Shown here piece after piece: positions 1 to 64,000 of a stretch of DNA of 64,000 bases. A program made the position numbers and the translations under genes. The notes below the pieces were generated by a model. That model was not told where the DNA came from and did not search any database. It saw only the letters and a program-made list of their open reading frames with translations. The DNA comes from Candidatus Yanofskybacteria bacterium RIFCSPHIGHO2_01_FULL_44_24 (GTDB lineage: Bacteria > Patescibacteriota > Minisyncoccia > 2-02-FULL-40-12 > GWA2-44-9), in assembly GCA_001794215.1 (NCBI GenBank), contig MGJK01000002.1, positions 3,310 through 67,309 on the forward strand, given 5' to 3'. Every line of letters begins with the position of its first letter. Within the stretch, counting starts at the first letter, position 1.

Positions 1-860
1 CTTCAGTGGGGAAGGTTAAATCAATGGAAAACTTTTTAGGCAAGCCGGTTTTTGAGTCTGTGCCTTCTGAGCCTGTCTTGATCACGGGCTGGTCATCGGC
101 CCCGGATATAGGCAAGAAATTCATTACGACCGAGTCAAAAGAAGAAGCTCTTAAGATTTCGGCGGCTAACGTAAACCTCGATCCCCTGTTTGTTTTTCTT
201 AAGGGTGAAAAAGAAAATCCTGAAGATCCCAAAAAGAAGATTTTGAATTTAGTAATTAAGTCAGACGTGTCGAGCTCTCTTGAGGCGATCGACACTTCCC
301 TGAAGGCGATTAAGTCAGATGAGGTGGAATTTAGGGTTATTACTTACGACATCGGTAATATTAATGAGGCAGATATCAAAACTGCCATTGGAGCAAAGGC
401 AGAGGTGATCGGTTTCAGGGTTGGCGTAGATGAATCGGTCAAAAAAATGGCGGAACGGGAGGGTGTTAAGATAGCTTCATTTGATATCATCTATCAGCTG
501 ATAGAATTTGTCCGGAAAGAAATGGCCGGGTTGCTTGATCCGGAAATAAAGAAGATTCCGTTGGGAAAACTTAAAATCCTGGCAGTTTTCAAAAAGGATC
601 CAAAGTGGCAAATTGTTGGCGGAAAGGTTGTGTCAGGAAAAATTATGCGAGGAGCGATGGCTGATGCCTTAAGGGGCAACGTCGCGATCGGTAGCGGTAA
701 GATAAGCCAGCTCCAACATAACAAAGAGGACACTCAGGAGGTAAAAGAGGGCTTCGAGTGCGGTATAAGATTTGATACTGCAGGCAAGGAATTCAAAGAG
801 ATTAAGGTCGGCGATATTCTGGATGTATATGAAGAAGAGAAATTAGCTAGGTCATTGTAA
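1..860 (+). CDS. infB: translation initiation factor IF-2, C-terminal part (5' end outside window)
   Basis: ORF 6..860 stays in frame back to the window edge. The C-terminal IF-2 domain pattern is present (…EVIGFRVGVDESV…, …IIYQLIEFVRKEMAGLLDPE…, …GFECGIRFDTAG…). Confidence 0.85.
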   Translation, partial: SVGKVKSMENFLGKPVFESVPSEPVLITGWSSAPDIGKKFITTESKEEALKISAANVNLDPLFVFLKGEKENPEDPKKKILNLVIKSDVSSSLEAIDTSLKAIKSDEVEFRVITYDIGNINEADIKTAIGAKAEVIGFRVGVDESVKKMAEREGVKIASFDIIYQLIEFVRKEMAGLLDPEIKKIPLGKLKILAVFKKDPKWQIVGGKVVSGKIMRGAMADALRGNVAIGSGKISQLQHNKEDTQEVKEGFECGIRFDTAGKEFKEIKVGDILDVYEEEKLARSL

Positions 861-904
861 ATATAAATCTTGCAGTACATATCATTACCACCTATAATTA
901 GTTA

Positions 905-1633
905 ATGGGGATAAGATACAGAGTTAATGAGGCGTTCTTTGATAGGTGGAGCCCGAAAATGGCATATGTTTTAGGGTATTGGTATGCCGACGGTTCAATA
1001 TATCCATCAGCTCGAGGCAGTTATCTAAGCGCAACGAGTATTGATAGGGAGATTATTTATAAGATTAAAGATTGGTTAAAATCAGAACATACGATTAGAG
1101 AAGAAAAGCCCGCCGGGTTAAATAGAAAAACTAGGTTTATTTTAAGAATAGGAAATAAAAGTTTATATAATGCTCTTCGAAAATTGGGTATTTATCCAAG
1201 TAAGTCATTGACAGTAAAGTTTCCGAATATCCCAAGTCATTTTTTAAGTCATTTTGTGAGAGGCTATTTTGATGGAGATGGGTGTATATTTCTAGAAATG
1301 AGGAAAGGTATAACCAGAGATCGGATTATAAAGAGACTGTCGGCAATATTTACCTCGGGTAGCCAGAATTTTCTAGTAGAGTTATGTAAATTGCTTGGAC
1401 GCTCATTAAAACTTAAGCAGAGCAAGATTTACAGAGGCCATCGATCTTATCAGTTAAGGTATTTTACCTCTGATAGTATAGAGTTATTTAAATTTATGTA
1501 TGGAAACTGCAGTAGGGGCGCCTATCTGACAAGAAAATTCGACTATTTTGGAAGATATTTTAAGTTACGTCCGCAAAAGTTAGATGTTAGTATTAAAAAA
1601 ATACTTGATAAACATGGCCACGTGGCGAAGTAG
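905..1633 (+). CDS. LAGLIDADG homing endonuclease (double-motif, single-chain)
   Basis: Two LAGLIDADG-type motifs, LGYWYADGS and VRGYFDGDGC, lie ~100 aa apart. It is a free-standing 242-aa ORF between infB and tRNA-Cys. Confidence 0.8.
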   Translation: MGIRYRVNEAFFDRWSPKMAYVLGYWYADGSIYPSARGSYLSATSIDREIIYKIKDWLKSEHTIREEKPAGLNRKTRFILRIGNKSLYNALRKLGIYPSKSLTVKFPNIPSHFLSHFVRGYFDGDGCIFLEMRKGITRDRIIKRLSAIFTSGSQNFLVELCKLLGRSLKLKQSKIYRGHRSYQLRYFTSDSIELFKFMYGNCSRGAYLTRKFDYFGRYFKLRPQKLDVSIKKILDKHGHVAK

Positions 1634-1688
1634 CAAACGCATCGGTCTGCAAAACCGACATTCGTGGGTGCAAGTCCCATCGTGGCCT
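1616..1688 (+). tRNA. tRNA-Cys (anticodon GCA)
   Basis: Cloverleaf: acceptor GGCCACG/CGTGGCC, anticodon stem TCGGT/ACCGA with loop CTGCAAA, T-arm GTGGG-TGCAAGT-CCCAT. 73 nt. The T-loop is slightly non-canonical. Confidence 0.6.
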
Positions 1689-1763
1689 CAAGTTATGAAA
1701 ATACCACCCCAACCTATTGCCGAAATTTATCCGAATAATTTGTCGACAGGTTATCAAAAGAAT

Positions 1764-2765
1764 ATGATTTATAAAAATATCTTAGTCACCGGCGGATGCG
1801 GGTTTATAGGCAGTCACTTTATACGTTATTTAGTCGATAGATATCCAAACGCTAATATAGTAAACGTTGATTTGCTGACTTACTGCGGGAACCCCGAGAA
1901 TGTTAAAGATGTTTCAACCCATCCCCGTTACAAGTTCTATAGAGCCGATATAGGCGATTTCAAGGCGATGCGGGATATATTAAATCAGCATCAGATTGAG
2001 TGTATAGTTAACTTTGCGGCCGAATCCGATAATAATAAGGCCGTACTATCCCCCGCTGACTTTATCCGTACCAATGCTTTTGGTACGGGCATTCTTCTTG
2101 AAGCGGCTCGCCAGTCCGAGACTATTAAAAGATTTCATCATATTTCAACCTGTGAAGTATTCGGTCAGCTTCCTCTGAAAAGCAAGTCAAAATTCAAGGA
2201 AAATTCTCCATACCAGCCTCGAACTCCCTACAATGCTTCAAAGGCCTCGGGTGATTTGGTAGCTAAGAGCTATTACCACACCTTCGGACTTCCGGTCACG
2301 ATAAGTTATTGTGCAAATAATTACGGGAGTCACCAGTTTCCGGAGAAAGTCATACCGGTTTTTGCCATCAGAGCCCTGAAAAACGAACCTCTCCCGGTCT
2401 TTAAATCCTCAGGCAATAAGAGAGAGTGGATTCACGTTTCTGATCATTGCCGGGCCATAGACTTGATTTTAGAAAAAGGAAAAGTCGGGGAAGCCTATAA
2501 TATCGGAACCGGTTTAGAAAAAACAGTTACTAATATCGCAGACGATATCTTAAAGATATTAAAAAAGCCCCAGACTCTGAAGCGAGTTGTCCCTGATCGT
2601 CCCGGTCACGATTCAAGATATCTTCTGGATTCCTCAAAGATGAAGAAACTTGGCTGGAAGCCTAAGGTTAGCTGGAAGGACGGCTTTGCAGAAACAGTAA
2701 ATTGGTACAAAGATAACTCGTCATGGTGGGAGCCGCTTTTGGCTAAATCTCATTCGTGGAAGTAG
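1764..2765 (+). CDS. rfbB: dTDP-glucose 4,6-dehydratase
   Basis: N-terminal Rossmann motif ILVTGGCGFIGSHF and the SDR catalytic region YNASKASGD. The ATG at 1764 is chosen over the track start at 1584, which would read through tRNA-Cys. Confidence 0.85.
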   Translation: MIYKNILVTGGCGFIGSHFIRYLVDRYPNANIVNVDLLTYCGNPENVKDVSTHPRYKFYRADIGDFKAMRDILNQHQIECIVNFAAESDNNKAVLSPADFIRTNAFGTGILLEAARQSETIKRFHHISTCEVFGQLPLKSKSKFKENSPYQPRTPYNASKASGDLVAKSYYHTFGLPVTISYCANNYGSHQFPEKVIPVFAIRALKNEPLPVFKSSGNKREWIHVSDHCRAIDLILEKGKVGEAYNIGTGLEKTVTNIADDILKILKKPQTLKRVVPDRPGHDSRYLLDSSKMKKLGWKPKVSWKDGFAETVNWYKDNSSWWEPLLAKSHSWK

Positions 2766-2767
2766 CG

Positions 2768-3646
2768 ATGAAATACAAAAGGCCAAAGATATATGTTCTT
2801 GGAGCAAGTGGGTTTTTGGGTTCCAGGTTCGTGGATTATATGAAGGGTAAAGAATTTGAAATTATAACAGAAAAACTTGATATTACTGATTTATCTAATC
2901 TTCGTAAATCATTCAAAAAAATAAAACCCGATGTGGTTATTAACTTTGCAGGAGTAAGGGCTCATCCAAATATTGACTGGTGCGAGGACCATAAGATAGA
3001 GACTGTTCAGGTAAATGTTACGGGTGCGGCCAATGCCATGCTCGCTTCTTTAGAGATTGGTTCATACCCGATCCAGATATCGTCAGGATGTATTTATTCG
3101 GGCGGGATAGAGTCTGAATTTACTGAAGATGATCAGCCTAATTTTTATGGAAGTTTTTATTCGAGAATGCGAATAGTTATGCAGGACTTACTAAAAGAAT
3201 TACCGGTATTGCAAGTCAGGATTAGGATGCCCATTTCATCATTTTTTCACCCTCGAAACACAATCACCAAGCTTATTTCTTATAAAAAGGTAATTTCGAT
3301 TCCTAATTCCGTGACCTTGATTGAGGATCTTTATCCGGCCCTTGAAAGATTAATTGATATTAAACCAACCGGTATTCTTAACTTAACTAATGAAGGCTAC
3401 ATAAGCCATGAGCAAATTCTGAAGGCCTACAAGAGAATTATTGATCCGGGACATAAATATCAACTGATTAGTCTTAATGAGCTGGACGGGCCCGGAGGAA
3501 TATTGAAAGCAAAACGCAGCAATTGTGTCCTATCTGCAAAGAAAGCCAAGGGTCTTGGTGTCGGTATGCCACGATTGACTGATGAGAGAATTGAGGAAAT
3601 AATGAGAAAATATAAAATCAACATAGCCCACAAGGCATCACTATGA
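2768..3646 (+). CDS. rfbD: NAD(P)-dependent sugar epimerase/reductase, probably dTDP-4-dehydrorhamnose reductase
   Basis: N-terminal glycine-rich motif IYVLGASGFLGS. Position is between rfbB and the nucleotidyltransferase gene. Start overlaps the rfbB stop (GTG 2756 or ATG 2768). Confidence 0.5.
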   Translation: MKYKRPKIYVLGASGFLGSRFVDYMKGKEFEIITEKLDITDLSNLRKSFKKIKPDVVINFAGVRAHPNIDWCEDHKIETVQVNVTGAANAMLASLEIGSYPIQISSGCIYSGGIESEFTEDDQPNFYGSFYSRMRIVMQDLLKELPVLQVRIRMPISSFFHPRNTITKLISYKKVISIPNSVTLIEDLYPALERLIDIKPTGILNLTNEGYISHEQILKAYKRIIDPGHKYQLISLNELDGPGGILKAKRSNCVLSAKKAKGLGVGMPRLTDERIEEIMRKYKINIAHKASL

Positions 3647-4389
3647 AAGGAGTCATTCTTGCGGGAGGCCTGGGAACAAGATTGCGGCCTCTTACAAATA
3701 TAACCAATAAACACCTAATTCCGGTTTACAATAAACCGATGATTTTATATCCTCTTGAGACACTGATAAAATCAGGAATTAGAGACATTTTAATCGTTTC
3801 CGGCCGTGAACACGCCGGTCATTTTGTGGAATTTTTAGGATCCGGTAAAGAATACGGAGTCCGGTTAACCTATCGAGTTCAGGATGAGGCCGGCGGTATC
3901 GCTCAGGCGTTGTTACTGGCCGGAGACTTCGCTGATCGAAAACCTGTCATGGTTATTCTCGGGGACAATATCTTTGAAGATAATTTTTCTAAATATGTCA
4001 AAAGCTTTCGTAAAGGTGCCCGCATATTCTTGAAAAAGGTTCCGGATGCTAAACGATTTGGCGTTCCGGTGCTTGAAGGCAAAAACGTGGTTAATATTCT
4101 CGAAAAACCAATGCCACCCCCTAACGACCATGCCGTAACCGGAATATACCAGTACGACGGAGATGTTTTCAAAATCATTAAAAAACTAAGACCCTCTGAT
4201 AGGGGCGAGCTTGAGATTACCGACGTTAATAACGCCTATATAAAAAGAAGAAACCTTAAGGCCGAAATAGTGAGGGGTTTTTGGAGCGATGCCGGAACAT
4301 TTGACTCTTTAGCCCGGGCTACTCAATGGGCCCTTCGACAGTTCGATAAGATCACCGCAGGGAAGCTCAAGGGCAGACCCCTCAGATAA
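3643..4389 (+). CDS. rfbA: sugar-1-phosphate nucleotidyltransferase (glucose-1-phosphate thymidylyltransferase-like, short form)
   Basis: MKGVILAGGLGTRLRPLT signature of the NTP_transferase family. The ATG overlaps the upstream stop. Confidence 0.7.
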   Translation: MKGVILAGGLGTRLRPLTNITNKHLIPVYNKPMILYPLETLIKSGIRDILIVSGREHAGHFVEFLGSGKEYGVRLTYRVQDEAGGIAQALLLAGDFADRKPVMVILGDNIFEDNFSKYVKSFRKGARIFLKKVPDAKRFGVPVLEGKNVVNILEKPMPPPNDHAVTGIYQYDGDVFKIIKKLRPSDRGELEITDVNNAYIKRRNLKAEIVRGFWSDAGTFDSLARATQWALRQFDKITAGKLKGRPLR

Positions 4390-4460
4390 TCCTCTAATGA
4401 GTTTTAGCGGTAAAGTTTTATTGAAAAACAGGAGAAAATAGGCTAATATTAACCAAAATT

Positions 4461-4544
4461 GCCGGCATGGCGGAATTGGCATACGCAACGCACTTAAGAT
4501 GCGTCGCCCGTAAGGGATTGTGGGTCCGACTCCCACTGCCGGCA
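4461..4544 (+). tRNA. tRNA-Leu (anticodon TAA)
   Basis: Acceptor GCCGGCA/TGCCGGC, anticodon stem-loop ACGCA-CTTAAGA-TGCGT, long variable arm (type II), T-arm GTGGGTCCGACTCCCAC. Confidence 0.75.
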
Positions 4545-4625
4545 CACTTCAACAAGCTGGTTCGACTTTCTTTAATTACATTCAGGGCAAGTTATTCACC
4601 ACAAGCTCAGTGTAAACCAAAAAGA

Positions 4626-4652
4626 AAAAGGTCTCTCCGAAGAGGACCTTTT
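4626..4652 (+). terminator. hairpin + T-run after tRNA-Leu (followed by two more short perfect hairpins to ~4690)
   Basis: AAAAGGTC…GACCTTTT 8-bp stem followed by TTTT. Then CCGAAC-TTTC-GTTCGG and GAGAGC-CGAA-GCTCTC hairpins. Confidence 0.4.
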
Positions 4653-4778
4653 CCGAACTTTCGTTCGGTTCGAGAGCCGAAGCTCTCTAATAGGAACTGA
4701 CCTAATAATACCATCTCCATTAATATATGCAACATATTCTTGTGGGTAACTTTTTACGCTTCATCTACGACTCCTTCT

Positions 4779-5333
4779 ATGTCTCTTTTTTACACTCGTA
4801 AAGGCGATAAAGGCAAGAGCTATGTCGGTAAAAGGTTTGTAAAGAAAACCTGTCTTGAGGTTGAAGCTCTTGGCGAACTCGACGAGTTGAATAGCCTTCT
4901 TGGTCTAATCAAGAGCGGAAGGGTAAGTAAAAAATTCCAGGGGCTTATTCATAATATTCAAGAGAATCTTTTTATAATCCAGTCTCGGGTGGCTAATGCA
5001 ATGCTGGGCGGAGCTTTTAAGGTCCCGGAATTTAAAAAAGAAAAAATAGACGAAGCCGAAGACATTATTGACCGCTTTGAGAAGTCCTTAAAACCGGCCA
5101 AGAAGTTTATTGTGTCCGGTATTAATCCCCTTTCCGCCTGGCTGGATCATGCTCGGGCGAAGTCTCGTCGCGTAGAACGCAGTGTTTTGAAGATTATTAA
5201 TCCAAGAAGAAGAGCCATGCTCAATCCGGAAATTCTTGCCTACCTCAATCGCTTGTCGAGCCTCCTCTTTGCTATGGCCAGGATGGCTGTCAAGGAGTCC
5301 GGCAAAAAAGAAATTCACCCTACCTACCGGTAG
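4779..5333 (+). CDS. cob(I)alamin adenosyltransferase, PduO-type (MMAB family)
   Basis: N-terminus MSLFYTRKGDKGKS…EALGELDELNSLLG matches the PduO-type adenosyltransferase N-terminal pattern (IYTKTGDKG…RVEAYGTVDELN). The start is moved to an internal ATG. Confidence 0.65.
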   Translation: MSLFYTRKGDKGKSYVGKRFVKKTCLEVEALGELDELNSLLGLIKSGRVSKKFQGLIHNIQENLFIIQSRVANAMLGGAFKVPEFKKEKIDEAEDIIDRFEKSLKPAKKFIVSGINPLSAWLDHARAKSRRVERSVLKIINPRRRAMLNPEILAYLNRLSSLLFAMARMAVKESGKKEIHPTYR

Positions 5334-5397
5334 GCTTGTTATAAATACCGGTTTTTTATATACTTTTCTCGAGTTCGTTTAAAAATGGAGTTTAACC

Positions 5398-6249
5398 TTG
5401 AAAAAAGCAATCTTGATAACCGTTTTGGCATTAGGGTCTGATATTTCAGTTGCCCAGAACCAGGACTTCAGGGTTCTCAATGATCAACTCATCGTCAAGC
5501 AGGGCCAGGTGCTGATTGTGGATGTTAATAAATATATACTTGCATCCGATATCGGAGTCTATGCTTTCGGCAGCACCTATACTCCAAATAAAAACGGCCG
5601 GACTTTTATAGGCGTTGATTCGGAGAAAGTTAAACCGGGTTTATATGTTGTCTACTTGGTTAATATGAAAGATGGTAGTTGGGTCGGGAGCCAATCTTCT
5701 CAGGTAGAGGTTCTAAGCGGAAGTTTGCCGGTAGTAAGAATTAACAAAAAATCGGCTTCTTCTCAGGTTGATTCGAAAAGAAGAGCAAAAGAATCTCAGC
5801 TGATATCAGGAGCCTATGCTCGCGGCAGTAAGTCGGAAGATTTTACGGATGGCGACTTTATTTATCCGCTGAAAGATCTGTTTATCACGGGGCCATTTGG
5901 TTTTCGGGCCTATTCGAATGCAACTTTTCTGCACAGGGGCGTTGATCTGAGAGCTACCGCAGGAACATCTGTTTTAGCAGTTAATTCAGGCAAGGTTGTT
6001 TTAGCTAAGACTAATTTCTCTTTGGAAGGTAATATGGTAATCCTCGATCACGGATCGGGCGTCTTCTCGATTTATATGCACTTGTCTCGAATTTTAGTCA
6101 AAGAAGGCCAGACCGTTAACAAGGGTCAGATTATTGCTCTATCCGGCAACACGGGATCTTCAACCGGCCCCCACCTCCACTTGGCTTTTAAGGTATCCGG
6201 CACTATAGTTGATCCATTCGGATCCATCGAGGTGATAAACAAATATTAA
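5398..6249 (+). CDS. M23 family metallopeptidase (LytM domain), secreted
   Basis: Signal peptide. The C-terminal block HRGVDL…GSGVFSIYMHLS…GNTGSSTGPHLH matches the M23 HxxxD/HxH motifs. Probable TTG start. Confidence 0.85.
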   Translation: MKKAILITVLALGSDISVAQNQDFRVLNDQLIVKQGQVLIVDVNKYILASDIGVYAFGSTYTPNKNGRTFIGVDSEKVKPGLYVVYLVNMKDGSWVGSQSSQVEVLSGSLPVVRINKKSASSQVDSKRRAKESQLISGAYARGSKSEDFTDGDFIYPLKDLFITGPFGFRAYSNATFLHRGVDLRATAGTSVLAVNSGKVVLAKTNFSLEGNMVILDHGSGVFSIYMHLSRILVKEGQTVNKGQIIALSGNTGSSTGPHLHLAFKVSGTIVDPFGSIEVINKY

Positions 6250-6277
6250 AAAACCGACAGCGTAGTCGGTTTTTTTG
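6250..6277. terminator. bidirectional intrinsic terminator between convergent genes
   Basis: AAAACCGAC-AGCGTA-GTCGGTTTTTTT. Confidence 0.6.
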
Positions 6278-6292
6278 TTTGGGATTAGAGTT

Positions 6293-7195
6293 TTATTTTT
6301 TGTTATGAAAACGCTTATGAACCTCTCTTAACTGTTTATCGGTAACATGGGTATATATTTGGGTCGTAGTGACCGAAGCGTGACCGAGCATTTCTTGAAC
6401 GGAGCGTATATCTGCTCCGTTGCGAAGAAGGTCGGTGGCGTAGGAGTGCCTTATAGTATGGGGTGATATATTCTTTCCCATAATCCCGGCTTTTATCGAG
6501 TATTTTTTTACTATTCTTTGGATGCTTCGGGGCGTCAGGCGAAGATCGGCCTCGGAATTTTTTTTAGAAATCCTTATGAATAGAGCCTCGTCCACGTCGG
6601 TTCTCTTCTTTTCGTATTGATAAATTCTATTTTTGGCATCTTCGGAAAGAAAGACTAATCTTATCTTGCTGCCCTTGCCTATTACCGACAGCTCCCCGCG
6701 CTTTAAATCTATCTTTTCCCGATTCAATGAGCAAAGTTCCGACACCCGCATTCCTGTGCTGAAAAGGACGCTTAGTATTGCCCGATCTCTTAAGGCATCC
6801 AAGTTCTCCCCTTCCGGAGCATTAAGCAATCTTTCGAACTCCTCGTTCTCTAAAAAGGTTACTTCCCGGGCCTCTTGTTTGCCAAGTTCAATTTTTTCGG
6901 CCGGAACAGACTTGATTCCTATTTTTGCCAGGTATTTCAAAAAATTTCTCAGGGAAATGACATGATAATTCTGAGTGATTCTTTTCAGGGTTTTTCCATT
7001 AGTATCCCTTAGGCGGTTAATAAAAAGCCTGTATTGGCGTATCAAGTCCTCGGTTAAATCATCTGCGTTGTTTGTTTTGGCAAAGCTCAAAAAACGGTCG
7101 AGATATCGGCTGTAGTTTTCTATGGTTTTAGCCGAACGTCCTTTTTCTATTTCAAGGTATTCGAGGTATCGATTTTTCAGTTCTTTTAAGTCCAT
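6293..7195 (-). CDS. tyrosine site-specific recombinase, XerC/XerD family
   Basis: N-terminal SAM-like domain (YLEYLEIEKGRSAKTIENY). C-terminal catalytic block HTIRHSYATDLLRNGADIRSVQEMLGHASVTTTQIYTH with the R…HxxR…Y residues. Confidence 0.85.
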   Translation of the reverse strand: MDLKELKNRYLEYLEIEKGRSAKTIENYSRYLDRFLSFAKTNNADDLTEDLIRQYRLFINRLRDTNGKTLKRITQNYHVISLRNFLKYLAKIGIKSVPAEKIELGKQEAREVTFLENEEFERLLNAPEGENLDALRDRAILSVLFSTGMRVSELCSLNREKIDLKRGELSVIGKGSKIRLVFLSEDAKNRIYQYEKKRTDVDEALFIRISKKNSEADLRLTPRSIQRIVKKYSIKAGIMGKNISPHTIRHSYATDLLRNGADIRSVQEMLGHASVTTTQIYTHVTDKQLREVHKRFHNKK

Positions 7196-7269
7196 GGTCG
7201 ATAGTGAAATAAGGCGCTTAAATAATGATGGGTCGCATAATCTAATTATATAGCAGATCCCATCGGGAT

Positions 7270-7297
7270 AAAAGGCCTCCGAATCGGAGGCCTTTTA
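7270..7297. terminator. intrinsic terminator (bidirectional)
   Basis: GGCCTCCG-AAT-CGGAGGCC followed by TTTTAAGTGTTTT, with an A-run upstream. Confidence 0.6.
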
Positions 7298-7348
7298 AGT
7301 GTTTTATAACTGCTCAAACAAAAACCTCGGGCATAAGTCCGCGGGGAT

Positions 7349-7909
7349 TTATAGAATACCCAGTTCTTTTAGCGAGTCTTCGTATAGGTTGATCGCTCTT
7401 TTGGCTTCGGCATACCTTGCGAAGTATTTAGTGTCGTGGACTATAAGATTTCTGAGTTTATGGGCTTCCCAGAGGCCGTCGAGCGACTGAAGCCTAACCT
7501 TGTCTATATTTACCAAACGCTCCCCCATTGTTTCACCGGGATAGCCGGCCGCTTTCAGAATTTCATCAATTAATTTATCGGCTTCTATAACTGCAAATTT
7601 CCATTCCGCTTCTTTTACGGAATTGATATGCCGGACTATCTCTTCCCACCTGGCCGCTACCCCTGATCTGGCCGGGGTAAAAGGCAGGCTTTTTACTATT
7701 GATCCTCGCTTTGAATTCAGGCGCCTTATTCTCATTATCAGGTAGACCAGAAGAGCGAAGCAAATCGCCGATATTAAAAAAGAAAACGGCTTGATCCGGT
7801 CAGGACTCGGTGCGGCGTTAAATATCTGGGCAAAACCCAAATAATCAGCAGTGCCGTATAAAACGTCCCCAAGGTTCGAAAATATATTAGCTAATTCGTT
7901 GGTGTTCAT
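7349..7909 (-). CDS. hypothetical membrane-anchored protein
   Basis: 186-aa ORF with one TM helix ([15 protein letters not shown]). Its stop overlaps the gatA start. No family recognised. Confidence 0.45.
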
Positions 7910-9303
7910 AAAACTTTTTCCAGCTGGTGAGCTGCATTGAGCAGGGTTTGCTCGTCAAAATGTTTTCCGATCATTTGGAACCCGATCGGCAGGCGGCTGT
8001 TTTTACCGAGCCCGGCCGGAATTGATATTCCGGGAAGGCCGGCTAAGTTCACGGGGACAGTATATACGTCCTCAAGATATAAAGAAAGAGGATCGGATGC
8101 CTTCTCCCCTATTTTGAAGGCTGTTGTCGGGGATGTGGGTCCGACTATGACATCGACTTTTCCGAAAGCTTCATCGAAGTCTTTTTTGATGAGCGCCCGT
8201 ACTTTTTGGGCTTTGAGGTAATAAGCGTCGTAATATCCGGATGACAAAGCATAGGCCCCGAGCATTATTCTTCTCTTTGGTTCCGGTCCGAATCCGTGAG
8301 ATCTTGATTCAAGATAAGTATCCGAAAGCGTCGATCCACCATGAGACGAATAGCCATAGCGGATTCCGTCAAAGCGGGCGAGATTAGAGGATACCTCGCT
8401 TGGCACTATGATGTAGTATGAAGCAAGAGCATATTCGAAATTTGGCAGGCTTATATCCGCAATCTCGCATCCTAAATCCTCGAGCTTGGCTATGGCGTAT
8501 CTTATTTTTTCCTCTACTTCCGAGCTCAGTCCTTCTCTGAAAAATTCTTTGGGTACCCCTATCTTCAAACCTTTTATATTTTTGTCGAGGTTTTTGGTAA
8601 AATCAGGCACTTCACGAGGAACGGTGGTTGAATCAAATTTATCGGTTCCGGCAATTATGCCCAGGACCAGAGCGGCATCGTAAACATTTTTTGTCAGCGG
8701 TCCGATCTGATCAAGCGAAGAAGCCATTGCAATCAGGCCATGGCGGGAAACGCGTCCATAGGTGGGCTTAAGCCCCACCACCCCGCACATGCTGGCAGGC
8801 TGTCTAACGGAACCGCCGGTATCGGAACCCAAGGCAAAAACGCACAGATCCGCGGCTACGGCCGCGGCCGAGCCGCCTGAAGATCCGCCGGGAACCCGTT
8901 TTACATCGTGAGGATTCTTCGTTGGTCCGAAAGCGGAGTTTTCAGTGGATGTTCCCATAGCAAATTCGTCTAAGTTTGTTTTTCCGAGAAATTGGACGCC
9001 GGATGACCTAAGCTTGCTAACGGCCGTCGCATCATAGGCGGATATGTAGTTTTCAAGTATTTTTGATCCGGCCGTAGCCGCCGTACCCTCTATCAGCATA
9101 TTATCTTTAATTGCGCACGGTACGGCGGATAGAGGCTGATCGGGTAGGATGTCGGTCCGGTTTTCAAAGACAGACAGGTAAGCATTCAGCTTGTTGTTTT
9201 CTATCTTTATCTTGGCGTTGTAATATTTGAAAATTTCTTCAGCGGAAAATTCACGTGTTTTTAATCCGGCCAAGATATCTTTTATTGTATAGTTTTTAGC
9301 CAT
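7906..9303 (-). CDS. gatA: glutamyl-tRNA(Gln) amidotransferase subunit A
   Basis: Amidase signature [13 protein letters not shown]…[13 protein letters not shown]. Confidence 0.9.
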
Positions 9304-9604
9304 TCTTATTTAAAACAGATTTTACTTTGATAAATCTTTTTTCTGAGCGAGGGGCTTGTCCTATCAGTTTTTCATTCAGTTTGTCGCTCATTTCAAAGTC
9401 AGCTCGATGCTTGTCGGGGCGGCCGGAATTAGTAAGGCCGGTTACTTGGTATAGGGGTTCAACATTTTCAGTATCGAGCTCATTCAGCTTATTGATGTAG
9501 TCAATAATCAAAGAGAGTTCCTTGCGGAACTTATCTTCTTCTGCCCCGGATATCCTGATTCTGGCCAGATTGGCTATATGTTTTATTTCTTTTTCAGAAA
9601 GCAT
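9296..9604 (-). CDS. gatC: glutamyl-tRNA(Gln) amidotransferase subunit C
   Basis: ~100-aa protein immediately upstream of gat[19 protein letters not shown] matches the GatC pattern. Confidence 0.75.
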
Positions 9605-9630
9605 GTCTAAAAATTAGCATAATCAAAGGA

Positions 9631-12128
<2,498 letters not shown>

Positions 12129-12129
12129 A

Positions 12130-12648
12130 TTAGTTTAAAAGCTCCAGCGTTATGTCTCTTGATACGACAGTCGTTTGAAGATCGGCGCTGAAAACGCTAT
12201 TGCCGATTACGTTTCTTACAGATGCTATCATGGTCACTTTCGTTGATTGATTGTCGCCGTTCCCCGATCCCCCGTTTCCGGTTATGCAGAATTTGAAAGT
12301 ATCGAAGGTAACGTCGCTCGAGTTTAATACCGATCCGTTCTTCACGAGATTGCCCCCGCTCAAGCTGTAAGTGATCGAACCGCGGATGGGGTGGTCTATG
12401 CTTAAAGTTGTTGCGGTGCAGGCAGAGTTTGCGCTGGTTACTTCGCTGACTTGGATCTCTTTGATCATGGATTCGAAAACAAATATGATGTTTTCCTGAA
12501 CCTTTTGGGCAGATCTTCCCCCGCGCTCTATCTGTACAGATTTACCGAATATGCCCGTGACGGCCAAAAGAGTAACAGAAAAAACGAAAGCTGCAACAAT
12601 CAACTCTATCACGGTGAAGCCTCTATTGTTCGGGGTAGATTTGATCAT
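12130..12648 (-). CDS. minor pilin / pseudopilin with prepilin-type N-terminal cleavage-methylation motif
   Basis: RGFTVIELIVAAFV class III signal (G-F-T-x-x-E). Confidence 0.75.
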   Translation of the reverse strand: MIKSTPNNRGFTVIELIVAAFVFSVTLLAVTGIFGKSVQIERGGRSAQKVQENIIFVFESMIKEIQVSEVTSANSACTATTLSIDHPIRGSITYSLSGGNLVKNGSVLNSSDVTFDTFKFCITGNGGSGNGDNQSTKVTMIASVRNVIGNSVFSADLQTTVVSRDITLELLN

Positions 12649-13155
12649 TTATCTCCAGTTAAACAAATGAGATTCGACGGTTATAACTTTAGTATCCTTA
12701 CGTTCAGGCCACGAAACTTGGCTTAAAATTTTAATTTCACAATTGCAAGTTCCGACCCTCGATATGCTTATTTTTCGCGTAAAAAGAGAATTACTTCCGG
12801 TTGAGTAGTTATACAGTCCGGTCGTCGAATCTAATTTCAACGGCGGATTTGACCCCAAGGGTATCGGGGCGGCCGAGTCCCACTGGACTACCCAATCGCA
12901 TATTGACTGTCCGCAATCGGCAAGATTTGCGTCAAATAACAAGCCGTTAAACCAGTTGGCATCCCTGATTGATCGGACGACTTCGATCCCTTCGCGGGCT
13001 AAGTTAGAAGCGATCAGATCGTTTTTGATGATACTTGCCAAGTTGTTGGTCACGGTGATCGACATAAAAATCGGAACTAATCCCAAAATCAAAATAAATA
13101 TCGAGATAATTGCTTCAATCAGGGTCATCCCTTTGTTCTTTGGGGTCGTCTTCAT
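12649..13155 (-). CDS. minor pilin / pseudopilin
   Basis: KGMTLIEAIISIFIL prepilin signal. Confidence 0.7.
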   Translation of the reverse strand: MKTTPKNKGMTLIEAIISIFILILGLVPIFMSITVTNNLASIIKNDLIASNLAREGIEVVRSIRDANWFNGLLFDANLADCGQSICDWVVQWDSAAPIPLGSNPPLKLDSTTGLYNYSTGSNSLFTRKISISRVGTCNCEIKILSQVSWPERKDTKVITVESHLFNWR

Positions 13156-13156
13156 T

Positions 13157-13753
13157 TTATGGACAAGATCCGGTTTTGGTTATTTCAACCCTTCCCGAAA
13201 TGTATACGCATATTTTTATGCAGTTTTTGTTGCCGGTATTGCATTGCTGCTTGGTAACGCCGATTTTTCTAATAACAACTTCTTCGGGCTGGGATTGGGT
13301 CTGGGTGTTGCCGATATAGGTTTGGGGGTCCGGCGGTTCATAGTATATGTCCTTAAATCTCGGATTCGTTTCAAATTCTAAGCGCGAATCGAGCACCACC
13401 GTTTTAAATGTCGGGGTGTCCTGGCTGGTCTGCCAGGCTCTCGAACTGCAGTTGGCCGTTGAGGCGGGTCCGGCGTAAATAATATACGTTTGACTGCTGG
13501 ATTGATCCTGGTGGACACCGTATCCGCAGCGGCTGACCGGCTGAGAGTCCAATGGTCCCTGATATTTACGGGCTGATATCGCGTAAGCCTGGGTATTTCT
13601 AAGATCTGACAACACGACGTTTGCGACTCTTTCTATGTTGAGCTGCGTCGTAAAATTTCTGATAAGGGTGATCGTAAGAAAAGAGGTGATGGTGATTACG
13701 ACTAAAAGGTCGACGAGGCTGAATCCGGCCGGCTTTTTAAAAAAAATTAACAT
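13157..13753 (-). CDS. minor pilin / pseudopilin
   Basis: AGFSLVDLLVVITI prepilin signal. Confidence 0.7.
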   Translation of the reverse strand: MLIFFKKPAGFSLVDLLVVITITSFLTITLIRNFTTQLNIERVANVVLSDLRNTQAYAISARKYQGPLDSQPVSRCGYGVHQDQSSSQTYIIYAGPASTANCSSRAWQTSQDTPTFKTVVLDSRLEFETNPRFKDIYYEPPDPQTYIGNTQTQSQPEEVVIRKIGVTKQQCNTGNKNCIKICVYISGRVEITKTGSCP

Positions 13754-13762
13754 ATCCGGATT

Positions 13763-14254
13763 TTATTCTTGGTTAATCTCGATAATATCGCCGACCTGTA
13801 CTTTTATCTTGTTCAGATCTTCGGAATTAATTCTGCCGCGGTTGAGATAAAAGGCCAGGTTTTTGGGTAAGGCGGAGCCATAACCGTTTATTTCGGCTAT
13901 TTCGGTTGTATTATCAGGACGGATATAGTATCGAATATGGATTTGTCCGGCTGCGGCAGAAGCAATCAGGGCATCCAATACGGTCATGTTCTCGGTTACC
14001 TCTCCCTGAAACATTCTGGGTCCGTTTTCTATGGATATTATGAGCGTTGCGGTACCGGCCGATTTAAGATCGGGATAGGCGGTTATTGACCAGATAATAA
14101 ATACGGCCGAAATAGAGAGAGTTAAAATCAAAAGAAACCAAACCAGAGGAGCTTCAGTTCCCCTGAGAATTTTGGACAGCCTAAACTCTATAAGTTTTCG
14201 CAAATTTAAAAATTTAGAAGAATAAGTTGATAAACTGAATTTTTTGTATTTCAT
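13763..14254 (-). CDS. hypothetical membrane protein in pilus operon
   Basis: 163-aa ORF with one TM helix, overlapping the pilD stop. No family recognised. Confidence 0.4.
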   Translation of the reverse strand: MKYKKFSLSTYSSKFLNLRKLIEFRLSKILRGTEAPLVWFLLILTLSISAVFIIWSITAYPDLKSAGTATLIISIENGPRMFQGEVTENMTVLDALIASAAAGQIHIRYYIRPDNTTEIAEINGYGSALPKNLAFYLNRGRINSEDLNKIKVQVGDIIEINQE

Positions 14255-14978
14255 TCTGAAAGATAACGAATAGTATTGTTACTGCCGATAAGAATGATCC
14301 AAACGGCAAGGCGGTTTTTAGATCAGCTTTCTTCAGGGCCATCAGCAGGGTTCCGAACAATGCCGCAACCCAGACCGAAATTATTATTGCGAATAATCCG
14401 AACGGGTAGCCCAGAATCAGTCCGATCGCAAACGACAATTTAGCGTCTCCCAGGCCCATCCACTCCCCTTTCGAGATTATATATATCATAGCAAAAAAGG
14501 TTCCGAAGATAAAAGCAGAAATAAGGCCATTGTAAAAATGAGACCTTCCCGCAAATGATAAGAACAGGAAAGACGAGGCGACCATCAGGAGAGTAACCTT
14601 GTCGGGGATAATCAAATATAGAATGTCAAAAAAAACCAGCATCACCAGCAGCAGTAGGATAAAAAGGCTGTATAGAGATAGGGCGCCCAACCCAAGCCCG
14701 TTCATGAGGAAGTAGAGAGTTATAACGCAGGCGGTGGTCAGTTCCACGATAGGGTATATGGCCGATAACTTTTTCTTGCAGTACCGGCATCGGCCTTTGA
14801 TTTGCAGATAGCTGAACAAGGGAAAAAGATCATACCACTTGAGCCGGGCAAGGCATTTGGTGCATTTGGATCTTCCCAGGAATATTCCACCTTCCCGATC
14901 CAGGCGGAATAAGACGACGTTTATAAAACTTCCGATAACTAAACCCAAAACAAAAGTAAAAACATAGAAGATAGCCAT
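14214..14978 (-). CDS. pilD: prepilin peptidase (A24 family)
   Basis: Polytopic membrane protein with the N-terminal Cys tetrad (CTKC…CRYC) and the Asp-containing block GLGDAKL typical of PilD. Confidence 0.85.
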   Translation of the reverse strand: MAIFYVFTFVLGLVIGSFINVVLFRLDREGGIFLGRSKCTKCLARLKWYDLFPLFSYLQIKGRCRYCKKKLSAIYPIVELTTACVITLYFLMNGLGLGALSLYSLFILLLLVMLVFFDILYLIIPDKVTLLMVASSFLFLSFAGRSHFYNGLISAFIFGTFFAMIYIISKGEWMGLGDAKLSFAIGLILGYPFGLFAIIISVWVAALFGTLLMALKKADLKTALPFGSFLSAVTILFVIFQNEIQKIQFINLFF

Positions 14979-15048
14979 GAGGATATATTAATACAATATG
15001 GCCCTAAACAAAACTCCCCATTCCGGGGAGTTTTGTTTAGTAAAGAGA

Positions 15049-15618
15049 TTAGTTCTGTCCGGTATCGTATACGCAATCTATAGCCGTACCCGATGCGCAA
15101 GTCTCCACACCTCCGTCTTGGTTGTCTGTCGGGTTTCCGATCCAAGCGCCTCCAGCTCCGGCACCACCAGTGGTTGAATTGAGATCAGCATCTGCGGCAA
15201 AGGCGGGAGCGTTTCTTCTCTCAAGTTCAGTCCAAAGATGAAACCTTCGGGGGCTGGCAGGATCCCAGGTATAGCGGTAACCTGCTCCATTCAAAGGATC
15301 GACTGGCAAGTTTGGAGATGAAAGATAGGGACCAAGGTTTCCATTGTTACCGCCAGTACAGTTACCGGTAGCGCCGACATTACACAGCGGTCCGATCGGA
15401 TAGATACCGGCGTTGTCATCAAAGAACAACTCAACAGCCGTTCTCAGCTGGCTTACGTCGGCGATACGCTTGGCGTCTCTTGCCTTTGCTCGGGCAGTAC
15501 CCAACTGCAAAAGGACTAAAGTAGCCAAGACTCCGATTATGGCTATAACGACTAGCAACTCGACCAAGGTGAAACCCTTAGAAAGGTTTGCATTCCTATA
15601 CTTTTTTAGAATCGACAC
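15049..15618 (-). CDS. pilA: type IV major pilin
   Basis: [19 protein letters not shown] canonical type IVa prepilin leader plus hydrophobic helix. A C-terminal Cys pair is present. Confidence 0.85.
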
Positions 15619-15770
15619 TTTTTTGAGCTCCTAACGGCTGTGCCGGTAATCGGTAGATGCTACCAAGAGCCAATCACCGCCCTCAGGGCTTGTTTAAACC
15701 GAATTTTTAACCTAAATACATTATAGTCTTATCGGCGGATACCGCAAAACCAAGATATCCACACGACCGA

Positions 15771-16982
15771 TCAGCCGAAGCCGACTATGTTGTATATCGG
15801 AAGCAGGATGCTGGATACGAGGATAGCGACTCCGAAGCCCAACAGGAGCACCAAGATAGGTTCTATCAGCTGGGAAATGTTTTGAATTGAGTCCTCCGAT
15901 TCCGATTTATAAAACTTGGCGATATGTTCGAGTATGTAATCCAATTTTCCCGTGCGTTCACCCACTGACATCATCGAAGCGAATAAAGAAGGTATTTCTT
16001 TGGGATGCTTAGATATCGCGTCGGATATGTTTCCTCCGCTTCTGACATTTTCGGAGGCCTGGGCGATGATGTCGCGGTAAATAACGTTTCCGACAAGATC
16101 CCCGGTCAGTTTAAGCGAGTCGAGTATCGGGATTCCGGACTTGATAAGCGTAGACAAGCTCTCGGCGATTCGGGCAAGGTAGAGGTTGCGGGCTACCGAT
16201 CCAAGGCTCGGAATGCTTATTTTGAGTTTATCGAGGTAGTTGCGGCCAGCTTCAGTTTTAATATATGAGTATCCGAAGAACCCGGCTCCCACGATAAATA
16301 TGGCAAAGGGTATTTTGTATTTATTGACGTTGTCGGTTACGAATATGAGAATTCTTGTAGTCAACGGCAGTTCTACGGCTCCAAACTCTTCAAAGATAGA
16401 AAGAAGGTTCGGCAACACGTAGACAGTCATTATTATTGCCACTAAAACAAGAGAAAAAAGTACGAAGGCCGGATATGCCAATGCGCCTTTTATTTTTGAG
16501 TTTATTCCCTGAGTTCTCTCAAGATAGTTGGCTAAGTAAAGAAGCGACTGGTGAAGACGGCCGGACACCTCGCCCGACTGGACGAGCATAATATAAAAGC
16601 CGGAGAATAGCTGAGGGTAAAGAGACAGGGCGATAGATAGGGATGAGCCTCCCTCGATAGCTTCAGATACATCGGTGATGACTTTCTTAAAAGAAGTCTT
16701 TTCTTCCTGGGCGGCTAAAGTTCTTAGGCTCTCGTTCAAAGGAACGTCCGCATCAATTAAAACCGACAGCTGGCGCGTAAAAGCGACTATGTCTTTATTT
16801 TTGGGTCTCTGAAGATACTTGCCGATATCAAGATTCAGCCCGCCTTTTTCTACGGGATGGATAGAGACAATGACGTAATCTTTGCCATGAAGCACGTCCA
16901 CGGCGACGTTTTCATTGGGGGCATTGATCGTTCCTTCGATAATTTCTCCCGTTCTGATTTTGGCTTTATATTGAAAAAGCAA
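15771..16982 (-). CDS. pilC: type IV pilus assembly platform protein PilC (GspF family)
   Basis: 403 aa with two repeated GspF-type cytoplasmic domains and 3 TM segments. Lies between pilT and pilA. Confidence 0.85.
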   Translation of the reverse strand: MLFQYKAKIRTGEIIEGTINAPNENVAVDVLHGKDYVIVSIHPVEKGGLNLDIGKYLQRPKNKDIVAFTRQLSVLIDADVPLNESLRTLAAQEEKTSFKKVITDVSEAIEGGSSLSIALSLYPQLFSGFYIMLVQSGEVSGRLHQSLLYLANYLERTQGINSKIKGALAYPAFVLFSLVLVAIIMTVYVLPNLLSIFEEFGAVELPLTTRILIFVTDNVNKYKIPFAIFIVGAGFFGYSYIKTEAGRNYLDKLKISIPSLGSVARNLYLARIAESLSTLIKSGIPILDSLKLTGDLVGNVIYRDIIAQASENVRSGGNISDAISKHPKEIPSLFASMMSVGERTGKLDYILEHIAKFYKSESEDSIQNISQLIEPILVLLLGFGVAILVSSILLPIYNIVGFG

Positions 16983-17034
16983 GAGAATTAGAAAAAGTTA
17001 AAATAAAAATTCAAGGTTAAATTGGAGCTCAAAA

Positions 17035-18102
17035 CTATCGGGCTAATTCCTTAAGCTCGGCCGGGTTAAGGGAATAGAATTCGGCCCGTTCCATATCTAT
17101 CACCTTCTTTCTCACCAAGTCGGCCAAGGATCTGTTGAGAGAAATCATACCGACGTCCTGGCTGGTTTCTATGACTAAGTCGAGCTGGCGAGGCCGGTTG
17201 TCCCTGATCAGCGTCCGGACTGCCGGATTTGCTATCATGACTTCAACCGCCGGAGCAAGGCCGCCTTTTATAGCCGGAACAAGCCTTTGGGATATTATTC
17301 CCGAGATGGTGCTGGCAAGCTGGTTTCTTATCTGCGGCTGTTGATTGGGCGGAAAGCTGTCGATGATCCTTTCTATTGTTTGGGGAGCGCTGTTGGTGTG
17401 CAGAGAGGCGAAAACCAAGTGACCGGTCTCGGCGGCAGTTACGGCGGCGCTCATTGTTTCATAGTCCCTCATTTCGCCGACCATCACTACATTTACATTT
17501 TGTCTAAAGGCAGAACGCAGGGCTTTATGAAAAGAAAATGTATCCTGATAGACTTCTCTCTGGTCAATAACGCTTTTTTCCGGTACAAACATATATTCTA
17601 TGGGGTCTTCAATGGTCAGTATCTTTTCTGCCCGTTCTTTATTGATTAGGTCGATAATAGCCGCCAAGGTTGTCGATTTTCCATGTCCGTTCGGCCCCAC
17701 GACCATTACAAAGCCTTGCGATAATTTCGAGAATACTTTTATAATCTGCGGCAGTCCGAGTTCTTCGATGGTTTTAATGCTGTCGGGAATAAGCCTGAGG
17801 GTGGCGGCTACCCTTCCCCGGGTATAGTAAGCGTTGACCCTGAATCTTGTTCCCTGAGCCGATTCATAAGAAAAGTCCATCTCTTTTTCGGACAGAAATC
17901 TTGACCGCCTTTCTTCTCCCAGCAGTACCGCCACCAATCCCCCGAGGGTTTCGTAGTCCAGGATTTTTTTACTGGACAACGGTATAAGGTGGCCGTCTAT
18001 CCGCATAATCGGGTAGTTTCCGGGGGATAAATGCAAGTCGGAAGCCCCGTTTTGGGCTGTTGCCACCAGTAACTCCTCCATGTATTGCTTGTAGTCGGCC
18101 AT
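17035..18102 (-). CDS. pilT: twitching-motility retraction ATPase PilT
   Basis: Walker A GPNGHGKST, Asp box, Walker B VMVGEMRD and the AIRNLIRE-like motif of PilT (AVRTLIRDN). Confidence 0.85.
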   Translation of the reverse strand: MADYKQYMEELLVATAQNGASDLHLSPGNYPIMRIDGHLIPLSSKKILDYETLGGLVAVLLGEERRSRFLSEKEMDFSYESAQGTRFRVNAYYTRGRVAATLRLIPDSIKTIEELGLPQIIKVFSKLSQGFVMVVGPNGHGKSTTLAAIIDLINKERAEKILTIEDPIEYMFVPEKSVIDQREVYQDTFSFHKALRSAFRQNVNVVMVGEMRDYETMSAAVTAAETGHLVFASLHTNSAPQTIERIIDSFPPNQQPQIRNQLASTISGIISQRLVPAIKGGLAPAVEVMIANPAVRTLIRDNRPRQLDLVIETSQDVGMISLNRSLADLVRKKVIDMERAEFYSLNPAELKELAR

Positions 18103-18223
18103 GTCGTTTCGCTAAGTTAAAAGCTGAAAAGTCAAAGTTAAAAATTATAGAATTTCAAAATTCTGTTGATCAAATTTTGAAAAACTTAATCTTTCATTTT
18201 GTCTTCGTCTTTTGACTATTAAA

Positions 18224-19975
18224 CTAACTGGTTTCTTCTTCCTGAGCCACCTCAAGAAGCTCTTCTAATGATACTACACCCTTTAGGACCTTTAAAATTC
18301 CATCCTGGAACATTGTAATCATTCCTTGCTTTTTAGCTTCTTCGCGCATCGCTGATTCTGAAATGACGGTCAGTATTATCTTCTCAAGCTCGGTTGTCAT
18401 CTCAAGCATCTCGAAGATGGCGATACGGCCGCGGAACGCTTTTCCGCCGCACAGCTTGCACGGATTCTCAAGGTTGGGCTTGGATATCTCATACCCGCTC
18501 TTAGATAGCATATTTTTTCTGTATTGTTCCGGCATTCCTGCAAGGGCGGCGTTGATGATATTCTCCTCGGCATTATTAGCTTTGATTTTGAGCTTGCAGT
18601 CGGAACATAACCGTCTTAAAAGCCTTTGTGCGACCGCCACGTTAAGAGTCGGCGGTATAAGATATTTTTCCACTCCCATGTCAACCAACCGCGGGATTAC
18701 GCCCAGGGCGTCGTTGGTGTGCAGAGTGGATAAAACTATATGGCCGGTTAAAGCCGCCTGGGTAGCTAAGGCAGCCGTTTCCTTGTCTCGGATTTCTCCG
18801 ACCATTATTACATCGGGGTCCTGACGGAGAATGTGCCTTAAGCCGGATGCGAAGGTATAGCCTATTTCTTCATGAATTTGGGACTGATTTACTCCGTCAA
18901 CGAAGTATTCTATCGGATCTTCAAGGGTTACGATGTTAATGTCCTCGTTGTTCATTTTTTTGAGTATACCGGCTAAAGTCGTTGATTTTCCCGAACCGGT
19001 CGGACCGGTTATAAGGATGCTGCCGAACGGTCTATTCATCGCTCTTTCCAAAACCTCCGCTGATCTTCCCTCAACTCCAAGATCGGGCAAGTCAATTTTG
19101 TTGGTCAGGGGATCAAGAATACGCATAACGACCTTCTCTCCATTCTTGGTAGGGAAGGTAGATACGCGAAAATCTATTTTCCTTCGCTTCAGTATCGTCG
19201 AGAATCTTCCGTCCTGGGCAAGCCTGGTCTCGTCTATTTTTAAATTGGATAAAACCTTAATTCTGGTTAAAACGGCGGAATGGATGTTTCTGGGCAGAAC
19301 TAAAGATGAAACCAGAACTCCGTCTATTCTGAATCTGACCCTGACCTTATCCTCAAAAGGCTCAATGTGGATATCTGATGCCCGTGACTCAACGGCGTAC
19401 TTTACCACCGAGGCAACTATTTTAGTAATGGCGCCCTCGGAAGTTATCTGTTCTATTGTTTTCGGGGTGATTTTTTCCTGTTCTTCCAATTCTTCCGACA
19501 GGGATTCAAGCACCTTTCCGACCTCGCCGGTCAAAGAACCGTAGTTGCGGACGATATTTTCGAAATCCTTATTGCTTACGATGTACCGTTCAAGGGTCAA
19601 ACCCCGGTCTTCCGCGATAAACTTAAGGGCCTCAAGGGCGTCAACGTCTTCCGGGTTGACTATTCCGACCCTGAGGACATTCCCCTCTTTTGCGAAGGGC
19701 ACTATTCTGTAGAAGTTAACGACGTCTTCCGATATTTCTTTCAGGGCTTCTTTATCGATGTCTATTCCTTCGAGGCTCATCAAGGGAAGATGATAAAGCC
19801 TGCTCCTGATATTGAGCAAGTCGGTGGCAGATATCATGTTCTTGTCGATCAGTACTTGTCCGAAATCCTTGTCTTCCTCTTTTGCTGTCTGCTCTAAAAC
19901 ATCAACGTCTTCGGCGCTGATAATCTTTAATTTCAGAAGCTCCTGTATCAGGGTAGATGGAATTTTGATGGGCAT
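18224..19975 (-). CDS. pilB: type IV pilus assembly ATPase PilB (GspE family)
   Basis: N-terminal GspII domain, Walker A GPTGSGKST, Walker B IMVGEIRD, and a C-terminal tetracysteine (CSDCK…C…CGG). Confidence 0.9.
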   Translation of the reverse strand: MPIKIPSTLIQELLKLKIISAEDVDVLEQTAKEEDKDFGQVLIDKNMISATDLLNIRSRLYHLPLMSLEGIDIDKEALKEISEDVVNFYRIVPFAKEGNVLRVGIVNPEDVDALEALKFIAEDRGLTLERYIVSNKDFENIVRNYGSLTGEVGKVLESLSEELEEQEKITPKTIEQITSEGAITKIVASVVKYAVESRASDIHIEPFEDKVRVRFRIDGVLVSSLVLPRNIHSAVLTRIKVLSNLKIDETRLAQDGRFSTILKRRKIDFRVSTFPTKNGEKVVMRILDPLTNKIDLPDLGVEGRSAEVLERAMNRPFGSILITGPTGSGKSTTLAGILKKMNNEDINIVTLEDPIEYFVDGVNQSQIHEEIGYTFASGLRHILRQDPDVIMVGEIRDKETAALATQAALTGHIVLSTLHTNDALGVIPRLVDMGVEKYLIPPTLNVAVAQRLLRRLCSDCKLKIKANNAEENIINAALAGMPEQYRKNMLSKSGYEISKPNLENPCKLCGGKAFRGRIAIFEMLEMTTELEKIILTVISESAMREEAKKQGMITMFQDGILKVLKGVVSLEELLEVAQEEETS

Positions 19976-19976
19976 A

Positions 19977-20246
19977 TTATTCTATTGGGGCGAAAACATT
20001 TGTTTTTCCGGTGTTGCCCGGTTTAACCGGCGATTCTCCAAACTGAATCAGGGTTTTGTAGGTCTCATTTTCAAAAACAGAAAAATCCAAGTTTATATTG
20101 GCCGCGCTTTTAAGATCGTCCTTTTCTATGTCAATCGGCAAAGGTATCGGCGGGTCCGGTTCACCGGCGGCTTCAGTATAGTAAAAGTAACCGGCAACAA
20201 GGCCGAGGAGAATGATTATGATTAGTAATATTTTATTTTGTCCCAT
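19977..20246 (-). CDS. small membrane protein in pilus operon (possible PilP-like)
   Basis: 89 aa with one N-terminal TM segment. Tightly packed between pilO and pilB. Confidence 0.4.
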   Translation of the reverse strand: MGQNKILLIIIILLGLVAGYFYYTEAAGEPDPPIPLPIDIEKDDLKSAANINLDFSVFENETYKTLIQFGESPVKPGNTGKTNVFAPIE

Positions 20247-20257
20247 ATCTTTAAACG

Positions 20258-20860
20258 CTACTCCGTTATATTTGTTTTAATTTCTCTTTGAGTCTGGGCC
20301 TTAGCTTTTACGATCTCCTCGATGTTTTTGAGAAAGTAAGAAACGGCTTTAATCTGAAATGTTAGCAGCGAGCTATTCTTGGAGGCATCTTTTGGAGACA
20401 TGGAGATGCTAAGAAGATCGGTCAGGCGGACATTTTTTTCTATACTGCCGATGAAGTTAATCATCCCGTCGTAATCGGTTTCTGTTCCTAATTCCAGCGA
20501 CACCGTGTCATAGTTGTCAATCGAGGCGTTGGTGGCGGCTCCTATGTTGATATCCCCCAATTGTATCCCCGTCTGCGATGATATGTCTTGCAGGCTTGAA
20601 ATAATCTCTGGTATTTCCGGTTTTTTAGGAACCACCAGGTCCAAACGCTTAATATCGGAAGATCTTTCCTGGTATTGACCGTACATATTTTCTATTTTGG
20701 CAACCATTTGTTCTCGAGATGAAAGCAGAGCCTCTCTTTCGCTTATGATTTCCCGAAAAAGAGAGACGGAGTCATAGGTAGGCATAACCCACGCCCAGAA
20801 GGCGAAACATGCGGCTGAAATCAAGCCGGATATAAGCAGGTTTTTAGTTCCCTGATTCAT
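20258..20860 (-). CDS. pilO: type IV pilus assembly protein PilO-like
   Basis: Bitopic protein with an N-terminal TM segment and coiled coil. Position is after the pilN-like gene. Confidence 0.55.
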   Translation of the reverse strand: MNQGTKNLLISGLISAACFAFWAWVMPTYDSVSLFREIISEREALLSSREQMVAKIENMYGQYQERSSDIKRLDLVVPKKPEIPEIISSLQDISSQTGIQLGDINIGAATNASIDNYDTVSLELGTETDYDGMINFIGSIEKNVRLTDLLSISMSPKDASKNSSLLTFQIKAVSYFLKNIEEIVKAKAQTQREIKTNITE

Positions 20861-21413
20861 GGTTGGGTATTATTCTTGATTTATCAAAATCTATCTCTAC
20901 TCCAAATTCCAATTTTCCGTTAGTGCCTAAGGTTATTTTTCCTATAGTCAGCTTTTTTATAAAATCGTCGGAAAGAAAAGAGGCTATTTGGCGGGCAACG
21001 ACCATGTAATTAAGGGCTTCTACCTTCATACTGATTTTTCCCCGAGATATTTCCAAGGAAAAATTAGCCGCTCGAGCCTGTTTATTCAATAGGCTTGCTA
21101 TCTTATCGAAGGCCGTAGTTGCAAGAGCATGATTTTTAACAAGGGTAGAAATTGTTTTTAGCTGGATTTCAGCAATTCTTAGGTCTCTTTCCTGATTCTT
21201 GTCTCTTCGCTGTTCGTTATCGCCGAATCGCTGATTCAGGTCCGTAATCTTATTGTCGAGGCCCATCTTGTAAAAGGTCAAGCCCAAAGCCAAAACTACC
21301 ACAACCGAGAGTATGGCTATCCCGATATACAAAAACTTGTTTTCTCCCGGCCTTTTTAACTTAAGATCTTTCCTTGTTTCCGGAAGTAGTTGTATTCCTC
21401 CTATGTCGGGCAT
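20844..21413 (-). CDS. pilN: type IV pilus assembly protein PilN-like
   Basis: Bitopic with one TM segment, downstream of pilM with overlap. Confidence 0.55.
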   Translation of the reverse strand: MPDIGGIQLLPETRKDLKLKRPGENKFLYIGIAILSVVVVLALGLTFYKMGLDNKITDLNQRFGDNEQRRDKNQERDLRIAEIQLKTISTLVKNHALATTAFDKIASLLNKQARAANFSLEISRGKISMKVEALNYMVVARQIASFLSDDFIKKLTIGKITLGTNGKLEFGVEIDFDKSRIIPNHESGN

Positions 21414-21545
21414 TTATTTTCATCTAAATAGCCGTCTATATTATTGTAGCATTTATAAGGAGCAAGGTAATCAACAAGCAAGCCGTCGAAGGTTTTAACT
21501 TCGGCTCGAGAGTCTCGGCTTTGGGTCGGGTTAAGCAAATACCGG

Positions 21546-22655
21546 TTAAATTTCCCTCATGGCCAATCCTATAGCTACGGAAAGGGTGTTTCCTATGCTC
21601 GGTAAAACCGCAGACAGTTCTTGAGGATAGACTACCCTGGAGAAAGGGTTTCCCGCAACAATGTCTCTTCCCAATTTGCTTTTGAAGTATTCAAGGAAAT
21701 AAGGAATATTAGCCACCCCCCCGACCAAAAGAACCTTGGATAGAGTGAGATTCTTCGCTTCCTCGTAATTGGTCAGTGTCTTTCTGGTTTCAAAAGCCAT
21801 CATATCAATAAGCGATGCGACGGATTCGTTTATCACATTCTCGTCTCCCTCCTTCATTCCGAACTTCATTTTCAGTTCGTCGGCCTTTTCGAGGCTTATA
21901 CTCAGGGATCTGGCTATGGATTTAGTAATTTCAAATCCTCCTATCTCGTAATTATGGCTTATTCTCTCATAGCCCTTGTTCACTATTGTTATAGATGTGC
22001 TGCGGCCTCCTATGTTGACTATAGCTATCGGACTCAAGTCGTTTCCGATTAAGCCCCTTATCAGGGCGGCGTTTTCAAGCTCAAGCGCCCGGAGAGTTAA
22101 TCCGGCGCTTTTCATTATGTTTAGGTATTTTTGAGTTTCTTCTCGGGATACCGCGGCCAAGAATATTTCGACGGTGGACGGCTTCTGCTCTTTGACGATC
22201 CTGTCTTTGCCGGCAGTTATCTGGCCCGGATTAAGCACTTCAATAATTGACCAGTCCAAGACTACGTCCTTGATGGGAATCGGAATGTATTTCTTTGCCT
22301 CAAAGGCAATTGCCTTAGCAAGATCTTCTCCCGACAGGTATGGCATCTCGATTACAGTGCCGAAAGTGGAAACAGCCGGTATGGAGGCTACGGCATCCCG
22401 GGATTTCATATCTGCTTTTTTGATGATTTCCTGTATTCCCCATACTATTTCTTCGTCGGGCAATTTTAGGATGCCCCGGTCCCGAGCCATCTGGTTTTCG
22501 GCAGTACTGTCCGTTCTGACGTTTTTTAATTCAAAAATCCCGTAATTTAATAAGGTAAAACGGCCCCCATCTTTTTCAAGCTCCGCTATCTTTATCGAAG
22601 AAGTTCCGATGTCGATGCCAAGCTTGCTTTTTGCCCTGAAAGGGTTCAGACTCAT
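21546..22655 (-). CDS. pilM: type IV pilus assembly ATPase-like protein PilM (actin/HSP70 fold)
   Basis: LGIDIGTSSIKIAEL N-terminal phosphate-1 motif of actin-like ATPases. It is the first gene of the pilMNO block. Confidence 0.8.
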   Translation of the reverse strand: MSLNPFRAKSKLGIDIGTSSIKIAELEKDGGRFTLLNYGIFELKNVRTDSTAENQMARDRGILKLPDEEIVWGIQEIIKKADMKSRDAVASIPAVSTFGTVIEMPYLSGEDLAKAIAFEAKKYIPIPIKDVVLDWSIIEVLNPGQITAGKDRIVKEQKPSTVEIFLAAVSREETQKYLNIMKSAGLTLRALELENAALIRGLIGNDLSPIAIVNIGGRSTSITIVNKGYERISHNYEIGGFEITKSIARSLSISLEKADELKMKFGMKEGDENVINESVASLIDMMAFETRKTLTNYEEAKNLTLSKVLLVGGVANIPYFLEYFKSKLGRDIVAGNPFSRVVYPQELSAVLPSIGNTLSVAIGLAMREI

Positions 22656-22693
22656 TGTGATAATTATACCATAAGTAAGTTTGACCCATAAAT

Positions 22694-23428
22694 ATGAATT
22701 TTGCCAAGTATTCCATGAAGTGGCTTTCCGATCTTATTTTTCCGGCTAAATGCGTCGGATGCGGTGAATTTCCCGGAGGTAAATTCCGGGGCTATTTGTG
22801 CGGGCGGTGTATGGCTTCGATTAAAATAAAAAACAGCTTCGAGTGCATCGGCTGCAAAAAGAGCGTTCCGCTGGGGAAAACTTGTTATTTCTGCCGAGAC
22901 GGCAACTCGATTGATCAATTGCTTGTTGCGGCGGACTATAAGGATTTCAAGGTCGAGGCGTTGCTGAAGGCGATAAAATATAGATTTATTAAAGATCTGA
23001 TTCTGCCAGCTTTTATTTTAGTCAAAAAATATCTGAAGCATTTTAACTTGAAAAAAGAAGCCGACCTTTTCCAAGGCAGACCGTTGGTCGTCCCTATCCC
23101 CCTTCATCGGGCTCGGTACAATTGGCGCGGATTTAACCAGTCTGAAATTCTTGCCGGACTTTTGGCTGATAATTTTCAGATGCATACGAGGTCGGATATT
23201 ATTGTAAGAATTAAGAAATCGAAACCTCAGGCCGAAATCGAGGATCGTGAAGAAAGAATGAAGAATGTCGAAAGTTTTTTTTGCGTTTTGAGACCCGAAG
23301 CGGTCAGGGGCAGGACGGTACTGTTAGTTGATGACATATGCACTACCGGTGCTACGCTGAATGAAGCGGCAAAAGTACTTAAGGCGTCGGGCGCTAAAAA
23401 AGTTGTTGGTTTAGTCGTTGCCAGGTAG
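22694..23428 (+). CDS. comF: ComF family competence protein (phosphoribosyltransferase domain)
   Basis: N-terminal Cys-x2-Cys pairs and a C-terminal PRTase motif VLLVDDICTTGATL. Confidence 0.8.
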   Translation: MNFAKYSMKWLSDLIFPAKCVGCGEFPGGKFRGYLCGRCMASIKIKNSFECIGCKKSVPLGKTCYFCRDGNSIDQLLVAADYKDFKVEALLKAIKYRFIKDLILPAFILVKKYLKHFNLKKEADLFQGRPLVVPIPLHRARYNWRGFNQSEILAGLLADNFQMHTRSDIIVRIKKSKPQAEIEDREERMKNVESFFCVLRPEAVRGRTVLLVDDICTTGATLNEAAKVLKASGAKKVVGLVVAR

Positions 23429-23514
23429 TAGAAGTTTCAGTTGCGGTTCTACCGCCAAGAATATACTGAAACTTTCACTACCTGGTTGCAAGGGGCTGAT
23501 TTTTGTGTTAAAAT

Positions 23515-23543
23515 TTGACATAACTTGTTGGTCTCTTGAACAT
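23515..23543 (+). promoter_or_regulatory. putative promoter of tRNA-Ser(GCT)
   Basis: Perfect -35 TTGACA at 23515-23520. A weak -10 (GAACAT/CATAGC) lies ~17 nt downstream, just before the tRNA 5' end. Confidence 0.35.
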
Positions 23544-23548
23544 AGCGC

Positions 23549-23637
23549 GGAGGTGTGGCTGAGCGGTCTAAAGCGGCACGGTGCTAACGTGTTGTCCGGG
23601 TTAAACTGGACCGCAGGTTCGAATCCTGCCACCTCCG
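23549..23637 (+). tRNA. tRNA-Ser (anticodon GCT)
   Basis: Acceptor GGAGGTG/CACCTCC, anticodon stem-loop GCACG-GTGCTAA-CGTGT, long variable arm, T-arm GCAGG-TTCGAAT-CCTGC. Confidence 0.75.
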
Positions 23638-23741
23638 CATTGTGTTTTTGCGGTTTCTCGGGAATGGTTAGAAGTTCTGTTGCAAGGCGGCTAATTTATG
23701 TTAGGATAATCTCGCTCAGATTTTTGACAGGGAGAGATTTA

Positions 23742-24131
23742 ATGGCTAATCAAAGAGTTTGGACCAAGGAAGAAATCCTAAAAATGTGGCCCCAGGCCAA
23801 AGGAGAACTTCAGGGATTCCAAAGACATCTTGAAAGAAATGCCGGAATCACGGCATCACAGTTGGGCATGGCTCTGCAGTTAGCCGACGAAGAATTTAGC
23901 AGACTGAAAGGCTCACCAAACCCTTATCAAGACCTTATAGATAAGGTTTGCTCTGCATTAAAAGAAGATTTTGTTAGATTTATTACCACAGGAGAAGGAA
24001 CTAATGTATACCTATCTCATGTTGACCATTGTCCTAAGTGCCAAAGGTCTATAGAAGAAGTAATTAAACGACAAGCAACTGCGTTTGAAAATCTTGCCCG
24101 CTCTTTAAGAGATAAGAGTTCCAGGAAATAA
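23742..24131 (+). CDS. hypothetical protein (129 aa)
   Basis: ATG at 23742 downstream of tRNA-Ser. The longer track ORF (from 23418) would read through the tRNA, so it is trimmed. Confidence 0.45.
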   Translation: MANQRVWTKEEILKMWPQAKGELQGFQRHLERNAGITASQLGMALQLADEEFSRLKGSPNPYQDLIDKVCSALKEDFVRFITTGEGTNVYLSHVDHCPKCQRSIEEVIKRQATAFENLARSLRDKSSRK

Positions 24132-24178
24132 TTCTATGCCGGCCGATAAGCCGGTTTTTGTTATCTTGCTTGGTTAGG

Positions 24179-25234
24179 TTAAAAGTTTTTTACGATTCTT
24201 TCCCAGGGAAGATCGGGTTTTCCGAAATGGCCGTAAATGGCCGTTTTTTGGTAGATAGGTTTCTGCAAGCCGAGAAGATCTATAATTCCTTTCGGTGAAA
24301 AATTGAATGATTTTATAATTTTCTGGCGTATAGAAAAATCATCCCCGGTACCGAATGTCTCCGCCTCTATCATCAAAGGCTCCCGTTTTCCTATGGCGTA
24401 AGCAATACTTACGAGGCATTGCCCCGCGTATTTATTGGCTACTATATTCTTGGCGACGAAGCGAGCCATATAAGCGGCCGAACGGTCTACCTTGGACGGG
24501 TCTTTACCGGAGAAGCATCCTCCGCCGTGGGGGATAAGTCCGCCATATGTATCAACCATAATTTTTCGGCCGGTAAGCCCGGTATCTGCCTGAAATCCGC
24601 CCAATGTAAATATTCCTGTCGGATTTATTAAAATTCTATAATCCCCTCCTCCAAGCGACGGTCTTATTAAATTCTCGGTGACAAGATTTCGTATCTGAGA
24701 AAGATTCATTTCCGGTTTGTGCTGACAGGAAATCAGCACATCGGTAATATCCGAATCTTTCATCGTAACCTGGGTTTTTCCGTCAGGACCCAGCCAGCTG
24801 AACAAGGAGTTATTTCTTCGTAAATTTTCAAGTCCTTGAGCTAAGCGATGCGCGTAAACTACTGTTCTTGGAAGAAATTCCGGAGTTTCGTTGGTGGCGT
24901 AGCCGTACATGATTCCCTGGTCTCCCGCTCCCCCCGTATCGACACCTCGAGCTATATCGGGTGATTGTTCCACCACGTTCGTCACTATCTTAATCTTGTC
25001 GGCATAGCCGATGGAGTCGTACACCTCCTTTACTATTTTTTTGATAGGAACCTTAGTTTTACTTGTTACCTCCCCGCCCACGACCACTAATCCGTGAGAG
25101 CCGAAAGCCTCCACCGCCACCCGGCTTAAGGGATCCTTTTTTAAATACGAATCGAGTATCGCATCCGATATTTGATCACATATCTTATCAGGATGTCCGG
25201 AAGTCACGCTTTCCGCGGTTTTTAATTTTGACAT
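24179..25234 (-). CDS. metK: S-adenosylmethionine synthetase
   Basis: GHPDKICDQISDAILD N-terminal motif and GGGCFSGKDPSKVDRSAAY C-terminal motif. The start is set at ATG 25234, which is preceded by AAAGGAGG and a T-run. Confidence 0.9.
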   Translation of the reverse strand: MSKLKTAESVTSGHPDKICDQISDAILDSYLKKDPLSRVAVEAFGSHGLVVVGGEVTSKTKVPIKKIVKEVYDSIGYADKIKIVTNVVEQSPDIARGVDTGGAGDQGIMYGYATNETPEFLPRTVVYAHRLAQGLENLRRNNSLFSWLGPDGKTQVTMKDSDITDVLISCQHKPEMNLSQIRNLVTENLIRPSLGGGDYRILINPTGIFTLGGFQADTGLTGRKIMVDTYGGLIPHGGGCFSGKDPSKVDRSAAYMARFVAKNIVANKYAGQCLVSIAYAIGKREPLMIEAETFGTGDDFSIRQKIIKSFNFSPKGIIDLLGLQKPIYQKTAIYGHFGKPDLPWERIVKNF

Positions 25235-25711
25235 AAAAAAACCTCCTTTTGGGGAAGTACGGCGTATCTGGTGATCCGGCATATCTCTCCCAATGGTTGG
25301 GCTATAGAGCACCTTGCCCATGGGCAGGTTGCTAGACAGATAATGAGGATATAGATCTCCTATTCTGCGATTAGCAGAACTCTCTGTCTTCTTGATATGT
25401 TTAATTGTTATAACCTCAGTATAGCAATTGTTCATTCGGGGTCAAACGGCCTGGGTGGATTACTCCTGGAGTCGAGGAAACCCGATCGTATAGTTGACGC
25501 CCGAAACAGTCATAAAATATTTTAAATCAAAAATGTCAATGTTGATAGTCAGTGTATAATTAGTGGGTAATTTGACCGAATTTTTATAGTAACCCTCAGT
25601 ATTGGCCCAGTTTTTAAAATTTGACTTTTCTGTAATTTTGATCTATGATTCACCGCTTTGACATGATATATTTTCTTTAGCAGGTAGAATCATTACCTTA
25701 ACATCATCATA

Positions 25712-25760
25712 GAGTTCATTTCAAAATTCTTTTTAGCATATAGAATTTTGAAATGAACTC
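25712..25760. repeat. perfect 19-bp inverted repeat (GAGTTCATTTCAAAATTCT-11 nt-AGAATTTTGAAATGAACTC)
   Basis: Seen directly in the divergent intergenic region between metK and the 25858 ORF. Confidence 0.7.
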
Positions 25761-25810
25761 CGGGCAGCTGAAACGAAAGACCCTGATCGACGGTAGCTGT
25801 TTAAGTGAGT

Positions 25811-25844
25811 TTTCCGCCGTTAGCCTTGCGGTTTAGGGCGGAAA
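25811..25844 (+). promoter_or_regulatory. hairpin 14 nt upstream of start codon of ORF 25858 (possible RBS-sequestering structure)
   Basis: TTTCCGCC-18 nt-GGCGGAAA. Confidence 0.3.
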
Positions 25845-25857
25845 GCTTAATACGACT

Positions 25858-26292
25858 ATGGATAATCATGTTGTAGCAAAGCGCTACAGAACGGAATTAT
25901 CCTCGGTAAAGGATCTTCTTTTTTACTTCCTGCTTATTTGGACTGCGATCCTTCTTGTCTTAAGTTGGCTCGATTTCCTGATACCCAAGCTCGAAGTTTC
26001 CGAAGCTTTAGTCACCAGCTACCTGATACTATTAGGAGTCTACATCGTTCACAAGGAAACATCTCGATGGACCGGCGTTAAACTGAACGTCATGCCGGGC
26101 GAGTTATTCGTATATGTGTGGTGGATCTCTCTTTTAGCGATGCTTCTCATCGGCTTCTTCATACATAACGAAGTCTCATCCCCTATTCGTCACCTCACCT
26201 ATGAAGTTTTAGGAGCTTTTCTGTTGAGCGAACTATCAAAGAGCCTCAACGCCTATAAAAAGGGCGGACGGAACCTCAAAGAAGATAATTAG
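25858..26292 (+). CDS. hypothetical integral membrane protein (144 aa, ~4 TM)
   Basis: ORF with four hydrophobic helices. Confidence 0.5.
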   Translation: MDNHVVAKRYRTELSSVKDLLFYFLLIWTAILLVLSWLDFLIPKLEVSEALVTSYLILLGVYIVHKETSRWTGVKLNVMPGELFVYVWWISLLAMLLIGFFIHNEVSSPIRHLTYEVLGAFLLSELSKSLNAYKKGGRNLKEDN

Positions 26293-26358
26293 GAGGGGCC
26301 TTAAAGCGATTTGAAAACCACGCTGTTTTAAAGTAAAATAAAATGCCAGAGGTGTATT

Positions 26359-26445
26359 GGTGAGGTGGCCGAGTGGTTTAAGGCAGCACACTTGAAATGT
26401 GCCGTACGGGAAACCGTACCGTGAGTTCGAATCTCACCCTCACCG
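26359..26445 (+). tRNA. tRNA-Ser (anticodon TGA)
   Basis: GGTGAGGTGGCCGAGTGGTTTAAGGC D-arm typical of tRNA-Ser. Anticodon stem-loop GCACA-CTTGAAA-TGTGC, long variable arm, T-arm GTGAG-TTCGAAT-CTCAC. Confidence 0.85.
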
Positions 26446-26488
26446 CCGAGGTTTAGCGAATAGTGATTCCCCATTTAAATATAGACAT

Positions 26489-27139
26489 ATGGCTCATTTA
26501 ATAGATTTAAGAAAAAAACCGAAAGAGGCAGTAAAAAAGATTGAAACCGTCAGAAAGATCGGCTATCCTCCTTTGCGTCGCGATAGTAAAAGGCTGAGCC
26601 GGCCGGTTATTAGCAGTGAAAGTGGCGTCAGGGTATCTAATAGCGTCTTAAGGGCGGTAGATAATGAGCACAGACTTGCCAGGCCCGTTATTTCTTGGGA
26701 GGCCCCATCGTTTTACTATAATCCGCAGAAAAAATACTTATCAATGATCATCATGGGTTTGGTAGCTGCCGGAGGCGGACTGTGGATCTTTCAGAAAGAC
26801 AGCTTATCGGCTATTTTTCTGATGATGACATCTTTGATGTTTATTCTTTACGCCAACAAAAAGCCGACCGTATCTCAGATTATCGTTAATGATACCGGAG
26901 TATCCGTTGCTGATACGCACTATCCTTACAGGGATCTGAAATCGTTTTGGATTGATTACAATCCCGGGGGTAACAAGGAGTTGAGCCTTGAGTCAAAGAA
27001 GTGGTATCTCCCCTACGTAAAGGTGTCTATCGCCCAAAAGGATCCTATTGAAATCAGATCCCTGATGTTAAGTTTTATTCCAGAAAAGCAGCATGAAGCC
27101 TCAATAGCCGATTTAATTGCCAGGAAAATCGGCCTTTAA
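26489..27139 (+). CDS. hypothetical membrane protein (216 aa)
   Basis: Internal ATG chosen because the longer ORF overlaps tRNA-Ser(TGA). Two TM helices in the middle. Confidence 0.45.
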   Translation: MAHLIDLRKKPKEAVKKIETVRKIGYPPLRRDSKRLSRPVISSESGVRVSNSVLRAVDNEHRLARPVISWEAPSFYYNPQKKYLSMIIMGLVAAGGGLWIFQKDSLSAIFLMMTSLMFILYANKKPTVSQIIVNDTGVSVADTHYPYRDLKSFWIDYNPGGNKELSLESKKWYLPYVKVSIAQKDPIEIRSLMLSFIPEKQHEASIADLIARKIGL

Positions 27140-27273
27140 TTAACCTCCGCTTTTTGTTAGGCATTTATCCCCTCGTCGTTCAACGGATAGAACAGAAGAT
27201 TGTTCCCGATTTGTCCAAGAGCGAAACGATTGGACACAAATCGCAATCCCGCATAAAATTCAACTAAATCAAT

Positions 27274-27350
27274 GTCCCCGTAGCTCAGCTGGATAGAGCG
27301 TCAGATTGCGGATCTGAAGGCCGGGTGTTCGAATCACCCCGGGGACACCA
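27274..27350 (+). tRNA. tRNA-Arg (anticodon GCG as read; CCA encoded)
   Basis: GTCCCCGTAGCTCAGCTGGATAGAGCG…, anticodon stem-loop TCAGA-TTGCGGA-TCTGA, T-arm GGGTG-TTCGAAT-CACCC, acceptor CGGGGAC-A-CCA. Confidence 0.8.
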
Positions 27351-27357
27351 ATTTTTG

Positions 27358-27404
27358 TGCGGGGCGGATCTTCAAATCGTGGTTCGATTTCACGCGAGGG
27401 GACC
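27358..27404 (+). repeat. degenerate duplicate of the 3' half of tRNA-Arg (att-site-like remnant)
   Basis: GCGGATCT…GTGGTTCGATTTCAC…GGGGACC parallels GCGGATCTGAAGG…GTGTTCGAATCAC…GGGGACA of the tRNA immediately upstream. Confidence 0.5.
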
Positions 27405-27457
27405 GTTTGTTCGAGGGTTCGTAAATAGACGAGCCGTTTCCTCCTTGGGCCGGTTGA

Positions 27458-27466
27458 TGGTATAAT
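27458..27466 (+). promoter_or_regulatory. extended -10 promoter element (TGgTATAAT) 10 nt upstream of recG ATG
   Basis: Sequence TTGATGGTATAATATAGGCCAAATGG. Confidence 0.4.
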
Positions 27467-27475
27467 ATAGGCCAA

Positions 27476-29701
27476 ATGGACCCCTCTCTTTCGATAGAAA
27501 AATTGAAGAACGTCGGGCCGAGGAATCTTTCCCGGCTTTATAACTTGGGGATCAAAACCTTAAAGGATCTTTTATGGCATTTCCCCGTCAGATACGAAGA
27601 TTATACCCAGACCCTCTCAATCTCGAATATTGAGCCGGGACAGAAAGTTAATGTTCAGGGCCAGATTGTCCAAATCAACAGCCGAAGAATATTTCCTCGA
27701 CGGATGTCGGTGACGAATGCAATTGTTCAGGATTCGACCGGCGCCGTAAAAGTTGTCTGGTTTAACCAACCATACATTGAGGAAACCCTACCGGAAGGAA
27801 CTTTCGTGAGCCTTGCCGGCAAGGTCAACTTAGATAAACACGGTCTTTACCTATCCAGTCCGGCCTATGAAAAAATAGTGAATAATGAATCTGGAGCGAT
27901 GAAGCAAGAAAGCGGAATTAAAGATTCACAACCCACAATTCACAATTCAAGCCTCAAGCATACCAGCGGACTCGTTCCGGTTTACCCCGAGACCGAGGGG
28001 GTTACTTCTAAATACTTACGATTTTTGATTAAGCCCCTTCTGAAGACTATAAAGCTCAACGATCCTTTGCCCCCCGCCATTCTTCAAAAGTATAACCTGC
28101 CTCAAATTGATGAGGCCATGAAGACTATCCATTATCCTCTCGATCCGGGCCAGGCGGATTTAGCCAAAGAAAGGTTTGCCTTCGAGGATCTCCTTCTGTT
28201 TCAGCTCAAAGCCCTTCTTGAGAGGCGCAAACTAAATCAGCTAAAATCAATATCCATTAAATTCGATCAGGAGTTTATAAAAGATTTTATTTCTAAACTG
28301 CCGTTTGAGCTTACCAAAGATCAGAAAATAGCTACCCTCGAAATATTGAAAGATATCGAAAAGAGTTATCCGATGAATCGGTTGCTCGAAGGAGATGTGG
28401 GAAGCGGAAAGACCGTGGTGGCATTGATTGCGGCTATGCAAATAGCCAAAGCAGGATTCCAGACTGTTTTCATGGTGCCGACCGAAGTCTTAGCCAACCA
28501 GCATTTTAAAACGGTCAGCTCTCTGGCCGGTCAGGACTTGTTAAGGGTCGGATTGCTTACTTCATCGGCATGCAAGTTGAACGGGTCGGATTTCAAGCGC
28601 TCGGAATTAAAAAAGGAAATAGCGGACGGAGGAGTCGACCTGATAATCGGCACTCACGCAGTTATTCAGAAGGATGTTTCTTTCAAAAATTTAGCCATGG
28701 TTGTGATTGACGAGCAGCATCGGTTCGGAATTCAGCAACGAGCAGCACTGGTAAAAAATTCCAACCCCCAAATCTTAAATGACAAACAAGCGCCAAATTC
28801 CCAAATTGGAAATTCTCAGCAGATAGTTCCTCATCTGCTGAGCATGACCGCCACCCCTATCCCCCGCACATTAGCCCTGACCATATATGGCGACCTAGAC
28901 ATCTCTCTGATAAAAGAAAAACCAAAAAACAGGCAGAAAATTATTACAAAAATAGTTTCTCCGTCCAAAGTTAAGGAAGCTTATCGGTTCGTAAGAGACG
29001 AAGTTGCAAAGGGGCGCCAGGCCTTTGTGGTATGTCCCCGGATAGAAGTGAGCGATCCCAGGAAGGAGATTAAGGTTTCCGGCGAGAGGTCAAAAATGAA
29101 TATACTCTGGGCCGATGTAAAAGCCGTTGAGGAAGAGTACCAAAAATTATCAGGATCAGTCTTTCCGGAGCTTCAGGTGGCGATGCTCCATGGCAAGTTA
29201 AAATCCAAAGAGAAAGATGAAATTATGAAGAAGTTCAAAGATGGAGATTTTGATATCCTTGTTTCCACCTCGGTGATCGAGGTCGGAGTAGATGTTCCTA
29301 ATGCAAGTATTATGATGATCGAGAGCGCAGAAAGATTCGGACTTGCCCAGCTGCATCAGTTCAGAGGAAGAGTCGGCCGAAGCGAGCATCAGTCATATTG
29401 TCTGCTCATTTCCTCTACCAGCGATAAGTCGGTTAATCAAAGGCTTAAGGCCTTGGAGGAATGCGATGACGGATTTGAATTGGCCGAAAAAGATATGTCT
29501 ATCAGGGGGCCGGGCGAATTTTTTGGAGTTAAGCAATCGGGAATCCCCGATTTAGGCATGGCTTCTCTGGCTAATGTTGATCTTATCAAAAAGGCCCGCC
29601 TTGAAGCGCGTCTGCTCCTGAAAGAAAACCCGTCGCTTACTAGCTATCCCCTACTCAAGGATCGTCTGGAGAGTTTTCAGAAGCTGACTCATTTTGAGTA
29701 G
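27476..29701 (+). CDS. recG: ATP-dependent DNA helicase RecG
   Basis: Wedge domain N-terminus, helicase motifs GDVGSGKT, VIDEQHRFG, MTATPIPRT and QLHQFRGRVGR. A low-complexity insertion (NSNPQILNDKQAPNSQIGNSQQ) sits between motifs. Confidence 0.9.
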   Translation: MDPSLSIEKLKNVGPRNLSRLYNLGIKTLKDLLWHFPVRYEDYTQTLSISNIEPGQKVNVQGQIVQINSRRIFPRRMSVTNAIVQDSTGAVKVVWFNQPYIEETLPEGTFVSLAGKVNLDKHGLYLSSPAYEKIVNNESGAMKQESGIKDSQPTIHNSSLKHTSGLVPVYPETEGVTSKYLRFLIKPLLKTIKLNDPLPPAILQKYNLPQIDEAMKTIHYPLDPGQADLAKERFAFEDLLLFQLKALLERRKLNQLKSISIKFDQEFIKDFISKLPFELTKDQKIATLEILKDIEKSYPMNRLLEGDVGSGKTVVALIAAMQIAKAGFQTVFMVPTEVLANQHFKTVSSLAGQDLLRVGLLTSSACKLNGSDFKRSELKKEIADGGVDLIIGTHAVIQKDVSFKNLAMVVIDEQHRFGIQQRAALVKNSNPQILNDKQAPNSQIGNSQQIVPHLLSMTATPIPRTLALTIYGDLDISLIKEKPKNRQKIITKIVSPSKVKEAYRFVRDEVAKGRQAFVVCPRIEVSDPRKEIKVSGERSKMNILWADVKAVEEEYQKLSGSVFPELQVAMLHGKLKSKEKDEIMKKFKDGDFDILVSTSVIEVGVDVPNASIMMIESAERFGLAQLHQFRGRVGRSEHQSYCLLISSTSDKSVNQRLKALEECDDGFELAEKDMSIRGPGEFFGVKQSGIPDLGMASLANVDLIKKARLEARLLLKENPSLTSYPLLKDRLESFQKLTHFE

Positions 29702-29704
29702 GGC

Positions 29705-30049
29705 TTGATCTACCTTCGCGAGATTGGTACATTGGTTGAGCAGAATGCTTCAAGACGGAGCGAGAGAGTGAGAATGAAGGCCGAAGATATGTGTTTACTC
29801 TGGGTAGCGGCCGAATTTCCTGAGCTTCTTAAGGACAAGGAAGAATATCGGCGTTGGTCTCGAGTATTTATAGCCAATGCCTCTACTCAGGGCAGAAAGC
29901 GGGTAGCTAAAGTTCTTAGGGCCATGAAAATGTTAGTTGGCGGTCGGTCTTTACCGAAAGATTTAAAGAAAGAAGGAAGGGTGGCTAAGAGGCTCCTGAA
30001 GTTGGCGGAAGAAAACAGGTATCGAGCTAAAAATCAAAAAACGGCGTAA
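29705..30049 (+). CDS. hypothetical small basic protein
   Basis: 114-aa ORF directly after recG. No family recognised. An internal start (MKAEDM) is possible. Confidence 0.35.
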   Translation: MIYLREIGTLVEQNASRRSERVRMKAEDMCLLWVAAEFPELLKDKEEYRRWSRVFIANASTQGRKRVAKVLRAMKMLVGGRSLPKDLKKEGRVAKRLLKLAEENRYRAKNQKTA

Positions 30050-30062
30050 CGGCCGTTTTAAT
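30036..30062. terminator. short hairpin with flanking A/T runs (weak bidirectional terminator)
   Basis: AAAACGGC-GTAACG-GCCGTTTT. Confidence 0.35.
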
Positions 30063-30370
30063 TTGAGGATTTTCTTTTTCTGGAAACATTGATCCCGGCT
30101 CCGCTGTGGGCGTAAAGGCTTAGTCGAGATAGTTTGACTCCCGGAAATTCCGATCTGACTATTTTTAGAAAATCGGCAATCGTTATATCGTCATTTTGAT
30201 CGACTCCGTCCTCGCCGACAAAGCTCAGATTCAGCGTCCCCCATTCCAAACTGTAGACGAACTTTTTTGTTCGGGCCATTACCGCACCTCCGGCCGAAAG
30301 CTATTTAATTTAATCAGACTGGGTAGCGCTGTCAACAGGCGTGTCCGGTAGGCTTCAGTGTGGGAACCCA

Positions 30371-31945
30371 TCAGGAAGAGATTTGATAGTTTTTTCTAAT
30401 CTTGGGCGTTACCCAGAAGCCCAAGTATTTTCCCAGCATAAGGCGGGTCTGGGCTTCTAATCCCGGAAGAGCCCCAAGACCGATGGTAGTGACTGGGAAC
30501 AGGAGCCATTGGAGAATCATCCATAGGTATTTGAACTTTCCGAATTTCGGAGGACGGGGCGGAAGGAGGATTATCGAAAGAACGGCCGAAGAGACCAATC
30601 CCAGCATGGCCAGGGTCATGATGGTTCTGGTGAGCTGGGGAAGATTGAATGAGAGAACGGTTTGGTTGAACGCCGCCCCGCCGACTATTACCGGCAGCCA
30701 CCCTAAAAGAAAGATTATAACCGCATTGGTAGCCCAAGAATGAAAGCCCTCGATGACCATAAAACCGTAGCGCCATTTTTTGGATAGTGGTATTTTTTTG
30801 TTTTTCATAAATCCAAACAAGAAATAAGGCACGTTTTCCACGCCGTAACCCCAGCGGCGCTGCTGCTTGTAAACGTTTTTGAAAGTTTCCCATGTCGTTG
30901 AAGCCACATTGGCGTCCATCGAGACCGGGTAATACAGGGGAACGACGCGGTAATCGCCGTCGTATCTTAAAAAGCATTGCCAAAAAATACGCGAATCTTC
31001 GGAAACCATGTTTTTTTGCCAGAATCCAACGTCGATAAGGGCCTGAAACGGCATCGAGTGAGAGGAAAAGGTAGTTGCCGTCTCATGCTTCTCTTGCTTG
31101 ATGGTGTGCCAGAAGGTGGCCGAAAAGGCGACGACTCGGGCGAATGACGGTGCTTCCCATATGTTATTTATATAAAGCGGAACCGGTTGGTAGGATGATC
31201 TGAGGGGCTTTTCGGTAGTTAGGTAAGTATATGTCAGAACTCCAAAATACTCAGGGAATATAACCGTATCGACATCGAGATTGGATACTATAATGTTTGC
31301 ATAGGGAATGGCTTGGCGGTCGATGATTTCTCGTTTAACCCGCTCTGCTCCAAAAGAAGTGTTAGATCCTTTTCCGGGTATTTCATTTTGAAGACTTGCA
31401 GGATGCATTACCGACGCCAACCGGAAAAATTTGTCCTTATATTCTACTTCTATGCGCCTTACCGTCTCAGCGGTGGCTTCCCCTCCCCTTTCTTCCCAGC
31501 ATAATATGACGGCCATTTTTGATTTGGGGTAATTGCTTTTTAAAAGCCCGTCCATCGTGGCCGAGACTATCGGATAGCCCTCCTTGTAAATGGGCAGAAA
31601 GATAAAATGATAAATATCTTGCCAGGATTTTACAGACGAGAGCCTATAATCGGTAGTCGGCAGCTTGGTAAGGCGGTCGAGCCAGTCCACTTTTAGGTTT
31701 GTGCGCAAACGATTGTAAGAAACTCTCAGGTGGAAAGACAGATAGATTGTTTTGGTAAGCCAATAGACGTCGAATATTATTATAAAAAGAGCCATCAGGA
31801 CTGGTGCAAAAAAAGAGAGGAGAACGATTAATATTAGTGTCAGCCAAGCTAAAGTCCCCTGCATTGTTTCCAGTAGCCTGTAAAGGAATCTATCCCGAGA
31901 GACTGTAAGGTCCGCAGCCCTGCCTATATGGAGGTATTCCTGCAT
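30371..31945 (-). CDS. family 2 processive glycosyltransferase (cellulose/chitin/hyaluronan-synthase-like), integral membrane
   Basis: QQRRW (QxxRW) motif in YKQQRRWGYG, DxD-like region, N- and C-terminal TM bundles. Confidence 0.7.
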   Translation of the reverse strand: MQEYLHIGRAADLTVSRDRFLYRLLETMQGTLAWLTLILIVLLSFFAPVLMALFIIIFDVYWLTKTIYLSFHLRVSYNRLRTNLKVDWLDRLTKLPTTDYRLSSVKSWQDIYHFIFLPIYKEGYPIVSATMDGLLKSNYPKSKMAVILCWEERGGEATAETVRRIEVEYKDKFFRLASVMHPASLQNEIPGKGSNTSFGAERVKREIIDRQAIPYANIIVSNLDVDTVIFPEYFGVLTYTYLTTEKPLRSSYQPVPLYINNIWEAPSFARVVAFSATFWHTIKQEKHETATTFSSHSMPFQALIDVGFWQKNMVSEDSRIFWQCFLRYDGDYRVVPLYYPVSMDANVASTTWETFKNVYKQQRRWGYGVENVPYFLFGFMKNKKIPLSKKWRYGFMVIEGFHSWATNAVIIFLLGWLPVIVGGAAFNQTVLSFNLPQLTRTIMTLAMLGLVSSAVLSIILLPPRPPKFGKFKYLWMILQWLLFPVTTIGLGALPGLEAQTRLMLGKYLGFWVTPKIRKNYQISS

Positions 31946-31984
31946 CTTTATTATGAAACCACAAAAATCCAATGAAAAAAAGGC

Positions 31985-33451
31985 CTATTCGGCCTTTTCT
32001 GTAAACTCGAACTCCACATTGTCTTTATTCACGGAAGCCCTAATTTTGCCGGAAAATTTCGGACGTCGATAAAGCTCTCTTGCTAACGGCCGTTTCAGTA
32101 TCGATTTGATCTTATGGTTCAGCAGTCTTGCTCCAACCTCCGGCCGATGCGCGCTTTTATCAAGTATATGCTGTTTTACGGCCCCATCTATATCGAGGCT
32201 GATTCCCTTGTCAAGAAGATTTTGACAGAAAAGTTCGACCTGGTCGTTGACTATTTGGAGAAGGACGGCTTTAGACAGTGGTCTGAAAACAACTACATCA
32301 TCCAACCTTCCGCGAAATTCCGGAGGAAATGTTTTTTCAAGCTCCTTCTCGGCTATTCCGAGGATTTTGTTTTCCAAATTCTCTAAGCCATCTTCTGTAC
32401 ATTCGGTTCTATCGGAAGAACTGCCCGATCTGGTCTGACCGAATCCGATCGATCGGCCCTTTAGAATATCACCCATAGTTCTCGCACCGACATTAGAAGT
32501 GAGAATGATGAAGCTGTTCCTAAGGTCGCTCTCTATCCCGTTAGCCAAGGTTACCTTGCCGTCTTCCATGATTTGAAGAAGCAATCTATGGATAGCCGGA
32601 TCAGCTTTTTCAATTTCATCAAAAAGGATTATTGCCATCGGGTCTTCGTTTTCAACGTCTTCATCGGCAGGTGTAAGCAGTTTGGGATTAAGCCGGCTCA
32701 GCTCCATATCGATATCGGATAGTTGCCATATAACCTGAGATTCTTTGATCCGCAACTCAACCGCCATTCTGCTGAATTCGGATAACTCTATTTCGGTCAT
32801 TTTGGTCAGGGCCTCTATGTCCCGCATGTCTATATTGGGCTTATGAGGAGGATCTCTTCGGTCCGCATTCATATTGCGGGAAATGTCAAAATAAAATTCC
32901 AGAGCGTCTCTTATCAAAAGAAGATCATTATTCAGGGTCATAATTTTTTCCTGATTTTTTTGAAATTCTCTTCTCAGGCCTTTTAGCTCTCTGAGCAACT
33001 CCATTTTTAAGCCCAATAACTTCTGAACTCTTGGATCCGGGTTATCAGCTTTCGGATTGACATCTCGTCCGTTCTTAAATATTACCTCGGGAGACAGAAG
33101 CGGTTTGTTGTCGAAGCCGATATAGCTTGGCGGAGCGCCAAGGAGAGTCTGAATAGTGTGGGGCTGGCTTAGCGTTTCACATTCTATTTTCGTTAAAGCA
33201 TCTTCGCTGCCAAAGTAAAACTCTGCCAAAGCGCGAGCTGTCTCCGTCTTCCCGACTCCGCTGGGACCCAAGAACAGTACGACGCCCACCGGTCCTCTTT
33301 TTTTAGTCTCTATTTTTCTGTTAAGCACTTCATTGTCTTGGATCAGGTTTGCAACGGTATAGACAGCCTTGGGTTGACCCCGAACTCTCTTAGATAAGTG
33401 GTCTTTAAGGCGTTCAATCTCGTTTAGAAAGTCATTACCACCCATAGACAC
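31985..33451 (-). CDS. Clp/Hsp100 D2-type AAA+ unfoldase (ClpA/ClpC second-module-only) with ClpP-docking IGF loop and a ~130-aa insertion
   Basis: GPSGVGKTE Walker A, ILFDEIEKA Walker B, LTSNVG sensor-1 and PEFRGRLD; a C-terminal GAR motif is present. KGRSIGFGQ aligns with the IGF/IGL ClpP-binding loop. Collinear with ClpA D2 by eye. Confidence 0.8.
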   Translation of the reverse strand: MSMGGNDFLNEIERLKDHLSKRVRGQPKAVYTVANLIQDNEVLNRKIETKKRGPVGVVLFLGPSGVGKTETARALAEFYFGSEDALTKIECETLSQPHTIQTLLGAPPSYIGFDNKPLLSPEVIFKNGRDVNPKADNPDPRVQKLLGLKMELLRELKGLRREFQKNQEKIMTLNNDLLLIRDALEFYFDISRNMNADRRDPPHKPNIDMRDIEALTKMTEIELSEFSRMAVELRIKESQVIWQLSDIDMELSRLNPKLLTPADEDVENEDPMAIILFDEIEKADPAIHRLLLQIMEDGKVTLANGIESDLRNSFIILTSNVGARTMGDILKGRSIGFGQTRSGSSSDRTECTEDGLENLENKILGIAEKELEKTFPPEFRGRLDDVVVFRPLSKAVLLQIVNDQVELFCQNLLDKGISLDIDGAVKQHILDKSAHRPEVGARLLNHKIKSILKRPLARELYRRPKFSGKIRASVNKDNVEFEFTEKAE

Positions 33452-33489
33452 CCCAGTTTATAAAGGAGCTTATTGCAGTATATCCATGA

Positions 33490-33575
33490 GAAATAAAAAA
33501 TCAACCCCGTTAGAGGTAGCCTCGCCAAGGTTCTTCGGACTCACGCCCCTGGGCGTGAGCGAGACCTCTAACGGG
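33490..33575 (-). terminator. second (nested double-hairpin) terminator downstream of Ubl operon
   Basis: On the minus strand: CCCCGTTAGAGGT…(inner CTCACGCCC/GGGCGTGAG hairpin)…ACCTCTAACGGGG followed by TTGATTTTTT. Confidence 0.5.
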
Positions 33576-33613
33576 GCTAACCCCGCTTTCCATTGGAAGT
33601 ATTCTCATACTTC

Positions 33614-33638
33614 CAAAAAAAGAACCCGTTTTCGGGTT
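33614..33638 (-). terminator. intrinsic terminator immediately after Ubl gene
   Basis: Minus strand: GAACCCG-AAAA-CGGGTTC followed by TTTTTTT. Confidence 0.7.
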
Positions 33639-33649
33639 CATGGGGTCGA

Positions 33650-33931
33650 TTAACCTCCAGAAAGGCGAGGCGCAATCGTTACCGTGGACGGCTGGACCAG
33701 TATAGGATTTTCCTTCAGCTCGCCCTCATGGTGGTTGATCAATCTTGAGTTGAGCAGAATAGAATGTCCGGCCAAGTTCAGACCGGGATGGGTCTTTAGA
33801 AACTTTTTCAGCAGGTCTGATAGCCGAGCGCCCGGCTCCAAGCTGACCTTCTCGGGCTTGCCGCCTATAGTGACGGTGTGTTCAAGCTCTTTTGTGCTTG
33901 GATTTCTATCCTTCGGTTTCTCTGTCTCCAT
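33650..33931 (-). CDS. ubiquitin-like / ThiS-MoaD-like beta-grasp protein ending in Gly-Gly
   Basis: 93 aa. The C-terminus …VTIAPRLSGG-stop is a free diglycine with no pro-sequence. A TVTIGG…beta-grasp-like core is present. Confidence 0.65.
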   Translation of the reverse strand: METEKPKDRNPSTKELEHTVTIGGKPEKVSLEPGARLSDLLKKFLKTHPGLNLAGHSILLNSRLINHHEGELKENPILVQPSTVTIAPRLSGG

Positions 33932-33956
33932 TGATTCTCCTTCTCCCCTCTCGTTT

Positions 33957-34613
33957 TTATATTATCTCTTTTTTATCCGTTTTTACAAGGGGAAGATCTT
34001 CGAAGTTGACGACTACTTCGAGGAATTTATCTCGAAAACTATCGTCCTTTTTGATAAGAATAAGAATTTTAGCCACAGCCGCCGCTACCGCCCAAAGAGC
34101 AGGCACTGTTTCTATTGTGGCACAGGCCGGGTTGAGGACTCTTTTATCGGAATACAGCATCTGTGCGTATTGGCTGATTGAACCTTGCTGGCGGGGGTTA
34201 AAAGCATAAACATAAGCCGTATTTCCACCCGTACGGGCCTCAATATAGTAAGAAACTGAAGCATCGTTTTTACAGGCTTCAAAGATTTCCCTTCTGGCGG
34301 CCATACTGTCCACCATTACGATGACTATTCCTCGCAGACGTAAAATGTCGCTTTGGTTTATTTTCACCGGCTCGGTTTTGATATTTTTTTCAGTCAGCAG
34401 GTAGACAATTTTCTTGAGCGAGTCTGCTTTCAAAGATCCGGCATCGGATAATCTGTAGAGCTGGTTATCGGTGTTATGGGATTCTACCTTGTCGTGGTCG
34501 AATACCTCGATTTCGCAGCCTATGGCATGAGCTATTTTGCTTATTAGAAGAGCCTGGAAGCTTCCCAAGCTTCCCGCGCCTATCAGGGTGATCTTTTCAG
34601 TCATCATCGTCAT
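33957..34613 (-). CDS. E1-like ubiquitin/ThiS-activating enzyme (ThiF/MoeB/HesA family)
   Basis: ITLIGAGSLGS Rossmann motif and FDHDKVESHNTDNQ (the DxDxVExSNLNRQ-type ATP-binding block). The protein is short (218 aa). Confidence 0.75.
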   Translation of the reverse strand: MTMMTEKITLIGAGSLGSFQALLISKIAHAIGCEIEVFDHDKVESHNTDNQLYRLSDAGSLKADSLKKIVYLLTEKNIKTEPVKINQSDILRLRGIVIVMVDSMAARREIFEACKNDASVSYYIEARTGGNTAYVYAFNPRQQGSISQYAQMLYSDKRVLNPACATIETVPALWAVAAAVAKILILIKKDDSFRDKFLEVVVNFEDLPLVKTDKKEII

Positions 34614-35205
34614 TTCCGGAAGTTTTAACTGGTTTTACAATCTTTACTTTTTGCTTGATTATTTCCGACATTCTTTCCTCATTATCTTTCAGCAGTCGCT
34701 CCAGCATCGACGGTGACAATTTTTCTGTAAACTCAAATTCTCTTATCAGTGTTCTTAAAAGAGGTTCCGGCCTGTAACGCCATAGTTCCATGTAGACTTG
34801 GCACCTCTTGTTCACTACCATAGCCAGCCACCAGTCGTAGTCTTGGCCTATAAGCCTCATAGTTGAAAGGTCTTCGTCGCTCAAACCCACCCCGGACCAC
34901 ACATGACTATGCCACCAAAGTCTTGCCTCCTGAATTATATTTTCCTGGCCGGCTAAAACCATTTTTTCCTGCCAGAGAAGATAAGCCGTTTCGTCGAATG
35001 TAGTTTTCACGAGGCTACAGGTCTGATCAAATACGATCGGCTCCCCATGGATTACATAGATCGAATCTCTTTTTTCGATTTTGGCTAAGCCCGAGACTTC
35101 AACTTCGCACACCATGGCGGCAAGCATAATTTCCACAAAAGTTTTAGGTTCGAATACAATTCTTGCGTTCTTGGAATTTCCCAAGTTCATCATAACCCGC
35201 CCCAT
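34597..35205 (-). CDS. JAB/MPN (JAMM) metalloisopeptidase
   Basis: JAMM motif HSHVWSGVGLSDED (HxH-x7-S-xxD) with an upstream Glu in …CEVEVSG. Confidence 0.75.
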   Translation of the reverse strand: MGRVMMNLGNSKNARIVFEPKTFVEIMLAAMVCEVEVSGLAKIEKRDSIYVIHGEPIVFDQTCSLVKTTFDETAYLLWQEKMVLAGQENIIQEARLWWHSHVWSGVGLSDEDLSTMRLIGQDYDWWLAMVVNKRCQVYMELWRYRPEPLLRTLIREFEFTEKLSPSMLERLLKDNEERMSEIIKQKVKIVKPVKTSGNDDDD

Positions 35206-37022
35206 TGCGGCGTATAGCCGGACTTTGGATTTAATATTCCGGATTCGACAATTTTTTTCGCCACCAATAAAATATCGGCCACTTCGCCGGATAACTGAAG
35301 TCTCGCTATTTCTTGTATGGCGTCGCTTAGGGATTTGTTTTCGAAAATCGGCAGTTTAGGATCGGCTCCATCGGCCGAGAGGATCACATGTTTTAAAGTC
35401 GAGCTTAGTGATCCAAAATGTAACTCGGGCGGAGATTCCGGCTGAAGTCTCAAGATATAACCGAGAACTTTTTGGAGCGTTTCTCCGGAAGATTGTTCCG
35501 AATGAAAATATACCTGCAACTCATTTGGGGTTACTTCTATCCCGAAAACACCAGGACCATCTAAAAGCTCGACTACCCCTAACTGGGCCATGTAGCCGAT
35601 CTTATCGAGCTTTTGTTCTAAAATTTTTCCGTTTTCCCAAGTTTCTATTGCCGCATGATGCAAAGAAACTCTTTCTTGCTGAAGAAACGCCATGTCGTCT
35701 TTGAGCTTGTTTATTTTGGCTTTTAATTCGTTGGATCGACGGGCAAAAAGCTGGGTGCGGTATACGTCGATGAAGTGATTTTTTTCCCTTATTTTTTCTT
35801 CCGGACTTGAGTAGGTATCGGTATCTTCTTCTCGATCCCAGTCTGAAGTTTTGCGCTGATTCGGAGTACTGCTTTCTTTGATTAGGAAGGTAATCAGTAC
35901 ATGAACTAAGGCGGCGATATCCAGATCAATCATCAGTTGCTGGATGTCTCTGTTAAGACCATTGGTATTGTCTGTGCCGAAGCAAGTGTTAGCGCCATCT
36001 CTTGCATGGATGTGCTCATAGGGTCCGCGGTAGCGTTTTTGCATAAATCTTATACCATTCAAGTCTTTTGATGCGGGGTCGATCATTATTTCGTATTTAC
36101 CGAGATCATATCTATGAGATTTTACAAGATCATTGTCCGGAACCTGAAATATTCTGCCGGTGCTTATGATTATCTTGGGAAGAGCGGTATCTTCGCCGAT
36201 TATCCTCACCGTTTCCACGGCCTCCATGGCCAATATCTTTTCAAATTCTGCCTCAAGGTTCGTTTCCGCCAATCTGGCTGTGACATTTTTTATGCGCTCT
36301 TCTGCATCGGCAAGCTCCAGAGCCCTTTTATAGTAGTCATATCTCCTTGTCAGGGTTTTAGCCGTCAGTTTTTCAAGTTCTTCGGAGTTCTTGGTTATCC
36401 TTTGGGTCATGAAATTAAGAAAGTATTTTCTCATTTCGGACTCGATATCTTTTCTGCCGTCCCCTTTTCTTATTTTTTGGCAATTCAGTTCTCCGAGCCG
36501 GCGGTACGAATCTTTCCAATCAATCGCTCCATCCATTCGGCCGGCATAAATTATATGGGGGAGGCTCCAGTACAAAATCCAGTTGAGCATTTTATAGTCT
36601 TCCGTATTAGAAACTCCCCCTAATACGCCCGGAAAAACATAAAGATCTCTTTGTAGGATCCAGCCGATCGTATAACCTTCCGGAGAATCGATCGGTATCC
36701 CGAAGTTAGCCTTAGCTTCTTCAAGCGAAGGAGATTCAGGAGACAGTTTCTGGCCAAAAAGCGTTTGCGGACGCCGTCTATTCTTCTGCTTAGACTTTTC
36801 CAGGTAGCTGTTTACGTGAATGTAGACGGTATTGTCGGCCGGATTTGATGTGCCTGAAAACATGCCGTTGGGCATGTCTATAGATAGTTTAATATTCAGC
36901 GCCGCGCCGATACGGTTTAGAAAATGCAGGAATTTTCGAAGACTCAGCGCGTCTTGAGGACTGGCGCAGTTTTCTTCGTTTACCGTAGCATGTTCAAATC
37001 CGCGGGAATCAGTCTCTTTCAT
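35190..37022 (-). CDS. large hypothetical protein (610 aa) co-operonic with JAB/E1/Ubl; possible E2/E3-like or adaptor
   Basis: Overlaps the JAB start. Contains long coiled-coil segments and a His…Cys block YEHIHARDGANTCFGT. No confident family assignment. Confidence 0.5.
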   Translation of the reverse strand: MKETDSRGFEHATVNEENCASPQDALSLRKFLHFLNRIGAALNIKLSIDMPNGMFSGTSNPADNTVYIHVNSYLEKSKQKNRRRPQTLFGQKLSPESPSLEEAKANFGIPIDSPEGYTIGWILQRDLYVFPGVLGGVSNTEDYKMLNWILYWSLPHIIYAGRMDGAIDWKDSYRRLGELNCQKIRKGDGRKDIESEMRKYFLNFMTQRITKNSEELEKLTAKTLTRRYDYYKRALELADAEERIKNVTARLAETNLEAEFEKILAMEAVETVRIIGEDTALPKIIISTGRIFQVPDNDLVKSHRYDLGKYEIMIDPASKDLNGIRFMQKRYRGPYEHIHARDGANTCFGTDNTNGLNRDIQQLMIDLDIAALVHVLITFLIKESSTPNQRKTSDWDREEDTDTYSSPEEKIREKNHFIDVYRTQLFARRSNELKAKINKLKDDMAFLQQERVSLHHAAIETWENGKILEQKLDKIGYMAQLGVVELLDGPGVFGIEVTPNELQVYFHSEQSSGETLQKVLGYILRLQPESPPELHFGSLSSTLKHVILSADGADPKLPIFENKSLSDAIQEIARLQLSGEVADILLVAKKIVESGILNPKSGYTPQWGGL

Positions 37023-37054
37023 TCCACATCCTTTTTAAGGAACGGGCTATAGAG

Positions 37055-37083
37055 CTTATATGATAAAAAAATTGTTTTTGCAA
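37055..37083 (-). promoter_or_regulatory. putative sigma70-type promoter for the 610aa-JAB-E1-Ubl operon
   Basis: Minus strand TTGCAA-17 nt-TATAAG, located ~35 nt upstream of the start codon. Confidence 0.35.
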
Positions 37084-37109
37084 CCTCGCCAAGGCTTTGA
37101 GGCAGCGAT

Positions 37110-37143
37110 TTTAAAAACAAAAAACTCCGCATTTGCGGAGTTT
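37110..37143 (-). terminator. intrinsic terminator after AAA ATPase gene
   Basis: Minus strand CTCCGC-AAAT-GCGGAG followed by TTTTTTGTTTTT. Confidence 0.6.
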
Positions 37144-37151
37144 GAATATGT

Positions 37152-39119
37152 CTAAGATAGCTTGGGCTTGGCGGTATTGCTTTCCGCCCCGATTATTCCA
37201 AGGCTCCTGGCCGCTTTATACCATCTGCCCTCTTTAGGGATAAATCTCAAGCTGTTACAGAATGAAAGGGCGAGTAGGGTCATCTGGTTATGGATTAGCA
37301 TATCTCTTGGCGGGATATAGTCGTTTAGGGCTTCAAGCAGGTGTTTTCCGGAGAGAGCTTCATTCATTCCGGCCGAGTTTGCAATAGCTCTCCTGATTAT
37401 ATTTTCAATCTGGCCGCCGGTGAAATAAATTTCATCTTCTCCGTCCTTGTCCATATCTAATGCCAACGAGTGAAATTCATCCGGGTCGCATTTACGAATT
37501 TCTTGACTAATAAGGTGGCAATGGGACATCCGGGCGAATTCTCTGACTAATTTAAGTTCGACTTCAGAGGTTTTCAGCGGAGAATTTGTCGCATCGGACA
37601 GGACGGCATATTTGTACAAAAGAGCTCCGACGATATCGACCCTCTCTTTGGCTGAAGGAGGGAAGAACGGTATCTTATCATCAAATCTTCCGTCTCTGAG
37701 CAGGGCCGGATCTATGAGGTCGGGCCTATTAGATGCCGCAATCCACATGACTTTCCCGCGCAAATTGGTATCGGACATGAACATGAATAATCTTCCCTGA
37801 AGCCTGTTATTGACCCCGGAGTCCCCCACTGGAGCCTCTGATCTCGTCTGCAGTTCTTGATCAATCTCATCCATAAACACGACCACCGGAGCAAGCACTA
37901 AAATCAATTCGAGGGCGAAGTCTAAGTTTCTTTCCGATTGTCCGACCCATTTTTCCCGGATATTCTTCAGGGTTACGAATGGAACTTCGGCTTCATATGC
38001 CACTGACTGGGCAAAAACAGTTTTGCCCGTTCCGGGAGCTCCGAGCAGAAGTACTCCGGTAGGTATTGAGGAAAGATTGCCCGCCCGCATGTGTTCCACG
38101 ACACGAGCGATATAACGCTTATGCTCGTCGAGGCCGCCTATCGCTTTTATTCCGCAGATCGGCCTGATTACCTCAACTAATCCTCCGGATTGTTCTTCGA
38201 TAAATTTTTTCTTTCTTTCAAACAGAACTCTGTGGGTTATCGGTTCGGATTTGTAAGATGATTCTTTGACCAGGCTCGTGATCGCATTTATGGACATTCC
38301 AGCAGAGTGTTGGGCGAAGGCTCGAACGTCTAAATTTCTCGATGTTTCTCGGCCTTTTAAAAGCCACCCATACAGGAGGGCTCTTTTTGTTTGATCCGGA
38401 AAGTCTATCTTCACCGGGACTATTCCATGTGTCTCCGATTCCAATTGATTCGCTACCGAAGTCAGGCCCTCGGTCAAAAGAAATAAGATATTCCGGGATA
38501 AGCGTATCGACTGATCTTTTGATATAGTCAGCAGGTATACAAGTGCGGATCGGTCGTCGGACGAAGAAGAATGGGCAGAATTCGGCGGTACGATTGTCTC
38601 AAGATATTCGAACACTGCTCCGAAGAACGGCTTATGGGATTTATCGGCCAAGAACTTTTTAAATTCTTCCGGTTCCCGATCTTCGCGTATCAGCTCTGAC
38701 ATCTCGGCTTTTTTATCAATAATTTTGGTGACGTCTTTCCAGCCGATTCTTAGCATGTGGGAGAAGAGCTTAAGAGCGTAGCCAAGAGAATGTCTTTTTG
38801 CATGAAATTCTTCAACGGCCTCGTTTCCCCCGCCTAATGCCGGCGGAAGTTTCTTTGATTTAACGATGGCCAAAAACTTGAGGAATTTTTCCTCCGATTT
38901 TTCACTGGCGAATCGGATACCCTCGCCTATGTTGTAAAAGGCGACGAACTCAGCCTCAGATAGCGGCGAATTATTCAAGATCAGGTCATTAATTGATTCG
39001 AGTCGGGTATTGCTCCCTCTCGATACTAAAAAGGCATCAGACACGTTCAGGTGCAGCAAGAACGTATGAGATGCCCCTGATTTGAATTTATTGTCAATTT
39101 CCTTGAGCCAGCCTTCCAT
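37152..39119 (-). CDS. classical AAA family ATPase (Cdc48/FtsH/PAN-like single AAA module) with ~330-aa N-terminal domain
   Basis: Walker A LLLGAPGTGKT, Walker B VVFMDEID, and second region of homology ASNRPDLIDPALLRDGRFD. Confidence 0.8.
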   Translation of the reverse strand: MEGWLKEIDNKFKSGASHTFLLHLNVSDAFLVSRGSNTRLESINDLILNNSPLSEAEFVAFYNIGEGIRFASEKSEEKFLKFLAIVKSKKLPPALGGGNEAVEEFHAKRHSLGYALKLFSHMLRIGWKDVTKIIDKKAEMSELIREDREPEEFKKFLADKSHKPFFGAVFEYLETIVPPNSAHSSSSDDRSALVYLLTISKDQSIRLSRNILFLLTEGLTSVANQLESETHGIVPVKIDFPDQTKRALLYGWLLKGRETSRNLDVRAFAQHSAGMSINAITSLVKESSYKSEPITHRVLFERKKKFIEEQSGGLVEVIRPICGIKAIGGLDEHKRYIARVVEHMRAGNLSSIPTGVLLLGAPGTGKTVFAQSVAYEAEVPFVTLKNIREKWVGQSERNLDFALELILVLAPVVVFMDEIDQELQTRSEAPVGDSGVNNRLQGRLFMFMSDTNLRGKVMWIAASNRPDLIDPALLRDGRFDDKIPFFPPSAKERVDIVGALLYKYAVLSDATNSPLKTSEVELKLVREFARMSHCHLISQEIRKCDPDEFHSLALDMDKDGEDEIYFTGGQIENIIRRAIANSAGMNEALSGKHLLEALNDYIPPRDMLIHNQMTLLALSFCNSLRFIPKEGRWYKAARSLGIIGAESNTAKPKLS

Positions 39120-39928
39120 TAGCGGATCCCTTTTTGATATATGGCGTCGATAATCGGATCGCCGGGGAGAAGCACTTTATCTATCATCCCCGCTTCAAGG
39201 GCCTCTTCGGGTGCCATCAGCGTCTCGTTGTCGATGAAAGCCTTAACTAATTTGACCCTCTCTTTCTTATTTTTTAATAGATTCTTATCGTAACCCGCAA
39301 GATCCATTCTTTTAACCTGGAGCTCCGGTATTTTAGAATTGTCAGAAATCATTTCATAAATAGTCTGATTAAGCCGCGATTGGTATTTATGGACTTCTTC
39401 TATATCGTGTTCTCTTGCTCCGCCGGCGCCTCTTAGTCCGAAGTGGGTATGGGTTAATGTATTTTCAAGCGCATAGCGCCTTCTCGGAGTACCCATCATC
39501 AGGATTATTCCTCCCATACTCATGCTCTGGCACAGGTTTACTGTCCAGACCTCGATACCCTTTGCCTTAAGGTGATTCATGGCTTGGATGATTGTGAACC
39601 CGGCCTGAATATCGCCTCCCGGACTGTTGATGACGATTTTCACGGGGTCTTTGCTCTCTGTTCCCAAGATCATCAAAGATCCGTAAACTTCTTCGGCTAC
39701 GCTTGGAAAACTGCTTGGTGAAGAAATCTGCTGACTCGATATGATCTGGCTGAAGATCGGTATTGTTCGAGCTTCGCGAGCCAAGAATACCCAAGGATCA
39801 ACAAGGGTTACGGGTTTTTCGCTCCAGGGCTTAACAAGCATGACTCGTCTCCTTTCGATAATGTAAAAGATCGGAATACCAAGCATAATTTCATATAATT
39901 TATTAAGGGTCAATAGGTGTTTAGGCAA
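39119..39928 (-). CDS. ClpP-like serine protease (S14 family) with ~70-aa N-terminal extension
   Basis: INSPGGDIQAGFTIIQAM resembles the ClpP YINSPGG block. A catalytic-Ser block CQSMSMGG and a downstream His region are present. The start overlaps the holA stop. Confidence 0.7.
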   Translation of the reverse strand: MPKHLLTLNKLYEIMLGIPIFYIIERRRVMLVKPWSEKPVTLVDPWVFLAREARTIPIFSQIISSQQISSPSSFPSVAEEVYGSLMILGTESKDPVKIVINSPGGDIQAGFTIIQAMNHLKAKGIEVWTVNLCQSMSMGGIILMMGTPRRRYALENTLTHTHFGLRGAGGAREHDIEEVHKYQSRLNQTIYEMISDNSKIPELQVKRMDLAGYDKNLLKNKKERVKLVKAFIDNETLMAPEEALEAGMIDKVLLPGDPIIDAIYQKGIR

Positions 39929-40886
39929 TAGTAAGAATGAATTTCGACAGAGAGTCCTCTAAGTTGACGGTTCCCTGCTTAGACCGGGTATCCATCTCCA
40001 AAAGTTTGCCATAAATTTTGACTAATTCCTGCGTATCGAATTTGGATATATTTTTCTTTATTTTGTTGGCTACATAGGGGTGTACGCCGGATTTTGATAT
40101 TAGGCTGTTAAGGGGAACATTTCTGGAGGCGATGTCTTTGACGGTGATTATATTTCTGAACTGGTATACAATCATCGACAAAATGTAGTAGGGGTCTCGC
40201 CCGGTCCATAGTTCTTTGTAAAGAAGTCCAAGGGCAAGGACTTTGTCTCTGGCCGCTATGGCATCGATCAGATCAAAGATGTTCATGTCAATCTTGGGAA
40301 CAATCAGGTTCGTTACGTCTTTTTCCCCGACCTCTTCTTGCTTTGTGTAATTAGCCAATTTTTCCACCTCATTCATCAGTTGCCAGCTGTCGTTACCGGT
40401 CAGCTCTATCAGTTTGTTCTTCCCTTCGGGGCTGATATGCTTGCCCCTTGTCTGAAATTCGTTCTCGATCCAGTCATGCAATTTTGAACCGGTCAGCGGT
40501 TCGAATGATTTGACCGTATTCTCCTTATTTAAAAGAAGGTCGAATAATTTACTGTTTTTTTCCGATAAATCTTTGCCGGACATGTTTTCTGAAATTAACA
40601 AAACTATATCCTTAGAATCGGCGATTTCATGTTTTCTCAAGATTCCTAATAATTCGGCCGACAGGTTTTTATTGGCAAAAAACCCTGATCCGGTTATAAG
40701 TTTCAGCTCGTTGAAGAAAGAGACGCTTTTGAGGGCATCCTCGAGAACGCTTGTATTTTCTTTATCTGAAAAGTCAAAATTAAAAATATTCAGACCGCTC
40801 TGGTATTTTTTTCTGTAACTGTCCTCCACTCTATCCCTATTCTGTTTTAGCCGGTACCCGTCGGAACCGTATAGGAAAATGATCAA
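39921..40886 (-). CDS. holA: DNA polymerase III subunit delta
   Basis: MIIFLYGSDGYRL N-terminus and the overall HolA architecture (~320 aa). Confidence 0.7.
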   Translation of the reverse strand: MIIFLYGSDGYRLKQNRDRVEDSYRKKYQSGLNIFNFDFSDKENTSVLEDALKSVSFFNELKLITGSGFFANKNLSAELLGILRKHEIADSKDIVLLISENMSGKDLSEKNSKLFDLLLNKENTVKSFEPLTGSKLHDWIENEFQTRGKHISPEGKNKLIELTGNDSWQLMNEVEKLANYTKQEEVGEKDVTNLIVPKIDMNIFDLIDAIAARDKVLALGLLYKELWTGRDPYYILSMIVYQFRNIITVKDIASRNVPLNSLISKSGVHPYVANKIKKNISKFDTQELVKIYGKLLEMDTRSKQGTVNLEDSLSKFILTIA

Positions 40887-40891
40887 CCGGA

Positions 40892-40919
40892 ATTTCTAAT
40901 TTCTAATTTCTAATTTCTA
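40892..40919. repeat. 7-bp tandem repeat (ATTTCTA x4)
   Basis: aatttctaatttctaatttctaatttctaa in the holA upstream intergenic region. Confidence 0.8.
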
Positions 40920-40973
40920 AACAAATTACTCACCTCCCTCTTTAGACCCATTAGATTAATTAGATCAATTAGG

Positions 40974-41996
40974 TCAATTTTCTGTAGTTATTTCTATCCA
41001 TTTTTTGCCGGGCAGGAATTCTATTTCCCGTCCGTCCCCGTCGTAAAAGTAAAGCTTGCCGGTTAAATCTTTGGAATTCTTTTGCCATCTTCCCGTCATG
41101 AGAATTCCATTCTGGTATATTTTCGCCACCCCTTCTCCGGCAACATCAACCGATATGTATAGTTCATTAATTACCCTTGACTTTGTTTCCAGAACAATAA
41201 TGGTCCGGGCCTCTATCGGTTTTCCTGAAAGCCTGTCAATTTCGGGGATATTTTTCCTGGTCCTTGCGTAGGTATTCGTATCCTTATTATACACCCATTT
41301 AACATTGAACGGCGGCCGGTAAAGATTTATTTCAGAGACAATATTTGAAAGGCTTCTCTCGCGCCGGTTTTTATCCGAGTGGATGTAGCCGGTAAATTCA
41401 TTTTGAAGATCGTAGCCAAGATTTTCGGACTTCTCTATGATGCTGAGGAGATTCGCAAATCCGTTATGAGGAGCTTTTACGCCCTTTTTTCTATAAAACA
41501 CCGTTCCCTCGTATTTCAACGCATCCACATTGTCTATTATTCCGCCATCAAGTCTGACGAGCGCTTCGCGTTCGCCTCCCCAATGAGCCAGTATAGCCCC
41601 CACTCCGGCGGCTAAGGGTATGAACTCATTTCGGGCCGATCTTATCGAACCTATTTCTGTCGGGCTTTTGCACTGAAAAACGGCCATCATCCGGGTTATT
41701 CCATTTGGAGCCACCGGCATTTCAAAAACCAGGTCAGCCTCTCCTATACCGGATAAAGGCTGGGCTATCAGGTCGCCGGCCATCATTACGGCTACCGGGC
41801 GCTTAGATCGGTTCGGACATTCTAAGCCTGATAAGTTTGAAATTTCTTTTTGCAAGCCGAGAAAGCCGGAAGATGCCGTTGGAAAATCATTGGATATTTC
41901 AAATTTGGTATTCCACCATATAAAAAATGCCCCGACTAAAACGGCTATCATGACTCCCGCTATTATCAGAATTTTATTTATGTTTGATTCGGGCAT
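40974..41996 (-). CDS. membrane-anchored DUF3048-like protein
   Basis: N-terminal TM segment. Motifs …ADLVFEMPVAPNGITRMMAVFQ… recall DUF3048/YerB-type lipoproteins. Confidence 0.45.
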   Translation of the reverse strand: MPESNINKILIIAGVMIAVLVGAFFIWWNTKFEISNDFPTASSGFLGLQKEISNLSGLECPNRSKRPVAVMMAGDLIAQPLSGIGEADLVFEMPVAPNGITRMMAVFQCKSPTEIGSIRSARNEFIPLAAGVGAILAHWGGEREALVRLDGGIIDNVDALKYEGTVFYRKKGVKAPHNGFANLLSIIEKSENLGYDLQNEFTGYIHSDKNRRERSLSNIVSEINLYRPPFNVKWVYNKDTNTYARTRKNIPEIDRLSGKPIEARTIIVLETKSRVINELYISVDVAGEGVAKIYQNGILMTGRWQKNSKDLTGKLYFYDGDGREIEFLPGKKWIEITTEN

Positions 41997-41998
41997 GA

Positions 41999-42964
41999 TT
42001 ATTTTAATTTTTGATGCTTGGGGCAGAAGTGTGCCGAACGTCCTCCGACTCTGATCCTCTTTATGGTTCCTCCGTCATTTTTCCCGCATTTTTTACCGGT
42101 TTGCTGATAGGCGCATTGCACTTCTTGATAACCGCCTTTTTCTCCCGAGGGCAGGCGGTAATCATCCATACTGTCACCCTTGTAATTTATCGCCTTTCGG
42201 AGGATTTTAACAGTCGATTTGCGTATTTTTTCGATGTCTCGGGGCTTTAAATTTTCAACGCGGCTGAGCGGATGGCACCCAGAGTCCCAAAGTATTTCAT
42301 CGCTATAAATATTGCCTATGCCGGCGATGAATTTCGGGTCCATCAATACCGGCTTTAGGCGTCCTCTTTTTGAAATGAATAAAGACAGGAATTTTTTAGC
42401 GTCTATTTCAAGGGGTTCCGGCCCCAGTTCTTTTATTTCTTTAAGATTCGGCAGATCGGCGTCTTTAACCAGCATAACCTTGCTGAATCTTCTCAGGTCA
42501 GACATAGCCATCTGGCCGCCGTTTCCGAAGGTCCATAGGTAGCGGATGTATTGATTTTCTCGGTCTTTCTTAAGGGGTCCGGAAATTGCCGAGATCCATC
42601 TTCGTTTTGAATTGTGCATTTTGCCCGCCCGCCGAAGCCTTGGCGAAGGAGGGAATCTTGAATTTGTTTCGAGTTTGGGATTTAGGATTTCGGATTTCAT
42701 TTTCCAGCGCCCGTACATCAGGTGGCCGGATATTTTTTGGTGGATAAATATGGTCTTATCCCCTTCTATGTCTATGACGATATATTTCGCTCTTCGATTG
42801 ATGCTTAATACCTTCTTATTTCTTATTTCTTTAAGAAAAGCTCTAGATCCGCCGGCCTGTTTCAGGGGTTTTTCTCTGTCAGTCCAAAAATCGGTTATTT
42901 TCAAACCGACTATCTTCTTACGCAGTTCTCTGACTATTGTTTCAACTTCGGGCAATTCCGGCAT
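41999..42964 (-). CDS. mutM: formamidopyrimidine-DNA glycosylase
   Basis: N-terminal MPELPEVE (catalytic Pro2/Glu3), H2TH region, and a C-terminal zinc finger C…C…C…HFC. A ~50-aa basic insertion makes it 321 aa. Confidence 0.85.
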   Translation of the reverse strand: MPELPEVETIVRELRKKIVGLKITDFWTDREKPLKQAGGSRAFLKEIRNKKVLSINRRAKYIVIDIEGDKTIFIHQKISGHLMYGRWKMKSEILNPKLETNSRFPPSPRLRRAGKMHNSKRRWISAISGPLKKDRENQYIRYLWTFGNGGQMAMSDLRRFSKVMLVKDADLPNLKEIKELGPEPLEIDAKKFLSLFISKRGRLKPVLMDPKFIAGIGNIYSDEILWDSGCHPLSRVENLKPRDIEKIRKSTVKILRKAINYKGDSMDDYRLPSGEKGGYQEVQCAYQQTGKKCGKNDGGTIKRIRVGGRSAHFCPKHQKLK

Positions 42965-43000
42965 AGGTATTTGTCCTCCATCATATCCGACGGCCGTTAA

Positions 43001-43254
43001 AATGATTCTCCCCGGCTACCCGCCTCGCTCGCCTTGGCGTAGCCACGCTACAGCGAAGCCAGGCCGAAGACGTCGAGTCGAGGTAAGCAGGCCCGGGGTA
43101 TCCTATCGGATACCATGAGTCGCATAGCCATTCGGCTATATTTGATTGCGACTCGGAGATACTGTTAGCCCCTCCGTCCCGTTAAGGCGGGACTACGGGC
43201 TTAGCTTCATCCGCGGGCTTACGCCCGCGGTATTCGCCTAAGGGCTAATAAAAA
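43001..43254. other. GC-rich (~58% GC) hairpin-dense non-coding element, candidate structured ncRNA or small inserted element
   Basis: Multiple perfect hairpins (CCGCGGGC-TTAC-GCCCGCGG, GGTATCC-TATC-GGATACC, GTCCCG-TTAAGG-CGGGAC, ATAGCC-ATTC-GGCTAT). Its end blocks recur at 52524-52576. Confidence 0.45.
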
Positions 43255-43255
43255 T

Positions 43256-43271
43256 CCGGTAATATTACCGG
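43256..43271. terminator. 16-bp perfect palindrome CCGGTAATATTACCGG just after stop of ORF 43284..43565
   Basis: Seen directly. Confidence 0.4.
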
Positions 43272-43283
43272 AACTTCAGAGCT

Positions 43284-43565
43284 TCAATGAATGGTAGGAG
43301 GTTCTAACTTAACTACGTCAATTTCGATTAGCGGCTTTGGAACAATTACCAAGCCTTGTTTGCCGAATTCCTCTATTATTTCCGAGAGTTCCTGCTTTTC
43401 TTCTGCGGTAGCGCCGTCAAGAATTATTTCCCAGGCGTTTCGATAAGCATTGTCCATCTTTTTCAGCAGGATTCTATGGATGATATCCCAGAAACGTTCG
43501 AAATCTTCCCGCTCCTCTGTCGTGAGGCTGTCGGGGTCTACTTTGCGCGTCGGTCCTAAAATCAT
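43284..43565 (-). CDS. hypothetical acidic protein (93 aa)
   Basis: ORF only. Lies 10 nt downstream of polA. Confidence 0.4.
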   Translation of the reverse strand: MILGPTRKVDPDSLTTEEREDFERFWDIIHRILLKKMDNAYRNAWEIILDGATAEEKQELSEIIEEFGKQGLVIVPKPLIEIDVVKLEPPTIH

Positions 43566-43575
43566 TGCTAAGCCT

Positions 43576-46308
43576 CTATAAAGGAGCCATGTCTACCCAA
43601 TTATACCCGCATTTTAGGTCGACCGTCAATGGCACGTTCAGCTTATATATGTTCTCCATAATATTTTTTATTTTGAATCCGGCTTTTTCGGCTAAATTAT
43701 CTTTGATTTCAAATAAAAGTTCGTCGTGGATTTGAAGGAGCATCTTAACGTCTCCCGGCTGATAGTCGGAGTTGATAAGCTTTTCTATTTTTATCATGGC
43801 TAACTTAAGAAGATCGGCTTCGGTGCCCTGGACGGGCATATTGATCGCCATGCGCTCGGCCTGGCTCATTAGCTGGGGAATTCCCGATCTGATCTCCGGC
43901 AAATACCTTTTACGTCCGAATATCGTTTCCACGTAGCCGTCTTTTCTTGCTTTAGTTCTCATCGATTCCATATATTGAGCTACGCCGTCGAATTCGGTCA
44001 TATACCGGTCTATAAATTCTCGAGCCCTGTCCTTTGAGACTCCCGAAGCTCGCTGGAAACCGGTTATTCCCATTCCATAAAGTAGGCCGAAATTCATGGC
44101 TTTCGCCTCCCGGCGCATACTTGGGGTTACTTTATCCGGGTCAACTTCAAAAATCTCCGCTGCTGTCCGGGTATGTATGTCCTCTCCTCTCTTAAACGCC
44201 GCCGTCATTTTTTTATCTCCGGAAATATGAGCGGCGATTCGGAGTTCAAGCTGTGAATAATCCAAAGAAACGAGCTTGTATTTCGGCGAAGCGATAAAGG
44301 ACCGGCGGAACTCCTGTCCCAATTCTGTTTTAACGGGTATATTTTGAAGATTCGGATCCTGACTCGACAAACGGCCGGTAACTGTCCCCGTCTGGTTCAG
44401 GGTGGTATGAATCCTTTCAGTCTTGGGATCGATAAGTTCCGGAAAAGGATCTATGTATGTAGTTTTCAGTTTTTGAAGCTCTCGGTATTTTAGGATTAGA
44501 TCTATTATTGGATGCTGTTCAGAAAGCTTCTCGAGTTCGCCGGCCGCCGTTGATAAAGCTCCTCCGGCAGTTTTCCTTATCTTCCCGCTCATCTTAAGCT
44601 TTTCAAATATTATTTCTTTCAGCTGTTGGGGGGAGTTGATGTTAAATTTCGTGCCAGCGTATCTATATATTTTACTCTCTAATTTTGAAAGTTCTTTATT
44701 TGTCGATTGGGACAGCTTTTTAAGCATTTTTACATCTATTCTTATCCCGAAAAGCTCCATCTCGGCCAATATGGATACCAGGGGCATTTCTATAGTTTCA
44801 AACACCTCGACGAGACTCTCGGCCTTCATTTTTTCCTCGAAAACCTTTTTCAGTCGCCAGATAGCCGATATTCGGTTTGATCTATCCGGTCTTAGATCTT
44901 CGTTGAATTGATTCAGATAGACTAAGCCCAGGTCATAATCTTTTCGATCCGGTTTTAAGAGGTAGGCGGCTATTTTGGTATCAAAAAATAACCCTTTTGC
45001 GCTAACCCCTATCTTTAAAAATTTTTTGATGGGAAGCTTGAGGTCGTGCCCTACTTTAGCCGTTGAAGGATTTTCTATCAGGGAGCTAAAAGTCTGGCGG
45101 AGTTTTAAGACCTCAGATCCGGTTCCAGTCAGGTTATTTAAATCAAAGCCAAAACACTCCTTATTTTCCCCTCCAAAAATGAAATAATCATCCTGGATAT
45201 CAAGCGCAAATTCTTTCAATCCCCCCATTGAGACAAGGGCGTTTTTGATATCTTCTTTCTTGGAGCAGTGCCGGAAAGAGGAACTTTCCGTTTCTGGCGG
45301 GGCGATCAGCGAGGCTTGGTAGGTTTCTTCTTGGCCGATAACGCCGGATTCCCCGAGGCGCTTGATAAGACTGAAAAATCCCAATTCCTTGAATAATTTC
45401 TCTATCCCTTGGTAGTCTAAATTGGCTTTCCAGTCTGTTTTTTCGAGGCTGAAATCAATTTCGACATTACGGATAATTGTCGCTAATTTTTTTGAAAAAA
45501 ACGCCTGGTCTTTATTTTCTTGGAGCTTTTGTATCAGTTTTTCCGATAAAGGTTTTATTATGCCCTCTCTTTGTTTTTTGGAAATTGGAAATTGGAAATT
45601 GGAAATTGCCTTATACAAACCCTCAATATTCCCAAAAGTTTGTATAAGGGCGGAGGCGGTCTTCTCCCCTATCCCCGGTACCCCCGGTATGTTATCGGAA
45701 GGATCGCCCTTAAGGCCCTTGTAATCCGTGACTTGGTCGGGATTCAGTCCGTATCTTTCCCTAACCCCCTTTTCGTCGTAAATGATTGTATCGGTCAGGC
45801 CTTTGCGTAAAGTGAAAACGACAACTCGGTCCTTATCAACTAATTGAAGAGTATCCAGGTCGCCGGTTACGATAATGACCTGAAGTCCGCCGGCCGGAGG
45901 GGTCTTTTTGGCTACCTCGGCCAAAGTGCCTATCAAGTCGTCAGCTTCAAAGCCCGGTTTCTCATAGATCGGTATGCCGAATTTTTCCAAGATGTTCTTG
46001 GTCATCGGTATCTGATTGTAGAGTTCGTCCGGAGCTTTTTCCCTGTGGGCTTTGTATTCTTCGAATTCTTCATGACGAAAAGTGGGTCCGGCCAAGTCAT
46101 AGGTTGCGGCTATATAATCGGGCTTGAGATCTTTCAGCATTTTCAGAAGAACAGAAGTAAAACCGTAAACAGCATTAGTTAAGACTCCTTTAGGCGAGGT
46201 AAGGCTTGGAGGAAGGGCGTGGAATGCCCTATGGACGAGGGCGTTTGAGTCTATTAGGATAAGCTTTTTCACTTCTTCGCTCCTTGATGAGCTTCGAAGT
46301 GCGGGCAT
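43576..46308 (-). CDS. polA: DNA polymerase I
   Basis: 5'-3' exonuclease N-terminus (LILIDSNALVHRAFHAL) and the polymerase palm motifs (…RRSAKAxNFGxxYG-like REAKAMNFGLLYGM; QIHDELLFE). Confidence 0.9.
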   Translation of the reverse strand: MPALRSSSRSEEVKKLILIDSNALVHRAFHALPPSLTSPKGVLTNAVYGFTSVLLKMLKDLKPDYIAATYDLAGPTFRHEEFEEYKAHREKAPDELYNQIPMTKNILEKFGIPIYEKPGFEADDLIGTLAEVAKKTPPAGGLQVIIVTGDLDTLQLVDKDRVVVFTLRKGLTDTIIYDEKGVRERYGLNPDQVTDYKGLKGDPSDNIPGVPGIGEKTASALIQTFGNIEGLYKAISNFQFPISKKQREGIIKPLSEKLIQKLQENKDQAFFSKKLATIIRNVEIDFSLEKTDWKANLDYQGIEKLFKELGFFSLIKRLGESGVIGQEETYQASLIAPPETESSSFRHCSKKEDIKNALVSMGGLKEFALDIQDDYFIFGGENKECFGFDLNNLTGTGSEVLKLRQTFSSLIENPSTAKVGHDLKLPIKKFLKIGVSAKGLFFDTKIAAYLLKPDRKDYDLGLVYLNQFNEDLRPDRSNRISAIWRLKKVFEEKMKAESLVEVFETIEMPLVSILAEMELFGIRIDVKMLKKLSQSTNKELSKLESKIYRYAGTKFNINSPQQLKEIIFEKLKMSGKIRKTAGGALSTAAGELEKLSEQHPIIDLILKYRELQKLKTTYIDPFPELIDPKTERIHTTLNQTGTVTGRLSSQDPNLQNIPVKTELGQEFRRSFIASPKYKLVSLDYSQLELRIAAHISGDKKMTAAFKRGEDIHTRTAAEIFEVDPDKVTPSMRREAKAMNFGLLYGMGITGFQRASGVSKDRAREFIDRYMTEFDGVAQYMESMRTKARKDGYVETIFGRKRYLPEIRSGIPQLMSQAERMAINMPVQGTEADLLKLAMIKIEKLINSDYQPGDVKMLLQIHDELLFEIKDNLAEKAGFKIKNIMENIYKLNVPLTVDLKCGYNWVDMAPL
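45580..45607. repeat. 7-bp tandem repeat (GGAAATT x4) inside polA coding sequence
   Basis: ggaaattggaaattggaaattggaaatt. Encodes …NFQFPIS… on the minus strand. Confidence 0.8.
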
Positions 46309-46395
46309 TTCTACTTGGAGCGCTCGTGCTGCGTAGCAATTGCTATTTCGCAGAGCAGTGAAGAAGTGCCCTTCCGAAGCTTTAGCGCAGGAGGG

Positions 46396-46842
46396 TTAAT
46401 AAAAATTAATCGATAATTTACGTTCGTTTTGGGAAATGTGGTCGATATGTATTTTGATAAGTTTTTTAGGAAGGATGGGTCTTATCCGGTCCGACCACTC
46501 TATGAGTATTATATTTTCGGGCGAGGCTAAAATGTCTTTTACGCCCAAGACAGCGAGATCCCTATGGTCTTTTAAGCGGTAGCAGTCAATATGGTATAAA
46601 ATTTTGAAATTCTTTGATTGGGGAATCTCATAATGTTTTATGAGAGAAAATGTCGGACTCTTTAGTTTCGTTCTTATTTTGAAGGCCCGAGCCAATCCCT
46701 GAACAAAGGTGGTTTTACCGGCGCCTAACTCCCCTTCCAGGGCAACTACTAACCCTTTTTTAGGATTTGGCCGATCAATTTTATTAAGTATTTTCTTGGC
46801 TAAATCTTTTGTTTCTTTGGCCCCTTTAGTTCTATAAATCAT
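46396..46842 (-). CDS. tsaE: tRNA threonylcarbamoyladenosine biosynthesis protein TsaE
   Basis: P-loop LEGELGAGKTTFVQG and a size of ~148 aa. Confidence 0.75.
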   Translation of the reverse strand: MIYRTKGAKETKDLAKKILNKIDRPNPKKGLVVALEGELGAGKTTFVQGLARAFKIRTKLKSPTFSLIKHYEIPQSKNFKILYHIDCYRLKDHRDLAVLGVKDILASPENIILIEWSDRIRPILPKKLIKIHIDHISQNERKLSINFY

Positions 46843-46893
46843 AGCTAATCTTAACATATATAAGGGACTGCTGCCGAATAGCATTTCTACTCC

Positions 46894-47035
46894 AACTTTC
46901 AGATTTCGGCTATGCCCTTGCAGAAATTGCTCGACAGATACACTGTATATGCCTCACAATTTCTGCTTCGGCTCGCTTCAAGGCGAAGGTTCACGGGAGG
47001 AACTTCCCGGGAATCGCCTCCGAAATCTGAAAGTT
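46894..47035. repeat. 142-bp element bounded by perfect 16-bp inverted repeats (AACTTTCAGATTTCGG … CCGAAATCTGAAAGTT) with nested internal IRs
   Basis: Seen directly. Internal GCAGAAATTG…CAATTTCTGC and TCCCGGGA palindromes. Confidence 0.6.
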
Positions 47036-47137
47036 TCGCTGCGAAAGCCTATTCGGCAGCAGTCCCTTTAAGACACGAAAAAAGTCGTGTCCGCGACGGC
47101 CAAGCTGGAGCTTGGTTGCAGACACGACTTGCAGATC

Positions 47138-47956
47138 TCACCGAAACTCGAGAGTCGAGCCCCGGGGCACGTTGCGCGCCCACTTCCGCTCGACTTTACC
47201 CGCGCTGGTGAACACGGTGTAGACGGCGCGGTATCCTTCTTTCGGCAGGCCGACGCGGATCCCCTCGCCTGGAGCGATGACGATATCGGTGGCCGTTTGG
47301 CCATCGAACACCTCCATCGTTTCCGACTTCATGTTGACGAGGGTCAACGGTCCGTCACCGGTGATTTGGATATCGACCGGTGGCGTCTGATTCGCAGATG
47401 CAGATCTGGGTCCTATGGCGGGGCCGAACTGGTCGCGGTATCCGTATCCGGGCTGGCCCGAGTAGAACTCACAGGCTTCGTCGGGATTCGAATAGTACTT
47501 TGAATCCTGAAGAACCGCGATTGCCGCTCCTCCGGCCGCCCCATACGCTGCACCCTTCTTGCCGCCGAGGATGGCGCCGAGAACGGTCGTTCCGATGACG
47601 GTTCCGATCCCTCTCTCCACGCGTTGCGTTTTGGTCTTTAGTTCCCGACCGCACGCGTCGAGCATGGGGTTGAACTGCCGGCCGCTGTACCGGCCGTAAT
47701 ACCCTCCCTGCGGGTTCCAATCAAGGTACCCATAGTTCGGGAAAGAACGGCGGTATTGCTGATACTGTCGGTAGTCGTTGTACCCGCCGGGCATCGGCTG
47801 GGGCAGCGGATACCCGCCATATGACATTCCGGGGTTTTGACCCCAGACCATGCAGGTTCCTGACGTTGCCATGACGAGGCACTGGGCCTCAGCCTTGGCC
47901 GGCACGACGCCGATCAGGGCGATCGCGACAACGATTGCGAACACGATCTTCTTCAT
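47138..47956 (-). CDS. secreted Gly/Tyr/Pro-rich protein encoded by a ~60% GC gene (compositionally foreign)
   Basis: Signal peptide MKKIVFAIVVAIALIGVVPAKA, low-complexity GYxxY repeats, and a C-terminal globular part. GC content is far above the surrounding DNA. Confidence 0.55.
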   Translation of the reverse strand: MKKIVFAIVVAIALIGVVPAKAEAQCLVMATSGTCMVWGQNPGMSYGGYPLPQPMPGGYNDYRQYQQYRRSFPNYGYLDWNPQGGYYGRYSGRQFNPMLDACGRELKTKTQRVERGIGTVIGTTVLGAILGGKKGAAYGAAGGAAIAVLQDSKYYSNPDEACEFYSGQPGYGYRDQFGPAIGPRSASANQTPPVDIQITGDGPLTLVNMKSETMEVFDGQTATDIVIAPGEGIRVGLPKEGYRAVYTVFTSAGKVERKWARNVPRGSTLEFR

Positions 47957-48013
47957 CTTCTCTTCTCCTCGGCCATTTCTGGCCAGTTTTCAAGGGTCTT
48001 ACTCCTTGCTTAT

Positions 48014-48042
48014 ATTATATCAAATTTCAACCTATTTGTAAA
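48014..48042 (-). promoter_or_regulatory. sigma70-type promoter for the GC-rich gene (TTTACA-17-TATAAT on minus strand)
   Basis: Minus strand reads cccTTTACAaataggttgaaatttgaTATAATataagc, ~60 nt upstream of the start codon. Confidence 0.5.
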
Positions 48043-48082
48043 GGGCTAAAAATGAGCCAAAATAGCTGTTTACAAAGCACTA

Positions 48083-48098
48083 TGTTCCGCGCGAAACT
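48083..48098. promoter_or_regulatory. palindromic motif copy 1 (TGTTCCGCGCGAAACT, imperfect)
   Basis: Lies ~40 nt upstream of the -35 of the promoter above. Confidence 0.4.
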
Positions 48099-48420
48099 AT
48101 CATAAAATTATGTCAATTGAGGGGCGGAGACCTTAGCATCTGAAGGGGGATTTCCCGGGCCGATTATTTAAACACTAAGCGAAGCCTTAACCCGATGAAC
48201 GGATTTATAAAAAACCAAGGCGAAGCCCCCTTGTCATTCTGAAGCATTTGAGACTTCCGAAACAACAGCCCAAGCGAGGCCGTAATCCATGAAGGGATTT
48301 ACGGAAATCGACCGGATTGAGTAAAAGGAGAAATTTCAGTAGAAATTTACTCCGTGCCCTTTATGGATTATGGCCAAGCGTTTTTATGGTGTACCTCGAA
48401 TAAGCCAAGGCTGAGTGTCT

Positions 48421-48789
48421 CTATATCTCGACATTCTTAAAATGTTTAATCTTTGCCACTCCCCTATTCTTATCAAAGACAAGAGAAATAATATCGACTT
48501 GCCATTCCTGGTTGGAGCCGATTTTTTTATCGGTCAGGTAAGTTTGGGCCGTACGAACAACTTTTTTCATTTTTTCTCTGTCAGCTCTTGTTTCAGGTTC
48601 GAACCCTGCGATATCGGCCGTGTTTGCTTTTACTTCAACAAAAACCAATACCTCATCTTTTTCGACGATCAAATCTATCTCGCCCCAAGGTTTTTTATAG
48701 TTTTGAGCTAATATTCGGTAGCCTTTAGATGCAAGATATTGTGCGACATAGCCCTCGGCTATAAATCCAATTTCAGATATTTTTGTCAT
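48421..48789 (-). CDS. yraN: YraN/UPF0102 family endonuclease
   Basis: …WGEIDLIVEKDEVLVFVEVKA… core of the UPF0102 family. 122 aa. Confidence 0.75.
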   Translation of the reverse strand: MTKISEIGFIAEGYVAQYLASKGYRILAQNYKKPWGEIDLIVEKDEVLVFVEVKANTADIAGFEPETRADREKMKKVVRTAQTYLTDKKIGSNQEWQVDIISLVFDKNRGVAKIKHFKNVEI

Positions 48790-48971
48790 TACAATAATCT
48801 ACATTTTTATACCCCCAATATCAACAAAGATTGATTGACATTGGAGGGTAAATAATGGTAGATTTACAGCGTAATTCTCATGCGGAGAATTTTTCTATTT
48901 TAGGGAGTTTTTAAGAGTTTGCGGCTTAAAAAACTACTATTGATACTAAATTCAACAAAATAAAGTCTTTT

Positions 48972-50072
48972 TTGGGGCAAGCGATCTCAAGACTTTCCAT
49001 ACATAGGCGCAGAACCAGAAACCTCGTCAAGAGTGAAGCTTTCGGAGTCTTTTCTTTCATAGTGATTATATTTGTCTTGTTTGCTTTTAAAATGGATAAC
49101 GGCGACAACAAAGCGAGTTTATTCAGTAATCTCTTGAAGGGCTATATAGAAGAAACATCGGCTTACATAGAAACAAACGGAAACCAACTTGCCGATATAG
49201 GAAGCCTTCTTGCTTTTAATTCGCAGGCTCCTTATGAAGAAGACTATGGAAGCGATATATTAGATTACAATATTGGCGATCAGTCGTTAAGCGCTTATAA
49301 TCCTGCCGAGGCTAACTACATCGAAGTGGGAAGATTCATAAGCAATCGAGTCTCTGAATACGCAGTTCAGCAGGGCGATTTACTGTCCTTTATAGCTTCC
49401 GACTATGGAGTCAGTATTAATTCCATTATCTGGGCTAATAACCTTAGAAATTCCGACAGTATCTCTCCCGGTCAGGTGCTTAAAATACCCCCGGTTTCAG
49501 GGGTAATTCATCAGATAAAATCAGGCGATACCATTGCTTCAATTGCTAAAAAATATAATGCTAACGAGGGGAGGATCATAGAATTTAACGGCTTATCCAA
49601 AAATGCTGAAATTAGCATAGGGGAACAGATTATCGTTCCTGACGGCGAGATCAAGTCAATGATTAAGGCTGGTACGACTATTGCTTCAGCCAACAAACCC
49701 TTTGCTTATTTAGCGAATCTCGGTGACTACTTTATGCTTCCGACCAACGGATACAACTGGGGAAGGATACATGGAAGAAACGGCGTGGATATTGCCAATT
49801 CTCGCGGTACTCCGATATATGCAGCAGCCGAAGGTTCCGTGGCAATTTCAGACGGGGTTGGTTATAACGGCGGTTTCGGACAATACATTAAGATAATTCA
49901 TCCAAATGGCACGGAGACCCTGTACGCCCATGGTTCGAAACTCTTAGTTTCAGCTGGTGATTATGTTCAGAGGGGCCAGCTGATAATGCTGATGGGCTCT
50001 ACCGGTCGGTCTACCGGGAACCATCTCCACTTTGAAGTCCATGGAGCCCGCAATCCATTAGCTAAGTACTAA
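48972..50072 (+). CDS. LysM-LysM-M23 peptidoglycan hydrolase, membrane-anchored
   Basis: TM anchor, two LysM repeats (…QQGDLLSFIASDYGVSINSIIWANNL…; …IKSGDTIASIAKKYNAN…), and a C-terminal M23 domain (GVDIANSRGTPIYAAAEG…GNHLHFEV). The start is uncertain (TTG at 48972). Confidence 0.8.
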   Translation: MGQAISRLSIHRRRTRNLVKSEAFGVFSFIVIIFVLFAFKMDNGDNKASLFSNLLKGYIEETSAYIETNGNQLADIGSLLAFNSQAPYEEDYGSDILDYNIGDQSLSAYNPAEANYIEVGRFISNRVSEYAVQQGDLLSFIASDYGVSINSIIWANNLRNSDSISPGQVLKIPPVSGVIHQIKSGDTIASIAKKYNANEGRIIEFNGLSKNAEISIGEQIIVPDGEIKSMIKAGTTIASANKPFAYLANLGDYFMLPTNGYNWGRIHGRNGVDIANSRGTPIYAAAEGSVAISDGVGYNGGFGQYIKIIHPNGTETLYAHGSKLLVSAGDYVQRGQLIMLMGSTGRSTGNHLHFEVHGARNPLAKY

Positions 50073-50097
50073 AAAACAGCCAAAAAGGCTGTTTTTT
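50072..50097. terminator. intrinsic terminator after LysM-M23 gene
   Basis: AAAAAACAGCC-AAAAA-GGCTGTTTTTT. Confidence 0.65.
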
Positions 50098-50108
50098 AGT
50101 TAATCTGC

Positions 50109-50128
50109 ATTGTTCCGCGCGGAACAAT
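50109..50128. promoter_or_regulatory. palindromic motif copy 2, perfect 20-bp palindrome ATTGTTCCGCGCGGAACAAT abutting a promoter
   Basis: Ends 2 nt before -35 TTGACT (50131-50136). 17-nt spacer, then -10 TAATTT (50154-50159). Followed by SD GGAGAAGGAGG and a TTG start at 50201. Confidence 0.5.
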
Positions 50129-50200
50129 CGTTGACTCAACTTCGAAAACCATCTAATTTAAGAAGGGCAAATTATACCACTGAGGAGAAGGAGGCTTCAG

Positions 50201-50512
50201 TTGAAGCAGGGGCGGAATTGGTTTGAGAGACAGGTTGAGGCCGTAGAAAAGGAGATCGATTCTATGCCTTCTTTTATGTTGAGGGGCGAGTTGCTATCAG
50301 AAAGAGCTGATAAAAATAGAGTAGAACGCATACAGGCTCTAATCACGTTCTTCGTCTCTTCTTACATGGAGGGCAGGGGTTGCATGACTGATTTTGATCG
50401 GGATCTTATCGAAACCCTGAACAATCTTAAGGCAAAATATAGGCAGAAACCGGCTGTTTGCCGGTTTTTGTTATCAAAATGTTCCGCGCGGAACATTAGG
50501 CCAAGTCACTGA
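50201..50512 (+). CDS. hypothetical protein (103 aa), TTG start with strong SD
   Basis: GGAGAAGGAGG lies 7 nt upstream of TTG. No family recognised. Confidence 0.5.
   Translation: MKQGRNWFERQVEAVEKEIDSMPSFMLRGELLSERADKNRVERIQALITFFVSSYMEGRGCMTDFDRDLIETLNNLKAKYRQKPAVCRFLLSKCSARNIRPSH
50478..50497. promoter_or_regulatory. palindromic motif copy 3, perfect 20-bp palindrome AATGTTCCGCGCGGAACATT at the convergent gene junction
   Basis: Overlaps the last codons of ORF 50201..50512 and the comM stop. Confidence 0.4.
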
Positions 50513-52040
50513 ACATCTTCTCGTTCAGCCGAAGACTTAGGGCTTCAGCAATATGGGTTTCATCGATCAGCTCAGACCGTTCAAGATCCGCTACGGTGCG
50601 GGCTAATTTTTTAATCTTATGGTAGGTTCTGAGCGATAACCCCTTGTTGTTTACGGCGGTTTTTAAAAGATTTTCTGCCGTTTTAGTAAGAAAACAGAAG
50701 GTATCTATGTTTTTGAAGTTTATCTCAGAATTAGTATAGATGTCACGGCCCTTAAATCGGGTCAACTGGACTTCCCTTGCTTTATCGATATTTTTTCTAA
50801 TTTCAGCCATTTTTTCCGGTTTTTGAGGCTCTGTCTTGGTTTCCATATCAATTGTTTCGCGCGGAACATTTACCTGTATGTCTATCCTGTCGAGCAGAGG
50901 TCCGGATATTTTTTTCCTGTATTTCAAGATGTTGAATGGGGGACACACACAAGCTGCCTTTTCGTTGCCAAAGTTTCCGCATGGGCATGGGTTCATTGCG
51001 GCTATTAGCATAAATTTGGCCGGTAGGACGGTTGATCCGGAGGCTCTTGAGATAGTTACCGTCCCGTCTTCCAGTGGCTGTCTGAGGCTTTCTAAGACGT
51101 CTCTCCTGAATTCAGGCAATTCATCAAGAAATAAAACTCCGCGATGAGCCAAGCTTATTTCTCCAGCCTTGGGGTAGCTTCCACCTCCGACAATAGCAAC
51201 GGACGATGTGGTATGGTGAGGGTTCCTGAAAGGCCTCTGGGCGGATAGGGGAGAGTTATTTATCAAGCCCACCGAACTGTATATCTTAGCCGTCTCTATT
51301 GCCTCATCAATAGACATATCTGGCATCAGGTCGATGGCGGCTTTTGCCAATATAGTCTTGCCGGAACCGGGCGGACCATACATGAGAATATTATGGAATC
51401 CGGCGGCGGCTATCGAGAGAGCTCTTTTAGCGAATTCTTGACCTTTTATGAGGGAAAAAACGTCAGCTTGGCGGCTGTTCGGCGAGTTTTCTAAGCTTAC
51501 TTTTTCTATCGGATCAATTATCGAAGTGCGGTTCAGGTGGCCTATTACTTCGCTTATATTCTGGGCTCCGATGACTTCGATACCTTGGATTATCGACGCT
51601 TCTTTTACATTGGAGGAGGGGAGTATTATCTCCTTTAACCCTAATTTATCGGCCAAAATAGCCATTGCTAAAGCTCCGTTTATTGGCTTCAAAGATCCAT
51701 CAAGAGACAGTTCACCGGCTAATAAAACTTTCGAAGAATCAAATTTAAGCTGGCCGGTTTCATAGAGATAACCTATCGCTACCGGCAAATCGTAGGACGG
51801 CCCCTCTTTTTTTAGATCAGCAGGTGCGAGGTTTATAATCAACCTCCTATTCTTAGAGTTCGGCGCCAATAAGCCGGCATTTTTTATAGCCGATCCGATA
51901 CGGTCTTTAGATTCTTGGACAGCCTTGTCGGGCAAACCGACAATGGTAAAAGAGTGAAGGCCGGGAGTCGAATCAACCTCAACTTCAATAAGCTGGGCGT
52001 CTATTCCGGTTATGGCTGCGGATAGGATTCTGACTGACAA
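50496..52040 (-). CDS. comM: Mg-chelatase-like AAA+ protein ComM/YifB
   Basis: N-terminal Lon-like domain, Walker A MYGPPGSGKT, Walker B VLFLDELPE, and a C-terminal Mg-chelatase ChlI-like region. Confidence 0.85.
   Translation of the reverse strand: MSVRILSAAITGIDAQLIEVEVDSTPGLHSFTIVGLPDKAVQESKDRIGSAIKNAGLLAPNSKNRRLIINLAPADLKKEGPSYDLPVAIGYLYETGQLKFDSSKVLLAGELSLDGSLKPINGALAMAILADKLGLKEIILPSSNVKEASIIQGIEVIGAQNISEVIGHLNRTSIIDPIEKVSLENSPNSRQADVFSLIKGQEFAKRALSIAAAGFHNILMYGPPGSGKTILAKAAIDLMPDMSIDEAIETAKIYSSVGLINNSPLSAQRPFRNPHHTTSSVAIVGGGSYPKAGEISLAHRGVLFLDELPEFRRDVLESLRQPLEDGTVTISRASGSTVLPAKFMLIAAMNPCPCGNFGNEKAACVCPPFNILKYRKKISGPLLDRIDIQVNVPRETIDMETKTEPQKPEKMAEIRKNIDKAREVQLTRFKGRDIYTNSEINFKNIDTFCFLTKTAENLLKTAVNNKGLSLRTYHKIKKLARTVADLERSELIDETHIAEALSLRLNEKMFSDLA
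50851..50870. repeat. palindromic motif copy 4 (ATTGTTTCGCGCGGAACATT, 2 mismatches) inside comM coding region
   Basis: Seen directly. Confidence 0.4.
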
Positions 52041-52079
52041 TTTTGGGCATCTCCCTCAAGATGCGTTTATTCAATATGA

Positions 52080-52442
52080 TTACCTTGGTTTTTGAGCACA
52101 ACTTATGCATAAAGATGCGACAGGCATTGCTTTCAGGCGGGCAACAGATATTTCTGAAGCGCAATTATCGCATTTTCCGTATTTTCCTGACTTTATTTTC
52201 TGCCTTGTGCTTGTTATTTCCTTTAATCTCCTTTCAAGGGCGTCAACAAGAGCTTGATCTCTATCCAAATCACCGGCCTCCTGGGCCGCATCTTCCTGAG
52301 ATTTTCCAAGGTCCTCAACTACCACGTCGAAATCACCCTTTACGAGGGGGTTTTCTTTGGCTATGCTCGATAGCTGATTTCTTATCACCTTTTCTTCTTG
52401 GGCAAGATCATCGTCGAGCTTTTTTAGTTCATCTTTGGTCAT
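52080..52442 (-). CDS. DksA/TraR-family C4 zinc-finger protein
   Basis: Coiled-coil N-terminus plus the C-terminal motif GKYGKCDNCASEI…ASLCISC. Confidence 0.7.
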   Translation of the reverse strand: MTKDELKKLDDDLAQEEKVIRNQLSSIAKENPLVKGDFDVVVEDLGKSQEDAAQEAGDLDRDQALVDALERRLKEITSTRQKIKSGKYGKCDNCASEISVARLKAMPVASLCISCAQKPR

Positions 52443-52523
52443 AATCTTTGGTAGAATTATTGCTCATTTAAAAGGAATAAGCAAGTATAGCACAAGGTAA
52501 TAAGGAGAAGCAAAAATCGGATT

Positions 52524-52576
52524 AATGATTCTCCCCGGCCTTATGACCGCGGTATTCGCTTAGGGGCTAATAAAAA
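52524..52576. other. short paralog of the 43.0 kb element (end blocks adjacent, no GC-rich insert)
   Basis: aatgattctccccggc + cttatga + ccgcggtattcgcttaggggctaataaaaa versus the 43001-43254 element. Confidence 0.5.
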
Positions 52577-52896
52577 GAAAAAAAGAAGGCCCGGATGCCC
52601 CTAAAACGCAAGTGCGTGATGTGTGGGCCCAGGCCTCAAGTGAAAAACTGTTCGCCAGCAGGTATAAGATTTTTATAACCGCTAGCCAAAGAGCTAACTT
52701 AATAATAGCGCGACCAGAAAATATGAGCAATCCATGTTCTGTTGATAAGTTGTCACCATGATTTCCGGATGTCACCAATGTTTGTCACCACCAAAAAATG
52801 GCTTAAAATCTGGGTTATTTCTGATTATAAAGCAAAAGAGCCGCTTCGGCTCGATACGGTAGTGACAGAAGATAACAGGTTGTTAACACTGTTATC

Positions 52897-54216
52897 TTAT
52901 TTCAATTTATCGATTATTGCATAAATTGCTTCTTTGGAGTTCGAAATGACAAGGTAGATTTTCTGGTTATTCGCCGCCATCATTGCATAGTCTATTGTTT
53001 TATCAGGAAACTGAAAATTTCTGTATCGAATATTGACTTCGCGATAAGTATTATTCATAAAGTTAGGACTGCTGGCCGATTTAGGATCGAGATTAAGAAG
53101 GTTGCCCATACCCTCGACCATTGTTGGTTCCCAAGATAAAAGAGCTGATGCGGCTTTAGTTTGGTCTTTTATTTCAGACAGGATAATAAGTTTTTTACCG
53201 GCCGGGCCGATTGTAGTTGGCTTACCGTCTGATCCAAAAGTTTCTTCCTGTCCGTACAGGAGAACGGCTGATTCTGCTCCGAGGGCTTCCTTGAAATTGG
53301 CGGGATAGTTTATGAAAAATCTGTCAAAAAGGCCTAAGACGCTATACCTTTGGCCACTGTCCATTTCTACTGCGGTTATTTTCTTAAACTGCCTCTTGTC
53401 TACATTCTGGCCTTGAATTGCGGCTGATAGCAAATCGCCCGGATTTCCGGTTTTAGGGAAATTGACGGTAATATCGGCCATACTGCCGAGAATATCATTC
53501 AGTCTTTTTATGGTCGTAGGGACGGGGCTTTGGCTGATTGTTGGACCGGGGGTCGGTTCGGGGGCGTATAAGTATAAGAAATAATAGCCGACCCCCCCCA
53601 TTGCTATCACGACAACCATAGCAATGCTGAGGATCATTTTATGAGCCGATCCCCAAGATATCATATTTCCAAGCAGGTTGCCTTTTTGAACGGGCGGCGC
53701 TTCTTTTTCAGGCAGTTTTGGTTCGGTAATCCCTCTTTCTGAAGGCTTTGGCGGGAGAGGAACATTCGAAAGAGAGTCCGGCGTTATTTTTGGCGGAACC
53801 GGCAGTTTTTCTATATTCAGGATTCTTCTTTCAATATCTGTGCCGTTGAGTTTCTGGCCGGTTTTAATACGCTCTAAATCGCCGGATAAAGTCCTGATAG
53901 TTGATTGATATTCTTGTATTTTCGGCCTTTCGAGGGTCTGTTTTTTCGGAAGGGGTGAAAGGGGAGGGAGCGTAACGCTTCTTGCCTCCGGGGGCACTCC
54001 CCTTGAAGTCAGCGGGGGCAGGTTGGTTTGGGGGAGTGGGGTGGGTGAAGGTGGCTGTTCCGGACGGGGTTTTGAGACCGGCAAGTTACCAAACGCAAGA
54101 GGCGGCAGTGGACCGACAGATCTCCCTTGGCCTTGAGCCGGAGCGGGAGTTTTTGATTCGATAAGATCCTTTACGAGATCGTCAAAGGTGGTGATTTTTG
54201 AATTCGAGTCTGGCAT
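52897..54216 (-). CDS. proline-rich membrane protein (439 aa)
   Basis: Pro-rich low-complexity N-terminal half, a single TM segment (ILSIAMVVVIAMGGVGYYFLYLY), and a C-terminal globular domain. Confidence 0.5.
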   Translation of the reverse strand: MPDSNSKITTFDDLVKDLIESKTPAPAQGQGRSVGPLPPLAFGNLPVSKPRPEQPPSPTPLPQTNLPPLTSRGVPPEARSVTLPPLSPLPKKQTLERPKIQEYQSTIRTLSGDLERIKTGQKLNGTDIERRILNIEKLPVPPKITPDSLSNVPLPPKPSERGITEPKLPEKEAPPVQKGNLLGNMISWGSAHKMILSIAMVVVIAMGGVGYYFLYLYAPEPTPGPTISQSPVPTTIKRLNDILGSMADITVNFPKTGNPGDLLSAAIQGQNVDKRQFKKITAVEMDSGQRYSVLGLFDRFFINYPANFKEALGAESAVLLYGQEETFGSDGKPTTIGPAGKKLIILSEIKDQTKAASALLSWEPTMVEGMGNLLNLDPKSASSPNFMNNTYREVNIRYRNFQFPDKTIDYAMMAANNQKIYLVISNSKEAIYAIIDKLK

Positions 54217-54282
54217 TAATTAGCTACCGGTGATCGGAGCCATAGTAACTAAGTTTATATGATAGAGACTAATCGTCGATCA

Positions 54283-56382
54283 CTATTTCTTCATTGTCAG
54301 GTTAATTCTACCATATTCATCGATGTTTTTCACTCTTATGTGAACGCTTTGGCCGAGCTTTAGAACGTCAGACGGGCGGCGGATTCTTTCACTGGAAATT
54401 TCTGAAACATGGACTAAACCTTCTCTTCCGGGGAGGTACTCAACCATTGCTCCGAACTCAAGAAGTCTGCTTACTTTTCCGTCGAATTCATCGCCGGGGT
54501 TTGCTTCATAAGTTAATTCCTCGATCATTTTGATAGCCTTGTCCATGCCGTCGGCCGAAACGCAGGTTATAAAGACTGATCCATCGTCTTCAATATCGAT
54601 TTGAGCTCCCGTTTCGTCAATAATTTTATTGATTGTTTCTCCGCCTTTTCCTATGACGGCCCCGATCTTCTCAGGATTTATTTTAAGAGTTTTAACCCGG
54701 GGAGCGAGAGGGGAGAGGTCGGGTCTTGGTTCGGATATCTTGGCGTCCATAGTTTCTAATATCTGAAGACGAGCCTGTTTTGCCTGAAGAAGCGCTTTTT
54801 CAAGAACTTCTTCGGTTATTCCCTCGACTTTCACATCCATTTGCATGGCGGTTATTCCGTCTTTCGTTCCGGCAACCTTGAAGTCCATATCTCCATGATG
54901 GTCTTCCGGTCCCTGTATGTCTGTCAGAATTTTGTATTTTTCTCCTTTTTGATCAAACATGACCCCCATTGCAATACCGGCCACCGCCGACTTTATGGGT
55001 ACCCCGCCATCCATCATTGCTAAACTCGAACCGCATACCGAAGCCATCGATGAAGATCCGTTCGAAGCCAATGTTTCAGAGACCATTCTTATCGTATAAG
55101 GAAATTCGTCTTTAGAAGGAATTACCGGCAGCAAAGCTCTTTCAGCTAAGGCACCATGACCGATATCTCTTCGGCCCGCACCGCCCATTCTCCCGGTCTC
55201 CCCGACGCTATAAGGCGGGAAAGAATAATGATGCATAAATCTCTTTTTAGTCAGATTGATCTCCATAGTCTCTATCCACTGTTCCATGCCCGGAGCGGCT
55301 AAAGTTAAGATCGACAAAACTTGAGTGGTTCCTCTTTGAAATAGCCCCGAACCGTGAGAGTGGGGGAGGACGTTTGTGTCTGCCGACAGATCCCGAAGTT
55401 CGTCAATTTTTCTGAAATCAGGCCTTTTCTCGGAGGCTAAAACGTTGCGATGAACTATGTCATTTATCTCCTCCTCGAATAAATGCTCAGCCTCCTTTAG
55501 TTTCTTATCCAAGCCGTCGGAATCTTTATATGCTTCTTTCAGGTGTTCCATCATTTCTTTCCGGGCTTTGGCTACGCCCTCTACGTATTCTTGCTTGATC
55601 TTGGTGTATATTGCTTTCTCGAGCCGAGGTTCGAGGAAGGTATCAACTGCTTTTTTCAAATCTTTATCTTCTTCGGCAAAAACCAATTGTCTTTTTACCG
55701 GTTTCATTTCGTTGACAATCTTTTTCTGAAGGTTGATTAATTTTTGAAATTCGTTAAATCCGGCAGCTATCGCCTCGGTGACATCCCTTTCCGGAGTGAT
55801 GGATGCGCCAGCTTCGATCATGTTGATTCTGTTCGATGTTCCGGCTACGACAATATCAAAATCTCCGGCCCCTCTCTCCTCGTAGGTCGGGTTGAATATT
55901 AATTTTCCATTGACTCGAGTGACTCTTGTGCTGGCTACGGGGCCGTTAAAAGGTATATCAGAGGTCATCAGTGCTAAGGAGGCTCCGAAAAGTGCCGGCA
56001 TATCTGGGTCGTTCTGGCCGTCAAAAGAAAGGACGGTTGCTACGATTTGCATGTCGTTTCTGATGCGATGGTCGAATCTCGGCCGGAGAGATCGATCGAT
56101 CAATCTGCCGCTCAAAATAGCTTCGTCCGACGGACGGCCTTCGCGCTTGATCCACTTGGAGCCTTTTATTTTCCCGGCGGCATAATATCTTTCCTCATAG
56201 TCAACAGAGAGGGGCATATAATCTATCCCGGCCCGGACAGAAGAGGACATTACGGCGGTAACTAAAACGGCAGTGTTTCCGTACTGCACATAGACTGATC
56301 CATTAGCCAGGTTGGCTAATCGGCCAAACTCAATAACTAACGGTTTTCCCGCGAATTCTTCGGTGTATCTTTTGATACCCAT
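54283..56382 (-). CDS. pnp: polyribonucleotide nucleotidyltransferase (PNPase)
   Basis: Two RNase PH domains, KH (…IGAVIGKGGETINKIID…) and S1 (…GDEFDGKVSRLLEFGAMVE…) domains. The start is set at the internal ATG giving a typical N-terminus. Confidence 0.9.
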   Translation of the reverse strand: MGIKRYTEEFAGKPLVIEFGRLANLANGSVYVQYGNTAVLVTAVMSSSVRAGIDYMPLSVDYEERYYAAGKIKGSKWIKREGRPSDEAILSGRLIDRSLRPRFDHRIRNDMQIVATVLSFDGQNDPDMPALFGASLALMTSDIPFNGPVASTRVTRVNGKLIFNPTYEERGAGDFDIVVAGTSNRINMIEAGASITPERDVTEAIAAGFNEFQKLINLQKKIVNEMKPVKRQLVFAEEDKDLKKAVDTFLEPRLEKAIYTKIKQEYVEGVAKARKEMMEHLKEAYKDSDGLDKKLKEAEHLFEEEINDIVHRNVLASEKRPDFRKIDELRDLSADTNVLPHSHGSGLFQRGTTQVLSILTLAAPGMEQWIETMEINLTKKRFMHHYSFPPYSVGETGRMGGAGRRDIGHGALAERALLPVIPSKDEFPYTIRMVSETLASNGSSSMASVCGSSLAMMDGGVPIKSAVAGIAMGVMFDQKGEKYKILTDIQGPEDHHGDMDFKVAGTKDGITAMQMDVKVEGITEEVLEKALLQAKQARLQILETMDAKISEPRPDLSPLAPRVKTLKINPEKIGAVIGKGGETINKIIDETGAQIDIEDDGSVFITCVSADGMDKAIKMIEELTYEANPGDEFDGKVSRLLEFGAMVEYLPGREGLVHVSEISSERIRRPSDVLKLGQSVHIRVKNIDEYGRINLTMKK

Positions 56383-56575
56383 TTGATGAGAACTAACAAA
56401 AGAGTGAGTGCAACGCTGGCCGCTTAACTCAATTACCGATTGAATCAAATGGCCAATATAGCCCCATTCTGCTTTGCCTGCCCGCCTAAATTTTTTCAAA
56501 TTTCGGAGGGTTCCCCGCCACTTTTGTTGTTAATTAGCTTGTATTTACTGACTATACAATATTATATAAAAAAGT

Positions 56576-57088
56576 CTACTTCAATAGCACCTTATCTTTT
56601 ACTTCCTCAAGGTCGGTAAAATTATGAGCGGCTTCGATGAGTCGGGCGCTGGTTGAACGGCCGAATCCGGCCACCTCCACCACTAATCCGTTGAATTTCA
56701 GATACTCAACCAATGGTTCGTAATCTCCGTCACCGGAAACCATTACTACGACATCGACAAGCTTGGAAAGAGTGATGGCGTCTATGGCGATAGCCACGTC
56801 CCAGTCACCCTTTTTCATGCCTCCCGGGAAAATTTGAAGATCTTTTGATTTCAGTTCGAATCCGGCTTTTTCTAAGGCTTCAAAAAAAGCCTTTTCTTCT
56901 TTGGTGTCGGACTTTATGACGTAGGCGATGGCTCTGACCAATTCCCGGTTGGCCGTGACTATCTTTAGCAATTCGCGGAAGTTCACCCGCGATTTATAAA
57001 GGTTTTTAGCCGAATGGTACATGTTCGAGACATCAACAAAAACACCTATTCGGTGGTTTTTTCTTTGAGGAACCGTGGATTTATTCAT
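56576..57088 (-). CDS. NYN-domain (LabA-like) protein
   Basis: IGVFVDVSNMYHS and VVMVSGDGDYEPL blocks of the NYN/LabA fold. Confidence 0.7.
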   Translation of the reverse strand: MNKSTVPQRKNHRIGVFVDVSNMYHSAKNLYKSRVNFRELLKIVTANRELVRAIAYVIKSDTKEEKAFFEALEKAGFELKSKDLQIFPGGMKKGDWDVAIAIDAITLSKLVDVVVMVSGDGDYEPLVEYLKFNGLVVEVAGFGRSTSARLIEAAHNFTDLEEVKDKVLLK

Positions 57089-57091
57089 AGA

Positions 57092-57358
57092 TTATTTATC
57101 CAAACCTAATTTCTTAACCAAAGAAGCATGCCTTTTGGGAGCTTCTCTTTTGAGGTAATCCAAGAGTCTTTTTCTCTTTGCAACCATCTTTAAAAGACCG
57201 ACTCTTGAACTGTTGTCTTTGCCGTGTTTCTTGAGGTGTTTTGCGAGCTTTTCTATCTCTTCGCTGAACAAGGCTATCTGAACCTCGGGAGATCCCGTGT
57301 CCTTGTCGTGGACGCGATGACCCTCCAATATCTTGAGTTTTTGCTGAGTGGTCAACAT
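57092..57358 (-). CDS. rpsO: 30S ribosomal protein S15
   Basis: MLTTQQKLKILEGHRVHDKDTGSPEVQIALFSEEIEKL… is highly conserved S15 sequence. 88 aa from the internal ATG. Confidence 0.9.
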   Translation of the reverse strand: MLTTQQKLKILEGHRVHDKDTGSPEVQIALFSEEIEKLAKHLKKHGKDNSSRVGLLKMVAKRKRLLDYLKREAPKRHASLVKKLGLDK

Positions 57359-57416
57359 AACTTTAGTATTGTAATACGAAATCAAAATTTTAGCAATAAA
57401 CCTGAGGAGGAGCGGG

Positions 57417-57450
57417 GAAAACAAAAAGCGGCCGAATTTGTCGCGCCGCT
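57417..57450 (-). terminator. intrinsic terminator upstream of rpsO (minus strand)
   Basis: Minus strand AGCGGC-12 nt-GCCGCT followed by TTTTTGTTTT. Confidence 0.45.
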
Positions 57451-57451
57451 G

Positions 57452-57646
57452 TTATGCTTGATAGCCGAACAATCTCCAAGTAGTTTCACTGTCGGGATGG
57501 CATTTTATCTGGTGTTCTTGGATCGATGTCCTCTTTACGTTCCGGTAACATGTAGGACATCTCAAGCAGCAAGATTTTTTGACCCTAAAACTATTTGTAT
57601 CGTTGTTCCCACACTTGCATTGATGGGTGCATCTCTTGTTCGGCAT
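57452..57646 (-). CDS. possible small Cys-rich protein (64 aa)
   Basis: ORF with 9 Cys (CTHQCKC…CCLRCPTC) sitting between two terminators. No family recognised. Low confidence. Confidence 0.2.
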   Translation of the reverse strand: MPNKRCTHQCKCGNNDTNSFRVKKSCCLRCPTCYRNVKRTSIQEHQIKCHPDSETTWRLFGYQA

Positions 57647-57676
57647 TTGCCACCCCTCCTCCCGAAAAGATAAACA

Positions 57677-57715
57677 AGACAATACACCATCTCTGGTGTA
57701 TTGTCAATCTTTTTT
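57677..57715. terminator. 12-bp perfect hairpin GACAATACACCA-TCTC-TGGTGTATTGTC with T-runs, downstream of the large surface protein gene
   Basis: Seen directly. Confidence 0.55.
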
Positions 57716-57752
57716 CCCGGCCATTAAGTCAAGGATCCTTATAATCTTATCC

Positions 57753-60407
57753 TTATGGATTAGATATCAAGGCCCTGAGCGTTCTGCGGGTGATTTCACC
57801 AAAGTAGCCGTACGCCGGTTTAATGCCGTACTTTCCTTGTAACCTTTTCACTGCATCACGGGTAATGCGTCCGAAGTATCCGGTAAGCAAGTCAGACGAA
57901 TAGCCAACCTCGTTCACTAAAAGGGCTTGGAGCTGTTTTACGTCGTTACCGGTGAGTCCAAAGTATAGATCTCTGGTAAACGTGTTGGAGGCAAAAGAAG
58001 AATTAGGATTAGCCATAGCTGTTTCTCCCGGCGGACTCCATGAGAATTGACCGCCCTCAGTACTCGTGAAGTTTAAGGTAACCTGACTGCAGTGTTGACT
58101 TGAAGAATATTTTATATAAGGAGAAGTATATTGTTTTCCAGATTGATCCGTGAGAATGATGCTGGTCCCAGTATTTATTGGGTAGAGGGTGCTAAATCCA
58201 TGGCTTGTTTTATAAAGACTATTTCCGCCTCCCCCACTGCCATTTGCAAACTGGGAAGTAAATTTTACAGGAATATCTGACACCAAATTGAAGCCCGTGA
58301 CGGGCCAAACCAAGAAATCTCCGATATCAGCCACATTATTTATGGGCTGAACGGTTCTTGTAGAAATACCCGAGTAATTACCACCGGGTCCTTGTACTCT
58401 TACGTAGTCAACGCCGCCGGTCGACGTTTTTTGGATTGAAAACTGCGACTGGTCATAGCAGGCTTGGTTGTCGATGTGAACATTATTGACATACGTAGCC
58501 GAGGCATTAGCAATATCATCTTCGGTAAGCTGTATTTCAAACGTGCCGTCGGATTTTAAGTAAAAATCTCTTCTTGTGGTGCCTTTCCAATTCCAGATTA
58601 ACATACTTGTGCTGGTTACAGGCTGGTTGGTTAGGGCATTAACCATTCTTCCTCGTATTGTCAGTGTCATAGGAGCTGGCGTAGGCGTCGGAGTAGGAGT
58701 AGGTGTCGGGGTCGGAGCCGCCAAAAGTAGTGCGCCTACATTTGTTGTCTGTCCTGCGTAAAGATAGATAAGACTTGTCCAGTCATAATATCCGGCTTTT
58801 GAAATTTTAATATTCACAGAATTTGGAGGAACGGTAGCTTGGACGTTACATGGGGTCGACTGACAGTAGACATATCCGGTATTGATATTAGTGGCCACAG
58901 CACCCGAAGGAGTTGAGTTTATAGATAAATTAGCCTGCTGGGTTGGCGTTGGAGTAGGAGTAGGTGCCGGGGTTGGGGTTGGAACAGAAGTTCCTGCGGT
59001 GGCAATAATTTTAACTTCAGACGAGTAACCGTATTGGTTTCCGGAACGAACCTTGAATTCATAAGTAGTGCCAGACTGAAGACCTTGATACTCTATGCCG
59101 GTTCCTGAAACATATATAGGGTTATCCCATGTACCGGTACCCTGAATTCTTTTAGACGTTGCGAAACCAAGCTCGTTATTGGAATTATCTGTCCAATTCA
59201 AGACAATAGACTGTACGCCGTTGCTGTAGGTTTTGGGTGCGGCCGTAAGATTGGTGGGTGCGACGGGAATCGAACCTCCCGGACATGTCGGACGAACCGA
59301 AAAGACTCTGTCTGAAGTATCGGAACCAAGCAAGGTACCTCCAGGAAATGTGGGGCTGTAGGCCTGGACCCTCATTATTACATTACCGCTATCCATATCG
59401 CTTCGCGTATTGACGTCCCCGGAAGCCCAATTATATGATCTGGCGGCGAAATTATGAACATACATCACGTACCACCACGTCGAGCCATTATCAAGGGAGT
59501 AGTTTAACCTCCAATTAGCGACCTCACTGCCAAGAGAAGATGACCAGGTTATTGGAAAAATGCCGGCCATGCACTCACCGCCATTCGGAGAAGCAAGGGT
59601 AACAGTTGAGAGTATGGTTTCGACAGGAACTGAAGTTGGTGTCGGCGTAGGAGTGGGTGAATACTGAATAACGGGCGTTGGAGTCGGCGTAGGAGTATAA
59701 ATTGGAGTATTACTTGGGATTGGTGTTGGAGTGGGCGTTGGAGTTAGTGTCGGTGTTGGGGTTGATATGGAAACTGCCGGACAAGCCCCCTTGGTGTCCC
59801 CGTGCTGGAAGTGGGTATCAAGGGATTCTGGCGCAACTCTTATTGTTTGAAATGTTTGGGGGTCCTCAGACGGATGATGACAGATAACGGGATTATCGGC
59901 TTCTACGCTTCGATTGTATTGGGGAATCTCTTTTAAGGCCCTAAATTCTTCTCCCCTTGGATACCAGTTAAACTCTCTTCGGTTAATACAGAAAACTTTT
60001 TTGAAGAAATCCGGGTCTTCCTGAACGGCCTGATCGCCGGACTTATTTATCCAATGAAGCCGGCCCGCATCTTCACTATCTACACTTGTACCATATACCC
60101 TCTGATCATTGTCTTCGCAGTTTCGGAAAAAACCGGAGGTCGGGAAAGAATCCCTGATTTCCGGAGTAACAAGTTTAACGTTTGCAAATCCGCCGAGATG
60201 ACCGTAGAACTTAAATATTTCCGGGTTGAGAAAAAGCCGCTTATAGCCCTGTTCGTTGATAATATATACGTCGGGATCATCTGAGAAGATGGCGCTTATC
60301 AAGTCCCCATCCTTTAGACCGAAATCAGACGGCTTAGAGGCAAAAACCAACTTCGACCCGACAATAAACGCTAACAGCAGAAGCAGGGGTAGATAGTATC
60401 TCTTCAT
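57753..60407 (-). CDS. large secreted surface protein with Pro/Thr-linker repeats and C-terminal peptidoglycan-binding domain
   Basis: Signal peptide, multiple (PT)n linkers (PTPTLTPTPTPTPIPS…), and the C-terminus LTGYFGRITRDAVKRLQGKYGIKPAYGYFGEITRRTL (PG_binding_1-like). Confidence 0.6.
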   Translation of the reverse strand: MKRYYLPLLLLLAFIVGSKLVFASKPSDFGLKDGDLISAIFSDDPDVYIINEQGYKRLFLNPEIFKFYGHLGGFANVKLVTPEIRDSFPTSGFFRNCEDNDQRVYGTSVDSEDAGRLHWINKSGDQAVQEDPDFFKKVFCINRREFNWYPRGEEFRALKEIPQYNRSVEADNPVICHHPSEDPQTFQTIRVAPESLDTHFQHGDTKGACPAVSISTPTPTLTPTPTPTPIPSNTPIYTPTPTPTPVIQYSPTPTPTPTSVPVETILSTVTLASPNGGECMAGIFPITWSSSLGSEVANWRLNYSLDNGSTWWYVMYVHNFAARSYNWASGDVNTRSDMDSGNVIMRVQAYSPTFPGGTLLGSDTSDRVFSVRPTCPGGSIPVAPTNLTAAPKTYSNGVQSIVLNWTDNSNNELGFATSKRIQGTGTWDNPIYVSGTGIEYQGLQSGTTYEFKVRSGNQYGYSSEVKIIATAGTSVPTPTPAPTPTPTPTQQANLSINSTPSGAVATNINTGYVYCQSTPCNVQATVPPNSVNIKISKAGYYDWTSLIYLYAGQTTNVGALLLAAPTPTPTPTPTPTPAPMTLTIRGRMVNALTNQPVTSTSMLIWNWKGTTRRDFYLKSDGTFEIQLTEDDIANASATYVNNVHIDNQACYDQSQFSIQKTSTGGVDYVRVQGPGGNYSGISTRTVQPINNVADIGDFLVWPVTGFNLVSDIPVKFTSQFANGSGGGGNSLYKTSHGFSTLYPINTGTSIILTDQSGKQYTSPYIKYSSSQHCSQVTLNFTSTEGGQFSWSPPGETAMANPNSSFASNTFTRDLYFGLTGNDVKQLQALLVNEVGYSSDLLTGYFGRITRDAVKRLQGKYGIKPAYGYFGEITRRTLRALISNP

Positions 60408-60484
60408 TCTGTTAAGATTAGTTCCCTTGAGGTCTTGCCCGTAACAAGGTTACGAACAAGACTTGCGACGGAACTAATAAAATA

Positions 60485-62071
60485 TTAATACATAGAAGTT
60501 GGCGTAGGGGTGGCATAGATGGGGATTTTGACAAAAGTATATTTGGAACCGCCGGGAAATGTTATCACAAGCTTACTGCCCTGGAAGTAAAAATAATAAG
60601 TTAGTGTCGCATATCCGGTTCCTCCTCCGCCTAACTCGCCTGCCTGGATTGGCTCCTTAATGACTATGGCATTGCCCTCAACGGTGTAGGTCCAGTAATC
60701 AGCTTTCCCGAGTGCGCACAAATTACTGACACTGCAGAACTTATTTCCGTTAAACTCCATATCATTAATACCCATATTCCTATCTGCAGAGTTTTCCGTA
60801 GTCCATAGTCCTTGCAGGTTTTGAACTGCCGTAGACTGAACGGGGGATGGCGTGGGAGTCGGCTTAATGCTTGGTATAGGTGTAGGAGTGGGAGTTTTTA
60901 TCGGCGCAATAACCGGCGTACTGGTTGCCTTTGGTGTTGCCGATGCCTGAGGCTGGTTGGATGCGGGATAATCAGGGACATTCTTATGCAATCTTGATAA
61001 AATTATTTTCTGCTTTTGCGGCGAGTTGGGAGTGGTTGGACCGGTTTTTGGTTCTAAGGATAATTCAAGCTTATCTCCCGACAGTTTAAAGTGAATAGAG
61101 TATGCGGTAACACTGGGCATGATTATCTGATCCTTCGAAATAGTAAACGTCTCATAACGAGGACAGGGTTGGGGCATATCGTTGGGACCTAAAACACCAT
61201 TAATGCATACCTGATTGCCCTTGTATTGGGTATAATTTCCCCCGGCTTGGGTCGGGCGGAAATCTTTAATGAGCGGGTCATACATTAAAATTTGCTCAAC
61301 TTTCCATACACCTTCTAATTTATTGTCAGAAGAACCAGTAGGATCTTGACTATTGGTAGGTGTCGAAGCTGGCGGCGAAGAACTTTTACGTCCAAATAAT
61401 TTTCCGAAGAAAGATTTTACGGAACCGAAAACGCGAGAGAAAAATCCCTTGGACTCCATAACTGGAGGCGTTGATGTAATATATGGAGTTGGTGTCGCTG
61501 GTGATAGGGTTGGCCCAACAGTTTCGTTGGGCTGTTGTCTTGGCTGGTATGATTGGGACGGTGCCGGAGAAGGTGAAGGAGAAGATGTAGTCGATAAAAG
61601 TTTTTTTAAGGTGCATGTCCAGTCGGAATTTACAGAAGCAATCCCCGCTGGCAGGGGACTAACGGCTGGATAGTTATAGGTATAGTCTGAATAGTTAGGT
61701 AGCGTACATTTGATCTTGATCGGCACATTTTCTGGAAGTTTGACTTTGACCGGTGCTTTACCCATGAGCGAGCCGTTGATATAGACCGAAGCAGAGGGTG
61801 GATTTGAACCGATAGTCATATAGCGGCCGCTTGGTGATGATGGAACCGGAGTGGGTGTAGGAGTTGGAACCGGAGTGGGGGTAGGAGCATTGCTAATGCT
61901 TTGATAATTTCCGGTGAAAGCTACCGAGCCTTGAGTATTGGTTGATTTTGTTTCTGATGCCGGAGTTCCACATTCGGAGACACCATTCCAGGTAATCGTA
62001 TAGGTACCGACCGGGATTCCTTGCTGGACCCAATAATAACCGTTGCCATGATAAGTTGCCGGGCCGGTCAC
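60485..62071 (-). CDS. secreted Pro/Thr-rich surface protein
   Basis: (TP)n linkers TPTPVPTPTPTPVPSS and PTPTPIPSIKPTPTPSP with beta-rich domains between them. The start is uncertain. Confidence 0.5.
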   Translation of the reverse strand: MTGPATYHGNGYYWVQQGIPVGTYTITWNGVSECGTPASETKSTNTQGSVAFTGNYQSISNAPTPTPVPTPTPTPVPSSPSGRYMTIGSNPPSASVYINGSLMGKAPVKVKLPENVPIKIKCTLPNYSDYTYNYPAVSPLPAGIASVNSDWTCTLKKLLSTTSSPSPSPAPSQSYQPRQQPNETVGPTLSPATPTPYITSTPPVMESKGFFSRVFGSVKSFFGKLFGRKSSSPPASTPTNSQDPTGSSDNKLEGVWKVEQILMYDPLIKDFRPTQAGGNYTQYKGNQVCINGVLGPNDMPQPCPRYETFTISKDQIIMPSVTAYSIHFKLSGDKLELSLEPKTGPTTPNSPQKQKIILSRLHKNVPDYPASNQPQASATPKATSTPVIAPIKTPTPTPIPSIKPTPTPSPVQSTAVQNLQGLWTTENSADRNMGINDMEFNGNKFCSVSNLCALGKADYWTYTVEGNAIVIKEPIQAGELGGGGTGYATLTYYFYFQGSKLVITFPGGSKYTFVKIPIYATPTPTSMY

Positions 62072-62398
62072 GGTAAAAGATGCCTGGGCTGAATTTGAAA
62101 CAACCGCTAATACTCCGGGCTGGGCTTGAGTGGCGTCTGTGATAGTAACACTTCCGGAACAGGGTAGCTGTGTTTGGGCGAAAGCTAAAAGAGGAACAAA
62201 TAGTAATGCCGATAAAAACAGAAAAACAGAGCAAAGAGAGATTTTAATAGTACCGGTGTTCGTATATTGACTTAAAAATTTATTACCTTAATTATACTCT
62301 TTCCTTGCAAGCTCCGCATTTCCGTTGTCAACAAGTGAAAACCCGGCCGTTAACCAGTTTTCAATTATCATCTCCGCCATCTAACATCTTAAATAAAC

Positions 62399-62425
62399 GA
62401 AAACGAGACGGTTTACGCCTCGTTT
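62399..62425. terminator. hairpin AAAACGAG-11 nt-CTCGTTTT (bidirectional terminator-like)
   Basis: Seen directly. Confidence 0.4.
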
Positions 62426-62502
62426 TCATATTTGGTTGCGGGGGTTGGAGGACATGAGAACCTATCTCGGGGGATTGAGGGAGTATTCTGGGTTTGGGCT
62501 TG

Positions 62503-62524
62503 TGAGGGGGGGTGGGGGGGGGGG
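62503..62524. repeat. homopolymeric G tract (G7-T-G11) within a G-rich 120-bp stretch
   Basis: gagggggggtgggggggggggtaaaat. Confidence 0.8.
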
Positions 62525-62649
62525 TAAAATACCATAGTAGTAAATGTAGAGGAATCGTGCGTAATTATAGTTAGGTTTACTTGCAGCAAAACTAACTATA
62601 TGCTATATTAGTGCGTATTAGAGCTATTAATACTAACTAACTAAAACTA

Positions 62650-63807
62650 ATGAAGATAGGAAAATATATATATCATAAGGATGCCCAGTGGGGTACATAT
62701 AAGTCCTTTTTTCCAAATCCATTTCCTCCCGTGGACGGGTTTAATCTACTTCCAGAATTAATTAAAATGGATTCTCGAGCTCAGCATTTTGTTAGTAAAT
62801 TAGACGGGATTACTCAGCTATTACCTGACGTAGACTTTTTTATTTTTATGTATATTTTAAAAGATGCAACTTCTTCTAGTCAGATTGAAGGGACGGGCGC
62901 AACTATGATGGATGCACTTGAAGCAGAGGCAAAAATCGATGCAAATTTACCGGACGATGTCGACGACATTACTCATTATATTAAGGCATTAAATCGCGGT
63001 ATTAAATTACTAGAAAAAATACCAATTAGCACCAGGCTAATAAAGTTAATGCATAAAGAGTTAATGGAGGGTGGGCGCATGACCCATGATGCACGTGCGG
63101 GTGAATTTAGACACGATCAGAACTGGATAAATGGTACAAGTCCTCATGACGCAAAGTATGTTCCACCGCCAGTGGATGTGATGCAACGTTGTCTAAGTGA
63201 TTGGGAAAAGTTTGTCCATGTAGAAAGTAATGACTTATTGCCGCTTACTAAAGCCGCACTTCTGCATGGTCAATTTGAGACAATCCACCCCTTTAGAGAT
63301 GGTAATGGACGAACAGGACGTATGCTTACTACCCTTTATCTTAGAGAAACAGGCTTACTGTCGAAGCCAGTGTTGTTCTTGTCATCATATTTTAAAAAAC
63401 ATCAAAAAGTTTATTATGATCGACTCCATGGATATCATGAGGGGGCAATTGATAAATGGGTGCAATTCTTTCTTGCTGGTATTTCTGAAACCGCACAAGA
63501 AGCCATAGAAACGGTGCATAAAATAACTAAAATAAGAGAGCGTGATATATTAAAGATTCAGAGTATGGATAAGCGCTCCTCTAAAAGTGCAATTGAGGTA
63601 TTACCACGGCTTTTTGCACAACCAATTGTAGATGTAACCACCATATCCGAATGGACTGATTTTACAGGTAATGGTGCTCAAAAATTAATTGATAGGTTCA
63701 TCGAATTAGAAATATTAAAATTGAGAAATCCAGAAAAAAAATATGGCCGCTCTTATATCTATAAAGATTATGTAGATATATTTTATGACGCTCATAAGGA
63801 TAAATAA
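62650..63807 (+). CDS. Fic family protein (AMPylator-type)
   Basis: Fic motif HPFRDGNGRTGR (HxFx[DE]GNGRxxR). Gene and flanks are markedly AT-rich (~33% GC). Confidence 0.85.
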   Translation: MKIGKYIYHKDAQWGTYKSFFPNPFPPVDGFNLLPELIKMDSRAQHFVSKLDGITQLLPDVDFFIFMYILKDATSSSQIEGTGATMMDALEAEAKIDANLPDDVDDITHYIKALNRGIKLLEKIPISTRLIKLMHKELMEGGRMTHDARAGEFRHDQNWINGTSPHDAKYVPPPVDVMQRCLSDWEKFVHVESNDLLPLTKAALLHGQFETIHPFRDGNGRTGRMLTTLYLRETGLLSKPVLFLSSYFKKHQKVYYDRLHGYHEGAIDKWVQFFLAGISETAQEAIETVHKITKIRERDILKIQSMDKRSSKSAIEVLPRLFAQPIVDVTTISEWTDFTGNGAQKLIDRFIELEILKLRNPEKKYGRSYIYKDYVDIFYDAHKDK

Positions 63808-63841
63808 TGCCCATGATTAATTTAGAATTATCTCAACAAAA

Positions 63842-63868
63842 CTGGCCGCAATAGCCAGTTTTGTTTTC
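63842..63868 (+). terminator. intrinsic terminator after Fic gene
   Basis: ACTGGC-CGCAATA-GCCAGT followed by TTTTGTTTT. Confidence 0.55.
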
Positions 63869-64000
63869 GGAAGCTTCATCGTTCGTACGTTACCAAGAGT
63901 CATATTCATAGTAATCTCCACCACCATAATTTTCATCGTATAGGTTGGGTGATCTTTCTTTCATGCATTGCTTCTCGGAGCCAGCAAAGAGCATATACGC

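Follow-up and report, generated by a model that had tools for sequence, protein, structure and literature searches.

Chromosomal parS, the bacterial centromere site bound by ParB (Spo0J), has been described with the consensus TGTTNCACGTGAAACA (PMC7022226) or TGTTTCAC-GTGAAACA (PMC7383237), and the B. subtilis copy that lies within the parB gene itself reads TGTTCCACGTGAAACA (PMC4333373). Residue 201 of ParB reads base 6 of the half-site (PMC7383237), and this is the base altered in the palindrome described here. We compared parS with a GC-rich palindrome, TGTTCCGCGCGGAACA, that occurs in the window, by which we mean the whole stretch of 64,000 nucleotides of Candidatus Yanofskybacteria DNA that was analysed. 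The consensus TGTTNCACGTGNAACA becomes the palindrome by A/T to G/C changes at the symmetric positions 7 and 10. The inverted-repeat match to TGTTNCACGTGNAACA extends over 14 of 16 positions; positions 7 and 10, a known specificity position, are changed in all four sites, which depart from the consensus only there and at the consensus-N position. Site 4 is identical to the B. subtilis parS at 14 of 16 positions, and a search of the 64 kb for the parS consensus at ≤2 mismatches returned only three of the palindrome sites. We conclude that the four palindromes probably form a cluster of parS sites whose sequence is a new variant, with CGCGCG in place of CACGTG at the centre. Most likely they are ordinary in function and new only as a sequence variant, in an uncultured CPR bacterium. 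In the literature, the variant 14-mers were not found in any paper.

The sequence-only reading had reported four copies of the palindrome in 2.8 kb, and a mismatch-tolerant scan recovered exactly these four. At ≤3 mismatches to TGTTCCGCGCGGAACA, the whole window gave 4 matches and no more; the expectation from shuffled sequence was 0.15, and no shuffle contained four copies. The hexamer CGCGCG occurs at 4 sites in the window, all of which are the palindromes, versus 11 expected. The positions given earlier for the two perfect 20-bp palindromes (50109 and 50478) were also confirmed. The copies are few and clustered, with all 4 in the 64 kb inside 2.8 kb, and the dispersed repeat or uptake signal that had been offered as an alternative is a misfit here: REP- or uptake-type elements spread in many copies genome-wide, a pattern seen in some Planctomycetota MAGs but not in the window, with its four copies at a single locus. 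The LysM/M23 peptidase gene is followed by a terminator hairpin, with site 2 lying 13 nt past it. As had been read, the last two copies are at and within the comM 3' region: site 3 abuts the stop codon (50496-50498), and site 4 falls in the codons for N-V-P-R-E-T-I.

Table 1. Palindrome sites and neighbouring features of the window
Feature	Position	Strand	Description
parS-like site 1	48083..48098	.	2 mismatches to TGTTCCGCGCGGAACA; degenerate, reads TGTTCCGCGCGAAACT
parS-like site 2	50111..50126	.	0 mismatches to TGTTCCGCGCGGAACA; perfect palindrome
parS-like site 3	50480..50495	.	0 mismatches to TGTTCCGCGCGGAACA; perfect palindrome
parS-like site 4	50853..50868	.	1 mismatch to TGTTCCGCGCGGAACA; inside comM
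Promoter-like site, strong	48042..48014	-	11/12 matches; site 1 upstream
GC-rich 272-aa gene			downstream of the site 1 promoter; no Pfam match
LysM/M23 peptidase gene	48972-50072		only LysM/M23 peptidase adjoining the sites
Orphan ORF, 103 aa	50201..50512	+	between sites 2 and 3; outside the conserved system
comM, Mg-chelatase-like AAA+ ATPase	50496..52040	-	Pfam Mg_chelatase, ChlI, Mg_chelatase_C
Xer-like integrase gene	6296-7195		42 kb away from the palindromes

Lack of conservation in relatives had been named with the original observation as refuting it, and the sites were found to be conserved. Among the 11 Yanofskybacteria species of the comparison set, the comM-internal site is kept in all 11, and a perfect or near-perfect equivalent of site 3 follows the comM stop codon in 10, with L219 alone lacking one. 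Site 4 is the best conserved 16-nt window in comM (98.9% column identity versus 90.9% for the next best). Its sense strand reads TGTTCCGCGCGAAACA, corresponding to the codons GTT CCG CGC GAA ACA for V-P-R-E-T, and, of 110 invariant columns for amino acids with ≥4 codons, only the V (GTT) and T (ACA) of this site use a single codon throughout. The synonymous positions of the comM-internal site are frozen, and selection acts on the DNA itself. The equivalents of site 3 lie 0-234 nt past the comM stop where this distance was readable (L048, L098, and L220-L225: nine relatives). L102 also has a site downstream of comM, and a second or third downstream site is present in L048, L102, and L220. Site 1 has a weaker counterpart at the same position in L222 (GGTTCCCTGCGGAACA), and the noncoding segment 48100-48420 showed no detectable relation to the loci of relatives.

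The gene order of the comM region is kept among relatives, in whose loci (13-15 kb) the copies are confined to the comM-yraN interval. The sites in comM and after its stop persist while surrounding sequences and genes change. A genome-wide scan gave one locus per Yanofskybacteria genome among the matches listed, a result that is indicative only. A profile of 29 sites from the 11 species holds 1.2-2.0 bits across the 16 bp and ≤0.6 bits outside, where the lack of conservation in the flanks is the informative part and the information of the core is inflated by the choice of sites for their similarity to the palindrome. The variable column of this profile is position 5 with its mirror position 12, the same as in parS. 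Distant comM homologues from metagenomes (≤54% identity), which served as a negative control, had no site at comM among the matches listed, except for a hybrid site in L139.

Outside this lineage, the palindrome is linked to parB. Six loci that were retrieved solely because they contain the palindrome carry full-length ParB genes (tblastn; ParB_N, HTH_ParB, and ParB_C domains), in the genomes of four Planctomycetota, one Acidobacteria, and one Alcaligenaceae. Three or four sites lie within ~1.7 kb of parB or of a parAB operon in five of these six loci; in L091, one of the five, they immediately precede parA-parB. In the remaining locus, L079, the only site is 2.2 kb from parB. Control loci of 711 kb gave 0 ParB matches, and canonical parS is absent from the 868 kb of palindrome loci. 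In the palindrome-linked ParBs, R173 is retained, and residue 201 is A, A, S, S, T, and G (A, S, or T in five of six). In a mutational scan, A, S, and T at this residue were within the range that still binds canonical parS (PMC7383237), and we regard the match between residue 201 and the changed base of the site as suggestive only. Because some Planctomycetota carry dozens of palindrome copies over many contigs, above a typical parS set, the motif may have more than one role. A bolder reading, which we consider possible rather than probable, is that TGTTCCGCGCGGAACA represents a third ParB/Noc specificity class, with G at half-site position 6, that would be the chromosomal centromere at least in Yanofskybacteria and in Planctomycetota and Acidobacteriota lineages, would be bound by ParBs with A, S, or T but not G at residue 201, and would have multiplied in some Planctomycetota to dozens of clusters across the chromosome. 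Under such a third class, these dozens of clusters would imply a ParB role beyond origin segregation, for example a Noc-like or chromosome-organising one.

The variant parS reading is directly supported by the sequence relation to parS, the conservation at the DNA level, the clustering at one locus, and the linkage of the 16-mer to parB in other phyla. From this reading, we infer that the genome encodes a ParB that binds these sites and that the locus lies near the origin. The mechanism that we propose is taken from established knowledge of ParB. The sites would be loading sites of a chromosomal ParABS partition system, with the four sites in 2.8 kb as the nucleation zone. A ParB dimer would read each 16-bp dyad through its helix-turn-helix domains, close to a CTP-dependent clamp, and slide to flanking DNA; ParA would move the resulting partition complex, which could also load SMC. 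The five codons of the comM-internal site would keep V-P-R-E-T and the site together. That sites 1 and 2 lie near promoters would be incidental or would bring mild ParB-mediated repression at most; because ParB on an intergenic parS can repress an adjacent promoter (PMC7022226), the small gene or the 272-aa gene may be affected as a by-product.

We also searched this lineage for the partners of such a system. Genes for ParB, ParA, and DnaA were found neither in the 64-kb window nor, in seven relatives, within 7 kb of comM, and the window has no DnaA-box cluster. A ParB of this genome was not found among the best 120 protein-search matches, where the ParBs of other phyla would dominate. GC skew was noisy; its cumulative curve has a local minimum near 46 kb. 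In a walk past the window from the Fic gene, all assemblies ended ~1.1 kb beyond that gene, and no literature was found that links ParB with Patescibacteria or Parcubacteria.

Among other explanations, we weighed recombinase sites (Xer/dif-like, invertase, or integrase attachment) at which cassettes insert or segments invert, and we judge this very unlikely. Tyrosine-recombinase core sites have a layout that the 7-bp arms around a 6-bp centre of the palindrome resemble, and a Xer-like integrase is encoded in the window. The inserts between copies vary: this genome has the 103-aa ORF, L048 has one of 77 aa, and L220 has a 320-bp inverted-repeat element. The yraN-M23 segment is inverted in L223. 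However, no rearrangement is seen among the retrieved near-identical contigs of this species (L001-L018), and the comM-internal copy is intact in 11 of 11 species. In addition, the sequence is that of a parS variant rather than a dif-like one, its partner gene in other phyla is parB and not one for a recombinase, and the integrase here is distant from the sites. Two related ideas were tried and rejected. The variable inserts fit integron-like or dif-module cassettes, but a parS sequence linked to parB accounts for more of the observations. The other idea, duplicated comM 3' ends or attachment sites of an integrated island, arose because all four sites read V-P-R-(E/G)-T, but sites 2-4 share no similarity beyond ~20 bp.

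We give even less credence to the proposal of the sequence-only reading that a dimeric transcription factor uses the palindrome as its operator to control a local regulon of peptidase, small gene, 272-aa gene, and comM. What stands of it is a 16-bp dyad of the kind bound by a dimeric helix-turn-helix protein, with copies that belong together; the local regulon is not supported, and the conserved copies are off promoters. Apart from its dyad symmetry, the site speaks for an operator by its place at two copies. As had been noted, site 1 precedes a strong minus-strand promoter-like site, at ~41 nt upstream of the -35 hexamer of the 272-aa gene's promoter, and the weak counterpart in L222 is in the same place. 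Site 2 is followed, after 4 nt, by a weak -35-like TTGACT, but the TTGACT-17-TAATTT promoter that had been described there was not returned by our promoter scan, which found no enrichment of promoter-like sites in the region (10 found versus 9.5 expected). Against an operator, the copies conserved across the 11 species are inside comM or at its 3' end, between convergent genes, and not at promoters; promoter-region sites are not what is conserved in relatives. The small gene with the adjacent promoter is a species-specific orphan, whose sole match among 5.8 billion proteins is one 99%-identical cluster, and it is absent from relatives that keep the palindrome; in L098, L224, and L225, which lack it, the gap from comM to the peptidase gene is 23-45 nt. 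The two LysM/M23 peptidase neighbours that the regulon was to link are reduced to one, no transcription factor gene is nearby, and the 16-mer clusters beside parB in other phyla.

The least credible explanation is that the palindromes are REP-like extragenic repeats, or RNA hairpins, with a role in ending or stabilising transcripts at gene 3' ends. In its favor, the perfect copies fold (8-bp stem; -8.8 and -9.3 kcal/mol) and are at gene 3' ends beside terminators, and Planctomycetota and one Parcubacteria MAG have the motif in multiple, clustered copies. Against it, there are just four copies in 64 kb, at a single locus, variant sites alter one side without compensation, and an RNA hairpin was rejected because the most conserved copy, inside comM, does not fold (-0.2 kcal/mol), as site 1 does not either. 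The terminator scan reported none of the sites, and Rfam gave no match in the window at gathering thresholds and none in five related loci at E ≤0.1.

If the palindromes are a variant parS cluster, they would be the first concrete centromere for a lineage of the CPR (Patescibacteria), whose members, to our knowledge, are uncultured, with a chromosome biology known from gene lists only. The cluster would mark an origin-proximal domain and could help to orient and close MAGs. It would also indicate natural specificity drift in the ParB family, with a change at exactly one of the two bases by which, as experiments showed, ParB and Noc specificities differ, and consensus-based parS searches would miss such lineages. 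For the window, we advise against annotating a regulon that links the peptidase, the small gene, and comM.

Of the known systems, dif/pdif sites with integrated modules are like the palindrome in their short dyad, single locus, and copies that bracket variable small inserts. They differ in that the palindrome has a copy inside an intact gene in every species, and dif/pdif sites are linked to Xer, whereas the palindrome is linked in other phyla to parB. Where dif is typically a single site per chromosome, at the terminus, each palindrome locus has two to four copies, including one inside a gene, and we know of no sequence resemblance between the two. The Noc-binding site NBS (TATTTCCCGGGAAATA), recognised by the ParB paralogue Noc, belongs to the same 16-bp dyad family and, like the palindrome, differs from parS at the half-site base that residue 201 reads, position 6 (PMC7383237). 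Unlike the palindrome, NBS has A and not G at position 1 and C and not G at position 6, and it is scattered round the chromosome; Noc has Q at residue 173, whereas the palindrome-linked ParBs keep R173 and do not have R at 201. Chromosomal parS, the ParB/Spo0J site, is alike in its 16-bp dyad, in 14 of 16 positions, in the tolerated variable position 5/12, and in having few copies clustered at one locus with one inside a coding region. The B. subtilis 16-mer, in the frame used for site 4, likewise spells V-P-R-E-T, and we take this to be the frame actually used in spo0J. The host gene differs, being comM for the palindrome here and parB for the B. subtilis site. The centre of chromosomal parS is CACGTG and that of the palindromes is CGCGCG, which places G at half-site position 6; parS and the Noc site are told apart by this position and one other. 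In other phyla, this CGCGCG variant adjoins parB or parAB.

We conclude that the palindrome is real and non-random in the window, where TGTTCCGCGCGGAACA has four matches with three or fewer mismatches compared to 0.15 expected in shuffled sequences, and where both perfect copies extend to 20-bp palindromes. These counts uphold the four repeats and two perfect 20-bp palindromes of the sequence-only reading. CGCGCG occurs in the 64 kb only at the four palindromes, compared to 11 expected, and CGCG is present at about half its expected count (92 compared to 196); avoidance of a CGCG-specific restriction system may be the cause of this scarcity. The four palindromes are probably a parS cluster, presumably bound by ParB, in a variant that is altered at a base known to determine specificity. 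When up to two mismatches to the parS consensus are allowed, the window contains three of these sites and no other match.

Palindromic sites and neighboring genes in the window
Feature	Position	Strand	Description
Site 1	48083		2 mismatches to TGTTCCGCGCGGAACA
Site 2	50111		perfect TGTTCCGCGCGGAACA
Site 3	50480		perfect TGTTCCGCGCGGAACA
Site 4	50853		1 mismatch to TGTTCCGCGCGGAACA
LysM/M23 peptidase gene	48972-50072		terminator hairpin ends 13 nt before site 2
103-aa ORF	50201-50512		between sites 2 and 3; strong Shine-Dalgarno sequence
comM	50496-52040	minus	hosts site 4 in codons N-V-P-R-E-T-I

The window belongs to a groundwater MAG of the Yanofskybacteria (CPR/Parcubacteria), and the four sites keep identical spacing in all near-identical contigs from other samples. 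Conservation in relatives, which the sequence-only reading had left to be checked, was found when the comM locus of the window was compared to that of ten further species (ComM identity 62-79%). The comM-internal site is present in all 11 species, either in the form TGTTCCGCGCGAAACA or with one additional change, and a perfect or near-perfect copy follows the comM stop codon in 10 of the 11, at 0-234 nt in the nine relatives whose distance was read and, in several relatives, inside a 23-45-nt gap between convergent genes. Each species has 0 to 2 further copies, and their number and the intervening DNA vary among species. A recombination site would account for these variable inserts and for the inverted yraN-M23 segment of one relative (L223), but it would leave the parS sequence and the linkage to parB unexplained, and the locus is stable in all fetched contigs of the window's species.

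Other features of these loci were also observed. In relative L220, two perfect palindromes (7710-8060) flank a ≈320-bp element that is a long inverted repeat (foldback); related sequence directly follows comM in L221 and, more diverged, in L219, and both contigs end within it. In L223 (8538-10735), the yraN-M23 pair is inverted compared to all other relatives, and palindrome copies follow the comM stop and, directly, the yraN stop. Between tsaE and the 272-aa gene of the window, a ≈200-nt imperfect long hairpin with nested inverted repeats (46862-47068) may represent a small element, either mobile or structured. The 49-nt core of this hairpin (46979-47027) shares 92% identity with L222 10706-10754, which lies 30 nt from the site-1-like palindrome of that relative, in an orientation to the genes opposite to the window's. 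An Xer-like tyrosine recombinase gene lies ≈6 kb upstream of comM, beside rpsO, in L222, L223, and L225, and is adjoined by an M23 peptidase gene in L222 and L225; in the window, the M23-recombinase pair (5398-7195) is separated from the sites by ≈42 kb, which indicates rearrangement of the region. A LAGLIDADG homing-endonuclease-like ORF (905-1630) directly follows the infB 3' end, and its own 3' end runs into the beginning of tRNA-Cys (1616-1689).

The sequence-only reading suggested that the palindromes are operators of a local regulon. Copy 1 does lie upstream of the promoter of the 272-aa secreted-type protein gene, a strong promoter-like site whose -35 hexamer is ≈41 nt downstream of site 1, and two copies do lie at and within the comM 3' region, with site 3 directly adjoining the stop codon and site 4 intragenic. 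By contrast, the promoter proposed beside copy 2 was absent from the promoter-scan results, although TTGACT begins 4 nt past site 2, and the scan showed no enrichment of promoter-like sites in the region (10 found compared to 9.5 expected). The 103-aa ORF, which spans both site 3 and a terminator-like hairpin (50449-50470) and shares its last 17 nt with the comM 3' end, is a predicted orphan gene, with no relatives among 5.8 billion proteins outside one 99%-identical cluster. The operator interpretation fails, contradicted by the site positions and by the orphan status of this small gene. ParB on intergenic parS can repress adjacent promoters (PMC7022226).

The 44 nt upstream of site 1 (48028-48071) are 75% identical to 50051-50094, the M23 gene 3' end and terminator upstream of site 2, which suggests that a terminator-plus-site module was duplicated. 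The 320 nt between site 1 and yraN (48100-48420) contain ORFs no longer than a few dozen codons, a 19-nt inverted repeat (48278-48296/48357-48375), and a minus-strand terminator-like hairpin (48233-48216), and neither matched Rfam at gathering thresholds nor resembled any sequence in relatives.

In a codon alignment of the comM genes from the 11 species, no other 16-nt window is as well conserved as the internal site (98.9% mean column identity compared to 90.9% for the next best). Among 110 columns of invariant amino acids with at least four codons, just two are encoded identically in every species, and both, V (GTT) and T (ACA), belong to the internal site, whereas synonymous positions vary freely in the adjoining codons. 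Only the perfect copies fold as RNA; the internal site, at -0.2 kcal/mol, scores below most shuffles and forms no hairpin, and site 1 likewise does not fold. Because the internal site is conserved yet lacks an RNA hairpin, the constraint acts on the sequence of the double strand, as it would at a site bound by protein, and interpretation of the palindromes as a REP element or RNA hairpin fails. In a 29-site profile, conservation spans 16 bp and ends at the edges, with one variable column (position 5 and its mirror, 12). Since the sites were chosen for their resemblance to the palindrome, the information content is inflated in the core, and the non-conserved flanks are the informative part.

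ParB, ParA, and DnaA genes are absent from the window and from within 7 kb of comM in relatives. A scan for the exact 18-mer in one genome per species returned at least 120 loci, which among the matches listed are mostly from Planctomycetota, with some from Acidobacteriota, one Alcaligenaceae MAG, and CPR. A tblastn search with a Spo0J query detected ParB genes in six of the loci, compared to none in 711 kb of control loci. All six ParBs are full-length (Pfam). In five of the six loci, three or four sites lie no more than ≈1.7 kb from parB or a parAB operon, including a parA-parB operon with four sites directly upstream (L091), and the sixth (L079) has one site 2.2 kb from parB. Among the matches listed, the 868 kb of palindrome loci contain 171 CGCGCG-type sites and no canonical parS. 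The half-sites of parS and the Noc site diverge at positions 1 and 6, which ParB reads through residues 173 and 201, respectively (PMC7383237). All six ParBs retain an arginine at the R173-equivalent position, consistent with the G kept at site position 1, and their G201-equivalent residues are A, A, S, S, T, and G.

Several Planctomycetota MAGs (e.g., CAWBOY01, CALJLN01, VGZI01, and CAVYFY01) carry this same 16-18-mer in dozens of copies on many contigs, often in pairs or arrays at 36-100-bp spacing, far above the usual parS set. Parcubacteria MAG RS_9_75 has a tandem array of three perfect palindromes, repeated every 38 bp (L063 972-1063), inside a CCA-adding-enzyme ORF whose frame is apparently broken, and two more copies on a second, 2-kb contig (L133); the tandem copies could reflect misassembly or real expansion.

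The function of the proposed parS cluster is ordinary; the sequence variant, which we did not find in the searchable literature, is the new part, and it is seen in a CPR lineage with no previously described centromere. The corresponding codons of a more distant comM (54% identity) read CGTTCCGCGTGGAACT (L139 1797-1812), combining a CGC-type half-site with a canonical GTGGAAC half-site, possibly as an intermediate between two parS types. The B. subtilis 16-mer, in the comM frame, which is also the frame used in spo0J, likewise spells V-P-R-E-T. The chromosomal parS consensus is TGTTNCACGTGAAACA (PMC7022226), and in idealized form parS is TGTTTCAC-GTGAAACA and the Noc site is TATTTCCC-GGGAAATA (PMC7383237). 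The comM-internal site matches the parS within B. subtilis parB, TGTTCCACGTGAAACA (PMC4333373), at 14 of 16 positions, and the sole departure of the palindrome family from parS is G in place of A at position 6 of the half-site, with the mirrored change.
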